This document shows positions 1 through 64,000 of a stretch of DNA of 64,000 nt, one piece after another. This DNA comes from Nitrosopumilaceae archaeon (lineage in GTDB: Archaea; Thermoproteota; Nitrososphaeria; Nitrososphaerales; Nitrosopumilaceae): the NCBI GenBank assembly GCA_965209085.1, contig OZ242376.1, positions 1,376,001 through 1,440,000 on the forward strand. The letters are read 5' to 3'. Numbering within the stretch: the stretch's first letter is position 1; every line of letters starts with the position of its first letter. The translations under genes were made by a program, and so were the position numbers. The notes beneath the pieces were generated by a model, which was not told where the DNA came from, ran no database searches, and was given only the letters and a program-made list of their open reading frames with translations.

Positions 1-1199
1 GTATAGATCCGGCTCTTAGGCGTCCTGGCAGATTTGACCGAGAAGTCGAAATTACAGTACCAGATGATGATGGCAGATACGAAGTGTTGCAGATACATAC
101 TAGAGGCATGCCTATTGCAAAAAGTGTCGACCTAAAGGATTTGGCATCAGACCTGCACGGATATACTGGAGCGGACATAAAATCGCTGTGCAGGGAAGCT
201 GCGATAAAATCAATACGTCGCTATATTCCACAGATAGATTTGGAGACTGAAAAGATACCATACGGGGTTTTACAATCCATAGAGATAAAGATTATTGATT
301 TTTACGATGCCATGCGCGAGGTAGTACCCACGGTAATGCGGGAATTTTACGTAGAACGTCCAAAGATATGGTGGGATGACATCGGAGGTCTTGATGATAC
401 CAAAATGTCGCTGACCGACAACATTATACTTGCCATGAAGGATCCTGACAAATTTCACCGTATGGGAATACAGCCGCCCCGCGGCGCCCTCATATACGGT
501 CCTCCAGGATGCGGTAAATCACTTGTAGCTAGGGCAGTGGCAGCTGAGAGTAATGCAAACATGATACTAGTAAAAGGTCCTGAGATATTATCAAAATGGG
601 TCGGAGAATCAGAGAAAGCAATAAGGGAAATATTTCGCAAAGCTGCAATATCTTCCCCGTGTGTTGTGATATTAGACGAGATAGATTCGCTGGCAGGAAT
701 ACGCCAGAGTGAGGATGGGGTCAACAGCGGTTCTGCAAGGCCGGTGCTTGGCCAGCTGCTCACGGAAATAGAGGATGTGTCATCTAACAGGGTTGCAGTG
801 ATAGGTATAACAAACAGACCGGACATGCTTGATTCAGCCATGCTCAGAACCGGAAGGCTTGATCTTTCACTGTATGTAGCTCCCCCCGACGAGAAAGGCA
901 GGCTAGAGATTATAAAAATAATTACCCGCAACATGCCACTTGCCGATGATGTAAATTTTACAGAGATTGCAATATCCACGCAAAATTATACGGGTGCGGA
1001 TCTTGCATCACTGTGCAGGGAAGCTGGAATATTAGCCATGAAGGCAGAATCAAAATCCATCCGCAGTACCGACTTTGCATCAGCACTCAAGAAAATAAAT
1101 CCGTCAATAACACCGGATGTTGAAAAATGGTATGCAGACATGCAAAAAAATATGTCAAACGCCCTTCCAAAGCCTTTAGATAAGCCGTTTTACCGCTGA
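1..1199 (+). CDS. cdc48: CDC48/p97 (VCP) family AAA+ ATPase, 5'-truncated by the window edge
   Basis: End of the first AAA domain (DPALRRPGRFDRE, upstream in frame), second Walker A GPPGCGKS, Walker B ILDEID, SRH TNRPD...LRTGRLD; C-terminal HbYX-like FYR. Confidence 0.93.
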   Translation, partial: IDPALRRPGRFDREVEITVPDDDGRYEVLQIHTRGMPIAKSVDLKDLASDLHGYTGADIKSLCREAAIKSIRRYIPQIDLETEKIPYGVLQSIEIKIIDFYDAMREVVPTVMREFYVERPKIWWDDIGGLDDTKMSLTDNIILAMKDPDKFHRMGIQPPRGALIYGPPGCGKSLVARAVAAESNANMILVKGPEILSKWVGESEKAIREIFRKAAISSPCVVILDEIDSLAGIRQSEDGVNSGSARPVLGQLLTEIEDVSSNRVAVIGITNRPDMLDSAMLRTGRLDLSLYVAPPDEKGRLEIIKIITRNMPLADDVNFTEIAISTQNYTGADLASLCREAGILAMKAESKSIRSTDFASALKKINPSITPDVEKWYADMQKNMSNALPKPLDKPFYR

Positions 1200-1206
1200 A
1201 TGTCAC

Positions 1207-1497
1207 ATGCCGTTGCCAATAAAGCATACCGTGTTTGACATTATAGAAAAGGCAAAATCTCTTACAGATTCTGAACTTGAAAAAGTACTCATAAAAAACA
1301 GCATAATCATACCCAAAGACATATTCAATAAAATACTTTTAGATTTGGAGATAATGGGTAAGGTTAGCGTTACATGGCTCTCAAAGGATGCAAGAAGGAT
1401 AGAGGTTATCGAGACCCAATACGAGGTCGACGAAGTGGAGCAGGAAAATGTCAAAGCTACAGAACGTGATTATGAGGCAAGTTTTCCCGGAACCTAG
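1207..1497 (+). CDS. Small winged-helix-like protein with acidic C-terminal tail
   Basis: 96-aa ORF 7 nt after cdc48; FNKILLDLEIMGKVSV resembles a wHTH recognition helix plus wing. Confidence 0.65.
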   Translation: MPLPIKHTVFDIIEKAKSLTDSELEKVLIKNSIIIPKDIFNKILLDLEIMGKVSVTWLSKDARRIEVIETQYEVDEVEQENVKATERDYEASFPGT

Positions 1498-2372
1498 ATT
1501 CTTATGTGAAATGCAGCATCCAATGCAACTCCTGCGAATATTATTACAAGATATGGTGCAGTTACTTTGTAAGCTTTCCACGCAAACTCAGAAGTTGGAT
1601 TTTGTACCAACTTGTAATGGTATACAAGCATCAATCCGCCAGATACTGCTGCAATTACAAGATAAACTAGACCAAGTCCAAATGCGTACAGTACAAGTGA
1701 ATACGGCAAAAGCAACGCAGTGTTAACTAGTATGTATTTTGAGGTTTTGTGCATTCCTATAACCACCGGCAGCATTGGAATCTTGGCTGCTGCATAATCG
1801 TCTCTGATCTTCATGGCAAGACACCAAAAATGTGACGGAGTCCACGCAAAAACCAAAAATCCCACCAAAATTCCAAGAATGTTGATCGAGCCATCCGCTG
1901 CTGCCCATCCGGCCATCGAGGCGGCACTGCCGGCAAATCCGCCTATTACGATGTTTGATGTGTGTCGACGTTTGAGCCATACTGTGTATATTATTACATA
2001 AAAGAACACTCCAAGCGCGGTAAAAAATGCAGTGAGTGGATTTAATGCAAAATATGCGTATATCACGGATGCACAGCTTGCAGCAAGCCCATATGCTAGC
2101 ACTACTGTCGGTGAGATGCTGCCAGATGGTATGGGTCGTTTGCTAGTTCTAGTCATAATCAGATCTATATCCTTGTCATAATAGTGGTTGAGCGCGCTAG
2201 AGCCTGCAGATGCAACTGCACCCACTATGATAATGTTCAAGTATGCAGCATAATTTGGTGAATCCGGCATTACATACAGCGTTTCGGCAGCATACAGTGA
2301 CGTAACTGCCGTAATTACCAACAGTATCACTATGCGCGGTTTCGAGACCTCTAGTATCTGAGCAAGCACCAA
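1494..2372 (-). CDS. cyoE: Protoheme IX farnesyltransferase (heme o synthase)
   Basis: UbiA-family motifs NHYYDKDIDLIMTRTSKRPIPSG, YTVWLKRR, WTPSHFW, DDYAAAKIPMLPV; multi-TM. Confidence 0.93.
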   Translation of the reverse strand: MVLAQILEVSKPRIVILLVITAVTSLYAAETLYVMPDSPNYAAYLNIIIVGAVASAGSSALNHYYDKDIDLIMTRTSKRPIPSGSISPTVVLAYGLAASCASVIYAYFALNPLTAFFTALGVFFYVIIYTVWLKRRHTSNIVIGGFAGSAASMAGWAAADGSINILGILVGFLVFAWTPSHFWCLAMKIRDDYAAAKIPMLPVVIGMHKTSKYILVNTALLLPYSLVLYAFGLGLVYLVIAAVSGGLMLVYHYKLVQNPTSEFAWKAYKVTAPYLVIIFAGVALDAAFHIRI

Positions 2373-2586
2373 GGAAATTTATGAATATATCGGGATTTTT
2401 AACTCTATAGTACTCCCGTTTTAGGGATCGTATGGCGTGTTCAATCCACGCATATTCGGTATGAGGTCAGCACCTCGTGCTATTTTGTGCATACATATTC
2501 ATTTATTGCATAAATTCTAGGCATGATGTGACCTCGCACCATATTCGTTTACAAAGGGTTAATTATTACGCCTAGTGAGGGCGGTT

Positions 2587-3372
2587 ATGAGTAACTGGGA
2601 TTTAATGATGCCCGGAATGGGTCTTACAGCCATAGGTCTTGCAGGAGTTGTCATATCCTATTCAGGAGTGGCTCACACGTTCTTAGACGGTATGCACTCT
2701 CTGACCGGACTTACCATGTTTATAGGACTGATCTTTTTGGCAGCTGGAATATTACAGGGCGGTGTATCCACTAGCAACAAGGCAAAGGCCACAGTTTTAG
2801 TCATACTTTCAATATCACTGGCATTTGGAACTGCCGGACTGATATACAACACGATAAGCACGGTTCCACTCTTTGCTGGGATTATGATGATTATTGTAGT
2901 ACCTGCAATTATCATAGCGTATGTATCTACAAAGATGCCAGCGTACGCGCGCGCCATGTCGATAATATTTATACTTGCGGCAGTGGCAGGGATAAGTTCG
3001 TTTACAGCGTTTGGTTATATTGGTCCATCACCGTATCTTGTAGAAGAGACCGTGGTGGCAGAACCCATACCAGAAATTCCCCAGGGTCGGGCATTTGCAA
3101 TATCCATACTAGCAGGTTCCGCCCAGCAGGGCAATCCAGACTATGATCCAGAAAACGCAGTTGTTCCATCAGGTGAGATCATAAAATGGTCAAACGACGA
3201 CGATATTGTTCACACGGTAACTAGTACAAAGGATGTTGGGGAATCATTTGATTCAGGATTAATCTCGCCCGGTAGCGAGTATCTGCTTGATCCGTCAATA
3301 CTTGAATCCAAAGCGTATGACTATCTTTGCATAGTACATCCGTGGATGAGTGCCTCTTTTACAATCGAATAA
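2587..3372 (+). CDS. Membrane protein with C-terminal cupredoxin (blue copper) domain
   Basis: About 5 TM helices, then WSNDDDIVHTVTS...YLCIVHPWM (type-1 Cu ligands His/Cys/His/Met); ATG 2587 follows a TATA-like element at ~2559-2568. Confidence 0.85.
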   Translation: MSNWDLMMPGMGLTAIGLAGVVISYSGVAHTFLDGMHSLTGLTMFIGLIFLAAGILQGGVSTSNKAKATVLVILSISLAFGTAGLIYNTISTVPLFAGIMMIIVVPAIIIAYVSTKMPAYARAMSIIFILAAVAGISSFTAFGYIGPSPYLVEETVVAEPIPEIPQGRAFAISILAGSAQQGNPDYDPENAVVPSGEIIKWSNDDDIVHTVTSTKDVGESFDSGLISPGSEYLLDPSILESKAYDYLCIVHPWMSASFTIE

Positions 3373-3788
3373 TGTTGACAGATTACATATTGTTAAATGA
3401 GTCACATACAAAAAAAATGTCAGATCATGCCAAAAACTCTCTTCCAAATGAGGCATGTGCCATTTTACTTGGTGATGTAGATGGCAGAGGTGTCATTCTA
3501 AAAGAAACGGTCATGGTAGAGAATGCGGATGCATCACCTGTTGAATTTTCCATAAATCCAGATCAATTATTCAGCACATATGCAAAGGCTGAAAAAGATG
3601 GTCTAAAGGTAATCGGAATATTTCATTCGCATCCAGTATCAGAAGCTGAGCCATCAGAGATGGATAAGAAATTTATGATGATAAATCCAGGAGTGTGGCT
3701 CATTTATTCCCAATCTAGCGGAAAATTTGCAGCATACGGCATCGATAGCGATAAAGCAGTGTATAAAATTTACATTCGTATGCATTAG
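3372..3788 (+). CDS. JAB/MPN+ (Mov34, M67) metalloprotease
   Basis: PNEACAILLG and IFHSHP...PSEMD (JAMM motif); ATG overlaps the upstream stop. Confidence 0.88.
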   Translation: MLTDYILLNESHTKKMSDHAKNSLPNEACAILLGDVDGRGVILKETVMVENADASPVEFSINPDQLFSTYAKAEKDGLKVIGIFHSHPVSEAEPSEMDKKFMMINPGVWLIYSQSSGKFAAYGIDSDKAVYKIYIRMH

Positions 3789-3824
3789 ATTGGTTTTTTA
3801 CCAAGACGCAAAAATAATTTCCAC

Positions 3825-4649
3825 ATGACTGAATCAATATCTGCAACATCAGCTTTGGTTCTGCTAATGGGCAGAGAATATTATGCCGGCGGATATGCAA
3901 AAAAATTTCTGAATTTGGTAAATTTGGATTCAGGTCTTGCCATGAAAAAACTCTCCGACAAGGTTTGGCCAAACTATGGGGAAATTGTTAAAAATCGCAA
4001 AGACTCCGTATACAGAACAATAACAGGCAGTTGTGATAAAATCGATCAGGTGGTTATTTTGGCATCAGGATACGATGCACAGGCTTTGAACGTTGCAGAA
4101 AAAAATAAGGGAATTTCGATATTCGAGGTCGACATACACAACATGGATGAAAAATCCGCCAGATACGACAGTATGGATATGGGGGAAATGCGCAAACGCG
4201 TGTCCGCTGTAACGTGTGATATAACATCAGGGAGTCTTTTTGTAAAACTAGAGAATGCTGGCTGGAACAGTCAAAAACCCACGGTAATAGTGGCAGAAGG
4301 TATTAGCTATTATCTAAGATACGAGCAGTTTTGGGATCTTGTATCGCAGTTTTCCTCTGAAAATTCCCACAACCGCATGGTGGTAGACTATATGGTGCCG
4401 ATGTACAAGATGGATTCAGAAAACAGTGCAAGGATGTCAGGCGTGTTTAAAATAATATGCGATAGTGTGGATATGGATTTTTTGACCGTATACGAGTATG
4501 AAAATATGCACAAACGCATACTTGGACTTGGTGGAAGGCCCATATCACATGAAACGCTTCACATGATGGAGCTTGCGCGCACCGGAAAGAGTACGTATTT
4601 TGATCAAAGTTCACGCGGGGGCATAGAAACGTGTTCTTTTGACATATGA
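3825..4649 (+). CDS. Class I SAM-dependent methyltransferase (LCM-like family)
   Basis: QVVILASGYD, FEVD and IVAEGISYYL motifs typical of the leucine carboxyl methyltransferase-like family. Confidence 0.8.
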   Translation: MTESISATSALVLLMGREYYAGGYAKKFLNLVNLDSGLAMKKLSDKVWPNYGEIVKNRKDSVYRTITGSCDKIDQVVILASGYDAQALNVAEKNKGISIFEVDIHNMDEKSARYDSMDMGEMRKRVSAVTCDITSGSLFVKLENAGWNSQKPTVIVAEGISYYLRYEQFWDLVSQFSSENSHNRMVVDYMVPMYKMDSENSARMSGVFKIICDSVDMDFLTVYEYENMHKRILGLGGRPISHETLHMMELARTGKSTYFDQSSRGGIETCSFDI

Positions 4650-4683
4650 TATGGCATATATGCGGATTACTGACGATATAGTT

Positions 4684-5463
4684 ATGCTGACTGTAATTCC
4701 GATCAAGGCTGCAAGAGAGCGCGGCGTGTTTAATCTCTTTGATGCCATAACTACATCTCTTGCAAAGTCTAGCTCAAATTTGCAAAACGGAGACATTTTG
4801 GTTATATCCACAAAATACGTCTCGTATTCGCAGGGCAGATGCATACCGCTTGATGATGTGGTATGCTCGCAAGATGGCAGGACACTTGGGGAAAAATACG
4901 GACTTGGTGAGAATATGGCAGAAACAATACTGCGTGAGTCAGATGTAATATTTGGCGGCGTTCGAGGTTTTGTAATGGCAGCATGTGGGAAAATTCTTGC
5001 ACCAAATGCTGGAATCGACATGTCAAATTCGGATAAAAAAAATGCAATTTTGTATCCAGTAAATCCGTATGCTGTAGCAGAACAGATACGCCGCATGATA
5101 TTTTTAAAATGGTCCGTGCATACGGGTATCATACTTTCAGACAGCAGACTAGCTCCAGTAAGGGCAGGAACCACCGGCGTGGCAATCTCTTGTTCGGGAA
5201 TATCACCCACCGAAGATAAAAGAGGCACCATGGATCTGGACGGCAGGCCGCTGCTTGTTACAGCACAGGCAACAGCTGACAATATTGCCACAATTGCAAA
5301 TCATATGATGGGCGAGGGGGCAGAGTCCACCCCTCTGGCAATAGTCAGAAATTCAGGAGCTAAGATGACCGGTAAAAGAGCAAACCCGGATACTGCTGCA
5401 GTATCGTATGAGAAATGCCTCTATATGCGGGCATTGAGATCAGATAATGCTCAGAGCGTATGA
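4684..5463 (+). CDS. cofE: Coenzyme F420-0:L-glutamate ligase
   Basis: GDILVISTKYVS, PNAGIDMSN, DSR...R.GTTGVA, DLDGRPL, MGEGAESTP. Confidence 0.88.
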   Translation: MLTVIPIKAARERGVFNLFDAITTSLAKSSSNLQNGDILVISTKYVSYSQGRCIPLDDVVCSQDGRTLGEKYGLGENMAETILRESDVIFGGVRGFVMAACGKILAPNAGIDMSNSDKKNAILYPVNPYAVAEQIRRMIFLKWSVHTGIILSDSRLAPVRAGTTGVAISCSGISPTEDKRGTMDLDGRPLLVTAQATADNIATIANHMMGEGAESTPLAIVRNSGAKMTGKRANPDTAAVSYEKCLYMRALRSDNAQSV

Positions 5464-5591
5464 ATTTAACATGTAATAATAATATTTTGGGTCTAGATCT
5501 TAATTTTTCGTATAAATTATAGGCACGGGCAAACTCGTGCGTCAAAGCAACAAAACGTATTAAATATAACCAAAATTTGCTTTTAGAATGA

Positions 5592-6143
5592 ATGGATTAC
5601 GATACTAGATACCCAAAAACCATAAAGTGCGACAATGGCAAAAAAACAAGGGTAAAAATAAACAAAGACGAGGTCGAACACCTTCATCTAGTGGTGCGTA
5701 AAAACATCGATGAACTTGTAAACATGTTCAAAAAAGAGGGGTTTACCGGAGTAAAATTTGAACATAAAAAAGTTGCGCAGATAGGCAAGGGTCTTAATTT
5801 AAAACTCAAAAGACCATGGGAGATGCATATAAGATTTATCGACATGAAGAAGGGACTTGTAGCTATACAGGGGGAAGTCGAAGTTTCCAGGGATTATCTG
5901 CAGCACCTGTTCTGCCAAAGCACGCCTGTCATATACGAGATTGAAAACGTACTCAAGAAAAATCTGATAGACTACCGCGTGTGGAATTCAAGAATTGGCA
6001 GCTATATCAGCTCCGTTTTGGACAATTATTCCATAAAATTGGCAAAACCAAACATACCAGTGTTTGCATGGAAACCCATGGTATACGTCATAGGATGCAT
6101 TGGAACGTTGTATCTGTGCAGATATCTTTTGAGAGTATCCTAA
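5592..6143 (+). CDS. Hypothetical protein with C-terminal TM helix
   Basis: 183-aa ORF, TATA-like ttaaatata ~25-30 nt upstream, hydrophobic C-terminus. Confidence 0.7.
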   Translation: MDYDTRYPKTIKCDNGKKTRVKINKDEVEHLHLVVRKNIDELVNMFKKEGFTGVKFEHKKVAQIGKGLNLKLKRPWEMHIRFIDMKKGLVAIQGEVEVSRDYLQHLFCQSTPVIYEIENVLKKNLIDYRVWNSRIGSYISSVLDNYSIKLAKPNIPVFAWKPMVYVIGCIGTLYLCRYLLRVS

Positions 6144-6181
6144 TAGAAATTTTAATTACACACGGTGCAAACCGTTGCATC

Positions 6182-6727
6182 ATGGAAAAAAGCTCGCAAA
6201 TTCTAATGATGCATTATGGAATCTCCCCATGGGAGCTTGAAGTTGCATATGGTATATTTTCCAAAAAATTTGCCGTTGAACAAAAAGACATTGAATACGA
6301 CGGCGAGGAATATTCCAGCATACTCCAGATAGACATACCTGTGGTTTTTGGAGACATGTTTTTTGACTGGTTTGGGCGCAAGGAATGGGATAGGATGAAA
6401 TTCCTCCTAAAGGAGATGAAACGCAGAAGGGGCGGCAGAAAGGCGATAAAGACGGTTGTAAATTTTGCCGGAGAGCCGACAATACGGTTTATAGTTGACG
6501 CACAAGACCGCGATTGGTACAACAATGCCGTAGAGAAAATGGATTTTATGACAGAGCTCATACAGCATCATTTGGCCGAGGGTGAGATACCCAAAGGGGC
6601 GGAGAGTGTAACGTACAGGTATGATGAAAAAACAAAAAAATGGTCCATACAGGAGGCGGTTGCAGACGGGTGTGAATTTATTAAAAAAAATGGCTCGTGG
6701 ACAAAAATAATTCCAGCAGAAGACTAG
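6182..6727 (+). CDS. Hypothetical protein
   Basis: Likely start MEKSS at 6182; the longer track ORF overlaps the preceding gene. Confidence 0.65.
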   Translation: MEKSSQILMMHYGISPWELEVAYGIFSKKFAVEQKDIEYDGEEYSSILQIDIPVVFGDMFFDWFGRKEWDRMKFLLKEMKRRRGGRKAIKTVVNFAGEPTIRFIVDAQDRDWYNNAVEKMDFMTELIQHHLAEGEIPKGAESVTYRYDEKTKKWSIQEAVADGCEFIKKNGSWTKIIPAED

Positions 6728-7680
6728 ACTTGCAGCGAATCAAGTATGTCCTGTGCAACCTCAACTGGCCTGCCCTCAGAGGATATCTGCTGTTCTGCTG
6801 GAGGATTGTCCTCGTAGCCTGGTATGTTATCGCCCATACGGCTTACAAACGGACGGGCCGTATTGTTTTTGTAAAATATTCCCACGGGTATTTTATCATC
6901 CCATTCTAATGATTTTGTAACGGCCATTCCCATCTTTTCGTTTATTTGATCTTCACGGTTTACGTTGCCATCGTACCCGACATCATCTAGCCGGTATATG
7001 CGCGAGTGCCTCTCTGTAGCCTCTGATGCAAGATCCTCTCCGGCATACCACTCACGTGTATTCACGTCATTATACGTGGGGCAGGGCTGCAGTACGTCCA
7101 AAAATGACGTACCCTTGTGCTGCACGGCAGAAATTATCAGATCCTTTAGATGTCTAACGTCGTACGAGTATCCCCTTGCCACGAACGTAAAACCGCTTGC
7201 CACGGCAAGTCCGATTGGGTTTACTGCATAATTTGGATTTGGTACCGCAAGTGATTTTGTCTTTTCTCCAAGTTTTAACGTGGGCGAGGCCTGCCCTTTG
7301 GTAAGTCCGTATACTCCGTTGTTGAATATAATGTATGTAATATCCACGTTACGCCGTCCTGCCGCAACAAAGTGTCCGGCACCTATTCCCAGTCCGTCAC
7401 CATCCCCGCCTGCGGCCAAAACTGTAAGATTTGGATTTGCAAGTTTTGCCCCCTGTGCAAACGTCAAAACCCTGCCGTGCAGCGTGTGCACGCCGTAGAC
7501 GTTTACAAAATGGGAAGTCTTTCCAGAGCATCCTATGCCGGTAAAAAGGGCAGTTTTATGTCTAGGCAATCCCATCTCGGCCAGCGCCATTTGTATTGAA
7601 TTTACAATTCCAAAGTCGCCGCATCCTGGACACCAGTCGTTGTGTACATTGGTTTTAAATTCGGACAGTTTAGACGCCAT
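6724..7680 (-). CDS. korB: 2-oxoacid:ferredoxin oxidoreductase beta subunit
   Basis: WCPGCGDFG, GIGCS, TPP motif GDGD...NN, QPCPTYN. Confidence 0.92.
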   Translation of the reverse strand: MASKLSEFKTNVHNDWCPGCGDFGIVNSIQMALAEMGLPRHKTALFTGIGCSGKTSHFVNVYGVHTLHGRVLTFAQGAKLANPNLTVLAAGGDGDGLGIGAGHFVAAGRRNVDITYIIFNNGVYGLTKGQASPTLKLGEKTKSLAVPNPNYAVNPIGLAVASGFTFVARGYSYDVRHLKDLIISAVQHKGTSFLDVLQPCPTYNDVNTREWYAGEDLASEATERHSRIYRLDDVGYDGNVNREDQINEKMGMAVTKSLEWDDKIPVGIFYKNNTARPFVSRMGDNIPGYEDNPPAEQQISSEGRPVEVAQDILDSLQV

Positions 7681-9589
7681 ATGTTAAAACCTCCCGTTTT
7701 TTTGCAGAGCCGGAAACTGCAGACTCTATTACGCTGCAAAGTTCCGTGCATGTCATCGCCCTGCCGGTATATTTTAAAATATTCACATCCGGTTCCAGTC
7801 CGGTCTGTTGCCGCAAAAGCATTCCAAATTGTCCTGTCTGGTTTGATTCAATGTTTATGATTGTTTTGGCATCTTGCAGCATTGAGGATATAATCGCTGC
7901 CGGAAATGGCCAGAGAAGTTTTGCCTGTACAAATCCCACGCGTATTCCCTTATTTTCCAGCATGTGCATGGCATCAAGTATCGGACCTTTGCATGAGCCC
8001 CAGCTTGTTATCATTACAGGCTGTCTGCCTCCGTGCAATACTGCCTGCTCTTCAGGAGGCAGATCTTTTAGCAGTGCGTCGTATTTTGAGAGACGTTTGT
8101 CCATCATTTTTTGCCGTAATCCTGGATCCTCGGTGATGTGTCCTTTTTCATCACGCTCATCCCCAGTATTCCAGAATATGCCCCCCTCCATGCCGATTCT
8201 AGAGCGTGGGGATATTCCATCAGGTACAAGTCTGAACCGTTTATAGTCATTCTCGGTTATTATATCTGGCATCTTTCCGCGGTCTATGCATATCCGTTCT
8301 GGCTCAAACCGGGGACACGTGCATATTGAACTGGCAATATACTTGTCCATCATGTGTATTACAGGCAGCTGGTAGTGTTCAGCATAGTTGAAACATTTTG
8401 CCGTATCGTAAAAGCTCTCCTCAACATCACCTGATGCATAAACAAGACGCGGAAATTCCCCGTGTCCGGCATGAACTGCGCACAACAGATCATCCTGTCC
8501 GTGTCTTGTTGGAAGTCCTGTGGACGGACCGCTTCTCTGATACAGGGTAATTACCACCGGTACCTCGTTGATTCCCGCCCATCCCAGGGTTTCACTCATC
8601 AGTGAAAATCCAGGACCGGACGTGCATGTTGCAGTGCGGCATCCGGTAAGAGCAGAGCCCACCGCCATCCCAATGGCGCATATTTCATCCTCTGTCTGCA
8701 CCACAATAACCGAACCGGGTTTGGTACCGCTAATTTTTTGATGTGTTTCAAGAAAATAGCTCTCATCTGTTGCCGGTGTTATAGGATAATACGGCTGCAT
8801 TCTGCATCCGCATACGAGTTTGCCTATTGCAGTGCCATGATACCCCTGTACTAGTATGGTGCGTCCTTTGCGTTCAGACTCTGGGATAGTATGGGTTAAA
8901 TTTCCAAGTGATGTGCCCACGCCGTGTGCATATCGCGATACGGACGCGTTTAGTTTTCCAAGTGCAGGTTTTGTGGCAAAAACTGATTCTGTTGCAGATA
9001 CGACTTTTTCTACAGATACTCCAAGCATTCCAAATGATGCAGAAACGCCTATGACGTTAAAGAGGCGCACCATGCGGGCAATTTTCGGTGTGTCAAGATC
9101 TTTTGCAAGATCATCCAATATTTGGCGAAACGCGACAGGATACAAATTTACTCCCGCAGTCTTTGCGGATTTGAGCACGTCTTGTACGCGTACATTCTCC
9201 AAACCGTAACGTTCCCTCAGTATTTGCAAAGATGCATCATCAAGCGTAGGAATCTCCGATGCTGCCACATCTTCTAGTTTGGAATCGTACATTATTGCCC
9301 CCCCAGAGTTTACGCTAAAAGCGTGCCGGAATATCGTTTCAGCATCATATGAGGCCATAAAATCAACTCCGCTAACGTTGGAGTGTATTGGCCTTTCAGA
9401 TACACGTATAACAAAATAGCTGTGTTCCCCCTTTATGTTGGAGTGATATTCTCTTTTGCCGAATATATGGCACCCGTTTGCAGCGCATACGGCAGAAAAA
9501 ATATTGGAAGCAGTTTCCACTCCGCTTCCCTGCGGACCTCCAATCATCCATGAAAGATCCCGCTCCATGGCTGCCATAAAATGTGCCAC
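7670..9589 (-). CDS. korA: 2-oxoacid:ferredoxin oxidoreductase alpha subunit (gamma-alpha fusion)
   Basis: IGGPQGSGV, YYPITPA, EDEI, TSGPGFSLM, RSGPSTGLPT. Confidence 0.92.
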   Translation of the reverse strand: MAHFMAAMERDLSWMIGGPQGSGVETASNIFSAVCAANGCHIFGKREYHSNIKGEHSYFVIRVSERPIHSNVSGVDFMASYDAETIFRHAFSVNSGGAIMYDSKLEDVAASEIPTLDDASLQILRERYGLENVRVQDVLKSAKTAGVNLYPVAFRQILDDLAKDLDTPKIARMVRLFNVIGVSASFGMLGVSVEKVVSATESVFATKPALGKLNASVSRYAHGVGTSLGNLTHTIPESERKGRTILVQGYHGTAIGKLVCGCRMQPYYPITPATDESYFLETHQKISGTKPGSVIVVQTEDEICAIGMAVGSALTGCRTATCTSGPGFSLMSETLGWAGINEVPVVITLYQRSGPSTGLPTRHGQDDLLCAVHAGHGEFPRLVYASGDVEESFYDTAKCFNYAEHYQLPVIHMMDKYIASSICTCPRFEPERICIDRGKMPDIITENDYKRFRLVPDGISPRSRIGMEGGIFWNTGDERDEKGHITEDPGLRQKMMDKRLSKYDALLKDLPPEEQAVLHGGRQPVMITSWGSCKGPILDAMHMLENKGIRVGFVQAKLLWPFPAAIISSMLQDAKTIINIESNQTGQFGMLLRQQTGLEPDVNILKYTGRAMTCTELCSVIESAVSGSAKKREVLTYGV

Positions 9590-9624
9590 ACTAATAAAAC
9601 ATATCCCAAAATTTGTAAAAAATC

Positions 9625-9759
9625 TCAGCCGCCGGTGGCAGCATCAAATAACGCGCATTCGCACTTGTCCCGTTCCCCACAAAAAGGGCAGACGCATTTG
9701 CATGCGTCATACTCGTTGCCGCAATCATCGCATTCAGAGAAATCGGCTATTTTTTCCAT
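9625..9759 (-). CDS. 44-aa Cys-rich microprotein ending in Gly-Gly (not in ORF track)
   Basis: Manual translation MEKIADFSECDDCGNEYDACKCVCPFCGERDKCECALFDAATGG*; 8 Cys; TATA-like element 24-29 nt upstream; fills the intergenic gap. Confidence 0.8.
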   Translation of the reverse strand: MEKIADFSECDDCGNEYDACKCVCPFCGERDKCECALFDAATGG

Positions 9760-9782
9760 GCTTTATGGTACAACTAGAATCG

Positions 9783-9788
9783 TATAAA
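9783..9788. promoter_or_regulatory. Probable shared bidirectional TATA box
   Basis: TATAAA/TTTATA lies 24-29 nt from both the minus-strand ATG at 9759 and the plus-strand ATG at 9812. Confidence 0.55.
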
Positions 9789-9811
9789 TTGTTTATTCTA
9801 CATGTACATAT

Positions 9812-10783
9812 ATGGCCAAAATAGTCATTACGCGCCGCATACATCCGTTTGTCACAAAAAAACTGCGAATGCACCATGACGTATGGCAAAATGCCGGTCC
9901 ATCCCCCATTGCAAGAAAAGAGCTGCTAAAACGTATGCCCGGATGCGACGGACTCTTATGCATGCCCTATGATGTGATAGATTCAAAGATAATTGATGCA
10001 TCACAGAATTTACGCACAATCAGTACGTTTAGCGTAGGTTACGAACACATTGACGTAAAATATGCAAAAAGCCGCGGCATATCCGTAGGGTATACGCCAG
10101 ATGTGTTATCAGAGGCTACGGCCAACATGGCATTTGCCCTCATACTTGACATCACGCGCGGTGTTTCACGCGGAGATAGAATCGTACGTTCCAAGAATTG
10201 GAATACTGTGTTTGCGCCGCAGCAGCTGTGCGGTACAGAATTATCCAGGAAAACGCTTGGCATACTAGGCATGGGCCGCATCGGCATTCTTGTAGCAGAG
10301 CGCGCATCCGCCTTTGGCATGAAAATTGCATATCACAACAGACACAGGCTTTCTGCATCAGTGGAAAAGAAAATTGGTGCAAAATACAGGAGCATCTCTG
10401 CACTCTTTAGCGGGTGCGATATTTTATCGCTGCATGTTCCGCACACTGTAAAGACGCATCATATTGTAAATGAAAAAACATTCTCCAAGATGCGGCGCGG
10501 ATCATACATTGTAAACACCTCACGCGGTGCAATAATAGACGAGAAAAGCCTGATTTGTGCGGTAAAAAACGGCCGTATAAGGGGCGCAGGTCTTGACGTA
10601 TTTGAAACAGAACCACTGCGTGTAAAAAACCCGCTTGTAAAATTGGAAAATGTAACATTGGTGCCGCATCTTGGCACAGCTACTGAAGAGACAAGGGAAG
10701 GCATGGCCAAAATTACGCTTGAAAACCTTCTTGCAGGCATTGCCGGAAATAAAATACCCCACGAAGTTTTACTCCCGTCCTAG
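9812..10783 (+). CDS. D-2-hydroxyacid dehydrogenase (glyoxylate reductase / D-glycerate dehydrogenase)
   Basis: SVGYEHID, GILGMGRIG, NTSRG, LDVFETEP, PHLGTAT. Confidence 0.9.
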   Translation: MAKIVITRRIHPFVTKKLRMHHDVWQNAGPSPIARKELLKRMPGCDGLLCMPYDVIDSKIIDASQNLRTISTFSVGYEHIDVKYAKSRGISVGYTPDVLSEATANMAFALILDITRGVSRGDRIVRSKNWNTVFAPQQLCGTELSRKTLGILGMGRIGILVAERASAFGMKIAYHNRHRLSASVEKKIGAKYRSISALFSGCDILSLHVPHTVKTHHIVNEKTFSKMRRGSYIVNTSRGAIIDEKSLICAVKNGRIRGAGLDVFETEPLRVKNPLVKLENVTLVPHLGTATEETREGMAKITLENLLAGIAGNKIPHEVLLPS

Positions 10784-11040
10784 AGCTGGATTAGATCATC
10801 AGGGGATCCTTTGATGCAGTCAGTTCCCACCGCCTTTAAAACGGAAAAAGAAATGGATCCTTTTGGCACGGATCCTTTCAACTGGAGTCCGGTTAGCTTT
10901 TCAGATACTGTCGCACGGTGTCTTGCACATGTAACGCCGACCATGTATTCACCATCATTGGCCCGTACGGTAATGGCAAATTCTGGCGGGCTTGGACACT
11001 GTTTTCCATTCTTTATCATAGAGCATCTGTCAGGAAGCAT
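10780..11040 (-). CDS. Small hypothetical protein, probable zinc binder
   Basis: MLPDRCS...QCPSPP...TCARH...DCI; likely start at 11040. Confidence 0.65.
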   Translation of the reverse strand: MLPDRCSMIKNGKQCPSPPEFAITVRANDGEYMVGVTCARHRATVSEKLTGLQLKGSVPKGSISFSVLKAVGTDCIKGSPDDLIQL

Positions 11041-11065
11041 GCGTATGCATGGGTATAATGCGATA

Positions 11066-12358
11066 TTAATCTTGAGCGTGCATTTTCCAAACGGTTCCGT
11101 CTTTCTCGCCGGCGCGCTCCAATATTCCCTTCGCGTACAATCCTTTAACAATTTCTTCAGTGTATGATGGAGCCCCGGTTGCGCCAGGAGAGTTATAGTT
11201 TATGATGTGAAGTGAATGATCCCCATACTCTTCAAGTATGTCCGATACGAATGCCCCATCCGAAGATATCAGCGGAGTTCGGATTCCCGCAGTACCCCTG
11301 TTTGAGAAAAAATTCGGCCTCACATCAGGGATAAACGACTGTATGCGGCGTATCATGGCCGATTTTGAGAGCGAGCTGTGCCATTCTTTTGAAACCAGAG
11401 ATAAAAATTCCGAATTTGTCAAGAGTTTGAGCGTACCTCCGCGCAAAATCTGGCTCATTTTCGATAACATTGTAGGAATATTCCCCACATATCCGGCATA
11501 CAATTCTGGATCTAAAACCGGTACAGCGTTTGGTCCAACCTCTACGGTTCCGTCGGCTTTTTTTATCCAATGTGGATCCAAAAACGGATAATTTGGAAAT
11601 TCTGCCACGGTGTATACGGTGGTGTTTACCATGCGCTCATATTTTTGACAGCATACCCAGTATTCGCCCCTAAAATGCATGTCCGTATATGATGTAGCAC
11701 ATTCGAGCATTTTTGCAATATCAAGGGAATTGGCGCCGGCGCAATTTACCAGATAACCGCATGTTATTTTTGCCCCTCCTTTGAATTCAATTTCACATCC
11801 GTCGGCAAGCGGTTTGATTGCCACAAGTTTCATTCCCATCATGTACTCTGCGCCGGTTTTTTGAGATTCAGAGACCATGTTTTTGGTAAGCGCCCCAAAA
11901 TCCGTTGAAACCTCGCGCGGGCAGTACAGTCCGGAATGGCACCGTATGTTTGGCTCCATTTTTTTTACCTGTTCCCCATCAAGCAGATGCATCTCTTCTT
12001 TTGGCATGCCGTTTTCATATGCCCACTTTGAATATTTTTCAAGCGTTGCATCCTGTTCGGGTTTTACTGCCAGCTCCAGCAGACCTGTTTTTTTCCACGG
12101 CAGTTTATTTTCAGATGCAATTTTTTTCCACATATCATACGAGCGAAGAGATGTTCTGGCCATTTTTGATTTTTTTTTCGGATCAATGTAAAACGGCGAA
12201 TGTACCACTCCTGTATTGCGCGAGCTTGCATGTTCTGCCGGAAGCATTTCCTTTTCGACAACGCAGACGCTTGCATTGCACGTGGAGGATATCCAGTATG
12301 CAATGCACGAACCCAATACTCCGGCACCCACTATGACCACATCGTACTGTTTGGACAT
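11066..12358 (-). CDS. FAD-dependent oxidoreductase, L-2-hydroxyglutarate oxidase (LhgO)-like
   Basis: VGAGVLG, HASSRNTGVVH, FRGEY, PFLDPH, GPNA, SPGATGA. Confidence 0.85.
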   Translation of the reverse strand: MSKQYDVVIVGAGVLGSCIAYWISSTCNASVCVVEKEMLPAEHASSRNTGVVHSPFYIDPKKKSKMARTSLRSYDMWKKIASENKLPWKKTGLLELAVKPEQDATLEKYSKWAYENGMPKEEMHLLDGEQVKKMEPNIRCHSGLYCPREVSTDFGALTKNMVSESQKTGAEYMMGMKLVAIKPLADGCEIEFKGGAKITCGYLVNCAGANSLDIAKMLECATSYTDMHFRGEYWVCCQKYERMVNTTVYTVAEFPNYPFLDPHWIKKADGTVEVGPNAVPVLDPELYAGYVGNIPTMLSKMSQILRGGTLKLLTNSEFLSLVSKEWHSSLSKSAMIRRIQSFIPDVRPNFFSNRGTAGIRTPLISSDGAFVSDILEEYGDHSLHIINYNSPGATGAPSYTEEIVKGLYAKGILERAGEKDGTVWKMHAQD

Positions 12359-12399
12359 ACAGTGTAATTCTCCGATAGTCATTAAATCGTTTTGAAATA

Positions 12400-12699
12400 T
12401 TATTCGGATATGACAGTATAAAGTGATTTTTGTATTTTTGGATCTATGAATTCGAACAGTTTTGCCCGAACCTTGTCGTGTTCTGGATTTTTGTGCATTG
12501 CCTCAAATGTCTCACGGGTTCTATGCTCCACTAGTATCCTGTAAGAGCCATCATGCGAACGCAGCAGGCGTCTTGAAACAAATCCGTCTATTTTAAAGAG
12601 TATTGCGTTTGTCTCCTTTACATGGCGTGAAAATTCTTCTTCGGTTCCATTGTTCATGGATACGTCTATCATTGCCACAAACATACCAAATGTTTTCAT
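12400..12699 (-). CDS. Antibiotic biosynthesis monooxygenase (ABM) family protein
   Basis: ~99 aa; GFVSRRLLRS...FEAMHKNPEH ferredoxin-like ABM pattern. Confidence 0.75.
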   Translation of the reverse strand: MKTFGMFVAMIDVSMNNGTEEEFSRHVKETNAILFKIDGFVSRRLLRSHDGSYRILVEHRTRETFEAMHKNPEHDKVRAKLFEFIDPKIQKSLYTVISE

Positions 12700-12729
12700 T
12701 TTATGGTAATTAAATCAATTCATGGCTGT

Positions 12730-13407
12730 TTACGGTTTTTTGCAGCTGTTTTTTAGATATTTAGAGGCCAGCACTGTTACAGGTACAACGATTAACAGTA
12801 TGATTAAAAGTATGGAAATTGTTTCAAGTGATTTGTTTAGTTTTGTCATCTGATCGTACAGATTCAGCTGACCCACGTACTGGTACGGGGCAGGCTGGAT
12901 TATATTTTCTATTTGAAAGCAGTTTTCTTTAGGAGTGTATTCACAATAATCAACATGTATGGTATGCGGTACGATTAGCCGGATGTTAATCGGCATCCCG
13001 TTGGATGTAAAAGTATTCGAATCGTTCGGATACAGCGTCAGCTCGCCAGATTGTGCGTATTCAGAACTTCTTGTATCGGCAGAATCAAATTTGTAGTTGA
13101 GAAATTTATCCGGAATTTTTATCGTTATTTTTTCATAATCAGCGCCGCTCTCAGAATAATGTGCGCCGTTTACTTTGGCATCCAGTGTAACCAGCGGACC
13201 CACCTGCAGTACATCCTGTGTTACGATCCAACAAAATTCAATTTTTACCTCACCAGAAGAATCCGGATGTAAAAATTTACGGACTGTTTGAAAATACATT
13301 ACATCCCACTCATTTGCCAAATTCGTACATTCAGAATCAGACAAAGCACCTGGAATAAAAGGCACAAGCAGTGCTGCCATACTCAGTGCGATTATTGCAA
13401 TTCTCAA
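12730..13407 (-). CDS. Hypothetical secreted/membrane-anchored protein
   Basis: N-terminal signal peptide; C-terminal TM helix plus basic tail. Confidence 0.7.
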   Translation of the reverse strand: MRIAIIALSMAALLVPFIPGALSDSECTNLANEWDVMYFQTVRKFLHPDSSGEVKIEFCWIVTQDVLQVGPLVTLDAKVNGAHYSESGADYEKITIKIPDKFLNYKFDSADTRSSEYAQSGELTLYPNDSNTFTSNGMPINIRLIVPHTIHVDYCEYTPKENCFQIENIIQPAPYQYVGQLNLYDQMTKLNKSLETISILLIILLIVVPVTVLASKYLKNSCKKP

Positions 13408-13586
13408 CGTATTCTTGCATTATAGAGGGTTATTATGCATATTCATTGTAAGACATTCAATGTGAGATTCCATGATCCTGCAAGGTGTTTAAAACTGAAC
13501 TGTTGTCATATTTTGGGCGCATGCAAATTTGCCGTTGTATAGTACAATATTCACAGATATGCCATTGCGTATAATTTGTATAAAAA

Positions 13587-13685
13587 TGGCGCCGGGGGGG
13601 AGATTTGAACTCCCGTTCCCTTGCGAGAACGCGCTATATGGCAATGTTTCCAGGCGCGCGCCCTACCAGGCTAGGCGACCCCGGC
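13587..13685 (-). tRNA. tRNA-Ser(GGA) with a 12-nt intron at 37/38 (13636-13647); encoded CCA
   Basis: GCCGGGG acceptor, anticodon arm CGCGC-CT-GGA-A[ACATTGCCATAT]A-GCGCG, long variable arm, GTTCAAATC T-arm, GCCA end. Confidence 0.92.
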
Positions 13686-13838
13686 ACGATCGTAAAGACC
13701 GTGTCGAGTATATTGAGGTCATTAAATAAAGATTAGTTTGGATCTTTGGCGGACGGCGTTTTGCGGGTTTTTTGAATGCCAGGGGAAACCATTCAGGTTT
13801 TAAATTACAAAACGGGCGTATAAATTCCAAATCCTGCA

Positions 13839-14234
13839 TCATGTAATGGTAACTGTGATCGAGGCAGCGATTATAGATATATGCGATGATACAGTATACG
13901 TTCCAGGATCAAAATGTGTGGTATTCCACGTTACTGTTTGTGTCTGTTTTGCTCTAATGACAACGTGTTCTTCATCATGCGGGGCGTGCCATATTATCAC
14001 ACCTTTAGGATCTATCACGCGTATTCCAAACGCGTCATTTGGGAATAAAAGAGGATACGAGCCAGTATTATGAACCTCGAGTACGACTATCTCTCCCACA
14101 GCATACTGCATTTTAGGCGAAGTCAGTAAAAGAGGCAGGTTTTTGTTTTCAATTTCATCATACAGTAAAATTCCCAGTGTTAATGCAGATGCCATACCCA
14201 CGCATACTGCCACAAGAAGATTTCTGTTTATCAT
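13839..14234 (-). CDS. Hypothetical membrane-anchored beta-sandwich protein
   Basis: N-terminal TM followed by an Ig-like pattern (YAVGEIV...PGTYTV); translationally coupled to cbf5. Confidence 0.65.
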   Translation of the reverse strand: MINRNLLVAVCVGMASALTLGILLYDEIENKNLPLLLTSPKMQYAVGEIVVLEVHNTGSYPLLFPNDAFGIRVIDPKGVIIWHAPHDEEHVVIRAKQTQTVTWNTTHFDPGTYTVSSHISIIAASITVTIT

Positions 14235-15250
14235 TAATGTCCGTGCCCGTCGGATGTACGATCTGGTAATCTTGTGCGCCAGCTCTTTTTGTACGTTCCA
14301 GGTTCCATTATTATGCGGTTTGTTTCAAATGCGTGCCCCCTGGTTCCCTCAGATATTGCATCTGCATCCATTGTGGCAGTTGCAAGTGCGACAGCTTCGC
14401 CTTTTTGTGTATAAACTGCCACAAAATCCCCTTTTTTCAGATCGTGTGAGATCTGCAGTATTCCAGGTATTGCAAGCTGTGCCCCGTGGCATAGTGCATC
14501 AACTGCAGAATCACGTATTACTGTGGATTTTATCTCACTGAGTGCCACCTCTACAGGATGCACGTATCGCCGAAGTTTTGAGTCATTTCCGCTCTCCTTC
14601 CATACAGCGTAAGCGTCTGCAAGAGTGTGCATTGTAACAAGACCCATCTTTTCTTCAAATTGTGCCACACGTGTTCTCCTCAGCTCGATCATGGACGCAC
14701 CGGATCCCATGATTTCGCCCATATCGTATATGAGTTTGCGTATGTACGTGCCAGCCTCGCATACCGTACGCATTAAAACAAGTGAATCTTTTTGCTCCAT
14801 GATTTCTATTTCAGTTATAGTCCTTATCCGTGTGCGGCGTAAAACTGAAGAGCGCTGCGGCGGTTTTTGGTAGATGGGTCCAGTAAACGTGTTTTTCAAA
14901 TATTCAATTGTCTTTAAAGATGGAACCGTATGAAATCTTCCAATGCCGACGTATTCTTTTGTTCCAAATAACAATACACCCAGCGCCTTTGTGGCGTTAC
15001 CAAGTCCCAGCGGCAGAACGCCTGAAACTTGCGGATCAAGTGTTCCACTGTGCCCTATCTTTGGCAGATCCAGCATTCGTTTTGTCCATGCAACTACCTC
15101 ATGGCTTGTCGGACCTGGCGGTTTGTCCAGCAGTATAATGCCGTTATCAAGCAGATCTGAGGTACTGCGTTTGTCATAACGGCAGCCTTGTTCCTCGTCT
15201 ATTAGGTCCTGATCCAGTACGTTTAGATTTTCCAGCTGTTTTAGATTCAA
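14234..15250 (-). CDS. cbf5: H/ACA pseudouridine synthase Cbf5
   Basis: DKPPGPTSH, GHSGTLDP, CEAGTYIR, C-terminal PUA domain. Confidence 0.95.
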   Translation of the reverse strand: MNLKQLENLNVLDQDLIDEEQGCRYDKRSTSDLLDNGIILLDKPPGPTSHEVVAWTKRMLDLPKIGHSGTLDPQVSGVLPLGLGNATKALGVLLFGTKEYVGIGRFHTVPSLKTIEYLKNTFTGPIYQKPPQRSSVLRRTRIRTITEIEIMEQKDSLVLMRTVCEAGTYIRKLIYDMGEIMGSGASMIELRRTRVAQFEEKMGLVTMHTLADAYAVWKESGNDSKLRRYVHPVEVALSEIKSTVIRDSAVDALCHGAQLAIPGILQISHDLKKGDFVAVYTQKGEAVALATATMDADAISEGTRGHAFETNRIIMEPGTYKKSWRTRLPDRTSDGHGH

Positions 15251-15804
15251 AGAATTTTTTGCACCCCTTCTTGCGCCCTTGTTATTACTTTGGCAGCATC
15301 AAGTAAATCCGTATCTATTACAACATCAAATACGGATTTTTCTCCAAAATCAAATCCGTAGAGGCGTTTGTAGATTATTTTATTTTCCGCGTATCTTTTT
15401 TTTGACACTGTCAACGCTTTTGCGGCATCCATGCCGTCCCGCGACTGCATGCGGTCAGCGCTTATTTTGTGCGAGCCGCCAAGCCAGATCTTTATTCCCC
15501 CCTGTGCAATCCAAGGTATGGTATAGCTAGTCATTACCGCCCCTCCAATGCTGTACGCTTTGATGAGTTTTTCATCCACGCGCCTGTCGTACTGTTCATC
15601 CTCAGAGCGCATTTTCAGAAATTTCAGGCCATCATCAGTATCCCACCAGTCATCACCTGTAGAGTCAAAACCGTATTCGGATGCAATTTCCTTTAATACG
15701 TCCCCGCCACTGACGTATTTGAGGTTGAATTTTTCTCCAAGCGCCTTTGCCACGGTGGTTTTTCCCACAGCAGGCGGTCCTGAAATCACTATGGATTTTT
15801 TCAA
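15247..15804 (-). CDS. cmk: Cytidylate kinase
   Basis: ISGPPAVGKTT P-loop; conserved position before cbf5. Confidence 0.88.
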   Translation of the reverse strand: MKKSIVISGPPAVGKTTVAKALGEKFNLKYVSGGDVLKEIASEYGFDSTGDDWWDTDDGLKFLKMRSEDEQYDRRVDEKLIKAYSIGGAVMTSYTIPWIAQGGIKIWLGGSHKISADRMQSRDGMDAAKALTVSKKRYAENKIIYKRLYGFDFGEKSVFDVVIDTDLLDAAKVITRAQEGVQKIL

Positions 15805-16436
15805 CCCAGATCCATCGATGTTTTTGTCAGCTTCATAATCATGCCGCTAAACGCGATCGAAGAGAGAAAATACCATGCCCACAAGTATATTCCATTTTCC
15901 TGTGTGCAGACAGGGTCTAAATCTGTCGCCTGTTCAAGAGTACACGTAAGCTGGAATAAGTCTCCTGGGATCACGTTGAGGGATATTGGCGATAGTGCCA
16001 CAGTGTATGAGAACAGTTCTGGCAGTACGAAATAAAATATAAGCAGCAATGGGACGAATGTTATGAGCATCGGACGCATGTTCATCTGCATCATCTCCAT
16101 GTTCATCTTGTTCATGTACGATGATTTTTTGTTCAAAGAAGCTTGTTTTTCAAGATCTTTTGAACGGAATGCTGCCATGCGTGCCTTTTGCCATGCACGC
16201 GTCTCCTTCATTATCCGTTTTAATTTTACCTGATCTACCAGTTTTTTTCTCACACCGGAATTGAACATGTTTAACAATATTCCAAATCCGGTTACCGCGA
16301 ACAAAGTTGCCACCGTTCCCTTTATTATTGGATCATCACTTCCAAGTGCTCCTCGGTCTCCTAGTCCAAACAAATCCATACCCTGCAAAAATACAGCATC
16401 CAAAAAGAGATGTATTGTGCTAAAATCCACGATCAT
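15801..16436 (-). CDS. EMC3/TMCO1 (DUF106) Oxa1-superfamily membrane insertase
   Basis: TM-coiled-coil-TM layout, MRPMLITFVP, WYFLSS; position after adk. Confidence 0.85.
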   Translation of the reverse strand: MIVDFSTIHLFLDAVFLQGMDLFGLGDRGALGSDDPIIKGTVATLFAVTGFGILLNMFNSGVRKKLVDQVKLKRIMKETRAWQKARMAAFRSKDLEKQASLNKKSSYMNKMNMEMMQMNMRPMLITFVPLLLIFYFVLPELFSYTVALSPISLNVIPGDLFQLTCTLEQATDLDPVCTQENGIYLWAWYFLSSIAFSGMIMKLTKTSMDLG

Positions 16437-17011
16437 TACGCGCCAATCCCCTTTGCAATTTCTTCTGCCACGCTATCAGCCCGGCCTTCGGAATTTAAGA
16501 CCGTGAGTATAGGGGATCCTGAGAGTATAGAGCACGCTGCAACCATGGAATCCTGTACCGCAAGCTCCTTTTTAATGGACTCTATTGAGACGATATCACG
16601 GATACGTGTGATATCCCCCATACGCCTATTGTATATCTCCTCAGGACGCGCCGAAACTGAAACAAAATGGTTTGGTTTTATTATCTCAAGTATGTTGTTT
16701 GGTAATCCTGGATAAAATCCTGAATCAGTGGCAATAAAGGCATGTGTGTCGACTATAATAATGTCCTCGCTAAAACAGGCTATTTTTGATGCAACCTGGT
16801 TTTGCAGTTTTTTTTGCTGTGAAATGTCCAGCTTGCGCAGATCGTCCCGGTCTTTGGCATACGAGGATGCCTCTTTGAGCATCAGGGTGCCAAAGCTGTC
16901 CAGCCTTACGCTGTGTTTTTTGACCTTTAACAGTTCGGCAAGTTTTTTGACAAGCGTTGTTTTTCCCACACCTGGAATTCCAACTATGATTATTTTTTTA
17001 TTTTCTGCCAA
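16436..17011 (-). CDS. adkA: Archaeal adenylate kinase
   Basis: VGIPGVGKTT, DRDDLRKL, VDTHA, YPGLP; likely TTG start at 17011. Confidence 0.92.
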   Translation of the reverse strand: MAENKKIIIVGIPGVGKTTLVKKLAELLKVKKHSVRLDSFGTLMLKEASSYAKDRDDLRKLDISQQKKLQNQVASKIACFSEDIIIVDTHAFIATDSGFYPGLPNNILEIIKPNHFVSVSARPEEIYNRRMGDITRIRDIVSIESIKKELAVQDSMVAACSILSGSPILTVLNSEGRADSVAEEIAKGIGA

Positions 17012-18428
17012 GCAGTGCACCCAATCTTGGCATGACAACCTCGACTTGTTCCCTTACAAGCTGGTTGTAATAATTGATCAGTATATCCACCATCAACAGT
17101 ACGCCGATACCGCTTCCAAATACTCCCAGTACGTCAGAAAATCCAGCCAATGCCCCAAGTATTATGGAGCCGATTAATGTAACTGACGGGATGTATTTGT
17201 TTAACAAAATTTCCATGGGCTGTTTTGAGCGCCTAAACCCTGGAACCTGTACGTCCGCATCAAGGAGGTTTTTTGCAGCACTCTTTGGCGAGAGGCCTCC
17301 CAGTTCCACCCAAAGCTTGCCAAAAATCACCACGATTCCTATCATGAACAAAATGTAAATGGCTGCGCGTAACGGATCCTGTGCGGCAACGTCAAGCCCC
17401 CTAGGAGGCGTGATATAGTATATGATTCCCCCTATCGGAGTTGACGGACTAGTCGGATCAAACTGCCCGATAATGTTCATGAACGGACTTGCGTTTCGCA
17501 GGTTAAAGTTTGCCCATAAAAGCTGCCCCAAAAATACAGCGTTTGCAGTCAACGCTGAAGCTAAAATTACAGGAATGTTTGAAACGTACATTAGTTTTAT
17601 CGGATATACTGCAGAAAATCCACGGTATTTTGTCGATACAAGTGGTATCTCTATCTTCATTCCCTGCACGTATACTAGTATCAGCAAAACGCCTGCTGTA
17701 ACGAACATTCCGAATATGCTTGGAAGCTGGTTGAATCTGAAAAATACGTTTGATAGATCGCCGCCAAGTATGGACTGACCAATGTAGGGTATTATGCCCA
17801 CCGTACCCCCGTCTCCAGCTGGCAGCGGACTAAACATGCTCCAAAGTATCTGCTGCGCCACGCCGGCCATGATAAACAAACTGATTCCGCTTCCAAGACC
17901 CCATCCTTTTTGGATCAACTCGTCAAGAAACATGATGATTATCGAAGCTGCCATAAGCTGTCCCACCAATATGTACAAAATGGCCGGATCTGATATGTTT
18001 GAGCCATACACTGCTATTCCATATACTATTGATTCGCCCACGATGATAATGTACGTTACCAGCTTTGTTGCAGTCTGAAATACCGCCCTCTCGTTTGGCT
18101 TTTTAAAATCAAACTTTAGTATGTCCGAGCCTCTCAAAAGCTGCATCAGCAGACCAGAGGTAACTATTGGTCCTATTCCAAGTTCTACAAGCGTGCCCTG
18201 CTGGGATGCAAAAATTACCCTTGCAAATTCTAAAAAGTCAAACTCTGGTGTTGTCGCTCCAAACAGAGGAGTCTGACCCATTACCATGTATATGAGCAGT
18301 GCAAGACCAGACCATACAAGACGCATTTGGAGTGAGAGTTTTTTTTTCGGTTTTGGCACCTGTGGAAGATACGGTTCTACTGCAGAAACTATTTTGCGTA
18401 TGTATGTGGTGGCAGATCCCTCAGCCAT
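16998..18428 (-). CDS. secY: Preprotein translocase SecY
   Basis: ELGIGPIVTSG, KGWGLGSGISLFI, YPIKLMYVSNIP, GSGIGVLLMV. Confidence 0.97.
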   Translation of the reverse strand: MAEGSATTYIRKIVSAVEPYLPQVPKPKKKLSLQMRLVWSGLALLIYMVMGQTPLFGATTPEFDFLEFARVIFASQQGTLVELGIGPIVTSGLLMQLLRGSDILKFDFKKPNERAVFQTATKLVTYIIIVGESIVYGIAVYGSNISDPAILYILVGQLMAASIIIMFLDELIQKGWGLGSGISLFIMAGVAQQILWSMFSPLPAGDGGTVGIIPYIGQSILGGDLSNVFFRFNQLPSIFGMFVTAGVLLILVYVQGMKIEIPLVSTKYRGFSAVYPIKLMYVSNIPVILASALTANAVFLGQLLWANFNLRNASPFMNIIGQFDPTSPSTPIGGIIYYITPPRGLDVAAQDPLRAAIYILFMIGIVVIFGKLWVELGGLSPKSAAKNLLDADVQVPGFRRSKQPMEILLNKYIPSVTLIGSIILGALAGFSDVLGVFGSGIGVLLMVDILINYYNQLVREQVEVVMPRLGALLGRK

Positions 18429-18882
18429 TTGTTGTTTGCACCTCTTTTGGCACGGTTTTTGGAATTACCTTCACACTTCCGCCTGCTTTTTCAAGTTTTG
18501 TTTTGGCAGATTCCGTACAGCGCCTTACAGTTACAGCGTATGTACCTGATATTGAGCCACCTCCAAGAAGTTTGTCATATCCGGCAGCTGTAAGATCTAT
18601 TACTTTGCGTCCTGCATCATCCTTACCTATTTTGGCGTAAATATCGTCAAGATCCCGTATACATGCCCAAGATTTAACCAGGTTAAGATTTCGCGGCGTA
18701 TGGGTTGATTCGTGTCCAAAATGATCCGGATCATCACGCAGCATTGAGCTAAAGTGGTGTTTTAACATTCCAGACATTCCAAGTCCTCCCTTGTGTCCGC
18801 TAGCGCGGTGCTGTCCAACCTGTCCCCAGCCACACGTACGTGAACCGCGGTTCTTGCGGGTTTTTCTGTTTCTAGTTGCCAT
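18421..18882 (-). CDS. rpl15: 50S ribosomal protein uL15
   Basis: RGSRTCGWG...GHKGG.G, KLLGGG. Confidence 0.95.
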   Translation of the reverse strand: MATRNRKTRKNRGSRTCGWGQVGQHRASGHKGGLGMSGMLKHHFSSMLRDDPDHFGHESTHTPRNLNLVKSWACIRDLDDIYAKIGKDDAGRKVIDLTAAGYDKLLGGGSISGTYAVTVRRCTESAKTKLEKAGGSVKVIPKTVPKEVQTTNG

Positions 18883-18884
18883 TG

Positions 18885-19352
18885 TTATATCATTCTCCGG
18901 ACCAATTCGGCCAATTCTTTGTTAGGTCCTAGTATGCCTTTTTGCGTATAGAGGCGTTTTGTACTTCGTTTAAATCCCTTACGCGGCGGTGCCAGTGCAA
19001 ACCACGGCTTTAGTTCCTTTATCTTTGACATTGAAATCTTGCCTTCCGCAATGGAGGAGGCCATCTCGTCAAGATCGGCAAATCCCATGTCTTTTAGATC
19101 CTGCGATTCAATTTTTCGGTATCCGGACTTGCGGCCTTTTTTATCCAACAGATGTTTTGTAATTTCAATATCTGCCTCTTGCCAGCTGACGTAATGTTTT
19201 ATCTTGTCCAGCATTCCAAGGGTGTTTACCTGTGCCTGCAGTATGGTTGCACGGTATTTTTTGTCCAATCTTAACAATTCCATAGTGGTACTAGCCCAGT
19301 ACGGAACATCTACCTGGCCTTTAATTCGGACTACAAGATACGACTTTGCCAT
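18885..19352 (-). CDS. rpl30: 50S ribosomal protein uL30
   Basis: VVRIKG, LAPPRKGF; operon position. Confidence 0.93.
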   Translation of the reverse strand: MAKSYLVVRIKGQVDVPYWASTTMELLRLDKKYRATILQAQVNTLGMLDKIKHYVSWQEADIEITKHLLDKKGRKSGYRKIESQDLKDMGFADLDEMASSIAEGKISMSKIKELKPWFALAPPRKGFKRSTKRLYTQKGILGPNKELAELVRRMI

Positions 19353-19359
19353 GCTTGTA

Positions 19360-20046
19360 TCAACCCTGACTGAATGTCTGTCTTAGACATTCCAATACGG
19401 CTTTAGCCGTAGAATTCATTGTTGGCGTAGATCCTTTTGCCGTAGTATATGCATCCTTTAATCCTGCAAGCTCTAATAGACGTCGTATTTTGCCTCCGGC
19501 CACAAGACCTAGTCCACGTGGTGCAGGAAGTATCTCCACAACGACGCTGCCGCCTTTGCCTCGCACCTTGAATGGTACTGAATGTTTTTGTGAACACTTG
19601 CATTCCCAGCTTCCACATCCAAGTTTTATCGGACTGACGTTAATGTACGCCTGGGTTGTCGCTTTTTCTATAGCTATGCGTATTTGCTTTGATTTGCCCT
19701 GCCCTATTCCAAGCCAGCCATTCTCATTTCCTGCCGCAACAATGGCGCGGAATCTCGTGGATTGGCCGTTTGCCGTCATTTTTTGTATCATTCCGACATC
19801 CACCACTTCTGTTTTCAAGTCAGGTAGGAGTTTTTTTATTATTCCGGATTCCTGAATGCGCGCGCCGCTTTCCAGTATTGGTATAATGGAATCAATCTCT
19901 CCGGATGAAACTTTTTTCCCAAGTATTGTCTTTGGCACCCATGGTGCTTCCTCACGCGGTTCACGGCGTCTTCGAGGTCTGTCAGATGCACCAGGTCTGC
20001 CTCCGCGCGGTGGACGTCCTTTGGTTGGGGCAGCAGTATGACTCAA
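19360..20046 (-). CDS. rps5: 30S ribosomal protein uS5
   Basis: WVPKTILG, GCGSWEC, PAPRGLGLVAG. Confidence 0.96.
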   Translation of the reverse strand: MSHTAAPTKGRPPRGGRPGASDRPRRRREPREEAPWVPKTILGKKVSSGEIDSIIPILESGARIQESGIIKKLLPDLKTEVVDVGMIQKMTANGQSTRFRAIVAAGNENGWLGIGQGKSKQIRIAIEKATTQAYINVSPIKLGCGSWECKCSQKHSVPFKVRGKGGSVVVEILPAPRGLGLVAGGKIRRLLELAGLKDAYTTAKGSTPTMNSTAKAVLECLRQTFSQG

Positions 20047-20529
20047 TTATTGTACATCTCCGTCAATTGATGATTTTACTGCGACAATGTCGTTTTTAAC
20101 GGAAAGAAACTTTCCCTGTATGCGCTCTTCTGATGGAAATGTTTCAGGATCTGCAGGAACCTGAATACCTGCGTCAATTATGCCTTTTATAGCTGCTGCC
20201 ATTCTCTGCGTGTATCTGCGCGTACCGCTGTACATTAGGGCAGACTTTGCTCCTTTGGATATGGCTTTTTTTCCTGCAAGATACCCTACTAGGTACGATG
20301 CAGGAATACTCTTTCGTGAACCTTTCCAACCTTTTGTGGTAAGATAACGCGAGTGTGCCGAAGCCACCACTATATCTCCGGTTATATTTGGGGTCAAAAT
20401 CTGCACCTGGGAGTTTTCATTCGTGATTGTAACGGTAATAAAATCGCGCCTACCCATGAGCATTATACCACGTTTCTTATAGTTGGTTTTTTGCGCTCTC
20501 TGTCTTCTAAGTATCTTAGAATAAGCCAT
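20047..20529 (-). CDS. rpl18: 50S ribosomal protein uL18
   Basis: RRQRAQKTNYKKR, PASYLVGYLAG. Confidence 0.93.
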   Translation of the reverse strand: MAYSKILRRQRAQKTNYKKRGIMLMGRRDFITVTITNENSQVQILTPNITGDIVVASAHSRYLTTKGWKGSRKSIPASYLVGYLAGKKAISKGAKSALMYSGTRRYTQRMAAAIKGIIDAGIQVPADPETFPSEERIQGKFLSVKNDIVAVKSSIDGDVQ

Positions 20530-20563
20530 CTAACGCTCAACCTCTAATATGCTCTTATAAACC

Positions 20564-21478
20564 TTAGATGGAAGAGGCGCCAACAAGATACAATAGCAGA
20601 GCTTTTTGAGCATGCAGTCTGTTTTCAGTTTCATCCCACACTACGGATTTTGGTCCGTCTATGACAAAAGATTCAACCTCTTTGCCGCGTTTTGCCGGAA
20701 GACAGTGCATGAATATTGCATCCTTGTGTGCCATTGACATCAGGGATTTTCCGACCCTGTATTTTGGTACAAACGCTGCCGTTCTTGCAGACGAATCTTT
20801 GTTGTGTATCGAGGTAAACGTATCAGTTACCACCACGTCAGCATCCTTTGCAGCCTTTGCCGGATCCGTGGTTATGCTCACGCTAGTTGATTTTGAGGCA
20901 TTTTTTACAACGTCCGGATCAGGTGAGTATCCTTTTGGCGAGGCTACTATGATGCTCATTCCTGTTTTTGCACACCCGTACAGCCAGGAATTGCACACGT
21001 TATTCCCATCGCCAATCCAGGCCACTTTTAATCCACGTAATTTTTTCTTTTTTTCATATACGGTAAGCAGGTCGGCTAGTATTTGGCACGGATGAAAAGA
21101 GTCAGAGAGGCCGTTTATTACCGGAATTGTCGAATGTTTTGCCAATTCCACCATGGTACTATGATCAAAGACGCGGGCCATGAGGATGTCCACATATCTT
21201 GAAAGTGTCCTTGCAGTATCCGCATGCGATTCCCCGCGCGATAGCTGCATAGAGTCAGAAGAGAGTGTAATGGCATGACCCCCCAGCTGATACATTCCCA
21301 CCTCAAAGCTTAGCCTTGTACGGGTTGAGGGTTTTTCAAATATCATTGCCAGCGTCTTTCCTTTCAGCTGCGTGCCAATCAGAGTGTGCTTTTTTTTCAT
21401 GCTAGATGCCAGTGAGATCAGTGCTGATGTTTCTTTTGCAGATATCTCATCAAATGTGAGAAAGTCTTTTTTGATCAT
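20564..21478 (-). CDS. argF: Ornithine carbamoyltransferase
   Basis: PSTRTR, HPCQILAD, GDGNNV, MHCLP, ENRLHAQK. Confidence 0.96.
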   Translation of the reverse strand: MIKKDFLTFDEISAKETSALISLASSMKKKHTLIGTQLKGKTLAMIFEKPSTRTRLSFEVGMYQLGGHAITLSSDSMQLSRGESHADTARTLSRYVDILMARVFDHSTMVELAKHSTIPVINGLSDSFHPCQILADLLTVYEKKKKLRGLKVAWIGDGNNVCNSWLYGCAKTGMSIIVASPKGYSPDPDVVKNASKSTSVSITTDPAKAAKDADVVVTDTFTSIHNKDSSARTAAFVPKYRVGKSLMSMAHKDAIFMHCLPAKRGKEVESFVIDGPKSVVWDETENRLHAQKALLLYLVGASSI

Positions 21479-22695
21479 TTTTTACGCCATCCAAACATTG
21501 AATGTTTTTTAGTTTTTTGCATGCCAGGCCTGCCTTTTTGAATCCATTCGCGTATTTTTCCGGCAGTGCGTACTGCATCATCGTCATTTTCCGGCGGCGG
21601 CTCATCATATAGATCCGAATATGTCTTTATTTCCTCATCGGATATTCCATTAAACGGATCGGTATCTTTATTTTTTTCAGATTTTAAGACAGATTCTGGC
21701 ATTACCGTTTCCCGTACAGACGAGTCTTTATTTTGATCTGATTCAGGTGTTTTTACAGTATCCAAAACGGGTTTGTTTTCTTTGGGTGCTGTTCCAAAAA
21801 TAGAATTTACAAAAGCATTCATCTCAAAGGGTGCAAGATCCCCGTGCTCTTGTCCCACACCTATGTACATGATGGGTTTTGATGTTACCGTTACAATTGA
21901 GAGTGCTGCACCCCCTCTTGAATCTGCGTCCATTTTTGTAAGTATTGATGCATCAAAATTTGTGTATTTATAAAACTCCCGAGCCTGACTTATGGTGTCG
22001 TTTCCTGCCAGTGAATCCCCCACAAATATTTTAAAATCCGGTTTTACGACGTTTGTTATTTTTTCAATCTGCGCCATAAGATTCTGGTTTGTCTGCATGC
22101 GTCCTGCAGTGTCAATTAAAACACAGTCCACATTGTGCGATTTTGCATACAGTACGGCATCGCGAGCTACTGCGGCAGGATCCGATCCGTAATTTTGCGC
22201 CACAAGTTTTATTCCAAGGCGGTTTGCATGTTCGCGCACCTGCTCTATTGCTCCTGCCCGAAATGTGTCAGATGCAGCTATGACAATTGATATTTTTTTC
22301 TTCTTTAGCATGTACGCCACTTTTGAGAGCGTGGTGGTTTTGCCGGTTCCGTTTATTCCCACAAAGAGTACAAGGTATGGTCCTGCAGATTCGTCGCGTT
22401 TTTTTTCAATATTTGCCACAAGATCCTCTGTTCCGGTATTTTCAAACATTTTCAAGACCGTACCGGCAAGTCCTTTTCGGATGTGCTCGCCCATGTGTTT
22501 TTTTTCAATGCTAGTTCCAACCATGGATTCACGCAGGTTTGATTTTATCAGTTCCACAGCTTCCACTGCAACATCTGCATCCATCAGGGCAAATTCCAAA
22601 TCAGATATGGCAAAATCAACATCCTGTTTTTTTAATTCCCTCTCGCCCAGACTTTTAGCTGCTGTGGCAAACGCCGATTTTAGTTTTTCAAACAT
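21475..22695 (-). CDS. ftsY: SRP receptor FtsY with C-terminal extension
   Basis: GINGTGKTTT, DTFRAGA, DTAGR, TKMD. Confidence 0.95.
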   Translation of the reverse strand: MFEKLKSAFATAAKSLGERELKKQDVDFAISDLEFALMDADVAVEAVELIKSNLRESMVGTSIEKKHMGEHIRKGLAGTVLKMFENTGTEDLVANIEKKRDESAGPYLVLFVGINGTGKTTTLSKVAYMLKKKKISIVIAASDTFRAGAIEQVREHANRLGIKLVAQNYGSDPAAVARDAVLYAKSHNVDCVLIDTAGRMQTNQNLMAQIEKITNVVKPDFKIFVGDSLAGNDTISQAREFYKYTNFDASILTKMDADSRGGAALSIVTVTSKPIMYIGVGQEHGDLAPFEMNAFVNSIFGTAPKENKPVLDTVKTPESDQNKDSSVRETVMPESVLKSEKNKDTDPFNGISDEEIKTYSDLYDEPPPENDDDAVRTAGKIREWIQKGRPGMQKTKKHSMFGWRKK

Positions 22696-23131
22696 TTTTT
22701 TTCGCCGCAGGCTGCTTTGTGGCAGCCTGACTCATCTGGGAGATCATTTCCCGACTCTCATCCATGCGTTCTGCAGCTTCCTGTTTGCGCGCCGCAGTAT
22801 CCTGCATTGCCACTTCAAACTCTTTTATTCGGGATTCAACATAATTTATCGCCGAATCGTGATCCTTTTCTACTGCAATTCCGGCTCCAATGTTTACGAT
22901 TAGTTTTTCTTTTGCAGATATTTCCGTTTTTGCAAACGCTCCAAGTCCCAGCGGAACCAATGATTTGACGGGTTTTTCATCTTTGATTGATTTTATGGAT
23001 TCTATTGTATCAATAGCCTCGCGCAGTACTGCTGAAAGACTTGATTCGCGCTTTTGAAGCTCGACAAGGTGTCCTTCGAGCATTTGCATTTCATACATCA
23101 GCTGTTGCGCCTGATCCTGTTCCTGACTCAT
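22688..23131 (-). CDS. pfdA: Prefoldin alpha subunit
   Basis: Coiled coils flanking LVPLGLGAF...VNIGAGIAVEK. Confidence 0.92.
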   Translation of the reverse strand: MSQEQDQAQQLMYEMQMLEGHLVELQKRESSLSAVLREAIDTIESIKSIKDEKPVKSLVPLGLGAFAKTEISAKEKLIVNIGAGIAVEKDHDSAINYVESRIKEFEVAMQDTAARKQEAAERMDESREMISQMSQAATKQPAAKKNV

Positions 23132-23215
23132 GACGTATACTGCCGCATGTGATTATAAATTCATTTCACGAGCGTCCCTAACGGTGAGCCATAAAATATG
23201 AAAAATTAAAAAAAA

Positions 23216-23836
23216 TCAGTTTGCTTTTGAGAATCTAGAGTCAACTTCATCCCAGTTTATCACGTTCCACCATGCGGCAATATAGTCTGGGCGTTTGTTT
23301 TGATACTGCAGATAGTACGCATGTTCCCATACGTCGCATCCCAACAGCGGTACCAATCCCTTGGTTCTTGGACTTGTTTGGTTTGGCATCCTTCGGTATT
23401 CTACTTTGGAGTCAGACTTGTTGTATACCAGCCAGCCCCATCCGCTTCCCTGTATGACTGCAGTGGTGGCAGAAAACTGTTTTTTGAATTCATCAAAGCT
23501 TCCAAAAGAGGTATTTATTGCATCTGCAAGAGATCCTCCAGGAGATCCGCCGCCGCCTGATTTCATGCTGTTCCAAAACAGTCTGTGATTGTCAAAACCG
23601 CCGCCGTTAAAGTTGACAGCTCCCCGTATCTCGTTTGGTACAGAGTTAATGTCTGCTAGAATATCAACGATGTCTTTTGACTGTATTTCAGACGGGCATT
23701 TTTCCAGTGCCGCGTTTAGTTTGTCCGTGTATGCCTGGTGATGCTTTGTGTGGTGTATTTCCATTGTGCGTGCATCAAGATGCGGCTCCAATGCGTCATA
23801 CTTGTATGGCATTTCAGGCAAGGTGTATTTTGTCAT
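23216..23836 (-). CDS. sod: Fe/Mn superoxide dismutase
   Basis: HHTKHHQAY, NHRLFW, DVWEHAYY. Confidence 0.96.
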   Translation of the reverse strand: MTKYTLPEMPYKYDALEPHLDARTMEIHHTKHHQAYTDKLNAALEKCPSEIQSKDIVDILADINSVPNEIRGAVNFNGGGFDNHRLFWNSMKSGGGGSPGGSLADAINTSFGSFDEFKKQFSATTAVIQGSGWGWLVYNKSDSKVEYRRMPNQTSPRTKGLVPLLGCDVWEHAYYLQYQNKRPDYIAAWWNVINWDEVDSRFSKAN

Positions 23837-23942
23837 ACGTATGCTAGTTACAGTCTGTTTATTAAGTACGCGGTTATTTTGCGTATGCGGTTTTACTTGG
23901 ACGTATGGAAACTAAATATCCAACCTCCAAAAATATCCCCGT

Positions 23943-26651
23943 ATGGCAGACAAGACAAACATACAAAAACGATTTTCATCAGATCCGGACAGATATTACA
24001 AGGTACGGTTGTTTGAAGAACAGGGTTTTACTCGAACAGCATGTGCTGAATGCGGCAGGTTCTTTTGGGCGCTAGATGGCAGGGAAAAATGCCCGGATCA
24101 TTCAGATGATGTCTATTCGTTTATCGGCGATCCTCCAACTTCCAAAAGGTTTGACTATTCTGAATCATGGGTTCAGATTGCGGATTTTTTCAAAAAAAAC
24201 AATCATACGCAAATTGGCAGATATCCTGTAGTGTGCAGATGGCGCGATGACCTGTACTTTACGATAGCATCCATCGTTGATTTTCAAAGAAAGGCAGGAT
24301 CAAAGATCACCTTTGAGTTTCCTGCAAATCCCCTTATAGTGCCACAGACATGCCTTCGTTTCAAAGACATGGAGAATGTTGGCGCCACAGGAAAACATTT
24401 TTCCAGTTTTTGCATGGTCGGACAGCACAGTATTGCAGATTCAAACGGATACTGGAAGGATGAATGCATTGATTTGGATTATTCCTTACTTACAGGACCG
24501 TTTGGGATTAAAAAAGAAGAAGTTGTTTTTGTAGAGGACGTATGGGAAGGGGGCGGATCGTTTGGATCATCGCTTGAATATTTTGTGCGCGGGTTGGAGC
24601 TTGGCAATGCGGTGTTTACCGAATTTCAGGGGAGCGTTGAATCACCATCCACATTGGATAAACGTATCATAGACATGGGTGCAGGTCTTGAACGGTTTGC
24701 ATGGATAACAATGGGTACGCCGACCGCATACGATTGTTGTTTTGGCCCATCCATTGCAAAGCTGCTTGATAGTGCAGGATGCGACCTGCAGGATCCAAAA
24801 CTTGTATTATATTTTACCGGCATTGCAAAAAACATAGACAAAGTGGGACTTGCGCAGGCGCGCAAGATAGCAGTAGCAAATGCCGGACTTGATCCAAACA
24901 TGCTGCAAAAGACGATATCTCCGATGGAGGATGCGTATACGGTTGCAGATCACATCAGAACCCTGGTATTTGCAATATCGGATGGGGCACTTCCAAGCAA
25001 CGTGGGAGGAGGGTATAATCTGCGGATGATTCTCAGGCGCGCAGTGGCAGCCGCTGGCAGAATAGGTATTGGCAGGGATTTTTCATGGCTAGTTGATGCC
25101 CATGTAGAATACCTCTCAAAGACGTATCCGGAGCTTGTCAAGACACGTGAGGATGTCAAAAAGATATTGGATATAGAAACTGGCAGGTATGATCAGTCAA
25201 TGGAGCGGATGGGCAAGATCGTGCACGCTATAAAATCAGAGCCTACCACAAAGGATCTGGTGCAAATGTACGAATCAGACGGGATAACACCGGATTATCT
25301 GCTAGATGCTGGTGCAATAAAAGACATACCTGATGATTTTTACTCCAAACTCTCAGAGTTGCACCAGTCAAGAAAACCCGAATCTGCTGCATTCATGCAG
25401 GACTTTGATGGCATTGCTGAGACAAATCTTCTCTACTATACCAACGAGGCGCAAAATGCAGAATTTGAGGCAAAGGTGATCAAAGTTATGGACAAGTGTA
25501 TTGTGTTAGATAGAACGAATTTTTATGCCAGAGGGGGAGGACAGGAGCCGGACTTTGGAGTAATAGACGGATGCAGTGTCACAAATGTTGTAAAACACGG
25601 CGGTGTTGTTGTTCATACGTTAGATGGTAAAATTCCAAAAGATAAAACCGTAAAATGCCGCGTGGACATGACTAGACGGAAAAACATATCCACACACCAC
25701 ACATGCACGCATATTCTCAACGCATCTGCAAGAAAAATTCTCGGATCATGGGTTTGGCAGCATTCTGCATTCAAAGATGACGGGCATGCAAGACTTGACA
25801 TTACGCACCATTCAGCTCTGACCGATGCTGAAGTTGCCCGAATAGAGATGGAAGCAAATTCGGTAATACGTGAAAATCTCCAGGTATCTGTTAGCGAGCT
25901 TGAACGCGGGGATGCTGAACAAAAATACGGTTTTAGGATTTACCAGGGCGGAGTGGTTCCGGTCAAAGCTGTGCGCATAATCAAAATAGGCGATGTTGAC
26001 GTGGAGGCGTGCGGCGGAACCCACATTTTAAGAACCGGCGATGCAGGACTGTTGAAAATAGTCCGTACCGATCGCATACAAGATGGCGTGGTGCGCTTGG
26101 AATTTCTTGCCGGCAGCAGGGCCGTTGAGTATGTGCAGAAACAGGATTCGGCAATATCGGAAATTTCCACATCGCTAGGAGCTGACAAAAACAAGATTGT
26201 CGAATCGGTTGCAAAATCACAAGATGATGCAGAAAGCTCAAGGCGCAGGCTAAAACATCTCATGCGGCGCACGCGCGAGTATGTGGCAAATTCGGCAATA
26301 AAAGAGGCAGAGCGTGCAGGCAGTGTGCTCTTTTACAGCGTAACAGATGGCGAGATGGACACAGATTACCACATAACAGTAGGCGAGGCTGCTGCAAAAC
26401 TTGAGCCAAAGATGGTATACTGTGCGCTTGTAACAGCCGCAAGTCAGAGTGTGAAAATTGCAGTATACTGCGGCAAAGAAGCCAGAAAAATTGTCGGTGC
26501 CGGAGCCATTGTAAAGGAAATGTCAAAAATTTTGGGCGGTTCAGGAGGCGGCTCTGATGCGTTTGCACAGGGTGGCGGCAAGGATTCTTCAAAATCCGCA
26601 GAGGCAATCAGTGCCGCGCGCAAACTTGCATCAGGGAAAAATTCGGTTTGA
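23943..26651 (+). CDS. alaS: Alanine--tRNA ligase
   Basis: WRDDLYFTIASI, GLELGN, DMGAGLER, editing HTCTH and ACGGTH, C-terminal GGSGGG. Confidence 0.96.
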   Translation: MADKTNIQKRFSSDPDRYYKVRLFEEQGFTRTACAECGRFFWALDGREKCPDHSDDVYSFIGDPPTSKRFDYSESWVQIADFFKKNNHTQIGRYPVVCRWRDDLYFTIASIVDFQRKAGSKITFEFPANPLIVPQTCLRFKDMENVGATGKHFSSFCMVGQHSIADSNGYWKDECIDLDYSLLTGPFGIKKEEVVFVEDVWEGGGSFGSSLEYFVRGLELGNAVFTEFQGSVESPSTLDKRIIDMGAGLERFAWITMGTPTAYDCCFGPSIAKLLDSAGCDLQDPKLVLYFTGIAKNIDKVGLAQARKIAVANAGLDPNMLQKTISPMEDAYTVADHIRTLVFAISDGALPSNVGGGYNLRMILRRAVAAAGRIGIGRDFSWLVDAHVEYLSKTYPELVKTREDVKKILDIETGRYDQSMERMGKIVHAIKSEPTTKDLVQMYESDGITPDYLLDAGAIKDIPDDFYSKLSELHQSRKPESAAFMQDFDGIAETNLLYYTNEAQNAEFEAKVIKVMDKCIVLDRTNFYARGGGQEPDFGVIDGCSVTNVVKHGGVVVHTLDGKIPKDKTVKCRVDMTRRKNISTHHTCTHILNASARKILGSWVWQHSAFKDDGHARLDITHHSALTDAEVARIEMEANSVIRENLQVSVSELERGDAEQKYGFRIYQGGVVPVKAVRIIKIGDVDVEACGGTHILRTGDAGLLKIVRTDRIQDGVVRLEFLAGSRAVEYVQKQDSAISEISTSLGADKNKIVESVAKSQDDAESSRRRLKHLMRRTREYVANSAIKEAERAGSVLFYSVTDGEMDTDYHITVGEAAAKLEPKMVYCALVTAASQSVKIAVYCGKEARKIVGAGAIVKEMSKILGGSGGGSDAFAQGGGKDSSKSAEAISAARKLASGKNSV

Positions 26652-26682
26652 TTGTGCACATTTGCAATGCACGGATGCATCA

Positions 26683-27459
26683 TTAGCTGATTCCTTTTTG
26701 TGCTTTTACCAGATACGCATCGCGCACCCTGACGCTTATCCAGTCTATTGCAAGAACAGTGCCAAGTACTACTGCCATGAATACCATGGCGCTGCCGTAA
26801 TCAAAATATTTAATGTATGTTATAATGTAAAATCCGATTCCTCCCGCACCCACAAGACCGAGTATGCTAGTCTGCCGAACATTGTAATCAAACATGTACA
26901 GTGCATGGCCCAAAAGATGCGATGCTGATTCTGGAATTACCACATACCGTACAAGCTGCCATTTTGAGACGCCGATTGAAGATACTGCATCCATTGGATC
27001 CGAATCAATAGCCTCCATTGTCTCATACTGGAGTTTTGTTACAAATCCCACAGTATACAGGATTATTGCCAAAACACCAGCAAACGCGCCCGTGCCCACC
27101 ACTATGACAAAAAGTATTGCCCACAGTATGGACGGAAATGTGCGTATTGCCGCAAGCAGTGAACGGATTGGAACGTATATCCATTTTGAGGATATGTTTC
27201 GTGAGGAGAGCAGACTTAGAGGAAGTCCTATTGTAACTCCTGCCACGGTTCCAATGAAAGCCATTTGCAGCGTCTCAAGCATCGCCCAAAAGGCAGTATC
27301 TAGCAGTTGAGGATCCACATTTGCCATCTCTTTTGCAATGATCATCAGATTTGGCGCACCGCTGATAAAATCAAGCGGATTTGCCCCGATGTTGGCAGAC
27401 ATTACTGCAACGGCTACTGCAATTGCAATGCCAAATCCAAGATTTTTTGTAGGATTCAA
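26683..27459 (-). CDS. phnE: Phosphonate/phosphite ABC transporter permease
   Basis: RTFPSILWA, DYNVRQTSILGLVGAGGIG. Confidence 0.9.
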   Translation of the reverse strand: MNPTKNLGFGIAIAVAVAVMSANIGANPLDFISGAPNLMIIAKEMANVDPQLLDTAFWAMLETLQMAFIGTVAGVTIGLPLSLLSSRNISSKWIYVPIRSLLAAIRTFPSILWAILFVIVVGTGAFAGVLAIILYTVGFVTKLQYETMEAIDSDPMDAVSSIGVSKWQLVRYVVIPESASHLLGHALYMFDYNVRQTSILGLVGAGGIGFYIITYIKYFDYGSAMVFMAVVLGTVLAIDWISVRVRDAYLVKAQKGIS

Positions 27460-28244
27460 TCGCTGTACATCTCTAGTATCTGTTTTTCAGTTAAATCTCC
27501 GGTCTGAAAATCCACGATATTTTCACCGTCCACCCCAATCTCCAAAACTTTGCGGCCCTCGTTTATTACCGCCACCCTGTCAGCGTATTCTAGGGCCAGA
27601 TTGATGTCATGGTGCACCATGATTGCAGTGAGTCCGAATTTTTTTTGCGCCTCAGATATGGTGTCCATTATTCCGTGTGCGGTTGCAGTGTCAAGCTCGG
27701 ACACAATCTCATCGGCCAACAACAGCACGGGTTTTTGCACAAGCGCCCTAGCTATTGCCACACGGCGCCTCTCGCCTCCGCTTAGCGTATGTGTGCGCCG
27801 GTTTTCTTTTCCATCAAGTTCCACAATTTCCAGCACATGTTTTGCATACTCTGTCTCTTCTTGCGGAAATGAGCGCAAAAAAGATCGTATCATACCCATG
27901 CGCGGCAGTGCACCGATGAGAACGTTGTCAAGTACGGATGTATTTTTTACCAGTCCAAGATTTTGCGGAATGTATCCGATTTTTGCCATCTTTGTGCGGA
28001 ATTTTTTATCATGAATATCCGGATGCATATAGTCTACGGATACTGCCCCGCTCGAACATGACATCATGCCGTTTATCACCCGAAGTAATGTTGATTTTCC
28101 CGAACCGGATTTGCCCACAATGGCGTAATTTGAGCCGCGTTCTACTGACATGCTCACATCGCACAGTGCAGGATGATTTTTATCATAATATGCCCATATT
28201 TTGTTCATCTGTACTAGTTGTTTGCACGTTATACTGTATGACAT
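27456..28244 (-). CDS. phnC: Phosphonate/phosphite ABC transporter ATPase
   Basis: GKSGSGKS, LSGGERRRVAIARAL, LADE, VLDNVLIG. Confidence 0.88.
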   Translation of the reverse strand: MSYSITCKQLVQMNKIWAYYDKNHPALCDVSMSVERGSNYAIVGKSGSGKSTLLRVINGMMSCSSGAVSVDYMHPDIHDKKFRTKMAKIGYIPQNLGLVKNTSVLDNVLIGALPRMGMIRSFLRSFPQEETEYAKHVLEIVELDGKENRRTHTLSGGERRRVAIARALVQKPVLLLADEIVSELDTATAHGIMDTISEAQKKFGLTAIMVHHDINLALEYADRVAVINEGRKVLEIGVDGENIVDFQTGDLTEKQILEMYSD

Positions 28245-28265
28245 ATAATATCAGATCAAACCCGC

Positions 28266-29333
28266 TTATTTGGACTTGTTGTGTTTGTCCAGTATCAGCT
28301 GATCAATACCAGTCAGAGCGTTGATGAATGATCCAAAATCACCTATGTGCATTTTTGTGGTTGTAGGTAAAAGCGCCTCTGCACCGTACAAATCCTGCAG
28401 TATGTGGTTGTGTTCATTGCCGTTTAATCCCACCAGTGCGTCCGTGAGGGATTTTACCGCAGAATCGGGCAGATCGGAGCTTACAACAAAGACGTGTGAT
28501 GGTACGGGTCCTATTTCGGTTACGGCGCGGAGTTTTAAGACATCCTTGGGACTTAGATATTTTTCAGGCGCAATATCAGAGCCAAATGCCACATCAACGT
28601 TGCCGTTTAGCAGCAATTCCAGCGCCCCTTTGTAGCCTCCGGCAAACGTATGGGATTCAAATGATTCATCCAGCGCTTTTTTCAGCGAAATTATATCATT
28701 ACCTTCAATTTCCACGTATCCTTGTGTAACCAAAGTTCCCATGGGACGGATGAATCCGGATGAGCCAGTTATGCTGGTAAATGCGACGCGTTTTCCAACA
28801 ACGTCTTCAAGCTTTTGCAGATCTTTATTGTCCGCAGATGTCCAAACCGTTGCCTGGTAGTTTATCTTTCCATTTACAACCTCTGCAAGTATGACTTTAG
28901 CTCCGGTCCTCTCGTGGGTTATCCATGCAGGTCCTGAATCCATGAATGCAGCATCAATATGTCCAAACCTCATGCCTTCGATGATTGTCTCATAGTCTGT
29001 GGGTATTGTAACCACGATGTCCACGCCGGGCATTTTATCTTCCAAATATGATTCAAGATCTGTCGCCTGCGTTGAAACCGTCTGGGCTTTTTCAACAGGT
29101 ATGAATCCAATTGTCAGTGTATCAATTTCTGTATCATCAACTGTAATTATCTCCTCGCCAATCAGATATTTGATTGCGTTCAAAAATTCCCTATCGCTTG
29201 AATGTCCCTGTATCCAAATTTCCGCCGATTTTTTTATCCATGCCGGAACCGTGTTTTCCTGAGCGTTTGCTGCAAATACTGGCACTGCAAATATAATTAA
29301 AACAGCAAATATGCATCCAAGTACAATTTTCAT
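28266..29333 (-). CDS. phnD: Phosphate/phosphite/phosphonate-binding protein
   Basis: Signal peptide, IGFIP, DYETIIEGMRFGHIDAAF, SSGFIRP, NGNVDVA. Confidence 0.88.
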   Translation of the reverse strand: MKIVLGCIFAVLIIFAVPVFAANAQENTVPAWIKKSAEIWIQGHSSDREFLNAIKYLIGEEIITVDDTEIDTLTIGFIPVEKAQTVSTQATDLESYLEDKMPGVDIVVTIPTDYETIIEGMRFGHIDAAFMDSGPAWITHERTGAKVILAEVVNGKINYQATVWTSADNKDLQKLEDVVGKRVAFTSITGSSGFIRPMGTLVTQGYVEIEGNDIISLKKALDESFESHTFAGGYKGALELLLNGNVDVAFGSDIAPEKYLSPKDVLKLRAVTEIGPVPSHVFVVSSDLPDSAVKSLTDALVGLNGNEHNHILQDLYGAEALLPTTTKMHIGDFGSFINALTGIDQLILDKHNKSK

Positions 29334-29541
29334 GTTAGCTCACTTGTTTTATACAATATATACTCATTTTCGCATATAGGGTCTTGTTACAAACATGTGG
29401 AATCGTTAGTCTCAATTATACTCTTATCCCACACGTTTGATCTGTTTTGATTTATCACAGATTTGTGGCAAATCTAGTATAAAATGGATCATAGTGGGGC
29501 GTTTGGTAGCCTTTAAAATACCGCCAAATACCCCAAATTAT

Positions 29542-29853
29542 ATGAAAAAAGAGTTTGTTGTAAAGAGTATAGATACCTCTTCGGACGGATCCCCTTCGGT
29601 CGTAGTCTCACTCACATCATCAAAGGAGATAAAGCAAGGCATACAAACCCCCCAATCCCCGTTTGACTCCAAAGTCATGGGATTTACAAACATGAACGAC
29701 ATGATGAAGGATATCAACAAGATGATTTCCGGCGGTGCACACCAGTCACTTACATCCGTACGCATGGACATACCAGAATATAAGAAAATGGGCCTCGCTG
29801 TCGGAGACAAGGTGTTTTTGGAGATTACAAAAGCGGATACATCCGGCATCTAG
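29542..29853 (+). CDS. Conserved hypothetical protein
   Basis: Likely start MKKEF; TATA-like tttaaaa ~25-30 nt upstream; C-terminal [17 protein letters not shown]. Confidence 0.7.
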
Positions 29854-30497
29854 TTTTGTGTTTTTTTCCAGTCTGCAAGAAACGCTTTAATTCCAGAATC
29901 AGTGAGCGGATGTTTTAGCATTTTTCCCAAAACTGCCGGTGGCAGTGTTGCAACATCAGCTCCGGCTTTTGCAGCCTCTAGTACGTGTATGGGGTGTCTT
30001 ATGCTTGCGACAAGTATTTGCGTGGTTATTTTATAATTTGAAAATATTAATCGAATGTCGCGTATGAGCTGCATGCCGTCCTGACCTATGTCATCAAGCC
30101 GCCCTATGAACGGGCTGACGTATTTTGCCCCAGCCTTTGCCGCCAAAAGAGCCTGGTTTGCTGAGAAAACAAGTGTAATGTTTACAGGAATTCCCTGGGA
30201 TGTAAGCTCTGTGCATGCGCGCAGGCCTTCCCCTGTCATTGGGCATTTTACCACGACGTTTTCCCCGTACTCGCGGAGTTTCTTACCCTCTTTTATCATC
30301 TCATCGCTTTCCAAACTTATGACCTCTAAACTTACATCACCTCCGATTAGTTTTGCAATATCTTTCATTACCTCCTGCGGATTCATTCCGGTTTCCTTTG
30401 AGAGCAATGTAGGGTTTGTTGTAATGCCGTCAAGCAGACCCATCTTGTTGTACTTTAGTATCTCTTCCATGTTTGCAGTATCTAGAAATATTTTCAT
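29850..30497 (-). CDS. tal: Transaldolase / fructose-6-phosphate aldolase
   Basis: [32 protein letters not shown]. Confidence 0.93.
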
Positions 30498-31477
30498 GCC
30501 TTCTGCAGCTCTTTTGCCGTACGGGCTATATTAATAGAGGTTATGCCGTGCTTGGCGAACAGCTGCGGCATTTCTGAATCGCGGCACGATTCTCCAAAAG
30601 AATCCTGCGCCCCTATGCGTCTTATCGGTACAGGGTATGTCTCTGCTACGGATTCAGCCACAGCTGATCCAAATCCTCCCACAATATTGTGCTCCTCGCA
30701 TGTTACGATGCAACCTGTTTCTTTGGCCGCTTTTTCAAGCAATTTTACGTTTATCGGTTTTATGGAATAAACGTCTAGCACCCTGCATGAGATGCCATCA
30801 GATGCAAGCGATTCGGCAGCCTCTAGCGCCATCGACACGGTAATGCCGCATGCTGCAATTGTACAGTCAGAACCATCGCGCAGCGTTATTGCGCCGCCTG
30901 GCACAAACTCTGTGTTTTTTTCGTGTATGATTGGAACTTTGGAGCGGGCCATTCTCATGTAAAAAGGTCCGTACGATGATGTCATCATGCGTATCATTGC
31001 AGATACTGAGACTGAATCCGCGGGCAAAAGCACCCTCATGTGGGGCATTACGCGCATTATTGCCAAATCTTCAAGCTGCTGATGTGAGCCGCCGTCTGCG
31101 CCAACTGACAATCCTCCGTGCGATACTACCAGTTTTACATCCAGTCCTTTTTTTCCAGGACGCGTTGGATAGCATATTGCGTTTCTAATCTGATCCACGG
31201 CGCGTCCGGGAAGAAATATCGCATACGTGCTTGAAAATGCTGTCTTTCCAGACATTGCAAGACCGGCAGCCATGGAGACCATGTTAGCTTCAGCTATTCC
31301 CACGTTGAAGAAACGTTGCGGATATTTTTTGCCAAAGTCGGATGTCTTTAACGAATCAGTTGTGTCAGCTCCCAATACCACGACGTTTGGGTATGCATCC
31401 CCCATCTCCAAAAGTGTGCTCCCGTATGCGCTTCGCATGTCGCCGTGCGGTATTGAACTCATGCCAAATTCCTCCAC
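30494..31477 (-). CDS. Transketolase C-terminal (pyrimidine-binding) subunit
   Basis: [30 protein letters not shown]. Confidence 0.92.
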
Positions 31478-33117
31478 AGTGCCAAAAGTTTTTCATGTTT
31501 TTCACCCAGATGCAGGTTTATCCATTTTTCAGCCAACTTTGCACCCCCAAGCTCGTTGGCTTTTTTTATGAGCATGGAACGCCTAGCTTCCAGCAGAGTC
31601 TGTCGGAATTCACGTATTGCCAGGCGTATGTCAGATTGTCCCACCATTGATCCTCCGCCCACAAAAGAGCGCGCACCGTCAAGAAAACACGCCTTTGCAT
31701 TCTCCAGATTTACGCCGCCGTCAATTTCCACAATTCCTCCAAATCCGTGCGAGTGTAATTTTTCTACGGTGCGTCTTGTTTTTTCATGCGATGATTCAAT
31801 GTATTTTTGCCCAGATTTGCCTGGAACTACGGACATTACTATTATTTGATCCAGTCCCGAGGCAAATTTTGAAATCCATTCTGGCAGTTCCGTATCGGGG
31901 TTTATTGCAATACCTGCCCCTATTGCATTGGAATGCAGATAATCATATATCTCGCCAAAGATGGACTCGTCGCATTCTTCAGCATGCACGGTGATAATGT
32001 CGCTGCCTGCCTCGGCATATTCTTTGATGTATTTTTGAGGTTCTTTTATCATAAGATGCGTGTCAAATGGTATCAGAGTAAGTGGGCGCATCTGTGCGAG
32101 TTTTTTGGAATCAAATGTCACGTTTGGAACAAACTTGCCGTCCATTACATCCATGTGTATTACATCCGCCCTTCCCTCGGCGCATTTTTGAACCTCTTTG
32201 TCCAGATTTTGCATATCGCCTGCGATTATAGATGGGGCGATTGAAAACTGCATGTCAAGTTCTGATTTTACTATCGGTGCAATATCTGATGCCGGAGCCT
32301 TGCCGTGCCATGCAGGATTGTCTTCCATGTGTTCTACCGCTTTGCCTTTTATGGTTCGTGCTATGATAATGCTTGGCGCACCTTTGGTATTTTTTGCCCG
32401 GTTTAACGCATCAGATATCTGCTCTATGCGGTGACCGTCTATCTCTATAACATTCCAGCCAAAAGCTTTCCATTTTTCCCCCGTACGCCACCGCGAAGGA
32501 TTTTTCCACATTTTTGAGATATCATCGCCGACGAGATTTTCATCAAGCGGCATTATTTTTTCAGTGTATGAATCCTGCTGGATAAAATTACGGTCAAGTA
32601 TTACCGTAAGATTATCCGCCTTGAATTTGGATGCGGCCATTGCAGCTTCCCAGACCTGTCCCTCGTCAGATTCTCCATCACCCATTATCGTGTACACTCT
32701 GTAATCTTTTCCGTCCAAGCGTCCTGCAAGCGCCATGCCGAGTGAAAATGAAAGTCCGATTCCAAGCGAGCCGCCGCAAAATTCCACTCCGGGGCATTTT
32801 AAATCCGGATGTCCCTGCAGTTTGCTCCCAAATTTTCGCAGTGTTAAAAGCTGTGATTTTTCAAAATATCCTGCCACTGCAAGATTTGAAAATAACCCCG
32901 GAGCTGCGTGTCCTTTGGAGAGTACCAGTCTGTCCCTCTCAGCCCATGTGGGGTTTTTAGAATCATATCTGAGGTGTTTTCCAAACAAAGTCCCCACGAT
33001 CTCTGCCATCGAAAACGAACCTCCAGGATGGCCAGAACCGGCGTCAGTTGTCGCATCTATGACCAGATTGCGCGCCTCTTTGATATTTTTTTTAATTCCG
33101 CAATAGTTTTGAGCCAA
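31459..33117 (-). CDS. Fusion of transketolase N-terminal subunit and ribulose-phosphate 3-epimerase
   Basis: SGHPGGS, LSKGHA, GDGE...N, WHGKAP, then IAPSI, IHMDVMDGKFVPN, DTHLMI, MSVVPG, IDGG; likely TTG start at 33117. Confidence 0.9.
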   Translation of the reverse strand: MAQNYCGIKKNIKEARNLVIDATTDAGSGHPGGSFSMAEIVGTLFGKHLRYDSKNPTWAERDRLVLSKGHAAPGLFSNLAVAGYFEKSQLLTLRKFGSKLQGHPDLKCPGVEFCGGSLGIGLSFSLGMALAGRLDGKDYRVYTIMGDGESDEGQVWEAAMAASKFKADNLTVILDRNFIQQDSYTEKIMPLDENLVGDDISKMWKNPSRWRTGEKWKAFGWNVIEIDGHRIEQISDALNRAKNTKGAPSIIIARTIKGKAVEHMEDNPAWHGKAPASDIAPIVKSELDMQFSIAPSIIAGDMQNLDKEVQKCAEGRADVIHMDVMDGKFVPNVTFDSKKLAQMRPLTLIPFDTHLMIKEPQKYIKEYAEAGSDIITVHAEECDESIFGEIYDYLHSNAIGAGIAINPDTELPEWISKFASGLDQIIVMSVVPGKSGQKYIESSHEKTRRTVEKLHSHGFGGIVEIDGGVNLENAKACFLDGARSFVGGGSMVGQSDIRLAIREFRQTLLEARRSMLIKKANELGGAKLAEKWINLHLGEKHEKLLALWRNLA

Positions 33118-33198
33118 TATACGGAAACGATTACAGAATAAATAAAAATCTACTTGAATATAGCCAAAATTTAAAACCATCGATCAGAATCAATCCGT

Positions 33199-33582
33199 AT
33201 GGACGTATTGATACAAATGCCGCTCATCATATATGATGACAAATGCAGCCTATGTTCGCTGTTTGCAAAGACTGTATCATTTTTTGGACGCTACAGAATA
33301 TCGCTTGTGGGCCATTATTCAAAAGACGGTCAGAATATGCGTTCCGCACTTGGAGATCATGCAACTGAAATGTTCTGGCTTTTGGATGGGACAGTTGCAT
33401 TTGGCGGAAGATCCGCCATACTGCCGTTGCTGTATCATACTAGCAGGGCGCTGCTTGGAAAAATTCCCCCCTCAAAGCATGGAAAAATTCAAAGTGCCGA
33501 CTGTACAGCATGCAAGGGACCAAAGGCGGTATTTTTCAGATCCGCAAGTCTGATACGGCAGTCACAGAAAATACAAATCTAA
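33199..33582 (+). CDS. DCC1-like thiol-disulfide oxidoreductase family protein
   Basis: IIYDDKCSLC (DxxCxxC) N-terminal motif. Confidence 0.75.
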   Translation: MDVLIQMPLIIYDDKCSLCSLFAKTVSFFGRYRISLVGHYSKDGQNMRSALGDHATEMFWLLDGTVAFGGRSAILPLLYHTSRALLGKIPPSKHGKIQSADCTACKGPKAVFFRSASLIRQSQKIQI

Positions 33583-33707
33583 TATCCGCGGCTGTTTCTA
33601 TCCGGTTTGTCCACATCGGGATTTCTAAATCCGTGTTTTATCATCATGTGGTTGAGAAACCTTGCATCATCATCAAAGTGCTCCCCGCATACGGTACAAT
33701 TTGCCAA
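33579..33707 (-). CDS. 42-aa single C2H2 zinc-finger microprotein (not in ORF track)
   Basis: TTG start: MANCTVCGEHFDDDARFLNHMMIKHGFRNPDVDKPDRNSRGY*; minus-strand TTTATAA 24-30 nt upstream. Confidence 0.72.
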   Translation of the reverse strand: MANCTVCGEHFDDDARFLNHMMIKHGFRNPDVDKPDRNSRGY

Positions 33708-33822
33708 TTATAACCAGTTTTTTACAGTAGTTATAAATTGTATAATTTTGATTTTCTCAAATCATGTCGGAAATATTTCCCAATACGATGATTGGGATTT
33801 AATATTTGAGAGAATAGAATAA

Positions 33823-33939
33823 ACGCCAGCACTGTTGCTTCCCAAGAGCTCTCGCATCTAAGTAACACAACAGCGACATCAGGTTTGACTTCCAAGTTCG
33901 GAATGGGATTGGGTCGCACCCTGACACTATGACCGGCTA
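33823..33939 (-). rRNA. rrf: 5S rRNA (stand-alone)
   Basis: GCCGGTCATAG...CCCAATCCCATTCCGAACTTGGAAGTCAAAC...GCTGGC; complementary ends; ~118 nt. Confidence 0.93.
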
Positions 33940-34031
33940 GTTAGACTACATACGGGCTATCTATTAATGTAACGTATTTTTTGCATTTTCCTACGAATGA
34001 TTATATTCAGCATACGGGTTTGTTGCATCGT

Positions 34032-34141
34032 AGCCCGATAGTCTAGCGGTCAATTGGCATAAAATGCCAGATCAAGGATCCCGCGCTCTGGTTCTTTGGA
34101 GAAGATACGCGGGGGCGGCAGTTCGAATCTGCCTCGGGCTA
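34032..34141 (+). tRNA. tRNA-Gln(CTG) with two introns (34054-34075 in the D-arm; 34092-34106 at 37/38)
   Basis: AGCCCGA/TCGGGCT acceptor, CCGCG-CT-CTG-G[intron]A-CGCGG anticodon arm, GGCAG-TTCGAAT-CTGCC T-arm; strict BHB around the D-arm intron. Confidence 0.9.
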
Positions 34142-34144
34142 TTA

Positions 34145-34744
34145 CTATCTAGAAGCTTGCGCTATGCGTTCAAGTTCGTGTTTTTTCTTAACGGACGGTG
34201 ATGCAGGATCGTTTGCCGCTGCAAGAATCAGATGGTTTGCCAGATATTCTTCCACGGTTGTAGGATTTGAAAACGCCGCTTCTTTTACACCATCAGCGAT
34301 AAACCGAAGTGCCAAATCCACGCGTCTTATGGGTGAGACGTCTACTGAAACATGGTAGACTGTTCCTCCGTATACGATTCTAGTCGTATCCTCGTTTGGA
34401 GCTGACATTTCCACAGCACGTACTAGGACTTCGACGGGATTTTTGCCCGTTTTCAGCTCGATTATTGTAAATGCGGCTTTGATCGTTTTCATAACACGTG
34501 ATTTTTTACCAGTCATGCGTCCTGTGTTTTTTGCGTGTTTTTTGCCAAAATGCATCAGTTTGTTGGCAAGTCTTTCAACAATATTCGTGTCATTTTTGTT
34601 AAATCGTTTTAATGCAGAACGGCCGTACGTATAAGGCAGTACGGAATTACGCAAAGATATCGAAGTTTTCAGACCCGGATCTATTATTTCAATGCCAGAT
34701 GTATCCCACTTTCTAAACAATAGCATATTTTTTGTCTCAGTCAT
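34145..34744 (-). CDS. rps7: 30S ribosomal protein uS7
   Basis: [34 protein letters not shown]. Confidence 0.96.
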
Positions 34745-35178
34745 CGTCTTGGTTTCTCCTTTTTGCCTATGACAAGCTCGTGCAATGAGGTATCGTTTAC
34801 TTTGAATACTTTGAATCTGACTCCAGGTATATCACCCATGGCTCCACCCTGTGTGGCGCCCATTCCTTCCACATGCACCTCGTCGTGTTCGTCAATAAAG
34901 TTCATGGCCCCATCACGCGGCAGAAATGCCGTAATAGTTTTGCCATTTTTTATCAATTGTACGCGCACACATTTTCGGACAGCAGAGTTTGGCTGTTTTG
35001 CCTCTATGCCGACTTTTTCCAAAACAATTCCGCGCGCTTGCGGAGATCCTGCCATCGGGTTTGCCTTGCGGTCAAGTCCAAGCTCGCGGCGTTTGTATCT
35101 AGATATTGCCCAGCGTTGTTTTTTACGCTTTAAACGTAAAACGCGTCCTGCAAACAAACCAAGTGGAGACTTTGCCAT
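34741..35178 (-). CDS. rps12: 30S ribosomal protein uS12
   Basis: [20 protein letters not shown]. Confidence 0.97.
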
Positions 35179-35184
35179 CTGTCA

Positions 35185-35649
35185 TTACAGCTCCATCATT
35201 GTCCTTTGCGGCGTGTTTATCATTATGCGCGAAATATCAAAATATCTTCGTGCAAGAATTTTTGCCCTCTCTACGTTGCGCCCGTTGCGCCCCACTGCAA
35301 GACCCTTGTTGTTTGCACCAACCATGACTGTTGCTTGCAATCCTCCAAGATCATCTTTTGATATTGTAACATCGGTAACGAGTTTTTCATTTATCGCCTT
35401 TGCGATGAATTTTTCCGGCTCTTTTATATATTCCACAACCTCTACGGTTTTTTGGATTTTGTTGATTAGTGATTTTATGTTGACAGCACCCTTGCCTATG
35501 GCTTTTCCCATGTCGCCCGGTTCAACCACGAATATTATACGATCAAGTTTTTCATCTTCCACACAGTCTTTAGGTTGCGTATGTGTGACTTTTTGAAACA
35601 GTGAAATGTATTGTAGTTGTTCTGTGGATAATTTTATAGATTGTTTCAT
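35185..35649 (-). CDS. nusA: Archaeal NusA (KH domains)
   Basis: MGKAIGKG, GLAVGRNGRN. Confidence 0.93.
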   Translation of the reverse strand: MKQSIKLSTEQLQYISLFQKVTHTQPKDCVEDEKLDRIIFVVEPGDMGKAIGKGAVNIKSLINKIQKTVEVVEYIKEPEKFIAKAINEKLVTDVTISKDDLGGLQATVMVGANNKGLAVGRNGRNVERAKILARRYFDISRIMINTPQRTMMEL

Positions 35650-35697
35650 GCGAATGCCATTCTACCGTGGTTTTTAGAGCAGACATTTAAACTTATT

Positions 35698-35991
35698 TTA
35701 TACATTATTTGCCTCCTTGCCGATTATTGATCTTACAGTAGCATCAGGTATGGATGATATTGATATTGCTGAGACTCTAAACTGTACACCGCAAAATTTT
35801 CCCAAAGCGACCGATGTTCCATCAAAGTCCTTGTATGGCACCTTTAATTTTTCTGCAAATCCAGACTCTGCGGATTTTGATACCACAACTAGCTTTGCTT
35901 TTGAGACGTTTGCGGCAACTTGTTTTTGCCCAAAAGAGCAGTTGCCCTCTTTTATCGAATCCTTTAGTGTTTTCTCCAAGAGTGTTACCAT
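35698..35991 (-). CDS. rpl30e: Ribosomal protein eL30 (L7Ae/L30e family)
   Basis: AKLVVVS, GTSVALGKFCG; position between rpoA and nusA. Confidence 0.85.
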   Translation of the reverse strand: MVTLLEKTLKDSIKEGNCSFGQKQVAANVSKAKLVVVSKSAESGFAEKLKVPYKDFDGTSVALGKFCGVQFRVSAISISSIPDATVRSIIGKEANNV

Positions 35992-36075
35992 GATGTAAAC
36001 AATTCTTATGATGGCTTTATAGTTTTACGTTATTCAACTTTGCATTTCTGACGCCAAAAAGGTATGTTTGGTTCG

Positions 36076-39000
36076 TTATTTTTTCTTGGCAACTTGCATG
36101 TACAAGTCAACTGTGCCGGTTCCAATCGGTATGTTGCTTCCCACGATGACATTCTCTGTAACACCCTTTAGTCGTTCAGTCTCGCCTCCAAGAGCGGCTC
36201 GTGCTATGGTTGGAACCGTGATTTCAAATGCAGCTCTGGCCAAAACGCTGTCTTTTGTTCCCGCAATACCGTGCCGTCCAATCTGCTGCATATATCCCCT
36301 AGAGCACATTAGATCTGATACGAGCATGATGTATCTTAGATCCACTTCAAGACCCTGATCTGCTAGTGTGTTGTGTAGCTCGTTTATGAGTGAGTTGCGA
36401 GCTGCCTCGATTCCCAGCGCTCCGGCAATTTCAAATACATTGTTTGTGCGGACATTTTTTCTGTCAATGCCCTCTACTGCCAACACTTTTGCAAGATTTG
36501 AACCCGTGGTTTGTATGACCCATTGACCGTCATTTTGTACCATTGTGACGCGTTCAATGTCAGGTACGCCCTTTACAGTGGTGTTTAGTACCTTGTTGCG
36601 TATTGTTATAACGGTGGGTACATCTGATTCTTCTACAAGTTTTAAAACAAGAATGTTGTCAAATTCTTCAATCTTGAATTTTTTGTTTGATGTTAGCACG
36701 TCCACTATATCCTGCATTGTACATCCTCGCTCCTTTAGTCTATCCTCGTTGAATGTTATTTTGATTTCTGTTGCATAGTCTGTATCTATTTCGCCTACAA
36801 GAATGTTGATTTTAGTTTGTAAAATATTTCGTGCAATGGAAACTGCCTTTTCGCGCGAAGTTTTTGATTCATCATCAAGGTAAATATCCATAGTGGGGGT
36901 GTTTGGTTTTTTGCGCGCATCCACCAGTTCAATCAGCCGTGGAAGACCCAGCGTAACGTTTCTTTCTCTAATTCCTGCAAAGTGGAACGTACGCAGCGTC
37001 ATTTGTGTTCCAGGCTCTCCAATAGACTGCGCGGTAACTATTCCCACTGCTTGGCCCGGTTCTACTTTGGCGCGGTTGTACAAGCTAAGACCTTTTTTGG
37101 CCACTTTTTCTATGCCTTCTTTACTCAGATCAGCTTTCATGAGTGCATCAGTGACAATTTGGCGCAGTCGCGGGTTGTAGGTTTTGGCGTATTTTTTAAC
37201 TGCAGAATCCCTGTCATGCACGGTTGATTTTGCGCCCGAATCAACTATGATTTGTGATTCGATGAGACGGTTGATGTTGAAAGCCTCACCATGATCGCTC
37301 TTTGCCACGTCGATGCCATCCTCACCGTACAAGAATTGTATGATATGGCCGTGTGTATCACGTACCGTTCCATCATATTCCAAACGTATGTGCTCTAGTG
37401 CGTTGATAAGTCTACGTTGCATATATCCACTCTGCTGTGTTCTAACTGCCGTATCCACAAGTCCTTCACGTCCTCCCATGGCGTGGAAGAAAAATTCCAA
37501 TGCCGAAAGACCTTCACGATAATTGGATTTTACAAATCCGTGCGCATCTGGGTTGTCATCGTGTTCTTCAAAGTGCGTCAGTGCCCTGTTGTTAAATCCG
37601 GTAAGCAGTCTTTTTCCTCGTCTTGACTGTTGGCCTAGCGCACCTGCCATCTGACCGATGTTGAGTGAGGAGCCACGGGCTCCAGTTGTAGCCATTATTT
37701 TTCCAGCGTTTGTATGATCAAATGCTTGATCTGCGGAACTTCCGGCCAAATCCCTGGCTTTGGATAGTTCGTTTACAATGTATGCCTCCAAAGCCTCGTT
37801 TGGTGAGAGACCACGGGTAAGCTTTAATGTTCCTTTTTTGTAATCGCTAATAAATCCGTCAATTGTTTTGTAGCTTTTTTGTATGTTGTCCAATATGCCG
37901 TTGCGTACTTTTTCATCTAGTTCTAGATCCGCATAACCGTAGCTAAATCCATAGTGTGTGATGAATTGTTTTGCTATAATCAAGATCGAGTTTAAGAATA
38001 TTTTTGCCGGTTCGTTACCGTAATCTTTTGCAATTCTGTGCAGAACACTTTCAGGCTCTTCTGCACCGATGGATGATTTGTCAATTACGCCGCTGATGAG
38101 TTCACCGTTTTTAATTACAACATCTTTTACCTTATCAGACGTTCCTTTTGCCCATTTTGACGTCATTACATAATTGAAATCTTTTGGAAGAAAGAGTGAA
38201 AATAGCTGTTTTCCAGTATACAGTTTGCCTGTTTTTGACGGAGTAGGAAGATTACCCGAATATCCACCAAGCATTGCAAGATTTGCAAATTCTTCAGCCG
38301 ATAGGAACGTATCGTCTTTTGTCAAAAGATAAGAGCCGGTGATAAAGTCACGCAGTCCGCCGATAATTGGTCCGCCATATCTTGGAGAGATTAGCTGATC
38401 CTGAACCCTCATAAGCAACAGCGCTTCGGCTCTGGCCTCTTCGCTTTGCGGCACGTGCAGATTCATCTCATCGCCATCAAAGTCAGCATTGTACGGAGGA
38501 CATACGGACGGATGTAGACGGAATGTTTTGCCCGGCAGAACGTGTACGTGATGTGCCATTATTGACATTTGGTGGAGTGATGGTTGTCTGTTGAACATTA
38601 CAATGTCCCCCTTTAGCAGATGACGTTCCACTAGATATCCAATCTCCAAGGATTCAGCTATTGTTGATCGGTCTTCTACAAAATCCAGACGAATTTTTAC
38701 ACCATCTGGACGCACGATATAATTTACTCCAGGATATGTGTCAGGTCCGTTTATGACAAGATTGCGCATGCGTTCAATGTTCCATTCGGTTACAATTTCT
38801 GGGATTGTAAGTTTTTTTGCAATTACTTCTGGAACTCCTACTTCGGATAAATCCAAATTTGGATCAGGGGATATGACAGTCCTGCTTGAAAAGTCAACCC
38901 TTTTGCCCGAGAGTGATCCTCTAAATCTGCCTTCTTTTCCCTTTAATCTTTGTGTCAAAGTCTTCAACGGTCTGCCCGAACGGTGATGGGCTTGTGGAAT

Positions 39001-39858
39001 GCCAGATACCTCGTTGTCAAAGTATGTGGTGGCATGGTATTGTAAAAGATCTACCAAATCCTGCACTATAAGGGGCGGTGTACCTGCTTCTTTGCTTTCC
39101 TTTAAGCGCTGGTTGACGCGGATTATATCCACCATCTTGTGTGTAAGATCGTCCTCGGATCTTATTCCAGTTTCCAATATGATCGAAGGTCTGACGGTAA
39201 CTGGTGGAACTGGAAGCGCTTGGAGGATAAACCACTCTGGTCTTGCAGCTGATGGATCATATCCCAACAATTTTAGGTCACTGTCAGGTATTTGTGAGAA
39301 TCTTTCACGTATGGTAATCGGAAGCAGTCGATTTTCGCCCACTTCGGTTTTTTCTATAAAGATTGTAGGTTTTGTAAAGATGAGTTCGTACTGGGTTTTT
39401 CCGCAGTGAGGGCATTCCTTTGCTTTTCTTGCTATTTCAAGTATTTTTTCCGGAATGTGTTTTTGTGATAATACAGTGTATGCTGCTTCACGTTTTTGTA
39501 TGTTGGTAAAGTCTTCAAGATCAGTCTGGGTCACTTTAAGACGAGAACATGATCTGCATGAGATCAAAAGAAGTTTGTGTATGTTATCTATGAATGCAAT
39601 GTGCAGTATGGGTTCTGCAAGCTCCAAATGTCCAAAGTGTCCCGGACAGCGTGCTGCCATGTTTCCACATGTAAGGCATTTTTGTCCCGGCTCTAGTGTT
39701 CCAAGTCGTCCATCCATAAGACCTCCCTGTACAGGTATTCCATCCTCGTCATACGTTTCTGGAACGGTAATCTCAGCTACTGAATATTTTCTAATTTCGG
39801 TAGGTGACCATACCGAAAAACGGATTGATCGTATTGCTTTTGTAGTCTGTATAGACAT
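36076..39858 (-). CDS. rpoA: RNA polymerase largest subunit, unsplit A'+A''
   Basis: NADFDGDEMN, CPGHFGH, GEPGTQMTLRTFH, all in one 1260-aa ORF. Confidence 0.98.
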   Translation of the reverse strand: MSIQTTKAIRSIRFSVWSPTEIRKYSVAEITVPETYDEDGIPVQGGLMDGRLGTLEPGQKCLTCGNMAARCPGHFGHLELAEPILHIAFIDNIHKLLLISCRSCSRLKVTQTDLEDFTNIQKREAAYTVLSQKHIPEKILEIARKAKECPHCGKTQYELIFTKPTIFIEKTEVGENRLLPITIRERFSQIPDSDLKLLGYDPSAARPEWFILQALPVPPVTVRPSIILETGIRSEDDLTHKMVDIIRVNQRLKESKEAGTPPLIVQDLVDLLQYHATTYFDNEVSGIPQAHHRSGRPLKTLTQRLKGKEGRFRGSLSGKRVDFSSRTVISPDPNLDLSEVGVPEVIAKKLTIPEIVTEWNIERMRNLVINGPDTYPGVNYIVRPDGVKIRLDFVEDRSTIAESLEIGYLVERHLLKGDIVMFNRQPSLHQMSIMAHHVHVLPGKTFRLHPSVCPPYNADFDGDEMNLHVPQSEEARAEALLLMRVQDQLISPRYGGPIIGGLRDFITGSYLLTKDDTFLSAEEFANLAMLGGYSGNLPTPSKTGKLYTGKQLFSLFLPKDFNYVMTSKWAKGTSDKVKDVVIKNGELISGVIDKSSIGAEEPESVLHRIAKDYGNEPAKIFLNSILIIAKQFITHYGFSYGYADLELDEKVRNGILDNIQKSYKTIDGFISDYKKGTLKLTRGLSPNEALEAYIVNELSKARDLAGSSADQAFDHTNAGKIMATTGARGSSLNIGQMAGALGQQSRRGKRLLTGFNNRALTHFEEHDDNPDAHGFVKSNYREGLSALEFFFHAMGGREGLVDTAVRTQQSGYMQRRLINALEHIRLEYDGTVRDTHGHIIQFLYGEDGIDVAKSDHGEAFNINRLIESQIIVDSGAKSTVHDRDSAVKKYAKTYNPRLRQIVTDALMKADLSKEGIEKVAKKGLSLYNRAKVEPGQAVGIVTAQSIGEPGTQMTLRTFHFAGIRERNVTLGLPRLIELVDARKKPNTPTMDIYLDDESKTSREKAVSIARNILQTKINILVGEIDTDYATEIKITFNEDRLKERGCTMQDIVDVLTSNKKFKIEEFDNILVLKLVEESDVPTVITIRNKVLNTTVKGVPDIERVTMVQNDGQWVIQTTGSNLAKVLAVEGIDRKNVRTNNVFEIAGALGIEAARNSLINELHNTLADQGLEVDLRYIMLVSDLMCSRGYMQQIGRHGIAGTKDSVLARAAFEITVPTIARAALGGETERLKGVTENVIVGSNIPIGTGTVDLYMQVAKKK

Positions 39859-42800
39859 CTAGATTCTCTCCTTTATCATGAGTCTAGGTGCCACTATCAG
39901 ACTCTGCATCTCTTGCAGCAATAGTTTGAATGCATATGCAACTGACACTGAAGAAACTTTTGCCTTGTCTCCGCAAACTTTGCACACGTATTTGCGCTGT
40001 TTTACATCATGATATGCAACAAGACCGCATCTTTCACATACGTAAATGTCAGATTTGTCCGATTCGTCAAGAAGTCTGTCTTTTAGGATCATCGAGGCAC
40101 CGTATGCGATTATGCAGTCACGCTCCATTTCACCAAAACGCAGTCCTCCGCCTCGTGCCCTGCCTTCGGTTGGCTGTTTTGTAAGCATCTGAACCTGACC
40201 TCTGGCCCTTGCGTGTATTTTATCTGCAACCATGTGATGAAGTTTTTGATAGTATACAACTCCGATAAACACCTCTACGGGGAATGGTTTTCCAGTACGT
40301 CCGTCGTACATTATTTCTTTTCCAGAATATTTGAAACCAGTTTCATCCATGATCTTGCGTACCTCTTCCATTTTTTCTCCCACAAATGCAGAACCATCAA
40401 ACTGCGTACCTCGCAATGCTGCAGCCTTGCCGGTAATGGATTCCATAAACATTCCAACGGTCATACGTGATGGAAATGCATGCGGATTTATCAAAACGTC
40501 CGGCGTGATTCCTTCTGCCGTATATGGAAGATCTTCTAATTTTGCCAAAATACCCAATACACCTTTTTGCCCGTGTCTTGCTGCAAATTTATCTCCAATT
40601 TCCGGAGTTCTAACGTCTCGGACCCGGACTTTGTACATTTTACCACCCTCGTTTGATTGTGTCATAACCACAGTATCCACCACGCCTTTTTCAGAAGGTC
40701 GTACGCCAATGGATGTATCACGTCTGTACGGTCCAGTAGAATCCATTTCACGGTATTCTTCCATGAATCGTGGAGGACTGGTTTTGCCAATCAAAATGTC
40801 GCCACCAATTACTGGTGATTCTGATGCTATAATGCCGTCATCTTCCAAGAGCCTGTATAATTTTTCTCCCTTGTATCCCCTTATGTTGGCTTCAGCATTT
40901 GGTATCTCAAATGCATCACGCATTCCACCAGGATACTGTTTTGCCTCTGCATCATATATGCGGTAAAAGAACGTCCGGCCAAGACCGCGGTCAACTGGGG
41001 CCTGACCTATTACAATTGCATCCTCTATGTTGTAGCCATCAAACGGTAACACTGCAACTATGCAATTCTGACCCGCAGGTCTTTCTTCAAGACCCAGCAG
41101 ACCCATTGCCTTTGTGGTAACTATTGGGGTTTGAGGATACAGCATAAGATGCTGTCTCACATACGTGCTAGTATTCATCATCGGTGTTGAGAATCCAAGG
41201 CTCTGTTTTGCCATTGCAGATTCGTATGTGTTTCTTGGAGACTGGTTGTGTTCAGGATAAGGAATGATGGATGCGCCAGCTCCTAGTATTGCAGATGAGA
41301 ATATTTCAAGGTGTGTACGTTTGGATGTTTTCTTTTCATCTAGCGTAATGTAACAATTTTCCTCTTCGTTTGCATCCGTGAGCTCTATTATTCCCATGCG
41401 CAAAAGATCTCTCCAACCCAATAGTTTTTTGGAGATCTTGTCCAGTATATCCGAGGTAAGTAATGAATGACCATCTTTTATGATGATCAACGGTCTCATT
41501 ATGCGACCTGCGTTGCAATTTACATAAAATCTGCTCGTGGCCCCTTCTTTTTCCGGTTTGTGGAAAGAGATTCCAATATGCGGATCTATTTTTGATGAGC
41601 GTCTTAGTGCACGCATTGAATCTGCCAACTGTTGTCCATCTTTTACATATCCAACAAGCTTGCCGTCCACAAATACGCGTGCGCTGTCTTTTTTGTCATC
41701 ATCTTTAGCTTCGGTAAAATGCACGACGCCAAGTTCAAACATTTTTTCCACAATTTCCTGCGATGGAACACTGATGGATATTATTGCAGAAAGTGCAAGA
41801 TTTTTTACAAGACCACAGTTTGATCCTTCAGGAGTTTCACTTGGACATATGCGACCAAAGTGTGTTGCGTGAAGATCACGTGCTTCAAAGTTTGGCTGTG
41901 TTCTGCTAAGAGGAGATTGGATGCGGCGAAGGTGGCTTATTGTTGAGAGATAGTTTGTCCTATCAAGCAGTTGCGTTACTCCAACTCTGCCTCTACCCCA
42001 GTTTCCAGTTGCAATGGCATTGTTGAGTTTGTCCGTGACGATTCCAGGACGAATTGATGCAGATACTGCGTTTATTCCTCTTTTTTGTCCGGATCTTTCC
42101 AGCTGGTATTTCATATCACGTGTCAGATTTCTAAACGCCGTACGGAACAAGTCTGCCAGCATTTGTCCGGCAAATTTTACCACTTTGTTGCCATAATGAT
42201 CTTTGTCGTCCGGCTCTATCCAGCCGCGTTTTAGCTCCAACAGTTTGCATGTTGCTTCTCCAAGAAATTGTGCTTTTTCCCTGCGATTTTCCGGAGTTTT
42301 TCCAAGGTGCGGGAGAAGACCCCAGTCCAAAAGTATTTCAGCACGTTTTATTTGAAATTCTTCTAGCATTCCAGGCGCTATTCTTTTACTGATGTAGACG
42401 ATAGCATCCTTTGATGTAGGTACTTCGCCAGCTTTTTCAAAAGATCCCTCTAGTTCGTTTTGAATCTCATCGTTGAGTGATGTGGAAGATGCAATATCCT
42501 TGTCAGATTCAAGACCAAGTGCTCGCATTAACGTAACCACCGGTATGTCCACAGGTGAACCTGGAATTCTTGCAACAATCAGTCCGTCATTTTTCATAAT
42601 TAGTTCCAGTTTTGCCCTGTATCCAACTATGGACGAGTAAATTTTTGCTTTAAAGACAGGATTGCCTCCCACAGTTTCTTTGTCAACAATTATTTTATTG
42701 TATGAGAGATCTTCCAATCCCACTATTACTCGCTCTGATCCGTTTATGATAAAGTATCCACCAGGATCCAACGGATCCTCGCCGTACTCTATTAGTTTCT

Positions 42801-43206
42801 CATCTTGAAAGCTGTACAGTATGCACGCATTTGATTTTACCATGACCGGAACATCTCCGATATGTATGAATTTTGATTCCAAAGTCTTTCCGTCTTCTAC
42901 GACACTTGCTTCCACCATTACGGGAGCCGCGTATGAGACGTTACGGAGTCTAGCTTCTGCGGGAGCAATGTTTGTGATAGAACCGTCCAGTTCCATCATG
43001 CGAGGTTTTTGCAATTTTATTTTTCCAAGCTGCACTTTGTACGGATATTCTGCGTTTTCAATTTCAATTTGGCTCACTTCCTTGATGATACTTTGCAAAC
43101 CTGATTCTAGAAATTCGTTAAACGAGTTGATGTGCTGTTTTGCAATTCCTTCTTTACGGAGTATGTCCTGTATTATTGGCCAGCGTTTTCCAGATGTATC
43201 TGCCAT
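39859..43206 (-). CDS. rpoB: RNA polymerase subunit B
   Basis: GYFIINGSER, GDKFAARHGQKG, RFGEMERD, Zn ribbon. Confidence 0.98.
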   Translation of the reverse strand: MADTSGKRWPIIQDILRKEGIAKQHINSFNEFLESGLQSIIKEVSQIEIENAEYPYKVQLGKIKLQKPRMMELDGSITNIAPAEARLRNVSYAAPVMVEASVVEDGKTLESKFIHIGDVPVMVKSNACILYSFQDEKLIEYGEDPLDPGGYFIINGSERVIVGLEDLSYNKIIVDKETVGGNPVFKAKIYSSIVGYRAKLELIMKNDGLIVARIPGSPVDIPVVTLMRALGLESDKDIASSTSLNDEIQNELEGSFEKAGEVPTSKDAIVYISKRIAPGMLEEFQIKRAEILLDWGLLPHLGKTPENRREKAQFLGEATCKLLELKRGWIEPDDKDHYGNKVVKFAGQMLADLFRTAFRNLTRDMKYQLERSGQKRGINAVSASIRPGIVTDKLNNAIATGNWGRGRVGVTQLLDRTNYLSTISHLRRIQSPLSRTQPNFEARDLHATHFGRICPSETPEGSNCGLVKNLALSAIISISVPSQEIVEKMFELGVVHFTEAKDDDKKDSARVFVDGKLVGYVKDGQQLADSMRALRRSSKIDPHIGISFHKPEKEGATSRFYVNCNAGRIMRPLIIIKDGHSLLTSDILDKISKKLLGWRDLLRMGIIELTDANEEENCYITLDEKKTSKRTHLEIFSSAILGAGASIIPYPEHNQSPRNTYESAMAKQSLGFSTPMMNTSTYVRQHLMLYPQTPIVTTKAMGLLGLEERPAGQNCIVAVLPFDGYNIEDAIVIGQAPVDRGLGRTFFYRIYDAEAKQYPGGMRDAFEIPNAEANIRGYKGEKLYRLLEDDGIIASESPVIGGDILIGKTSPPRFMEEYREMDSTGPYRRDTSIGVRPSEKGVVDTVVMTQSNEGGKMYKVRVRDVRTPEIGDKFAARHGQKGVLGILAKLEDLPYTAEGITPDVLINPHAFPSRMTVGMFMESITGKAAALRGTQFDGSAFVGEKMEEVRKIMDETGFKYSGKEIMYDGRTGKPFPVEVFIGVVYYQKLHHMVADKIHARARGQVQMLTKQPTEGRARGGGLRFGEMERDCIIAYGASMILKDRLLDESDKSDIYVCERCGLVAYHDVKQRKYVCKVCGDKAKVSSVSVAYAFKLLLQEMQSLIVAPRLMIKERI

Positions 43207-43458
43207 TTAGACTTCCACCACGTATCTATAATATTCTGAAACGCCTGCAGTATGGCTGTCTCGGATCACTCTAATCATGTCTCCAGGTTTTACGCCAAGG
43301 CCAACTATGGCAGGATCATTTGCAAGTATGAGAGGTAGTTCTGTGGGCTGGCAGTGGTATTTTTCCAAAACTGCCAAAGCTTCATCCATGGTCATAAGTT
43401 CGTGTTTTGGTACATAGACATGATCTGGTACAAGTATTGGTATCTTTTTTGTCGCCAA
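43207..43458 (-). CDS. rpoH: RNA polymerase subunit H (Rpo5)
   Basis: HVYVPKHE, LPLI...DP, YYRYVV. Confidence 0.95.
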   Translation of the reverse strand: MATKKIPILVPDHVYVPKHELMTMDEALAVLEKYHCQPTELPLILANDPAIVGLGVKPGDMIRVIRDSHTAGVSEYYRYVVEV

Positions 43459-43726
43459 TCAATACAACTCCAATTCAGAGAACGCAGATTGAATTTTAAC
43501 CCGCAATATGTTAAAAATACATCGAGCGGTTAATATATATCTAGAGGGTTTTTTTAGAATATTTCAAATATTTTGAGTCAATAGAGGTTCTATTAACGGC
43601 TCAAATTCCAGTATCATGGATCATACCGTATTGGCAGATTTTCTCATATATGCAGAGTGTTTATGCGATCAAAAAATGCCTATTATCGGATTAACCATTA
43701 TATACTATCTAGTGGTTATAGATACT

Positions 43727-44557
43727 GTGAAAAATGGTTTTTTTCTTGTTGCATTTACCGCCATTCTTTTGACGGGCACTCTTGCATCCCAAGTATACGG
43801 GCAGTCTTTTCAGATTACCATAGAGACTGACAAGGACATGTACAGTCCAGGTGAGACCATAACTGTCAGCGGCATCATAAACAAGCTTACAAGTAATGAG
43901 GAAATAACCATGCTATTTCGAGAACCAAATGGAAATTTTAATAGTGCAGATCAAATAATTCCAGCAGAGGATAATACATGGTCCACTCAGATCAAACTTT
44001 CACCAAAAGCCAAAGCTGGCATATACACCATTAGTGTATTATATGGCAAATGGGCAAATGAAGCCACATTAACCGTCGGTCAGGGAACCGCTATTGCAGG
44101 AACAGCGATACAAAACATACAACCTGCAATAACACCAGAGGGTACTCTGGTATTTGATTTAGAAGGTACTGGGATCAACTACAAGATAACAGGTGGAAGT
44201 ATAAAATCAATATATCCAGATGTGGATTCTAATTCTCTAATAATAGAGATAGATGCCACAGATAATGGAATGTTGACAATATCACTTCCAAGAGCGGTCA
44301 TAGATTCTGACATTGAGAGTAATCTAAACGGAGATTTTTTCGTTCTAGTTGACAATGAAGAGAATGATTATGAAGAAACAGAAACTACAGAAACATATAG
44401 AACTTTGAACATAGAATTTTACGCAGGTTCTGAAATAATAGAGATAATCGGCACCATGGTGATACCAGAGTTTGGCATTGTAGCAATCGTAGTACTAGCC
44501 GTTTCACTTGTATCCATAATAGCTATAACGTCAAGATCAAAACTGACAAGACTGTAA
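43727..44557 (+). CDS. PEFG-CTERM surface protein 1
   Basis: Signal peptide, Ig-like repeats, C-terminal IPEFG + TM + basic tail; GTG start with TATA 23-29 nt upstream. Confidence 0.88.
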   Translation: MKNGFFLVAFTAILLTGTLASQVYGQSFQITIETDKDMYSPGETITVSGIINKLTSNEEITMLFREPNGNFNSADQIIPAEDNTWSTQIKLSPKAKAGIYTISVLYGKWANEATLTVGQGTAIAGTAIQNIQPAITPEGTLVFDLEGTGINYKITGGSIKSIYPDVDSNSLIIEIDATDNGMLTISLPRAVIDSDIESNLNGDFFVLVDNEENDYEETETTETYRTLNIEFYAGSEIIEIIGTMVIPEFGIVAIVVLAVSLVSIIAITSRSKLTRL

Positions 44558-44574
44558 ATTCTACATTGGAAACT

Positions 44575-45012
44575 TTGTATAAAACACTCATTCGGCATAC
44601 AATGTCACGTTTAACGCATATGTGGATTGCATGCCAAGATGGTGTTTCTAGATACATAACTGCTGTTAGAGTTTTTGAGCATATCATCTAAGAAAACATA
44701 AGATTCCATGGTATGCACAGATTCAAAACTTCTGTACAGATACTCTCGGACAATGGCGCACAATTTACGTCCAAACGGTGCCAAGAGCCCAAAGTCATGG
44801 ATGTCAACGGGCTTTTGAGAACGAATTGTTGCATAGGGGAATCAAGACAATAAACTCAAGACTGCGCCACCTTCAAACTAGCGGTAATCTGAAACGGTTC
44901 TTTCGTACCCTGAAAGAAGAGATGTCATTTTACGGAGATTTGGACAAATTCATCAAATACTAAGGAGCAATTACATTTTTCACTGGACATTGAAAATGGT
45001 TAAACTACACTA
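44575..45012 (+). pseudogene. Decayed IS481-like (rve integrase core) transposase
   Basis: WIACQDGVSRYI...*EN...ILSDNGAQFTS, frameshift, FENELLHRGIK...HLQTSGNLKRFFRTLKEE...KY*; internal stops. Confidence 0.8.
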
Positions 45013-45091
45013 AATGTGCATCAGGACAGGATTCCGTCCAGGACAGACATGATAAATCCTAGAGACTTTTTACGTCAAATCGGCTTGAATG

Positions 45092-45099
45092 TATAAATA
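45092..45099 (+). promoter_or_regulatory. TATA box of PEFG gene 2
   Basis: TATAAATA at -32..-25; same sequence and spacing as upstream of PEFG gene 3. Confidence 0.65.
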
Positions 45100-45123
45100 C
45101 TAGGCATATTAAATTAAACCAAG

Positions 45124-45966
45124 ATGAAGACATACAGAAACGGCGCAATATTAGCAGTTCTAGTTGCCATGATGGTATTTGGAACCGCTTTTAGTTCTGC
45201 AAACGCAGCAACTGGTCTATCAATAAAGCTTGAAACAACCGACGATCAAAAAGTGATGGTGAGTGGATCTACAGGATCATCAGGCGATATAACTATGCAG
45301 ATCATAGGTTCAGATGGTGTTAAAATAATACAATTTGGTCAATTTACTCCAGTGGATTTGACGTATGAAGGTTTTTTCACAGTTGGAGGCTATGATTGGA
45401 TAAAAGATGGAACATATACAGTCAATTTGGCTCAAGGTAAAAGTACTGCCACTGCAAAAATCGCTGTAAAAGATAGCAGTGTTGTAAAATTGTTTGATTT
45501 TGAAGGATCATATGCAATGACAGAGAAAATGGATCAAACAAAAGACCCAACCAAGACTGACACCATGAAGACTGAACTAGGTCTAACCCTCGTGGATATT
45601 TCTGAAGAAGGTGCAGTCATGATAATGATTACAGGTAATACAGACAAATCTGAAGAAGTCACTGTCCAAGTAAGAGCTCCCAATGGTAACATTGTTGGAT
45701 TTGATCAAGTGCCACCAAATGCTGATGGTACGTTTGCCATAAATATGAGAATAGGCGGAGACTTGGGTAAACAGGACGGAATATACACTATTACTGCACA
45801 ACAAGGAGATAAAGCACAGTATATTGACAATGTTGAGGTAGAAATCGTAGATGGCGTCATAATTCCAGAATTTGGTTCTGCAGCAATCATTGTACTTGTA
45901 GTAGCCATAGTATCCATAGTTGCAATTACCTCGCGCTCTAGACTAAGCATACAGCCAAAACTTTAA
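45124..45966 (+). CDS. PEFG-CTERM surface protein 2
   Basis: Signal peptide, two related beta domains (DGTYTV/DGIYTI), IPEFG-TM-RSR tail. Confidence 0.9.
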   Translation: MKTYRNGAILAVLVAMMVFGTAFSSANAATGLSIKLETTDDQKVMVSGSTGSSGDITMQIIGSDGVKIIQFGQFTPVDLTYEGFFTVGGYDWIKDGTYTVNLAQGKSTATAKIAVKDSSVVKLFDFEGSYAMTEKMDQTKDPTKTDTMKTELGLTLVDISEEGAVMIMITGNTDKSEEVTVQVRAPNGNIVGFDQVPPNADGTFAINMRIGGDLGKQDGIYTITAQQGDKAQYIDNVEVEIVDGVIIPEFGSAAIIVLVVAIVSIVAITSRSRLSIQPKL

Positions 45967-45972
45967 CAACAC

Positions 45973-45989
45973 TTTTTCTTTTTATTTTT
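45973..45989 (+). terminator. Oligo-T archaeal terminator
   Basis: TTTTTCTTTTTATTTTT directly after the stop codon. Confidence 0.6.
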
Positions 45990-46028
45990 CGACCACATAT
46001 CGTAAGATATGGTCATTATCAGATCAAC

Positions 46029-46036
46029 TATAAATA
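46029..46036 (+). promoter_or_regulatory. TATA box of PEFG gene 3
   Basis: TATAAATA at -32..-25 from ATG 46061. Confidence 0.65.
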
Positions 46037-46060
46037 TAGTAATATCATCGTTAAATCAAG

Positions 46061-46867
46061 ATGAATATACACATAACATACGCACTGTTGGCAGTATTTG
46101 TTGCAATTCTAATTACTCCAGCATATGGAGAAAGTGCATCCCCAATAACCGTATCCACAGACAGTGATACATATGATCACGAGTCCAAAATATCCGTTAC
46201 TGGAAACGTTGAATCCATAAGATCTGGCATACCGATCACATACAAAGTCACAAGCCCCACTGGTAATATTGTAACAATAGGTCAAAACGAAGTCAATGAT
46301 GATGGAACATTTGCATTTACATTAAACACAAAGGGCAATACTTGGAAATATGACGGCGAATATGTCATACGCGTTCAATACGGCAGCAATATAGACAACT
46401 GGGCGGTTGTAAATTTGGTTGGAGGCGAAATGGTATCAAATACAGTAACACCTCCAGAATCCATACGTGGTGCAGAATGTTCAGATACGTCAATTGCAGT
46501 TGCAGACAATTGCGTTCCATACACGCTTACCAGTGGAGAATTGATCAACACTGTGATTGACGATAATTCGATTACGTTGAACGTAAATACCGAAGATGGT
46601 CCAGGTTCGCTTGAATTATCCGAATTACGTAGTGTTTTGTTAGATACCCATACAGTACTTGTTGACGGTGAACAATGGGACGATGTGATGATTGATGAGA
46701 ACACAGTCACGGTAATGTATCCTGCAGGCACAACAAGTATTATCATATATGCAGCAAAGGTCATTCCAGAATTTGGAACCATAGCAGCAATTGTTTTGGC
46801 CATCGCCATAATGTCGGTTCTTGCAGTAACTGCCAAAACACGACTCGGAATACAACCAAAAATCTAA
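46061..46867 (+). CDS. PEFG-CTERM surface protein 3
   Basis: Signal peptide, ITVSTD..Y, SPTGNIV, IPEFG-TM-basic tail. Confidence 0.9.
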   Translation: MNIHITYALLAVFVAILITPAYGESASPITVSTDSDTYDHESKISVTGNVESIRSGIPITYKVTSPTGNIVTIGQNEVNDDGTFAFTLNTKGNTWKYDGEYVIRVQYGSNIDNWAVVNLVGGEMVSNTVTPPESIRGAECSDTSIAVADNCVPYTLTSGELINTVIDDNSITLNVNTEDGPGSLELSELRSVLLDTHTVLVDGEQWDDVMIDENTVTVMYPAGTTSIIIYAAKVIPEFGTIAAIVLAIAIMSVLAVTAKTRLGIQPKI

Positions 46868-46986
46868 ACCGTATTTTTTATTTTATTTAATATTTGGCTG
46901 CAAATACAGCCTTTGTAATCATATAAGATATATTTTCAGCGCATATTTACAGAAAAGGGTATATAGAATAAAGATTAGTTTTTAAT

Positions 46987-47796
46987 ATGCAGTATTGGGT
47001 TGTTGCTCTTTTGGCCTTTGGGATATTTTCAGGTTATGCATACGGTCAGGAGGTAAAACAGTTGGAAGTGTACACGCCATCTTCAACATATTATGAGGGT
47101 GATGTGCTGATATTGGGCGGCAGTGTGGCCAAAATATTGACAAATGACCCCCCAGTTACCATACAGGTATTTTCACCAACAGATGATGTCGTAGATGTTG
47201 CCCAGATAGACATATCACTTGACGGCAGCTTTGCACATACCATGATTGCGTCTGGACCGCAGTGGTCAAAGACCGGTGAGTATCGGATAGTGGCAAATTA
47301 CGGGGGGGTAAGCGACAATGCGGAATTTCAATTTATTAAAACAGACAAGCGTGAAGAAATAACATCCAATTACGAGGTTGACGCCGGCAATGCTGGCACG
47401 TTTGATGTAGGATATACCATACGCGGAGGATCCGTAGACGAGGTTCTAATCGACACACACGGACTTGCAATCGTATTTTCCATCACAGCGCACGATGCAG
47501 GGGAGATAACAGTAAACATTCCAAAAGAATTTGTCGATGCGCAAGACTCGAATGGTAATTCAATTGATTTCATAGTTCTAGCAGACGATGTACAGGTTTT
47601 GCATACGGAGAGCATCTCTGATGCTGTAAATAGAAAAATTACAGTTCCATTTTCAAAAGATAGTACTGAAATTCGTGTAATTGGAACGCATGCAATACCT
47701 GAATTTGGAGTGGCAACATTAATCATATTTGGTGCCGCAATTTCAGCCATTATTCTGACTCATTTGCGGATGCCTGGATTAAAATCCGTATTTTGA
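46987..47796 (+). CDS. PEFG-CTERM surface protein 4
   Basis: Signal peptide, DGSFAH...GEYRI, IPEFG-TM tail. Confidence 0.9.
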   Translation: MQYWVVALLAFGIFSGYAYGQEVKQLEVYTPSSTYYEGDVLILGGSVAKILTNDPPVTIQVFSPTDDVVDVAQIDISLDGSFAHTMIASGPQWSKTGEYRIVANYGGVSDNAEFQFIKTDKREEITSNYEVDAGNAGTFDVGYTIRGGSVDEVLIDTHGLAIVFSITAHDAGEITVNIPKEFVDAQDSNGNSIDFIVLADDVQVLHTESISDAVNRKITVPFSKDSTEIRVIGTHAIPEFGVATLIIFGAAISAIILTHLRMPGLKSVF

Positions 47797-48933
47797 TTTT
47801 AACGGGGATACTGCACGAAGTTCCTTTACGGCTTTTTTGACAGCATCAACTGTTGTGTCAATCTCTTCTTTGGTGTTAAAGATGCCAAGGCTGAGCCGCA
47901 GAGAGCCTGTTATCTGCTCGTGTGAAAATCCCATCGCCAAAAGAACGTGTGATGCTTTTTGCGTTCTGACAGAACATGCAGAGCCTGTAGATGCGGCTAT
48001 GCCGTACTCGTCCAATTTTATTATCAGATCCTCGCCGTTAACACCAAGGAATGTAAAATGGGCATTGCCACATATTCTCATCTTGGCATCGCCGTTGTAC
48101 GCGGTGTGCGATATCTCCGAGCATATCCTCTCAATCAGCCTGTTTTTCAGAGCCATTATTCGCATGGTATCATCTCCAAGGTTCTCGCGTGCAATCCTGC
48201 ACGCAACACCAAATCCGGCAATGCCAGAAACGTTTTCAGTGCCGGATCGCATGCCATTTTCCTGCCCGCCTCCCAAAATAATCGGATCAAGTTTTACACC
48301 GCGCCGTACATAAAGTGCCCCCACACCTTTGGGGCCGTTTATTTTATGGGAAGATATTGAGAGCAGGTCAGATCCAAGATCCTGGACGTTAACTGGGATT
48401 TTTCCCACAGCCTGCACCGCATCAGTATGAAGCAGTATGTTCTTTTTTTTACATTCCTGCGATATTTCTCTGATGGGCTGTACGGTTCCAACCTCGTTGT
48501 TTGCAAGCATGACTGATACAAGGCGGGTTTTTTCAGTTATTGCATGGGTTATTTTTTGCACATCAATTATGCCTGATTTGTCCGGTGCAACATATGTTAC
48601 GGTGCATTTGGATTTTTCAAGCATTCTGCACGGCTCCAATACGGCATCATGTTCTATGGACGTGGTTACAATATGTCCATTCACATCCGTCATTGCCCCG
48701 CGTATTGCAGTATTGTTTGATTCTGTACCTCCGGATGTAAACAAAATTTCCCCAGGTGAGGCTCCAATCAGTTCGGCAACATATCCGCGCGCAATATTTA
48801 CTATTTTTTCTGCCGCACGCCCGTACCCGTGAATGGACGACGGATTGCCGTATTGTTTACTCAAAACCTGCTGCATCTTGTTCAAAACTTCCTCTCGTAC
48901 CGCAGTGGATGCGGCGTTGTCAAGATAGATCAA
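47779..48933 (-). CDS. iscS: Cysteine desulfurase (IscS/NifS type)
   Basis: YLDNAAST, TSGGTESNN, SSHKINGPKG, STGSAC. Confidence 0.95.
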   Translation of the reverse strand: MIYLDNAASTAVREEVLNKMQQVLSKQYGNPSSIHGYGRAAEKIVNIARGYVAELIGASPGEILFTSGGTESNNTAIRGAMTDVNGHIVTTSIEHDAVLEPCRMLEKSKCTVTYVAPDKSGIIDVQKITHAITEKTRLVSVMLANNEVGTVQPIREISQECKKKNILLHTDAVQAVGKIPVNVQDLGSDLLSISSHKINGPKGVGALYVRRGVKLDPIILGGGQENGMRSGTENVSGIAGFGVACRIARENLGDDTMRIMALKNRLIERICSEISHTAYNGDAKMRICGNAHFTFLGVNGEDLIIKLDEYGIAASTGSACSVRTQKASHVLLAMGFSHEQITGSLRLSLGIFNTKEEIDTTVDAVKKAVKELRAVSPLKSKYGF

Positions 48934-49739
48934 TTCCTCACCGCGTTTGCCCCGCCCTGCACATATCCTCTGCCATCCACTATAACGGACTTGAATCCAA
49001 TCAGACGCAGGGGCCCATCAAGTATCTTTGCAGTATCCAAATTTAAAATCCTCTCCACGTCCTCTTTTCCCACCTCTATTTTGGCAATCCCTCCAATGTC
49101 TCGCACACGCACCTGCCGCGCCCCCGTGGAGTTTTTTACCACAGTCTCGGCAAGCTCTATTCGAATCAGACGCTCTGCTGTAACCTGCGTTCCCCATGGA
49201 ACACGGGATGCAAGACACGAGTTTGACGGCCTATCCCATACTGTCATTGAGAGTTTTTTTGCCTCCCTGCGCACATCTTTTTTGGAAAATTCGCATTCAA
49301 CAAGCGGGCTGCGTATTCCATTTTTTTTCATTGCATCAATTCCAGGCCTGTAATCTCCCAGATCGTCTGTGTTTGTCCCATCAGCTATGACATCAATTTT
49401 CAATTCGGATGCAAGGGATAAAAGCCGTCCTGCCAGTTCCGTTCTGCAGTGGTAGCACCGGTTTTTCCCATTTGCTACAAAGTCAGGATTTTCCAGCTCG
49501 TTATAGTTTATCATCGTATGCTTTATGCCAATCTGTTTGCAGATTGATTTTGCAGAATCCAGCTCGTCCCTTGAGAGCGTCTTATAGTCGGCAGTAACTG
49601 CCACTGCTGCATATCCGAGAGTTTTGTATGCTGCAGATGCTACTAGCGCGCTATCAACGCCTCCTGAAACTGCCACGATGACTCCGTCAAGACCTTTGAA
49701 CCATCCGCAAAGATTTTCAAAGTTTTGCATTTTTTCCAC
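48930..49739 (-). CDS. larE: ATP-dependent sulfur transferase LarE
   Basis: PP-loop SGGVDS, RCYHC, DYRPG, PSNSCLASR, QVRVR. Confidence 0.9.
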   Translation of the reverse strand: MEKMQNFENLCGWFKGLDGVIVAVSGGVDSALVASAAYKTLGYAAVAVTADYKTLSRDELDSAKSICKQIGIKHTMINYNELENPDFVANGKNRCYHCRTELAGRLLSLASELKIDVIADGTNTDDLGDYRPGIDAMKKNGIRSPLVECEFSKKDVRREAKKLSMTVWDRPSNSCLASRVPWGTQVTAERLIRIELAETVVKNSTGARQVRVRDIGGIAKIEVGKEDVERILNLDTAKILDGPLRLIGFKSVIVDGRGYVQGGANAVRN

Positions 49740-50937
49740 CCATCATATCCCGAAGCATTTGTTCGGTTTTGCCAAACGGTTCCCCAGTATGCCCAGAAAC
49801 TGCCCGTATATCGTCTGCCTCGATCTTGAACGTTCCTTCCGATTCATTTGTTTTGAACCGGATTTTAAATTCCATGCCCCCTACTGCAAGATTGACACTC
49901 TCCTCGGTGCGTTTTGCAATTATGCGTTTTTCAGTACGCATTCGGACCCCAAGGGTTCCAGTTTCGGACATTAAAATTCCGGCAAGATCGGATGCAGAGT
50001 CCGTACCGCATATTACAGTCAGTGTGTGTGCGGGGCGCCCTTTTTTTCCAGTTACCGGAGCTGATGTCACATCCTTGGCTCCCATTGACATCAGTTTTTC
50101 CATGGCATAGCCCAAAACTTCCCCGCTTACATCATCAATGCACGTTTCAAGAACTGCCACTGTATCTCCCATGTGTACGGTTGCAGCAGATCCGCGCACC
50201 AGTTTTAGCACGTTTGCAAAATCTTCAAAGTCGTTTTTCCCGGCCCCGTATCCAATTTTGTCAATCCCCATGGCAGGATAAAATTGCAGACATTCAGATG
50301 CCATGGTGCGCAGCATGCATGCGCCCGTCGGCGTTACCATCTCTGTTTCAGAAGAGGTGCCAGTTATTTTTATACAGCTGTTCTGAAAAATTTCCAAGAC
50401 TGCAGGAGCAGGATTTGATGCCTTGCCGTGTGAAAACTTCACGTATCCTCCGCCGACTCCCACGGGCATTGTCAGTATGTCCTCATCATACAATCCAAGG
50501 CTCTCCAATGCGGCAGCAGTTCCTGCAATGTCAAGTACTGTATCAAAGGATGCCATTTCATGAAAGTGAACTGATTCGGCAGGTTCTCCATGCACGCCAG
50601 ATTCTGCCAGAATTAGAGCCTGCACGCTTTTATCTGCAAATTTGCATGCGTTATTTGAGAGTCCGGTATTTTTGCATGCGCCAGCTATGCACTCTGCCAC
50701 ATTTTTACCAGTATGCAGATTCCCTTCTCCGTCAGTTTCCAGTACAAGTTTTGTTGCAGATATGCCGCATTTTTGCACTTTGATAAATTCAAGTTTTCGT
50801 ATGCTTGTGCCGGCAATTTGTGCCCCCGCATTGGCGCATTTTTTAATTTTTTCAACGTCAGCTCCCATGTCCACCAAAGAGCAAAGCAGCATATCTCCTG
50901 CAATTCCTGCAATTTGAGGATCAACTACCAATACCAT
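49717..50937 (-). CDS. larC: Nickel-pincer cofactor nickel insertase LarC
   Basis: AGIAGDM, VHG...VHFHE, HG..PAPA, TPTGA, ETCIDD, ETGTLGVR. Confidence 0.92.
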   Translation of the reverse strand: MVLVVDPQIAGIAGDMLLCSLVDMGADVEKIKKCANAGAQIAGTSIRKLEFIKVQKCGISATKLVLETDGEGNLHTGKNVAECIAGACKNTGLSNNACKFADKSVQALILAESGVHGEPAESVHFHEMASFDTVLDIAGTAAALESLGLYDEDILTMPVGVGGGYVKFSHGKASNPAPAVLEIFQNSCIKITGTSSETEMVTPTGACMLRTMASECLQFYPAMGIDKIGYGAGKNDFEDFANVLKLVRGSAATVHMGDTVAVLETCIDDVSGEVLGYAMEKLMSMGAKDVTSAPVTGKKGRPAHTLTVICGTDSASDLAGILMSETGTLGVRMRTEKRIIAKRTEESVNLAVGGMEFKIRFKTNESEGTFKIEADDIRAVSGHTGEPFGKTEQMLRDMMGGKNAKL

Positions 50938-50980
50938 GCATCAAATGTGGTTGAAAAATGCTTATAAAATTATTGAATGT

Positions 50981-51304
50981 CTAGTTTTGCCCCGCTTCCC
51001 GTATGGCTGTAGAATAGTCACATTTTGCCCGCAGGCGCATATATGGCACGAGTTTGTAGTGTATGCTGTATAATCCATGCTCATCCTTGAAGATAATGCC
51101 TTTTTGCACCAGCGAGACAAGCCCCCTTGACATTTTTTTTGCCGCCTGCGTGTCCCCGTCCACGCATACGCGCGCCCGCATCAGCTGATACTGCTCCAAT
51201 GTAAAGACCAAATCGCCAAGTTCCGTTACAAGGGGCCAGACTATATAATCCCAGACAAACCTCCGGTTTTCAGTAGCTGATGCGTATTTGCCTTTTTCAT
51301 TCAA
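50981..51304 (-). CDS. Hypothetical protein, possibly winged helix
   Basis: 107 aa; SRGLVSLVQKGII...LYSIH; upstream of larC on the same strand. Confidence 0.65.
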   Translation of the reverse strand: MNEKGKYASATENRRFVWDYIVWPLVTELGDLVFTLEQYQLMRARVCVDGDTQAAKKMSRGLVSLVQKGIIFKDEHGLYSIHYKLVPYMRLRAKCDYSTAIREAGQN

Positions 51305-51345
51305 TATTTAATATAGATCTGAATTTAGTTATAACTGAATAGATA

Positions 51346-52059
51346 TTGTCCCGAACAAACATTGAGGAATCACTGGAGATTTTGGATGAGCAAGGGTGGG
51401 AGATGGATGCTCTTCTCAAAGACTTTATGCGCGGCACCGTATCCACAATTGACTCGCCCATAGAGGTGGGGGGAGTCGTATTTCACATACCATACCTTGC
51501 AGCGCACAAAAAATACGTCCTATGGAAATGTTTTTGGCCAGACTGCCACAACTGCTGCGAGAGACAGGGGAGGCTTCCTCTAACATCAGATGATCTTGTA
51601 ACAATCGGAGCCGGCCTGAAATATTCAAAAACTTCGGAATTTATTAAAAATGAAACACTCGTTGCCACATGGTCGGAGCCGCCCTCAGATGGCCAGCCTG
51701 AAATTATAATGACGTCTGTAACCTTGAAGAGAAAAAAAGATGAGAGTGTAAATGATGATGGTACCCACATAAAATGCAGATTTTTGGACGATGAGGGAGG
51801 ATGCAGCACGCATCCTGCAAGACCGGGCGTCTGTTACCTGTATCCGTTTTCCACATGGTTGGTAAACAAATCAGGAAACGCCATAGTGCATGCATCATAT
51901 CAGATAACAGGTGACTGTCCTGGATTTTATCTTGCAGACAAACCCGAACAAATGCACGATGAGGGAGTCTTTGATGATTATGCCAAGATCATATACGATT
52001 ATAATATGAAATCAAACCGCACAGTACGCGAGGGGTTTGGTTCCGCAGATATGCTCTAG
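51346..52059 (+). CDS. YkgJ-family cysteine-cluster (Zn/Fe-chelating) protein
   Basis: CFWPDCHNCC...CRFL...CSTHPARPGVCYLYPF...CPG. Confidence 0.85.
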   Translation: MSRTNIEESLEILDEQGWEMDALLKDFMRGTVSTIDSPIEVGGVVFHIPYLAAHKKYVLWKCFWPDCHNCCERQGRLPLTSDDLVTIGAGLKYSKTSEFIKNETLVATWSEPPSDGQPEIIMTSVTLKRKKDESVNDDGTHIKCRFLDDEGGCSTHPARPGVCYLYPFSTWLVNKSGNAIVHASYQITGDCPGFYLADKPEQMHDEGVFDDYAKIIYDYNMKSNRTVREGFGSADML

Positions 52060-53072
52060 GCCTGGGCCACTTTTGCCAAATGCCGCAGTTTTATGTCCAT
52101 TCCAAAACGATCCTCATTACGTTTCATGTATCTGAATATCGCAAGCATATTTACAATCTGTGTTATAGGATTGAACTTGCCGTCAATTTTTTTGCGTACA
52201 AAATCGTATACTGTACCGTATATTGCAAAATGTTTGGCAACCTGTTTCTCATATTCTGGTATGTTGTCTACATTATTCACAAAAATATCAGCACATTCCA
52301 TGCTTGGAATTATGCCCTCCCCTAGCAGCGGAAACACGGTTCCTATGGACTCGCCCACCCCCACTATGTTGCCGTCCGAATACGGCATACAGTTTTCCGG
52401 CGTTGCAAGCCGTATTGGTCTGCCCACGGTTTTGATGATTTTGCCGCCGTGTTTTTTTAGAAATTTATTAGTCTCAATTACGTGGTTTTTTTTGTAATCG
52501 CCAGCTCCTATGTGGGCCGTCTTTTCACCTAGTGGAAAATACCAAAAGTATCCGGACATTCCCTTAAAGGCGTGTACAAAGAAATCATCGTATGGAACTT
52601 TGTCCTCGTACTGGACTTTATACTCGTATGTTGGAAGAAAAAAATCGTTTTTAATGCGCGGCAGGTACGAGCGGTGAAAGCCAGTACAGTCCACAATGAG
52701 ATCGTATTTTGATTCAATTTCACTTTTTGCCGGAGCTTTGCCGTAGTGGACGGTGCAGTTTTTTACAAGATCCTGAATCAGTCCTATTTTATCGTACGTG
52801 CACAAACCGTGCAGTGCAATATCGAATTTTTTTCCAGCGCAAGATATGTGCATAAATTTTCCATCGTGTATTACGTATTTTTCAAAATCAATTCCTGACA
52901 TTTCACACAGCTGTGCCATGCGGCTTTTTGATGATCCCCACGCGCATATGGAGTCGTGTCGGTCTTTTGTCATGCGCTCATAACCGGTTACCTCGTGATC
53001 GTCCTTTAGGCGGGAGAGAAGATAACTCCCCGCAACACCCATTCCCATTACGGCAATCTTCATTGTGCGCAT
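52056..53072 (-). CDS. FAD-dependent oxidoreductase, geranylgeranyl-reductase-like
   Basis: GMGVAG, CAWG, GYFWYFP, VGESIGTVFPLLGEGI. Confidence 0.8.
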   Translation of the reverse strand: MRTMKIAVMGMGVAGSYLLSRLKDDHEVTGYERMTKDRHDSICAWGSSKSRMAQLCEMSGIDFEKYVIHDGKFMHISCAGKKFDIALHGLCTYDKIGLIQDLVKNCTVHYGKAPAKSEIESKYDLIVDCTGFHRSYLPRIKNDFFLPTYEYKVQYEDKVPYDDFFVHAFKGMSGYFWYFPLGEKTAHIGAGDYKKNHVIETNKFLKKHGGKIIKTVGRPIRLATPENCMPYSDGNIVGVGESIGTVFPLLGEGIIPSMECADIFVNNVDNIPEYEKQVAKHFAIYGTVYDFVRKKIDGKFNPITQIVNMLAIFRYMKRNEDRFGMDIKLRHLAKVAQA

Positions 53073-53115
53073 TATTTTCTAGCCTATTAATAAATTAAAA
53101 CTTGTACGCGCGCGT

Positions 53116-55959
53116 CTATTCCAAAAGTATCGCAGGTTTTAGCGGTCTTGAGTGTCTTGCCTTTCCCTTTGGATCGCATTTTGCCCCATCATCCTCGGAA
53201 AACACGCGCAGCTTGGCGCCAAACTGTGCTGTTGCAAGATCTGCTAGTATGCTAGTAAAGATCGTTTTCTCGTCAGGCAATCCGTTTTCTGCCACGTATT
53301 TGCGTACCTCTTCAGTCTCTGAGAGTATATCTTTGATTGATTTTTGAACATAGTCAGGCGATTTTTTTACATTTTGTGTGGCAGGATTGGAGAGCAGTTT
53401 TGGCATAATTTCCCCCATATTTGATGCGCCATTTTGCACATATTGTAGAATGCATTCGTACGAGTCAGATTTCATCACTCCGGCAGTGTAAACGGTAATT
53501 GTCTTTGGAGACATTTTTGTCACCTTTAATATCTTGGATATGTCATCCAAAACCCGCCGTAACAGATCTTCTCTCATGTCAGCACCATCCCATTGCGTAT
53601 CGGCATCTTTGGGCCATGATGATTTTGATGCGCGCATCTTATTGCCAAGTTTTTCCCACATTTCTTCGGCCATGTGCGGTACAAATGGCGAGAGCATTAA
53701 CGTCCTTGCGGATTCTATTTTGCCCAATACCGCAGGTCTTTGGGTTCTTCCTCTAGCTGCCATTCTCTTTGCATGCCACTGCACATCCGAGTCCAAACCG
53801 TACAGTATTGTATGAAGTGCCTCCCGCAGCCGCATCTTTTCGATGAGTTTTGTGGTTTCGCGTATGGTTTTGTTTAACTTTGATAAAAGCCATACGTCTT
53901 CAGGTTCCTCACACGGACCGTCCGGTTCCGGTCTGCAGTTTGAGAGCATTGATCCAAGACGGCGTGATATGCTGTCAACTGAATCAATGTTAAAGTCAGC
54001 ATCCTGTAAAAGCTCAGAGGATACCAGGATTGCCGCGCGTATAGGATCCGCACCGTACTTGCGTATGGCCTGCCGCAGGGGTATTATGTTTCCCATTGAT
54101 TTTGACATTTTCTTCCCATACATTAGGACAGAGCCGTTTACCACGATCTGTTTTGGCCATTTTTCCTCGCCGTATATTGCAACATGGTTTAACACAAAAA
54201 AGGAGAGATGGTTTGGCACCAGATCCCTTCCAGAATGTCTTGAATCAACTGGATAAAAATACTCGAATGATTCGCGCGCCTCCTTTGCACCCTCGCACAG
54301 TCCATCCGGCGTGCCCTCCCCCAAAAAGACATAGTTGAAAAATTCCATCCCCATCTCTTCGGGTTTTATTTTTCCATCGTTTACCAGGCGCGATATCGTA
54401 TAATACGACATGTATATGACAGAATCTGTCAGACTCTCCATCACCCAGTCTTTATCCCACGGCAGCGGCGTTCCAAGACCGTGCTGGCGCGCGCATGCCC
54501 TCTGATGCAGCCAGCTTAGTGTATGGTGAAATTCGGTTTCAATCTCTGCTGGAAGTATCTGCATATTGTTCAGGCATTTTGCAGCTTTTGCCTTCCATTC
54601 ATCGTCTCCGTAATTTAGAAACCACTGATTTTCAAGCATCTTTACAACGCATACTGCGCCGCACCTGCACCTTACCGGAGGATTTGCCATTTCCAGCATA
54701 TTTTCTGCTTTGTTTTGCCCCTCTAACCATTCGTGGACTGTTTGTTTTGCATCCGATACCTTGAGGTTTACAAATTTACCGGCATTAACAGTCATTGTGC
54801 CGGCGTAAAATTCTTTTGCATAGATCTCTTTTGTTGATTCTTCAAGACGCGGATCGTTTTGATCCCGTATGCCGTATTTTTGTACCTGCTCTTGTGCAGG
54901 AATATTCCCGAATTCGGGGGATTTTATTATTACAATCGGCTTTATCGCAGATGCTTTTGCTGCAAACGCGCCACCACCTGCTGCAAGATCTTTTAGTGCG
55001 CAATAGTCAAACGGGGCGTGTGCCGGAACTGACATGACTATTCCCGTACCCACGTCGGTTTTTACAAACGGGGCTGGAAATATCGGCACGTGTGTTCCTT
55101 TATAGTCGGTTGCATCAGAGCCGCATATTTTTGAGCCCGGGATTTTTTCATGGCGTGTTATTTTTTTTCCAAGATACGAGAGTTTGTCAGCACACTCGGG
55201 GCTGACAATCCATTTTTCCCCATCAGCTGTTATTTTTTCATACATTATATCCGGATTTACCCACAGATTTGTCACTCCAAATACGGTTTCTGCGCGCAGC
55301 GTGGCAGCAGGCAGTACGCATCCCTCATATTCGAATTTTATTACAGAGTATTCTGTAAAGTCCGGCTCCACATCGCCCATCGTATCGTGCTGCGATACTG
55401 GATTTTCATCCTTTGGACACCATCCGACCGGATGCGAGCCCTGCACTATGAGGTTTTTATTTTTCAACGTATTTGCCTGCCATTCTATAAATTTCTGATA
55501 CGGTTTGTCAATAGTCGTAAATTCCCGCCTCCAGTCAATGGAATATCCCATTTCTATCATTCCCTGTTTTATTTCGGCGCTAAAATAATCGGCAATTTTT
55601 ATCGGCTCTACAAATCCTTTTACAATTTCTTTTGGCACACCATACAGGCCTTCTAGAGCATTTATGATCTCCTTATCCTGCGCCGCCACTCTTTTTGCCA
55701 TTCCAAGTATCGGAGTTCCCGTATAGTGAAATGCCATCGGAAATAATACGTTATACCCCATCATCCGCAGGAATCGTGCATGTACGTCTGCTGTAGTGTA
55801 TGTTCTGCCGTGTCCCACGTGCTGCGGTGAATTTGGATACGGGTATGCCACAGTGATGAATTTTTTCTCTCTTGCGTCCGGCTCTGTCTCAAAGTCTTTG
55901 TCTTTTGACCATTGTTGCTGCCACTTCTCCTCTAGTTTGCTCCAGTTTACTTTATCCAT
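53116..55959 (-). CDS. leuS: Leucine--tRNA ligase
   Basis: YPYPNSPQHVGH, GTGIVMSVPAHAPFD, KMSKS. Confidence 0.97.
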   Translation of the reverse strand: MDKVNWSKLEEKWQQQWSKDKDFETEPDAREKKFITVAYPYPNSPQHVGHGRTYTTADVHARFLRMMGYNVLFPMAFHYTGTPILGMAKRVAAQDKEIINALEGLYGVPKEIVKGFVEPIKIADYFSAEIKQGMIEMGYSIDWRREFTTIDKPYQKFIEWQANTLKNKNLIVQGSHPVGWCPKDENPVSQHDTMGDVEPDFTEYSVIKFEYEGCVLPAATLRAETVFGVTNLWVNPDIMYEKITADGEKWIVSPECADKLSYLGKKITRHEKIPGSKICGSDATDYKGTHVPIFPAPFVKTDVGTGIVMSVPAHAPFDYCALKDLAAGGGAFAAKASAIKPIVIIKSPEFGNIPAQEQVQKYGIRDQNDPRLEESTKEIYAKEFYAGTMTVNAGKFVNLKVSDAKQTVHEWLEGQNKAENMLEMANPPVRCRCGAVCVVKMLENQWFLNYGDDEWKAKAAKCLNNMQILPAEIETEFHHTLSWLHQRACARQHGLGTPLPWDKDWVMESLTDSVIYMSYYTISRLVNDGKIKPEEMGMEFFNYVFLGEGTPDGLCEGAKEARESFEYFYPVDSRHSGRDLVPNHLSFFVLNHVAIYGEEKWPKQIVVNGSVLMYGKKMSKSMGNIIPLRQAIRKYGADPIRAAILVSSELLQDADFNIDSVDSISRRLGSMLSNCRPEPDGPCEEPEDVWLLSKLNKTIRETTKLIEKMRLREALHTILYGLDSDVQWHAKRMAARGRTQRPAVLGKIESARTLMLSPFVPHMAEEMWEKLGNKMRASKSSWPKDADTQWDGADMREDLLRRVLDDISKILKVTKMSPKTITVYTAGVMKSDSYECILQYVQNGASNMGEIMPKLLSNPATQNVKKSPDYVQKSIKDILSETEEVRKYVAENGLPDEKTIFTSILADLATAQFGAKLRVFSEDDGAKCDPKGKARHSRPLKPAILLE

Positions 55960-55991
55960 AAAACCAAGTCCGCGATGCTAATATTTTACTG

Positions 55992-56450
55992 CTAAGAATC
56001 CGGAACGTATGTTCCAACAAGCTTTGCCTCCCCTATCACGTGTCCATCCATTGCTCCCCTTAATGCAGCCGCATCAGCGCCTTTTTTTAGATTCAAGTCA
56101 GTATCTAGTGCATACAGTACAAAGACGTACGTGTGTATTTTATCAGGTGGTGCCGGACCGCCATATTTTGCACTGCCAAAATCACTCACACCCTGAGAGC
56201 ATCCTTTTGGGATGGAGGATTCGTCAATTTTATCCGTATTTGGCAAAATGTTCCATACAAGCCAATGCGTCCAGGTTTTGCCAACTACTTTTTTTGCATC
56301 AGGATCGTCCATTATCAGCGCAAGCGACTTGGAGTTTGGAGGGACACCAGATATGGATAACGGCGGGCTGGAATTTTTGTTTTTGTATCCGTATTTTTTT
56401 GGAATCTCCCCCATATCATCAAATGCCGGACTAGAGAGTGAAAACGTCAT
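55992..56450 (-). CDS. YbhB/YbcL (PEBP/Raf kinase inhibitor-like) protein
   Basis: DDPDA, WTHW, YGGPAPP, HTYVF. Confidence 0.9.
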   Translation of the reverse strand: MTFSLSSPAFDDMGEIPKKYGYKNKNSSPPLSISGVPPNSKSLALIMDDPDAKKVVGKTWTHWLVWNILPNTDKIDESSIPKGCSQGVSDFGSAKYGGPAPPDKIHTYVFVLYALDTDLNLKKGADAAALRGAMDGHVIGEAKLVGTYVPDS

Positions 56451-56498
56451 GTGCAAAGTTTTCTGCACGCAAAAATAAAGCTTGCTACAATACTGTCT

Positions 56499-56867
56499 TT
56501 ACTGCTCTAAAATTATGCGGTTATTGTGTACTGACATTACAGAACCCCCGTGTTTTTTTATTTCCAGTTTTAGCCTCATATCAAGCGTGGCCACTATTCC
56601 CCCATGTTTTTCAACGTGCCGTATTAATGCCCCATCTGCCCGGCGCCCTCCAATCTCTATCTCTGGCATTTTTTTTGCCCGCTCCAGCGCAGATAATGCT
56701 GTCGGACTTTTTTCAGGATCTTTTGATAGTCCGTAAAGTTCGCGTAAAACTGTATCAGGTGCAAGAAATCTTACAGGTCCAATTTCATCATCAAGTGAAT
56801 CGATGTTTTTTATCCGCGAGTTTGCCATGTGCATCAAAAAGCTGGTATCGCACAGTACGTCAGGCAA
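56499..56867 (-). CDS. PIN-domain protein (Fcf1/Utp24-like)
   Basis: VLCDTSFLM, VLREL, ADGAL, VATLD; conserved position after eIF2-gamma. Confidence 0.85.
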   Translation of the reverse strand: MPDVLCDTSFLMHMANSRIKNIDSLDDEIGPVRFLAPDTVLRELYGLSKDPEKSPTALSALERAKKMPEIEIGGRRADGALIRHVEKHGGIVATLDMRLKLEIKKHGGSVMSVHNNRIILEQ

Positions 56868-58131
56868 CTGTTCCAGCACCGATTAATCGCCATCTGTCAG
56901 TGATTCTGCTGCTGATGGCGGCACGACCTTTTTTGAATATGCATACGGGACGTCTAAATTCCACAGTTATTTTTCCGTCTTTTGCCTTTGTAACTTTACA
57001 AAGTTCAGGCGAGGTGCCTACACTGAACCTCAGCATGTCGCCTATTTTTATCGGAGGTACTTTTACAGTAGATGACATTCCGACTGCAGAATCAAAAAGA
57101 CTAGTCTCAAATGATGCACTCATCATACTTTCAGGAAGAGTTCCAGGTTTGCCTATTACAGCACCAATCAGTGAATCACCGCCGGTCATCGAGGGATCCA
57201 GTTTTGTTCCAATAGCCACGAGTCCTCCGGGAAGAACAGTATCCACCAAGCCAGCTCCGGTTCCAAGTGAATCAATCGTTGTTATGATCGGAGTGTACGT
57301 ATTTTTTTTGCCTTCCTGTACTCCGGGTTTTATTTCGATCTCATCGCCCACTTTGAAAACTCCCACAGTCAGCGATCCCCCTATAACACCGCCCTTTATT
57401 TTTGGTATTTTTGTGCCAGGTTTGTTTACATCAAACGAACGCAGTACGTGCATTACCGGATCAGCTTTGCTGTCGCGCTCTGGTGTTTTTATCTGCGATT
57501 CAATCAAACCCACAAGTGCGTCTTTGTTCAGACCCGACTGTGCCGAAACTGGCACGATTGGCGCGTTTACTTTGAATTTTTTCATAAATTTTTCCATGTC
57601 AGAATGATTCGCAATTGCCTCATCATATGTCAACAGATCAACTTTGTTTTGCACCACCACCAGCTGTTTTATTCCAAGAATTTGCAGTGCCAAAAGATGT
57701 TCTTCAGTCTGCAGCTGTGGTACTTTTTGATCAGCTCCGATTACCAAAATGCCGCCATCCATCAGGGCGGCGCCAGATAGCATGTTTGCCATAAGACTTT
57801 CGTGGCCCGGACTGTCCACTATGCTTACCACCCGGGTAAGTTCGGATTTTTTCCCACAATTGGTGCATTTTGATTCTGTGGAATATCCCTCAGGTTCCGG
57901 ACATTTGGAGCATTTGTAAAACGCCACATCCGAATATCCCACCCGTATTGTAATTCCGCGTTTTAGTTCCTGGCTGTGCGTGCTGGTCCACACGCCGGTA
58001 AGCGACTGTACAAGTGTGGTTTTTCCATGATCCACGTGTCCTGCGGTTCCTATGTTGATGCAAGGTTGGCGTCCGTATTTTTTTACATACCAGTCTGGAA
58101 GATCATCTTTCCAATGTGTCAATATGCACAT
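56860..58131 (-). CDS. eif2g: Translation initiation factor 2 gamma subunit
   Basis: GHVDHGKTT, RGITI, DSPGHE, NKVD, WRLIGAG. Confidence 0.97.
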   Translation of the reverse strand: MCILTHWKDDLPDWYVKKYGRQPCINIGTAGHVDHGKTTLVQSLTGVWTSTHSQELKRGITIRVGYSDVAFYKCSKCPEPEGYSTESKCTNCGKKSELTRVVSIVDSPGHESLMANMLSGAALMDGGILVIGADQKVPQLQTEEHLLALQILGIKQLVVVQNKVDLLTYDEAIANHSDMEKFMKKFKVNAPIVPVSAQSGLNKDALVGLIESQIKTPERDSKADPVMHVLRSFDVNKPGTKIPKIKGGVIGGSLTVGVFKVGDEIEIKPGVQEGKKNTYTPIITTIDSLGTGAGLVDTVLPGGLVAIGTKLDPSMTGGDSLIGAVIGKPGTLPESMMSASFETSLFDSAVGMSSTVKVPPIKIGDMLRFSVGTSPELCKVTKAKDGKITVEFRRPVCIFKKGRAAISSRITDRWRLIGAGTVA

Positions 58132-58251
58132 GGGTATTCCCCGTATGTTTAAGTTATTCTTTTTTCAATACTGTAAACTTGGTGTATGCGCACTAGTATG
58201 GATCTTCTTGGAATTGAACCAAAAAAATGGTCTATTATTTTCACAATAATA

Positions 58252-58447
58252 TCAATCCATGCCATCATGTTCTAATTTAGAACGCAAATAACGCATATCC
58301 GGACCACCTTTTATCCTATTACAAATTCCACACGAGTCCGCACCAGCGTCCATGCCGCTACTAGATCTAGGTTTTATATGATCAACTTGTAAATTTTATC
58401 CTGTAATGGTTTTTACAGCCATTGCAAAACTTGGATTGTTTTTCATA
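58252..58447 (-). pseudogene. Frameshifted HNH endonuclease fragment
   Basis: YEKQSKFCNGCKNHYRIK, frameshift, NLQVDHIKPRSSSGMDAGADSCGICNRIKG...*. Confidence 0.75.
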
Positions 58448-58522
58448 ATCTGAAGATTTTAACATTAAAGTTTCTGAATTAAATAAATAGTAAATACTGA
58501 ATTAAAATGCAATCTTACATAC

Positions 58523-59249
58523 TTGGGAATAATAATTAAATCTAGTATAATAAATTATTACAGCCAATCTATTACTTCTCCGCCCTCTTCGTATGGAACG
58601 GAATCGGTGTCATCATTCACAAGTAATCATATTAATATTGTTGATTATATATATTTTCATATCGACGAATTATTCTTAAGAGAATTACGTACAGAATTTG
58701 ATCAATATATGAGCATTATAAATATTCTAGAAAGAAAAGCTCAAAATCTAAGTGTCATATCTACCATATTAATTACAATATTAATTGGTACTAAAATTCT
58801 TGATAATAATGCTTCATTACACGTACTTGTTCCATTATCTATTACTGTTGGTTTATTATTAGCATCAATTGTATCTAGTCGTTTTGCAGCTGGCATTCAT
58901 GGACAAGTAATGCATATTAATTTTAGACAATTTTTTATTTTAAATCGTGTTGGAGGTGAACAATATTCTATAAATGATGATAAAATTAATCAATTCATAA
59001 TACATGATTCAATAACAATAAATGGAAAAAAATCTTCTACTAGTGATGCATCCCAAGAAAATAAATCAATTAATCTGCAGATATGTCTAATCAACGAATA
59101 TAATGGCTTTACATAATGCAGTACGAAATGGTAAACGTATCGCTAAACAGGTTAAACGTGCTCAAAAATATTTTAATCTTGGAGTAATTTCATCAGTTAT
59201 TACAGTAATCATATTATCATCATATTTGGCAAAAATTATACCGAATTAA
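58523..59249 (+). pseudogene. Frameshifted 3-TM membrane protein (Pycsar-effector-like architecture)
   Basis: ORF 58523-59116 (LERKAQNL + 2 TM + soluble region) continues in the +1 frame 59103-59249 as ALHNAVRNGKRIAKQVKRAQKYFNLG + TM. Confidence 0.6.
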
Positions 59250-59365
59250 CATCCCCTTGTAACAAAATATTACAAACTCACAATAACAAAAAGATCACTT
59301 TCAAGCAATCCAAAGAAGATCCATATTCATGTCCATGTGCCTACAAGTTTACAGTGCCTTTTTTT

Positions 59366-59788
59366 CTATTTGGATTTTTTTTCAGGTTTATCTTTTGTCT
59401 TTTCTTCAGATTTTGCTCCAGTCTTTTCTTCTTTTTTTGTTTCCGGGATTATGCCGTCCAGTCTGCAGTTTATTTGATACATTTCCTCTGTAATTTGATT
59501 TCCACGCACGAGTTTGCGCTTACGCGTGCCAGTTTCAGCCTTGTTCAAACCCACGCCAGGTGACAATAATACGTATTTACGCGCTCCGCCGTGTACGTCC
59601 TGTCTCATTGGAACGCCAGACTTGTCGCTGCCGCCGGTTATCTTTATTTTGCCTCTAAATCCAACTATGGCCGCGTCCGTTTCTTTGCCAATCTCCAACC
59701 CCAACAACGGTGTAGCCTCGGCATCCTTTAGCTCTTTTGTCATGGATTTTCCCTTTGTGTCAGATATAGTGAGCTTAAAGCTTGCCAT
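59366..59788 (-). CDS. rps6e: 30S ribosomal protein eS6
   Basis: KITGGSDKSGVPMR, RKRKLVRGN. Confidence 0.95.
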   Translation of the reverse strand: MASFKLTISDTKGKSMTKELKDAEATPLLGLEIGKETDAAIVGFRGKIKITGGSDKSGVPMRQDVHGGARKYVLLSPGVGLNKAETGTRKRKLVRGNQITEEMYQINCRLDGIIPETKKEEKTGAKSEEKTKDKPEKKSK

Positions 59789-59861
59789 GTAAACAATTTG
59801 CGTTAAGATAAGTCTAATTAACGTTTAGATCATTCATAGTTAAATTCATGTTCTTTCTTGT

Positions 59862-59990
59862 ATGTATGTGTCTGAACCTGTCTCTTGTCCAAAATGTAGC
59901 GAGGAGATGGTAGACGTACAAGTGTGTCATCTTATCTGTCCGCGATGCGGCTCCCATCTAGACTGTTCAGAAAAAGGGATTTTTTGGTAA
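59862..59990 (+). CDS. 42-aa Cys-rich zinc-finger microprotein (not in ORF track)
   Basis: MYVSEPVSCPKCSEEMVDVQVCHLICPRCGSHLDCSEKGIFW*; alternative GTG start at 59868. Confidence 0.75.
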   Translation: MYVSEPVSCPKCSEEMVDVQVCHLICPRCGSHLDCSEKGIFW

Positions 59991-60013
59991 ATTTACCACA
60001 TGCTGACTTTTAA

Positions 60014-60187
60014 TCACATGCCTGTTCTGTCGGGAATATAATCAGCTGCCATGTTTATTGCCTCGTTTTTCATAACTTCCAGATATTCTTCATATCCGTC
60101 TCCGTATCCGCAGTGGGTGCATTCAACGCGCGTCATCTCTTCGTTGACTGTTGCAACTTCTCCGCATTTTGGGCATCTTGCATCCAA
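60014..60187 (-). CDS. 57-aa zinc-ribbon microprotein (not in ORF track)
   Basis: TTG start: MDARCPKCGEVATVNEEMTRVECTHCGYGDGYEEYLEVMKNEAINMAADYIPDRTGM*. Confidence 0.78.
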   Translation of the reverse strand: MDARCPKCGEVATVNEEMTRVECTHCGYGDGYEEYLEVMKNEAINMAADYIPDRTGM

Positions 60188-60241
60188 TACGTACGGATTA
60201 TTTTGAAGCTATATAATGTTAATCGACATATTTTGGTGCAT

Positions 60242-60315
60242 GCGGGGTTAGTCCAGCCTGGTAGGACGTCAGCTTCCCAAGCTGAAGGTCGCGTGTTCAA
60301 ATCCCGCACTCCGCA
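60242..60315 (+). tRNA. tRNA-Gly(CCC)
   Basis: GCGGGGT/ACTCCGC acceptor, TCAGC-TT-CCC-AA-GCTGA anticodon arm, TTCAAAT T-loop. Confidence 0.93.
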
Positions 60316-60316
60316 T

Positions 60317-61300
60317 TTATTTCAGATCATCAAGTGCCTGCCGTATTGAATCACGGTCTGATGCATCAGGTGTGGCGCACAAATATGCTTCAAAATCTTC
60401 GCGTGCTCCGGCATTGTTTTGCCGCTGCATTCTTGCAATAGCGCGGTTTTTGTATATTGGGCCATATCTGGTGGCGTTTATTGATATTGCTTTGGTATAA
60501 AATTCCTCAGCCTTGTCATACGATTGTAATTTCAGATGGTAATTTCCAATACCCCTGTACGCAAGGTATGATCTCGGGTTTATCTCCAGTGCTCTCTCAT
60601 AATGCGGTATGCACTCGCTGGAATTTTTTTCATTGAATATGGAACCTAGCAACGAGTGTGCCGTAGAATTTAACGGGTCAAGCAGTATGGCTTTTTTTAA
60701 CGATTCTAACGCCTCGTCGGAATTTCCAAGAAGATTTTGTTTTTCTGAGAGAAAACACAGTCTGTTTGAAAGGCGTTTATCCTCAGAACCTGGCATTGCA
60801 GAGAGTTTTTCAGGCGGTGCAATTAAAATTGCAATATATCCATCCTCGGACCAGAGGGCATCAAACTGATCTTCAGGTATGACTCCCATTTGAAATTCCC
60901 CATGCTCATCTTGCTGAGGTATATAGTGCAGTATTGTTTTTGATTCGTTATCATAACCGGATATTACAGAGGCATGCTGGATTGTACGCGATATTCCAGG
61001 CAGTATGACTATTGGGGGAATTCCACCGTCTATGATCTTTCGCAGATCGTTCATTCCAGAATGCAATACAATGCACCCCAAACCGTGACGTTCTGCAAGT
61101 TCCATCCCCTCTATGAGTATGCTGCCGTTTACTTTGGGGTATTTTTTTGCAATCTCAACGGCCGATTCCATAGGTAAAGTGACATTCCAGTATTTTGATA
61201 CTGCATTTATCGACAGTGGGAGGCATATGTTATCCTCATTTACCGGCGGCAGTATCAGATCTCGATCAGAGGACATGGTTTGTTTCTGCGGTTTTTCCAA
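60317..61300 (-). CDS. Peptidase C39-like domain + TPR repeat protein
   Basis: NICLPLS (Cys), QHASVISGYD (His), then about 4 TPRs. Confidence 0.8.
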   Translation of the reverse strand: MEKPQKQTMSSDRDLILPPVNEDNICLPLSINAVSKYWNVTLPMESAVEIAKKYPKVNGSILIEGMELAERHGLGCIVLHSGMNDLRKIIDGGIPPIVILPGISRTIQHASVISGYDNESKTILHYIPQQDEHGEFQMGVIPEDQFDALWSEDGYIAILIAPPEKLSAMPGSEDKRLSNRLCFLSEKQNLLGNSDEALESLKKAILLDPLNSTAHSLLGSIFNEKNSSECIPHYERALEINPRSYLAYRGIGNYHLKLQSYDKAEEFYTKAISINATRYGPIYKNRAIARMQRQNNAGAREDFEAYLCATPDASDRDSIRQALDDLK

Positions 61301-61309
61301 TAATACTCT

Positions 61310-61840
61310 TTACGTGTGGGCAAATTTCAAAAGCATTTCACGTCCCTCATCTGTCTCTTCTGGATGAAACTGGGTGCCAAACATGTTTTTTCCGCCAACG
61401 CGTACAAATTCGTTTTTACAGGCATCCGATCCTCCAAGGCATTCAAGTTTGGATCCCAAATTTGCAATCTCATACCTGTGGCTTTCAAATACATGCCGTA
61501 TTCCCGCTTTGCACAGAGGGTTTTCTTCAAATATAACAGTCTCTTTTCCCCTGCGCGGTTCAGACATGCTGCGTAAAGTTCCGCCAAGAGTCAGGGCCAG
61601 CATTTCTGCACCGTAGCATATTCCAAAAAGTGGTTTGTCATGAGAATATGCATGTCTTATCACCGCAGAATTTACAATGTTTGTTTTTTTGTTGTTGGTT
61701 TTTCTACCAGAGAGTATAAACGAATCATGTTTTTGTATATTCCATTTCAAATTATCCGGAGTCAGTCTTGCATCCAAAAGATTGCCAAGACACTGCTCTA
61801 TATGGCCGGTAAAAGCGGATCCGTTGTCAACTAGCAGCAC
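61310..61840 (-). CDS. Type 1 glutamine amidotransferase (GMP synthase subunit A-like)
   Basis: VDNGS, GICYG, QFHPE. Confidence 0.88.
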   Translation of the reverse strand: MLLVDNGSAFTGHIEQCLGNLLDARLTPDNLKWNIQKHDSFILSGRKTNNKKTNIVNSAVIRHAYSHDKPLFGICYGAEMLALTLGGTLRSMSEPRRGKETVIFEENPLCKAGIRHVFESHRYEIANLGSKLECLGGSDACKNEFVRVGGKNMFGTQFHPEETDEGREMLLKFAHT

Positions 61841-61841
61841 A

Positions 61842-64000
61842 TTACTTTCCTACTTCGACGGCTATATAGTGCATTTCCAATACGCTATCACGTGTAAGTA
61901 TGGTTCCAAAGTTGAGTACATCCTCAGTTTCCCACAGGAATATCCTAGAGGCACGCGGTTTTACATAATCGGATATGAATTCGTTTACCAGATCTTCTGT
62001 ATCATCTCTTTGTATATCCGTATAAAAGAACGCCTCTGCTTGTACAAATGTTACAGGTATCTGAAGTGACGCCGGTTCTACAATCTCCAATTCAGATTCT
62101 GTAAACAGTGAACGAACTATACTCACTCTATCATCCCTGCTCAGTGCCATATCTTTAGCATTCAACGATGTGGTTGGAGCCACGCCGGAAAGTTTTTCCA
62201 AATATGCCTCAAATGCTTCCTCTTGCGTATCTCCAAGACCCACGTGGTATTCGCCTGTAAATGCAGCTCCAACTGCGGCAATAGTTCCCAGCTGTGCAAC
62301 CACTCCGCCTGCACCTGCAGTATATACTGGGATAAAGTACGTATCATGTTCCCCTACCCGGTACAATATGTTATCACCTATACGCGGATTGCGCAAAAGT
62401 GTCTTTAGCTGTGCAAAGTCCGGATCCCTGTCAAGTGCCTCACGCACGGCGGTTGGACCGATTAATTTTGTAGTAGAATTTAATGGAATTTCATAAAACT
62501 GCATTTTGCCCAGATTTGGCATGTCGTTTTGAACGATCATAAATCCTGCAAGATTACGTCCCTGCGAGCCGCGCAATTCCAAGGATAACAGTCCAAGAAA
62601 TTCCGTCTGGTTGAATCCGGGGGGTTTTGCCTCTATGTAGTATGTGTCAAGACCTGCAGGAATTTCGTAAAATTCGTTTGCTTGGATGTATTTTTCAATG
62701 TCCGTTACGTGGTAAAAATTGTACATGCTTGTTTTCCAATTGAACAATTCTGCAGGATATCTTGCCTGTGTTGCAAGCCAATCGGGCATTGGTTCAAATT
62801 TATCCCCGTACTGGCTTTCAAACATTTTTGTGAAAAAATCATCTCCCACTTTTAAGAGTCGGATATCGCCATCATACGTGTCAATTAACGCATATCCAAC
62901 CAGGCGTATGTAGAAATTTTCAGACGACCACGGAACGTTGTCAGCTTTGATTCCGAATATGAGCGGCATTAGCCAATAGGTTTTTTCCCCGTCAGTTACT
63001 GGATACGAATCAATGTCCTTGCCAAAGAAATTGTACACAAAGTACGGGTATAGTTGCGACATTCTGTCGTTGATGTCCTTGTATCGCATCAAATGTACCG
63101 GTTCGCTGGGAAACGAGAGCACAAAGTTGGGCTCAAATATCCAGCTTAATGGAGGCGATAAGGTTATGCCCCCAAGTCCTTCGTAAAATACGCCGTTTAA
63201 TTCCGCGCTCTCCACCCTATTCTCAGGATATGTCGACCATGTTTCTTCCAACAGTCCTCCCTCTCCGTAGTAAATCGTGCGCTGATCAAAGAATGTTGCA
63301 CTGTCAATAATCTGACCTTTTGTCGCATCAAGTGTCAAAAATCCGTTTGGGACGTGCGTATACACCAAATGTTCATTGTACCATCTGTTTCCAATGTCAA
63401 CTGACGGCGGGAGAACCGGCTTCATGGATGCAGTCCAGTACAGCGTGTTGTTAAAGCGAAGTATGTCATTGTCCTCAAAATCAACGTATGGAATCAGCCC
63501 AATTTCCGGTTTTAGTTTTGCAAATGCTGCCTCCCAGTCCCATACGCGTATGACGTCAAGTACGTCAGAGTTTTCAGCAACATATCCAGGTATGTTGTTT
63601 GGCTGTACTGAGACCAAATCCACATTGTGTGTGTTTAGCTGTATCTTGTCTAGCTCTGCAAGATGTCTGTTTACTCCAATCTGCTGTGCAGTGTATGGGC
63701 CAAGGTATTCTATTTTTTTTGCATCTGCAATTCCATCGTTTACCGCCATTATTCCTCCCATGGATATTCCAATGGCGGCGATAACTATGATGCGTAATAA
63801 AACATCTTTTGGCATCATGTGTGTCAGCACTTTTGAACGTACGCGATCCATTGCTGCAAATACAATTAATGCTGATCCGGTAACAAGAAAGCCGGCTATC
63901 GTATATCTTGTATTATAATCAATGTCACTTGTAAAAAACAGGTTAAACCCAGACCATATTATTCCGATGCCCACTACTGCTTCCATAACGGACACATATC
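61842..64000 (-). CDS. UPF0182-family membrane protein, 5' end outside the window
   Basis: IRVWD, WYNEHLVYTH, IYYGE, IDTYDG, RYPAELF, YHVTD motifs. Confidence 0.8.
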   Translation of the reverse strand, partial: YVSVMEAVVGIGIIWSGFNLFFTSDIDYNTRYTIAGFLVTGSALIVFAAMDRVRSKVLTHMMPKDVLLRIIVIAAIGISMGGIMAVNDGIADAKKIEYLGPYTAQQIGVNRHLAELDKIQLNTHNVDLVSVQPNNIPGYVAENSDVLDVIRVWDWEAAFAKLKPEIGLIPYVDFEDNDILRFNNTLYWTASMKPVLPPSVDIGNRWYNEHLVYTHVPNGFLTLDATKGQIIDSATFFDQRTIYYGEGGLLEETWSTYPENRVESAELNGVFYEGLGGITLSPPLSWIFEPNFVLSFPSEPVHLMRYKDINDRMSQLYPYFVYNFFGKDIDSYPVTDGEKTYWLMPLIFGIKADNVPWSSENFYIRLVGYALIDTYDGDIRLLKVGDDFFTKMFESQYGDKFEPMPDWLATQARYPAELFNWKTSMYNFYHVTDIEKYIQANEFYEIPAGLDTYYIEAKPPGFNQTEFLGLLSLELRGSQGRNLAGFMIVQNDMPNLGKMQFYEIPLNSTTKLIGPTAVREALDRDPDFAQLKTLLRNPRIGDNILYRVGEHDTYFIPVYTAGAGGVVAQLGTIAAVGAAFTGEYHVGLGDTQEEAFEAYLEKLSGVAPTTSLNAKDMALSRDDRVSIVRSLFTESELEIVEPASLQIPVTFVQAEAFFYTDIQRDDTEDLVNEFISDYVKPRASRIFLWETEDVLNFGTILTRDSVLEMHYIAVEVGK

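What the first reader, a model, noticed from the sequence alone, without database searches (positions are those of the whole stretch)
9625..9759. Unannotated 8-Cys microprotein with a C-terminal di-glycine
Seen: MEKIADFSECDDCGNEYDACKCVCPFCGERDKCECALFDAATGG*. It has two similar Cys units (CxxCG-x5-CxC and CxxCG-x4-CxC), a correctly spaced TATA element, and lies directly upstream of korA on the same strand. Known: a free C-terminal GG marks ubiquitin/SAMP/ThiS-type modifiers and sulfur carriers, but those are beta-grasp folds of ~65-90 aa with few Cys. Inference: possibly a new non-beta-grasp metal-binding modifier or sulfur carrier, a metallothionein-like chelator, or an Fe-S accessory for the oxidoreductase. 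A JAMM protease (3372-3788) and Cdc48 lie 6-9 kb away, which may be coincidental.
Basis: partly seen in the sequence, partly recalled or inferred. Interest (0 to 1): 0.72.

Follow-up and report, generated by a model that had tools for sequence, protein, structure and literature searches.

The report
Conserved GG-tailed cysteine microprotein beside OFOR
A real, strongly conserved 44-residue protein with eight cysteines and a free Gly-Gly end sits directly in front of the 2-oxoacid:ferredoxin oxidoreductase genes in ammonia-oxidizing and related archaea; it belongs to no described family and is most likely a small metal-binding helper of that enzyme.

Summary
It is a protein-coding gene under strong purifying selection. 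In 22 orthologues all 8 Cys and the tail residues A, T, G, G stay fixed while their codons vary synonymously.

It belongs to a family with no Pfam, NCBIfam or PDB relative. The signature is CxxC-x6-CxCxCPxCG-x5-CxC-x6/7-[AV]TGG-stop.

Of 144 distinct plain GG-type loci, 140 lie directly upstream of korA on the same strand. That includes 12 of 13 distant lineages of the phylum. Source names place members in Nitrosopumilus species and Bathyarchaeia MAGs.

Best reading, confidence 0.4: a two-metal-site, zinc-ribbon-based accessory partner of the two-subunit OFOR, whose C-terminal tail docks on a partner.

It has no contextual support: the genome's only E1 is fused to its own Ubl, and no E1 or JAB gene lies near distant loci.

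Some korAB-bearing genomes lack the gene, so it is not an obligatory subunit. Structure and complex predictions gave nothing usable.

The parts
9625..9759 (-). Microprotein gene: 44 codons plus TGA. Holds 8 invariant Cys; its tail ALFDAATGG ends in a free Gly-Gly.
   Evidence: ORF; conservation, synonymous codon turnover
9783..9794 (-). BRE/TATA-like promoter box (minus strand AAACAATTTATA), 23 nt upstream of the ATG. This implies a leaderless or near-leaderless transcript (inferred).
   Evidence: sequence; the same aaaccatttata box in orthologous loci; TTTA[TA]A upstream in 124 of 140 distinct loci
9617..9622 (-). T6 run immediately after the stop codon, preceded by a short GC stem (9642-9628). 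A possible terminator of the microprotein transcript (inferred).
   Evidence: terminator-like site
9592..9599 (-). TATA-like box (TTTTATTA) about 24 nt before the likely korA start. Suggests korAB has its own promoter in this family.
   Evidence: ttattaatatt-type box conserved in the micro-korA spacer of Nitrosopumilaceae loci
7670..9589 (-). korA: fused gamma/alpha subunit of an archaeal two-subunit 2-oxoacid:ferredoxin oxidoreductase. Likely start is M5 (9577) or M8 (9568).
   Evidence: POR, POR_N, PFOR_II; NF041170, 800.1 bits; start of the closest orthologue; S. tokodaii OFOR 5b48_A, E 3.8e-139
6724..7680 (-). korB: beta subunit (TPP and [4Fe-4S] binding). Overlaps korA by 11 nt.
   Evidence: NF041171, 428.7 bits

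Best explanation
The gene encodes an acidic, metal-binding microprotein that works together with the two-subunit 2-oxoacid:ferredoxin oxidoreductase KorAB as a dispensable accessory partner.

Proposed anatomy (inferred):
- C10/C13 and C24/C27 are the two knuckles (CxxCG, CPxCG, 10 residues apart) of a short zinc ribbon.
- C20/C22 and C33/C35 form a second, cross-braced metal site. The metal (Zn, Fe or an Fe-S cluster) is not determined.
- The nine residues after the last Cys form a flexible tail. Its invariant [AV]TGG-COO- end inserts into a pocket of the partner protein.

Proposed role (inferred): docking on KorAB. There it either helps insert or stabilise the single [4Fe-4S] cluster, or it provides the ferredoxin-side interface that two-subunit OFORs lack because they have no delta subunit (domain V).

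Paralogues and fusions that keep the same tail would bring other modules (RAM ligand sensor, NifU scaffold) to the same pocket.

Shown: the gene is real, it is under protein-level selection, its signature is as described, and it is linked to korAB.

Not shown: metal binding, physical contact, or any effect on the enzyme.
For: (1) Gene order. 140 of 144 distinct plain GG-type loci have korA starting a median 60 nt downstream on the same strand (loci). This holds in 12 of 13 distant lineages of the phylum whose tails have diverged (CCIGYGKATGG and similar), with KorA confirmed by Pfam in all 12. In five loci the gap is 2-18 nt or the genes overlap (L020, L034, L035, L038, L072), which fits one operon.

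(2) Fusion. In G036 (L034) and in P0093 a NifU-like domain (PF01106, E 6.4e-7) is fused N-terminally to the microprotein domain, directly upstream of korA.

(3) Redox neighbours. A dicluster ferredoxin gene lies next to the microprotein gene in L033, L171, L177 and L178. Rubrerythrin or ferritin genes lie nearby in L173, L181 and L182.

(4) Protein-level selection on both the Cys and the tail.

(5) The first half matches canonical zinc-ribbon repeats with the same CxxC-x10-CPxC spacing. RpoP and eIF2-gamma Zn knuckles are the nearest PDB sequences, though not significant.

(6) Net charge is negative in 51 of 61 members, median -6. This is ferredoxin-like and unlike nucleic-acid binders.

(7) A possible reciprocal pattern. 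KorA of 6 of 7 genomes without the microprotein carries a 13-18 aa loop insertion that 0 of 37 microprotein-linked KorAs have.

(8) Passages of a 2026 review (PMC13768988) say extra OFOR subunits of unknown role exist (epsilon; PorE) and that subunit composition is unsettled.
Against: - The gene was not found, with single-sequence and profile queries, in genomes that do have korA. G005 (95% complete), G025, G033 (100% complete, one contig), G034 and G040 got both queries; G026 got the single-sequence query only. In G028 one search gave only one weak match (E 7.1e-4), in a 345-aa frame on another contig. Upstream of korA there is no Cys-rich ORF on the same strand in any of the seven; only about 420 bases (G028) and 610 bases (G026) were available before the contig end. 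It therefore cannot be an obligatory subunit.
- G187 keeps the gene about 1 Mb from its only, divergent, KorA-like gene. In G007 it lies near korB but in a rearranged position.
- In Nitrosopumilaceae the two genes appear to have separate promoters.
- His-rich paralogues with the identical tail are not next to korAB in 0 of 6 cases. They sit by Lrp/AsnC-RAM and TFIIB genes or are fused to RAM or HNH-like domains. The tail's target may therefore not be KorAB.
- The six KorAs with the loop insertion form a grade in one tree, so that correlation rests on few events.
- No experimental or structural evidence of contact exists.
Confidence: 0.4

Rival explanations
1. A non-beta-grasp carrier or modifier whose C-terminal Gly carboxylate is activated. 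Activation would be by the Ubl-fused E1 or another ATP-dependent ligase, to a thiocarboxylate or an amide or isopeptide. This would be analogous in logic to ThiS/MoaD/SAMP or to the zinc-ribbon carrier LysW.
For: - The free GG end is the most conserved feature across very divergent members. Endings are TGG 137, GGG 8, GGE 3, TGA 2 of 150 GG-type loci. Of 121 small database proteins, 68 end TGG, 13 GGG, 3 GGD and 1 GGE.
- Codons for T, G and G turn over synonymously.
- In every fusion seen (NifU, RAM, HNH-like) the domain is at the extreme C-terminus, so the GG stays free.
- The tail is 9 residues beyond the last Cys, long enough to reach an active site (inference).
- An E1 and a JAB protease exist in the genome.
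- LysW shows that a Zn-ribbon microprotein can be a C-terminal carrier (recalled, not tested here).
Against: - No Pfam match to ThiS, Urm1 or any Ubl family, and 44 aa with 8 Cys cannot form a beta-grasp.
- The only ThiF-type E1 is fused to its own ThiS-like domain and follows a PLP-enzyme gene. Passages of PMC2948915 describe Ubl-E1-TBP fusions in Thaumarchaeota.
- No E1, JAB, ATP-grasp or sulfurtransferase gene was among the ORFs I sent to Pfam from the flanks of distant loci (75 of 160 ORFs of L001-L038; 28 of 73 ORFs of L170-L182).
- E1 (5 of 5) and JAB (4 of 5) persist in genomes that lack the microprotein.
- Two loci end in Gly-Ala (L023, L038).
- It does not explain the near-universal korA linkage.
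Confidence: 0.17
2. A zinc-finger micro-regulator or sensor of metal or redox state. It would act on gene expression or on several proteins, like small C(P)XCG zinc-finger proteins of haloarchaea (for example Brz, encoded just upstream of the gene it regulates). The korA linkage would then reflect regulation, not a stable enzyme complex.
For: - Own conserved promoter, and a separate korA promoter in Nitrosopumilaceae.
- Paralogues lie beside Lrp/AsnC-type, RAM-domain and TFIIB genes, and recur as RAM-domain fusions: P0078, P0149, P0151, P0152, L026.
- The gene is dispensable in some korAB-bearing genomes.
- Abstracts and listings of PMC2253796, PMC6562870 and PMC11241148 describe such small regulators.
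Against: - Strongly acidic (net -7 here; 51 of 61 members negative), which is unfavourable for DNA or RNA binding.
- The invariant free GG tail has no role in this model.
- The linkage to korA survives over phylum-level distances, where regulatory arrangements usually change.
- Operon-like 2-18 nt gaps in several lineages.
Confidence: 0.15
3. A soluble electron carrier in its own right: a rubredoxin-like Fe(Cys)4 or small Fe-S protein that accepts electrons from KorAB, rather than an adaptor.
For: - CxxCG and CPxCG knuckles as in rubredoxins, an acidic surface, and adjacency to korAB.
- Two-subunit OFORs have only one cluster and need an external acceptor (passages of PMC13768988).
- Rubredoxin serving a PFOR is known from green sulfur bacteria (recalled).
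Against: - No Pfam rubredoxin or Fer4 match.
- Knuckle spacing is 10 residues, as in zinc ribbons. The wider spacing of rubredoxins, about 29 residues, is recalled and comes from no call.
- Bathyarchaeia-type loci carry a separate dicluster ferredoxin gene next to it.
- N. maritimus is reported to have six ferredoxins (passage of PMC12974425).
- The conserved tail is unexplained.
Confidence: 0.1
4. A cysteine-rich leader peptide or uORF whose translation, not its product, controls korAB.
For: Position just upstream of korA; 18% Cys.
Against: - Non-Cys residues and the tail are conserved at protein level with synonymous turnover.
- Unlinked paralogues and domain fusions exist.
- It has its own promoter and an oligo-T run before korA.
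Confidence: 0.02

Closest known systems
C(P)XCG zinc-finger micro-proteins / zinc ribbons of archaea (Haloferax volcanii HVO_0758, HVO_2753; Halobacterium Brz)
   Same: Under 70 aa, two CxxC knuckles including CPxCG, and archaeal. Brz is likewise encoded directly upstream of, and co-oriented with, its functional partner gene (abstracts seen). The first half aligns to canonical zinc-ribbon repeats with the same 10-residue spacing.
   Different: It has four further invariant Cys (CxC + CxC), which give a probable second metal site. It has an invariant free [AV]TGG C-terminus. It is linked to korAB across a phylum. No sequence family is shared (no Pfam or NCBIfam hit).
ThiS/MoaD/SAMP/Urm1 ubiquitin-like sulfur carriers and modifiers
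   Same: A small protein with a conserved, free C-terminal Gly-Gly on a flexible tail.
   Different: No beta-grasp, Cys-rich, no Pfam match, and no E1, JAB, MoaE or ThiG-type neighbours among the flanking ORFs scanned. The genome's only E1 carries its own Ubl.
LysW/ArgW amino-group carrier protein (recalled from knowledge; LysW appeared only as an insignificant Foldseek row)
   Same: A zinc-ribbon microprotein of about 50 aa with a conserved C-terminal tail that enters partner enzymes. It is encoded next to the enzymes it serves.
   Different: The LysW tail ends in acidic EDWGE and is used through a Glu side chain by ATP-grasp LysX. Here the tail ends in TGG and the neighbours are KorAB, with no ATP-grasp gene. 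There are eight Cys instead of four.
Extra OFOR/PFOR components: delta subunit (domain V), epsilon subunit of five-subunit enzymes, PorE/PorF of Methanococcus
   Same: Small Cys-containing proteins encoded with OFOR genes. According to passages of PMC13768988, the epsilon role is unknown and PorE is not always in the purified enzyme.
   Different: The delta subunit and PorE are CxxCxxCxxxCP ferredoxin-type proteins, and that motif is absent here (no Fer4 hit). That review describes archaeal two-subunit enzymes as alpha-beta only.
Rubredoxin
   Same: CxxCG ... CPxCG knuckles and an acidic small protein.
   Different: The knuckles are 10 residues apart here; rubredoxin's about 29 is recalled. 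There are four extra Cys and no PF00301 match. Foldseek gave only an insignificant row to P. abyssi rubredoxin (E 7.5).

Membership tests
ThiS/MoaD/SAMP/Urm1 (ubiquitin-like carriers) | beta-grasp fold of about 65-100 aa | tested here: not met
   44 aa. No ThiS or other Ubl Pfam hit at E<=1. AF2 models show no beta-grasp but are low-confidence (pLDDT 62 and 65).
ThiS/MoaD/SAMP/Urm1 (ubiquitin-like carriers) | free C-terminal Gly-Gly | tested here: met
   GG-stop here. TGG 137, GGG 8, GGE 3, TGA 2 among 150 GG-type distinct loci.
ThiS/MoaD/SAMP/Urm1 (ubiquitin-like carriers) | genomic or functional association with an E1 (ThiF/MoeB/UbaA), JAMM or sulfur-transfer enzymes | tested here: not met
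   One E1 in the genome, 1.3 Mb away and fused to its own ThiS-like domain. No such gene among the flanking ORFs scanned at distant loci. E1 and JAB are kept in genomes lacking the microprotein.
ThiS/MoaD/SAMP/Urm1 (ubiquitin-like carriers) | ATP-dependent C-terminal adenylation, thiocarboxylation or conjugation | not testable with these tools
   Needs biochemistry or intact-mass MS.
Zinc ribbon / C(P)XCG micro-protein | two CxxC knuckles (one CPxCG) separated by a short hairpin, protein <=70 aa | tested here: met
   C10xxC13G and C24PFC27G, 10 residues apart. The profile also hits tandem zinc-ribbon proteins over this stretch.
Zinc ribbon / C(P)XCG micro-protein | binds one Zn per four Cys | not testable with these tools
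   The metal content is unknown.
Ferredoxin-type OFOR delta subunit | two CxxCxxCxxxCP [4Fe-4S] motifs (Fer4 families) | tested here: not met
   Motif absent from the sequence. No Fer4 Pfam hit.
Rubredoxin | PF00301 match and knuckles about 29 residues apart around an aromatic core (the spacing is recalled) | tested here: not met
   No Pfam hit. Spacing here is 10 residues.
LysW-type carrier protein | acidic C-terminal EDWGE-type tail and a neighbouring LysX/ArgX ATP-grasp ligase (features recalled) | tested here: not met
   The tail is ALFDAATGG. Neighbours are KorAB and a 2-hydroxyacid dehydrogenase.
Subunit or accessory factor of two-subunit OFOR (proposed, not an established family) | conserved co-location with korA-korB | tested here: met
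   140 of 144 distinct plain GG-type loci; 12 of 13 distant lineages.
Subunit or accessory factor of two-subunit OFOR (proposed, not an established family) | co-occurrence: present wherever the orthologous korAB is present | tested here: not met
   korA is present but no microprotein was found in G005, G025, G033, G034, G040 (single-sequence and profile queries) and G026 (single-sequence only). In G028 there is only a weak E 7.1e-4 match in a 345-aa frame elsewhere and none in the about 420 bases held upstream of korA.
Subunit or accessory factor of two-subunit OFOR (proposed, not an established family) | physical association with KorAB | not testable with these tools
   Needs co-purification, native MS or cryo-EM.
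Metallothionein | Cys-dominated sequence with little conservation outside the Cys, forming metal-thiolate clusters | tested here: inconclusive
   CxC and CxxC motifs are present. However G28, E29, D31, A36, A41, T42, G43 and G44 are as conserved as the Cys, which is unlike metallothioneins. Metal stoichiometry is unknown.

The most novel reading that the evidence does not exclude
This is the first non-beta-grasp member of the 'activated C-terminal glycine' logic. A two-metal zinc-ribbon microprotein would have its free Gly-Gly carboxylate adenylated and converted to a thiocarboxylate, or ligated to targets. It would serve as a sulfur or acyl carrier, or as a protein tag, tied to 2-oxoacid oxidation in Nitrososphaeria and Bathyarchaeia. 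The RAM-, NifU- and HNH-like fusions would be proteins that carry the tag in cis.
Probability: 0.12. Interest if true: 0.92.

Novelty: new variant of a known kind. Interest (0 to 1): 0.62.

Why it matters
Ammonia-oxidizing archaea are among the most abundant microbes on Earth. [quoted passage not shown]

A 2026 review states that archaeal enzymes of this type are alpha-beta only and that OFOR subunit composition is still unsettled (passages of PMC13768988). A phylum-wide, strongly selected third gene in front of korAB would change how this enzyme is purified, reconstituted and modelled.

The family also gives small-protein research a clean, testable case. It is a 44-residue protein with 8 invariant Cys and an invariant free Gly-Gly end. 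The tail is either a new kind of docking signal or, less likely, a new kind of activated carrier.

No paper mentioning it was found. Searches were. The probable N. maritimus orthologue, Nmar_0412, occurs in no main text of the searchable library.

Tried and rejected
- **Complex prediction** of KorA + KorB + microprotein with own alignments A2, A3 and A4. Verdict 'no answer' (score 0.01, mark 0.32). This is neither support nor evidence against.
- **AlphaFold2** on alignments A1 (39 rows) and A4 (61 rows). Mean pLDDT 62.0 and 65.2, pTM 0.29 and 0.35. Too poor to interpret.
- **Foldseek against PDB** with the second model: 0 matches at E<=0.001. The rows at E 5-10 (rubredoxin, LysW, nucleocapsid fingers) are meaningless.
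- **PDB sequence search** with profile A4: best E 0.54, RpoP.
- **Pfam and NCBIfam**: nothing.
- **ESM Atlas**: only unnamed 'hypothetical protein' clusters.
- **Expression**: the look-up of sequencing runs listed no RNA holder. In the five supplement files of PMC12974425, Nmar_0412 and Nmar_0415 do not occur. These files list selected or changed proteins, so this says little.
- **The listing of cluster members** could not be run because the database was switched off.
- **Earlier findings of this scan**: none.
- **Leader-peptide/uORF reading**: rejected.
- **Direct nucleic-acid binding**: judged unlikely from charge.
- **Oxygen-protection-only role**: judged unlikely because members come from Bathyarchaeia MAGs. 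That these are anaerobes is recalled, not tested.
- **Co-loss test**: E1, JAB and korA are all retained in genomes without the gene, so this did not discriminate between readings.
- **Left unexamined**: the 14 weak 'same phylum' matches (E 3.6e-5 to 9.9e-4, partial, in frames of 62-1261 aa). They look like generic zinc ribbons.
Full report
**1. The observation.**
The window holds a 44-codon ORF at 9625..9759 on the minus strand. It has eight Cys (C10, C13, C20, C22, C24, C27, C33, C35) and ends ...ALFDAATGG-TGA.

A BRE/TATA-like box (AAACAATTTATA, 9794-9783) ends 23 nt before the ATG. On the same strand follow korA (7670..9589; POR, POR_N and PFOR_II domains; NF041170 at 800 bits) and korB (6724..7680; NF041171). 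These are the two subunits of an archaeal alpha-beta type 2-oxoacid:ferredoxin oxidoreductase. By comparison with the closest relative, the true korA start is probably M5 or M8. That leaves a spacer of about 50-56 nt containing a T6 run and a second TATA-like box. A 2-hydroxyacid dehydrogenase gene diverges on the other side.

**2. It is a real gene.**
A six-frame search of 41 related genomes found it in 23 of the 24 other genomes of the same family. It was also found in five genomes of other families of the order at E <= 1.1e-5. In all, 34 of 41 matched at E <= 1, but the five weakest are partial matches in long frames.

In 22 orthologues the last 35 codons keep all eight Cys. They also keep V, G, E, D, A, A, T and the penultimate G. 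Each of these positions uses two to four synonymous codons. This is selection on the protein, tail included, not on the DNA.

The profile found the gene in 44 of 44 further sampled genomes of the family. G000 itself has one copy.

**3. The family.**
- Pfam, NCBIfam and PDB sequences give nothing.
- A profile search of 1.84 billion representatives returned 137 proteins at E <= 1e-3, 57 of them at <= 1e-10.
- A profile search of the 90%-identity clusters returned 284 at E <= 1e-3 among 7347 candidates.
- Sources call them 'hypothetical protein'. Examples are in Nitrosopumilus oxyclinae, Ca. N. sediminis, Nitrosopumilus sp. b3 and a Cenarchaeum sponge symbiont. Divergent members come from Bathyarchaeia MAGs, and one record is labelled as a Limnocylindrales bacterium MAG.
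- The signature is CxxC-x6-CxCxCPxCG-x5-CxC-[AC]-x5/6-[AV]TGG-stop. In alignment A4 (61 rows) seven Cys and G43 are invariant. C33, P25, G28, T42 and G44 are kept in at least 90% of rows.
- Of 121 proteins of at most 140 aa end TGG, 13 GGG, 3 GGD, 1 GGE and 1 TGA. The other 35 are paralogues of another type, truncated or extended entries, or unrelated zinc ribbons.

Three types occur in Nitrosopumilaceae:
- Type A is the finding.
- Type B is His-rich (CxxCH...HCHC) and has the same tail.
- Type C has a different, non-GG tail.

**4. Context.**
Over all loci held, 155 are distinct. Of these, 144 are plain GG-type, and 140 of those have the N-terminus of KorA beginning a median 60 nt downstream on the same strand.

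- Three do not: L014, where the gene lies near korB after a rearrangement; L024; and L174.
- One locus ends too soon to tell.
- None of the 6 His-rich loci and none of the 5 non-GG loci has korA.
- The 80 loci were the best matches to the query, so this count is enriched for orthologues.

The stronger test is the phylum sample, where 27 of 256 genomes outside the family matched at E <= 1e-3. I fetched the 13 with E <= 2.2e-6.

- All 13 end in GG or GGG, with diverged tails such as CCIGYGKATGG.
- 12 of the 13 sit directly upstream of a ~641-aa gene with POR, POR_N and, in 11 of the 12 (not L179), PFOR_II domains. A ~321-aa gene follows; its KorB domains were confirmed by Pfam for two and inferred from size and position for the rest.
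- The exception, G187, has only a divergent KorA-like gene about 1 Mb away.

Other neighbours also point to redox and iron chemistry.

- A dicluster ferredoxin gene lies next to the microprotein gene in L033, L171, L177 and L178.
- Rubrerythrin or ferritin genes lie nearby in L173, L181 and L182.
- In G036 a NifU-like domain is fused in front of the microprotein domain, directly upstream of korA. The same fusion is a database representative, P0093.

**5. What argues against an obligatory subunit.**
korA (NF041170) is present in 40 of 41 relatives. Six genomes with korA gave no match to the microprotein: G005, G025, G026, G033, G034 and G040. G033 is a single contig, 100% complete. The profile A4 also found nothing convincing in the five of them tested (best E 0.08).

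A seventh, G028, gave only one weak match (E 7.1e-4), in a 345-aa frame on another contig. Upstream of korA no Cys-rich frame exists in any of the seven. In G028 and G026 only about 420 and 610 bases were available before the contig end. The same five genomes keep an E1 (5 of 5) and mostly a JAB protein (4 of 5), so gene loss does not point to either partner.

One lead came from aligning KorA. Six of the seven KorAs from these genomes carry a 13-18-residue insertion (..NPQxEE..) in the loop between the YPITP helix and the QTEDE strand. None of the 37 microprotein-linked KorAs has it. In a FastTree tree the six form a grade, not a clade (support values not examined). The pattern may reflect only two or three events, and I treat it as a hint that the loop and the microprotein are alternatives.

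**6. Anatomy and mechanism.**
The profile's first half also matches tandem zinc-ribbon proteins of the form CPGCG-x10-CPYCG. These have the same 10-residue spacing as C13...C24. I therefore infer a zinc-ribbon site made of C10, C13, C24 and C27, and a second, cross-braced site made of C20, C22, C33 and C35. The metal is unknown.

The protein is acidic: net -7 here, median -6, negative in 51 of 61 members. That is like ferredoxins and unlike DNA binders.

The tail is the family's hallmark, and in all fusions the domain is C-terminal, so the GG stays free:
- NifU fusion: L034 and P0093.
- RAM/AsnC-ligand-domain fusions: P0078, P0149, P0151, P0152, L026.
- HNH-like fusions: P0148, P0150.

I commit, at 0.4, to this reading: a metal-binding accessory partner of KorAB whose tail docks in a partner pocket. 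It would aid cluster delivery or stability, or supply the ferredoxin-side interface that alpha-beta OFORs lack. Passages of PMC13768988 say these enzymes lack domain V and hold one cluster. Only the linkage, the signature and the selection are shown. Contact, metal and effect are inferred.

**7. The ubiquitin-like reading.**
But the protein is no beta-grasp, and it has no Pfam Ubl match. The genome's one ThiF-type E1 (256 bits) is a 440-aa Ubl-E1 fusion preceded by a PLP-enzyme gene. This fits the 'Ubl-E1-TBP in Thaumarchaeota' passage of PMC2948915.

Among the ORFs I sent to Pfam from flanks, no E1, JAB or ligase gene appeared. I sent 75 of 160 ORFs of L001-L038 and 28 of 73 ORFs of L170-L182. 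The JAB gene (3327-3785) and the AAA ATPase of the window therefore look like chance neighbours. I keep this reading at 0.17 in general form, and at 0.12 as the full 'new carrier or modifier' case. The free GG is the single best-conserved feature, and docking does not demand it.

**8. Other rivals.**
- A micro-regulator or sensor (0.15). It fits the separate promoters and the RAM, Lrp and TFIIB company of type B. It fits neither the charge nor the tail.
- A stand-alone electron carrier (0.10). It fits the knuckles and the charge. It does not fit the separate ferredoxin genes next door.
- A leader peptide. Rejected.

**9. Novelty.**
Five literature searches found nothing on this protein. The N. 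maritimus enzyme is Nmar_0413/0414 (passages and supplements of PMC12974425). By gene order Nmar_0412 should be the orthologue; this is an inference. That tag occurs in no main text of the library and in none of that paper's five supplement files.

The closest known kind is the archaeal C(P)XCG zinc-finger micro-protein. This family differs in three ways: a second four-Cys site, an invariant free GG tail, and a phylum-wide link to one enzyme. I rate it a new variant of a known kind, interest 0.62. If the tail proves to be chemically activated, it would be categorically new.

**10. What did not work.**
The complex prediction gave no verdict. Two AlphaFold2 runs stayed at pLDDT 62-65. Foldseek found nothing. 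No RNA run was listed.

Noticed in passing
L021 3014-3178(-), L022, L023, L025, L026 2095-2277(-), L027 5228-5374(-): His-rich paralogues (type B: CxxCH..HCHCKCPYCGERDKCECALFDAATGG) keep the identical GG tail but are never next to korA (0 of 6). They sit beside double-RAM (AsnC_trans_reg), Lrp/AsnC and TFIIB genes. Up to 7 family copies occur per genome (G221).
   Followed up: partly
P0078, P0149, P0151, P0152; L026 2095-2529(-): A recurrent fusion of an N-terminal RAM / AsnC ligand-binding domain (PF01037) to the type B microprotein domain, 126-142 aa, always ending ATGG.
   Followed up: partly
L034 2744-3097(+) (G036); P0093: A NifU-like domain (PF01106, E 6.4e-7) is fused to the microprotein domain in a 118-aa protein directly upstream of korA. 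Seen in one lineage only.
   Followed up: partly
P0148 (258 aa), P0150 (256 aa): An N-terminal domain of about 210 aa with an HNH-like Cys/His motif (by eye, not scanned) is fused to a C-terminal microprotein domain ending ATGGG or VTGGG.
   Followed up: no
L026 4305-4451(+), L027 2962-3105(-), L028 3023-3157(+), L029 3040-3180(-) and 3532-3681(+): Type C paralogues (MREDFAEYTKC..C...LL.C.CNCP.CGKR..C.CEL...) keep the 8 Cys but have unrelated, non-GG tails. Two lie near universal stress protein genes.
   Followed up: no
KorA, after residue ~280 (M8 numbering; window about 8730); L194-L199: KorA of 6 of 7 genomes without the microprotein has a 13-18 aa loop insertion (..NPQxEE..) between the YPITP helix and the QTEDE strand. 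It is absent from all 37 microprotein-linked KorAs. S. tokodaii OFOR has a 7-aa insertion at the same place.
   Followed up: partly
L039 (G000:C1:54059-57760): 1186-2508(-) and 2509-3504(-): The genome's only ThiF-type E1 is a 440-aa protein with an N-terminal ThiS-like domain (internal ...PAVAGG). Immediately before it is a 331-aa ORF that looks, by eye, like a PLP-dependent threonine- or cysteine-synthase-type enzyme (not scanned). This may be a Ubl-dependent sulfur-incorporation operon. A second ThiS-like hit lies at C1:217853-218065.
   Followed up: no
window 3327-3785(+), 3825-4646(+), 4639-5460(+), 84-1196(+): A Prok-JAB protein, a leucine carboxyl methyltransferase-like protein, an F420-0:gamma-glutamyl ligase (CofE) and the C-terminal half of a Cdc48-like AAA ATPase lie 4-9 kb from the finding. 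No link to the microprotein was found.
   Followed up: partly
upstream of the microprotein ATG in L003-L018, L036-L038, L061 and others: A highly conserved aaaccatttata box lies about 23-27 nt before the start codon. In raw open-frame translations it reads as '..KPFIRF..'. Some database entries therefore have over-long N-termini that start inside the promoter.
   Followed up: yes
P0007, P0009, P0015, P0036, P0050, P0064, P0073, P0085: A few database proteins continue past the GG or run into the KorA N-terminus (P0085). None of the 150 GG-type genomic loci does: 147 end at GG or one extra residue, and two end in Gly-Ala. These are probably frameshifts or assembly errors, but they could be precursors.
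   Followed up: no
P0089: One family member is labelled by its source as coming from a 'Candidatus Limnocylindrales bacterium' MAG. This may be a binning error or a transfer outside archaea.
   Followed up: no
L170, L175, L180 (1251-2735 and equivalents): In three loci of one distant family a 495-aa gene lies just upstream of the microprotein gene. It was confirmed as radical SAM by Pfam in L170 only and inferred from size and position in the other two.
   Followed up: no

Follow-up and report, generated by a model that had tools for sequence, protein, structure and literature searches.

The rps6e/eIF2-gamma junction

In the window, a stretch of 64,000 nucleotides from the genome of a Nitrosopumilaceae archaeon (G000), rps6e and eIF2-gamma are separated by an AT-rich insert of 1.19 kb. 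The insert is bounded by bipartite inverted ends (58170-58216 and 59306-59355), and alignment with a genome of the same genus, G001, places its true tips 3 nt outside the perfect repeats. The features of the junction are the following.

56860..58131, minus strand: eIF2-gamma, flanking gene
58143-58158: block conserved with G001, between the eIF2-gamma start codon and the insertion point
58159..58166, no strand: left copy of the target-site duplication, CTTTTTTC
58167-59358: the element, from tip to tip
58167..58216, plus strand: left terminal inverted repeat, with terminal block AATACTGTAAACTT (family consensus GGTTCTGTAAACTT), a 15-nt spacer and subterminal block TATGGATCTTCTTGGAATTG (58197-58216)
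59306..59358, minus strand: right terminal inverted repeat, read on the minus strand as GGCACTGTAAACTT, an 18-nt spacer and TATGGATCTTCTTTGGATTG
59359..59366, no strand: target-site duplication on the right, TTTTTTTC, which shares its last base with the rps6e stop codon
59366..59788, minus strand: rps6e, flanking gene, whose stop codon directly adjoins the insertion

Repeat searches returned a perfect 12-nt inverted pair (58170-58181 and 59344-59355) and an inner pair of 31 nt (58186-58216 and 59306-59336) that is 77% complementary. The bipartite ends of the preliminary description, with their perfect 12-nt pair, spacers of 15 and 18 nt and 20-nt inner blocks differing at 2 of 20 positions (18/20 identical), are confirmed, as is the AT-richness of the interior (GC 0.245-0.36, against 0.41-0.52 in the flanking genes). 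The exact bipartite pattern was found at these two places only in the 1.69-Mb genome, and a reversed control pattern 0 times. When an HMM was built from 7 other ends of the family, leaving out those of the window, and searched genome-wide, the left end was recovered with E 0.0032 and the right end with E 4.6e-10. The left tip reads AAT (AATACTG) where the family has GGT or GGC, and in both ends the spacer is strongly different from its counterpart in the intact copy described below.

The site was compared with its counterparts in relatives. In G001 the two genes lie ~70 nt apart without an insert. Both genes were matched on one contig in 17 of 24 same-family genomes; the matched segments are 41-304 nt apart, and no kb-scale insert was found between them in these 17. 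Between conserved anchors the window, once the element is taken out, has 31 nt while G001 has 23 nt, and therefore the window holds 8 extra bases; the breakpoints against G001 fall at the repeat tips, with exactly 8 bases gained. The flanking 8-mers, CTTTTTTC and TTTTTTTC, agree at 7 of 8 positions. Because this duplication is imperfect and T-rich, it could, taken alone, have arisen by chance; we regard the 8-base excess over G001, with one close relative as its basis, as the stronger argument. Judged from these comparisons, 58167-59358 is the insertion of a mobile element. The earlier reading of a non-autonomous mobile insertion with terminal inverted repeats at the rps6e/eIF2-gamma junction is upheld, and none of the three observations named in advance as refuting it was made: the ends have other copies, relatives are without the sequence here, and its boundaries do coincide with the repeats. 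The true ends, at 58167 and 59358, are 3 nt outside those first drawn, and with them the clean target-site duplication said to be lacking appears as 8 bp matching at 7.

The insertion has hit the only place at which it would do no harm, behind a stop codon and ahead of the conserved block that precedes the next gene. This block (58143-58158) may be the promoter of eIF2-gamma itself, and the insertion is presumably tolerated because eIF2-gamma most likely keeps that promoter of its own.

Joints skipping the element were looked for in sequencing runs X2-X5 and none was seen. Run X4 was considered as a possible empty site and rejected, as its contigs contain the junction of element and right flank (59071-59512); the fraction of words present in that run, 0.40, is the share expected from the flanks alone. 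The single apparent joint, from 59076 to 59373 with 433 intervening letters (side 20), was a short match from another contig. Between 57900 and 60500 no known RNA family was detected except tRNA-Gly.

Related ends, full elements and their transposase

With up to 4 mismatches allowed, 16 matches to the inner block were found genome-wide, whereas three shuffles gave 0, 1 and 3. Nine of the 16 carry the full bipartite end, and nhmmer adds further ends. The repeat family is thus represented by no fewer than 9 clear copies, in a genome littered with IS copies and solo ends. This genome does contain what the preliminary description had proposed to search for, namely further copies of the ends and an autonomous, transposase-encoding element bounded by the same ends. 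The latter is an element of 3040 bp at 1312905-1315944, with 25-bp perfect terminal repeats and an uninterrupted ORF (1313915-1315027) for a 371-aa transposase. A candidate end at 1311419 was taken as a chance match because it lies inside an ORF and has no duplication, and no matching terminal blocks were found at two distant transposase paralogues (787-1866 and 1308771-1309838).

Full elements measure 2733-6770 bp and contain passenger ORFs. Perfect 8-bp duplications surround four of the five full elements examined, in four genomes, while the fifth, copy A of G000, has none. The four are listed here with their duplication and cargo.

G000, copy B: TGTGATAA; small coiled-coil ORFs
G008, 6.8 kb: TTTCATGA; a DNA methyltransferase and five unannotated ORFs
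G001: TATACAAA; a methyltransferase-HNH fusion
G006: ATAAAACA; membrane proteins, the type of cargo also found in the duplication-flanked window element

Different cargo is seen in related elements, and the idea of a cargo carrier holds at the level of the family. As for the tips, GGTTCTG, GGTACTG or GGCACTG stands at 10 of the 12 listed, the exceptions being the left tip of the window element (AATACTG) and the right tip of the G001 element (GGTATGG).

The type of transposase was assigned on the intact 371-aa protein of the same genome, of which the window holds just a 27-residue tail. This protein consists of a Zn-finger N-terminal extension of ~130 aa followed by an IS6-type catalytic domain. 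Pfam DDE_Tnp_IS240 matches it with E 1.4e-15 (58.1 bits against a cut-off of 27 bits). The NCBIfam IS6 profile (NF033587) gives 116.3 bits, somewhat below its curated cut-off of 125, and the match (E 1.4e-33) takes in positions 1-201 of the 202 in the profile. Of 7 NCBIfam families this one scores highest, the next being IS1 with 63 bits. A PDB sequence search with the transposase returned nothing at E < 0.1.

The preliminary description had placed the element with the IS481- or Tn7-like DDE elements. The ends do contain CTGT...ACAG plus a subterminal repeat, and the related transposase gives weak matches to NCBIfam IS481 (NF033577) and Pfam rve. The first of these, however, reaches 49 bits, far under its cut-off of 224 and well short of the 116 bits for IS6, and the second 31.8 bits, under its own cut-off of 32.6. 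Tn7 makes a 5-bp target duplication and has a multi-protein TnsABC core, whereas four of the elements have 8-bp duplications and no Tns family turned up in Pfam and NCBIfam scans of the element ORFs. The true tips, moreover, read GG(T/C)(T/A)CTG. We consider the chance of an IS481- or Tn7-like element practically negligible. On profile scores and end structure the family is IS6-like (ISDsp3-like), because of the IS6-type transposase, the 8-bp duplications and the GGTTCTG tips.

Members of the IS6 family are described as generating 8-bp repeats, and the first two bases of their terminal inverted repeats as GG, the seventh as G (PMC7986276; PMC6807381). In at least 2 of the 35 rows of supplement file 4 of PMC6563490, ISDsp3 is the best reference for thaumarchaeal IS6 entries; such ISDsp3-like elements have therefore been tabulated already, and the suggestion of an undescribed family is not supported in that form. 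Harmer & Hall (PMC6807381) argue that archaeal 'IS6' elements and those with long Zn-finger transposases may fall outside the IS6/IS26 family proper.

Remnants inside the insert

Three remnants of genes were recognized between the ends.

58255..58392, minus strand: putative C-terminal remnant of an HNH nuclease, 46 codons up to the stop, from its translation
58449..58529, plus strand: 3'-end remnant of an IS6-type transposase, with 3 in-frame stop codons
58661..59249, plus strand: broken passenger gene for a membrane protein of ~195 aa, with ATC instead of ATG at the start and a frameshift near 59100-59102

In the G001 element, a 442-aa methyltransferase-HNH gene ends in an HNH tail to which the HNH remnant corresponds in position and orientation, with a similarity of only 32% over 31 residues. 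Its upstream CxxC part (about 58393-58440) lies in a different frame. As a fragment of 46 residues it scores 15.5 bits with Pfam HNH (PF01844; E 0.019, positions 14-44 of 47), below the cut-off of 21.4, and the assignment is weak. For the transposase remnant, tblastn with the 371-aa protein aligned residues 345-371 with 15 of 27 identical (E 0.001 in a small search), and its DNA matches transposase 3' ends at 1312350-1312413 of the same genome and in G001. The statement that the interior encodes no transposase needs correction in that the C-terminal remnant of one lies inside. Apart from this short transposase-tail stretch the interior has no match elsewhere in the genome.

The frameshift divides the membrane gene into 58661-59116 and 59103-59249, and intact homologues, P0002 (196 aa, 80% identity) and P0003 (194 aa, 74%), span both pieces. 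The protein apparently has three hydrophobic segments. It had been proposed as a membrane effector; nevertheless, the intact homologues gave no match to Pfam PycTM (PF18967) at E up to 5, nor any other Pfam match, and PADLOC returned no defence match for the gene. All that supports a PycTM-like membrane protein is an Atlas feature that points, at 0.93, to clusters with PycTM in 12-15% of their members. In none of the elements was a gene recognized as a defence partner. Among 401 same-family genomes the gene was found in one, G000 itself, and scans of metagenome contigs with P0002 and of genome contigs with P0004 confirmed no relatives. With the HNH part being a frameshifted tail of 46 residues and the membrane gene broken, the delivery of working cargo that had been suggested finds no support in the present state of the element.

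The same insert, its short structure included, is present in a ~94%-identical relative (run X5). There, the left part of the element shows 30 differences over 382 nt, while eIF2-gamma shows 7 over 332 nt. The indels of the HNH remnant (2, 2, 5 and 1 nt left out, 1 put in) include sizes that break the frame. Those in the membrane gene preserve it, and the base that breaks the frame in G000 (59100) is absent in X5. Because of the intact homologues, these frame-preserving indels and the absence of that base, the membrane gene was probably functional until recently.

The layout of end, HNH tail, transposase tail, gap with cargo and end is colinear with the duplication-flanked G001 element. This observation bears on a different origin of the insert, whether through integrase-mediated entry of a virus, plasmid or casposon fragment or through the chance opposition of two solo IS ends that arrived independently; on either view the repeats would be no marks of a single transposition. 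Such an origin would suit the AT-rich, foreign-looking interior and the abundance of IS copies and solo ends in the genome; HNH genes, moreover, are typical of casposons. We hold it to be very improbable, as 8 bases were gained exactly at the two tips and the layout follows that of a duplication-flanked element. Also against it, nothing like an integrase, Cas1 or polymerase was found among the element ORFs, which were Pfam-scanned in part, and the nearest tRNA gene, 880 nt away, is intact.

Probable decay in place and comparison with known elements

Taken together, these results make it very probable that a cargo-carrying transposon of the IS6 family (ISDsp3-like) inserted here once and that 58167-59358 is what is left of it, a decayed deletion derivative. 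A DDE transposase like the intact 371-aa one recognized the bipartite ends; each of these has a terminal block of the GGTTCTGTAAACTT type and, ~30 nt inward, a subterminal one of the TATGGATCTTCT type. The element entered the T-rich spacer that separates the rps6e stop codon from the conserved upstream block of eIF2-gamma, and 8 bp were duplicated. By analogy with the family, movement would proceed by IS6-type replicative cointegrate formation followed by resolution through host recombination. A later internal deletion may then have taken most of the transposase and of a divergent methyltransferase-HNH-type passenger gene, as judged from their remnants. It would have spared the two ends, the tails of the HNH and transposase genes and a single passenger gene, encoding a small membrane protein; this gene since appears to have lost its start codon and, in this genome, to have gained a frameshift. 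This order, a full insertion followed by deletion in place, is the likelier one, but the short form could have transposed as such. The window element is non-autonomous and single-copy, and it is probably immobile because the GG of its left tip is mutated to AA. As it is single-copy, nothing shows that it moved in its present form.

Transposition of the short form is the core of another reading, in which the 1.19-kb unit is a non-autonomous mobile insertion cassette, mobilized in trans by the transposase of the family and delivering a working membrane gene as its cargo. In substance this is the preliminary reading, transferred to the correct family. Terminal and subterminal blocks are retained at both ends, the same genome encodes an intact transposase of the family, and the short structure is common to the ~94% relative. 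The membrane gene, with its intact homologues and its probable function until recently, would also agree with a delivered cargo. Against this, the interior has no genome matches beyond the short transposase-tail stretch, the membrane gene was found, among 401 family genomes, in G000 alone, the left tip is without the family GG, and remnants of a transposase and an HNH gene are the expected leavings of a deletion in place. A cassette is accordingly unlikely in our view, though less so than the other alternatives. Mobile insertion cassettes are exemplified by MIC231 of the IS231 group, and the window element does have their layout of IS ends, target duplication, passenger ORF and no working transposase, while the full-length relatives, with transposase plus passengers, have that of a tIS. 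MITEs and mobile insertion cassettes are by definition short units that have multiplied as such, for the most part to several copies; because the window element is single-copy and contains gene remnants, it looks instead like the product of decay in place. The decayed relic of a larger transposon therefore remains the preferred explanation. The window element is an ordinary dead IS6-type copy, and we suggest annotating it as the relic of a mobile element that contains three pseudogenes.

The closest known systems are the IS6 family insertion sequences, in particular the long member ISDsp3 from Dehalococcoides, together with the 'IS6' entries that Krupovic et al. 2019 give for Thaumarchaeota. 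The elements described here have in common with them the IS6/IS240-type DDE domain, and with IS6/ISDsp3 the 8-bp target duplication and the repeats starting with GG and having G at position 7. Typical IS6 elements, however, are 0.7-0.9 kb with a single ORF, whereas the full elements here are 2.7-6.8 kb with passengers; nor do they fit a strict IS26-like definition (about 0.8 kb, an ORF of 213-254 aa, no passengers), having a 371-aa transposase, passengers and lengths of 2733-6770 bp. They further differ from IS6 in the ~130-aa Zn-finger extension of the transposase, in bipartite ends with a conserved subterminal block and in an NCBIfam score just below the family cut-off, and the window copy is without a working transposase. 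In IS26/IS257 pseudo-compound transposons, which belong to the same broad transposase family and for which a replicative cointegrate resolved by host recombination is likewise expected (PMC7986276), the cargo lies between two directly repeated whole IS copies, while here it lies inside one pair of inverted ends. The IS6 review speaks of just two MITEs and one tIS in the family, and ISDsp3 is said there to be the sole ISfinder IS6 member with a passenger gene (PMC7986276).

The relic could belong to an undescribed Nitrosopumilaceae clade of ISDsp3-like IS6 elements that habitually carry cargo within a single pair of ends, although we propose this tentatively and think it somewhat less than even. 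In these ammonia-oxidizing archaea it is routine for the related elements to enclose, within one pair of ends, 1.3-5.4 kb of varied passengers, including DNA methyltransferases and small membrane proteins, whereas IS6 is otherwise known for cargo between two copies. If the proposal is correct, it would mean passenger-carrying DDE transposons in Thaumarchaeota; a 2019 survey reports such transposons as undetected in archaea (PMC6563490). The elements could be a route by which restriction-modification-like and other accessory genes spread in a group with a poorly known mobilome. The interest of this wider point is modest but real; the family stands out through its passenger genes.

The subterminal block, which usually contains GATC, is kept across genera while the spacer drifts. 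It may be a second binding site of the transposase, or a methylation-sensing switch tied to the methyltransferase cargo.

The insertion between rps6e and eIF2-gamma

Sequence inspection and a repeat search of the window recovered both repeat pairs, a perfect 12-nt inverted pair (58170-58181 / 59344-59355) and an inner inverted pair with 20-nt cores (TATGGATCTTCTTGGAATTG vs TATGGATCTTCTTTGGATTG, 2 mismatches), separated by spacers of 15 and 18 nt. The bipartite inverted ends noticed in the preliminary description are thus real. In a pattern search of the 1.69-Mb genome the exact bipartite pattern was found at the two window sites only, and its reversed control gave 0 occurrences. The GC content of the interior is 0.245-0.36 vs 0.41-0.52 in the neighbouring genes, which are arranged as follows.

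Genes around the insertion
56499..56879: 126-aa ORF beyond the flanking genes (PIN is a label of the preliminary description only), followed in the gene order listing by leucyl-tRNA synthetase
56860..58131, minus strand: eIF2-gamma, flanking gene
58167-59358: window element, 1192 bp
59366..59788, minus strand: rps6e, flanking gene
60241-60316: intact tRNA-Gly(CCC), 880 nt from the window element

Two small zinc-ribbon-like ORFs lie between tRNA-Gly(CCC) and rps6e.

A 2.3-kb query spanning the site found matches in 37 of 41 genomes, G000 (the genome holding the window) counted. The rps6e and eIF2-gamma halves are on one contig in 17 of the 24 same-family genomes, where the matched segments are 41-304 nt apart; in the remaining seven the rps6e half is unmatched beside eIF2-gamma, and one of these (G024) has it on a separate contig. 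A kilobase-scale insert at this site was found in none of the 24. In the same-genus relative G001 the two matches are separated by 69 nt. Alignment and anchor counting between AAGTTATTC and CAGGTTT gave 23 nt in G001 vs 31 nt in the window minus 58167-59358, a gain of exactly 8 nt, while the 8-mers flanking the element, CTTTTTTC / TTTTTTTC, match at 7/8 positions. The element is therefore 1192 bp long with an 8-bp duplication now one base off, and its tips are 3 nt outside the boundaries first proposed. The T-rich duplication alone is weak evidence; the 8-base gain is stronger and is based on one close relative, G001. At the level of sequence comparison, these data show that a single insertion took place and added 8 bp at the tips. 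The earlier view of a non-autonomous element in a core operon, with the repeats as its ends, is upheld by the empty site of relatives, where the insert is missing and the boundaries coincide with the repeats plus 3 nt. Its statement that no clean target-site duplication is visible has to be revised.

Within 58120-58166, the stretch separating the insertion point from the eIF2-gamma start codon, the block GTATGTTTAAGTTATTC is identical in G001, and eIF2-gamma has probably retained its own promoter. G001 lacks an ATG at the annotated start position, and the true start may be a TTG 9 nt downstream. This would place CTTAAAC at a TATA-like distance, and CTTAAAC may be a TATA-like box for a leaderless eIF2-gamma mRNA.

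The family of ends and its IS6-type transposase

Further copies of the ends, which the preliminary description had proposed to look for, were found elsewhere in the genome. The inner block with ≤4 mismatches occurs 16 times in G000 vs 0, 1 and 3 times in three shuffles, and in 9 of the 16 a terminal CTGTAAACTT-type block is located 19-27 nt upstream (consensus of the ends, GGTTCTGTAAACTTATCGGTGCATAGGCGTGGATATGGATCTTCTCTGAATTG). An HMM of the ends recovered further degenerate or partial copies in G000; made without both window ends, it recovered these genome-wide at E 4.6e-10 and 0.0032. In 8 of 401 family genomes, belonging to 3 of 27 genera, the exact pattern CTGTAAASTT-N12-30-GATCTTCT is present (reversed control, 2 genomes).

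The subterminal block of both window ends agrees with the consensus at 18/20 positions and is also kept in the ends of G001 and of the related genome G008, unlike the spacers, which vary in sequence and length. From this conservation we infer that the block is functional, with transposase binding, a promoter element or methylation sensing as candidate roles. Most subterminal blocks contain GATC (GGATCTTCT or CGATCTT), e.g., at window 58200-58203 and 59319-59322, which is replaced by GAATC or GATAT in some ends. DNA methyltransferase is frequent among the cargo of this family, whose ends mostly hold GATC. The ends of IS10 and IS50 are methylation-sensitive, and by analogy it is conceivable that those of the present family are too.

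An autonomous relative, the transposase-bearing counterpart anticipated earlier, was identified as a 3040-bp element bounded by the same ends, with 25-bp perfect terminal repeats and two copies in G000. Besides a 371-aa ORF it has one of 125 aa and three small coiled-coil ORFs.

Elements bounded by family ends, with flanking 8-mers
G000 copy A, 1312905-1315944: 3040 bp; no duplication
G000 copy B, 570889-575328: 4440 bp including a nested unrelated 1.4-kb IS; TGTGATAA, perfect
G008 element, L040 (G008:C1) 1624-8393: 6770 bp; TTTCATGA, perfect
G001 element, in L044 (G001:C1): 2965 bp; TATACAAA, perfect
Element of the related genome G006: 2733 bp; ATAAAACA, perfect

The 371-aa protein matches Pfam DDE_Tnp_IS240 (E 1.4e-15, 58 bits, cut-off 27) and the whole NCBIfam IS6 transposase profile (E 1.4e-33, 116 bits, slightly below the 125-bit cut-off). 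The IS1 model scored 63 bits, and the N-terminal 130 residues gave weak zinc-finger matches (SWIM; IS1/IS1595 Zn domain). Relatives at E ≤1e-10 are present in 17 of 41 related genomes, G000 counted. Most element tips read GGTTCTG, GGTACTG or GGCACTG. Published marks of the IS6 family are repeats of 8 bp and tips that start with GG and have G at position 7, and archaeal IS6 terminal inverted repeats reach at least 18 bp (PMC7986276; PMC6807381); the present elements are alike in these tips and, in four of the five listed above, in the perfect 8-bp duplication. The IS481/Tn7-like assignment made initially is not supported, the IS481 model giving 49 bits against a cut-off of 224. On these sequence grounds it is shown that the window ends belong to a family with an intact IS6-type transposase in G000.

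Nor is the family undescribed, as had been supposed. In supplement file 4 of Krupovic et al. 2019 (PMC6563490) the Family column gives 'IS6' 35 times, and in the two of these rows that were examined ISDsp3 is the best reference, at ~54% identity. The transposase family is therefore already on record for Thaumarchaeota, and the window element represents a decayed form of an established type, IS6 (ISDsp3-like).

Gene remnants in the window element and their age

Remnants in the left part of the element
58449-58529, plus strand: tail of the transposase gene, residues 345-371 aligned, 15/27 identical, three stop codons
Adjoining it, up to the stop at 58252-58254, minus strand: HNH-like tail in two frames

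At DNA level, 58449-58529 also matches the 3' ends of transposase genes in G001 and at other G000 loci. The HNH-like tail has CxxC in one frame and LQVDHIKPRSS...CGICNRIKGG in the other, and matches Pfam HNH at E 0.019, under the cut-off. A positional counterpart is found in the G001 element, whose transposase is frameshifted. Here a 64-aa ORF precedes a 442-aa ORF (L044 3517-4845) that diverges from the transposase and comprises an N6/N4-type DNA methyltransferase with a C-terminal HNH, the domains being read by eye. Its tail is directed at the far element end, ~110 nt from the tip; the HNH tail of the window element is placed and oriented in the same way, at 85 nt from its own tip. In sequence the two are weakly similar (32% over 31 residues, in a small search with E 0.015). 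In the G008 element, too, a gene diverging from the transposase encodes an N6/N4 methyltransferase (Pfam E 1.9e-42).

The space from the transposase tail to the right end is taken up by a passenger gene for an apparent membrane protein. Two homologues, P0002 (196 aa, 80% identity) and P0003 (194 aa, 74%), are uninterrupted. In the alignment, the window gene has ATC in place of their start ATG and loses the frame after LINEY (59100-59102), the remainder being in 59103-59249. The protein had no family match in Pfam, NCBIfam or PADLOC; a protein atlas lead gave 0.93 to clusters with PycTM in 12-15% of members. The gene is present in 1 of 401 family genomes, G000 itself. As judged from these reading frames, the internal genes are shown to be broken, and the idea of delivered, working cargo is not upheld.

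The simplest reading of the interior is one internal deletion, whose breakpoints would lie within the HNH domain and close to the 3' end of the transposase gene. A full-length, cargo-carrying element would have been inserted, by cointegrate formation as outlined for IS6 (PMC7986276), and then deleted in place. Alternatively, the element may have moved in its short form. With AAT instead of GGY at its left tip, it would be immobile now.

Contigs of four public DNA runs (X2-X5) were compared over window 57800-59800. X2 and X3 show no difference from the window, so the frameshift is not obviously an assembly slip, though the source sample may itself be among these two runs. X4 gave fragments, among them the junction with the right flank. 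X5 gave a single 16.6-kb contig over the whole region with 112 substitutions and 17 gap letters; a ~94%-identical relative therefore has the same short element at the same site. Insertion and proposed deletion are therefore older than the split from this organism; they are younger than the separation from G001 (82% identity across the eIF2-gamma portion). The first 40 listed of the 112 differences fall as 7 in 332 nt of eIF2-gamma, 3 in the spacer and 30 in 382 nt of the left part of the element, and the HNH remnant of X5 has 2, 2, 5 and 1 bases missing and 1 added. This suggests that the left part is drifting freely. In the membrane gene X5 has +1/-1 four bases apart, -3, and -1 at 59100, the exact site of the window frame break. 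With this base absent, the passenger gene may still be intact there, and the indels suggest that its reading frame was kept in the X5 lineage and lost only in the window lineage.

Passengers across the family

The four duplication-flanked elements carry different passengers.

Passengers by element
G000: coiled-coil ORFs and the 125-aa ORF
G001: 64-aa ORF and the methyltransferase-HNH fusion
G008: methyltransferase, 362-aa ORF and four further ORFs, of which one weakly matches the DarG model
G006: membrane ORFs of 71, 261 and 82 aa

The G008 transposase has one in-frame TAG, and the unannotated 362-aa ORF beside the methyltransferase could be a candidate nuclease partner. At eight further transposase loci (1.5 kb each side), an end beyond the transposase C-terminus was recognisable in four, 269-774 nt after the gene, and a second end within 1.5 kb upstream in one only, a pattern that points to additional DNA on the upstream side of the transposase as the usual state. 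Only one member bearing a passenger gene, along with two MITEs, is named in the review of the IS6 family (PMC7986276), and the Discussion of the 2019 thaumarchaeal survey gives passenger-carrying transposons as undetected in archaea (PMC6563490). No description of such elements in Nitrosopumilus-like archaea was found in open-access full text. The present thaumarchaeal clade of IS6-like elements carries varied passenger genes inside bipartite ends.

Two related ORFs of 157-169 aa adjoin IS6-like copies (L011 2182-2691, i.e., G000 1311181-1311690, and L040 2827-3300). Their matches to the DarG antitoxin model are weak (PADLOC E 2e-6 and 7.4e-6; NCBIfam ~20 bits vs a 250-bit cut-off), and the two ORFs may belong to a toxin-antitoxin or defence pair. 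Small coiled-coil ORFs (72-123 aa), for which no family match was obtained, recur on the inner side of the end towards which the transposase gene is read, and are oriented inward (G000 1312905-1313920, L011 3960-4907, as well as inward of the ends at 581594 and 1079938). Outside the window, G000 is very IS-rich genome-wide. The 1.4-kb IS nested in copy B has >20 G000 copies at 81-99% identity (e.g., 572688-574093, 849315-850720 and 561072-559661), and several MITE-like repeats of 75-90 nt each occur dozens of times (e.g., 568868-568951 and 570612-570693).
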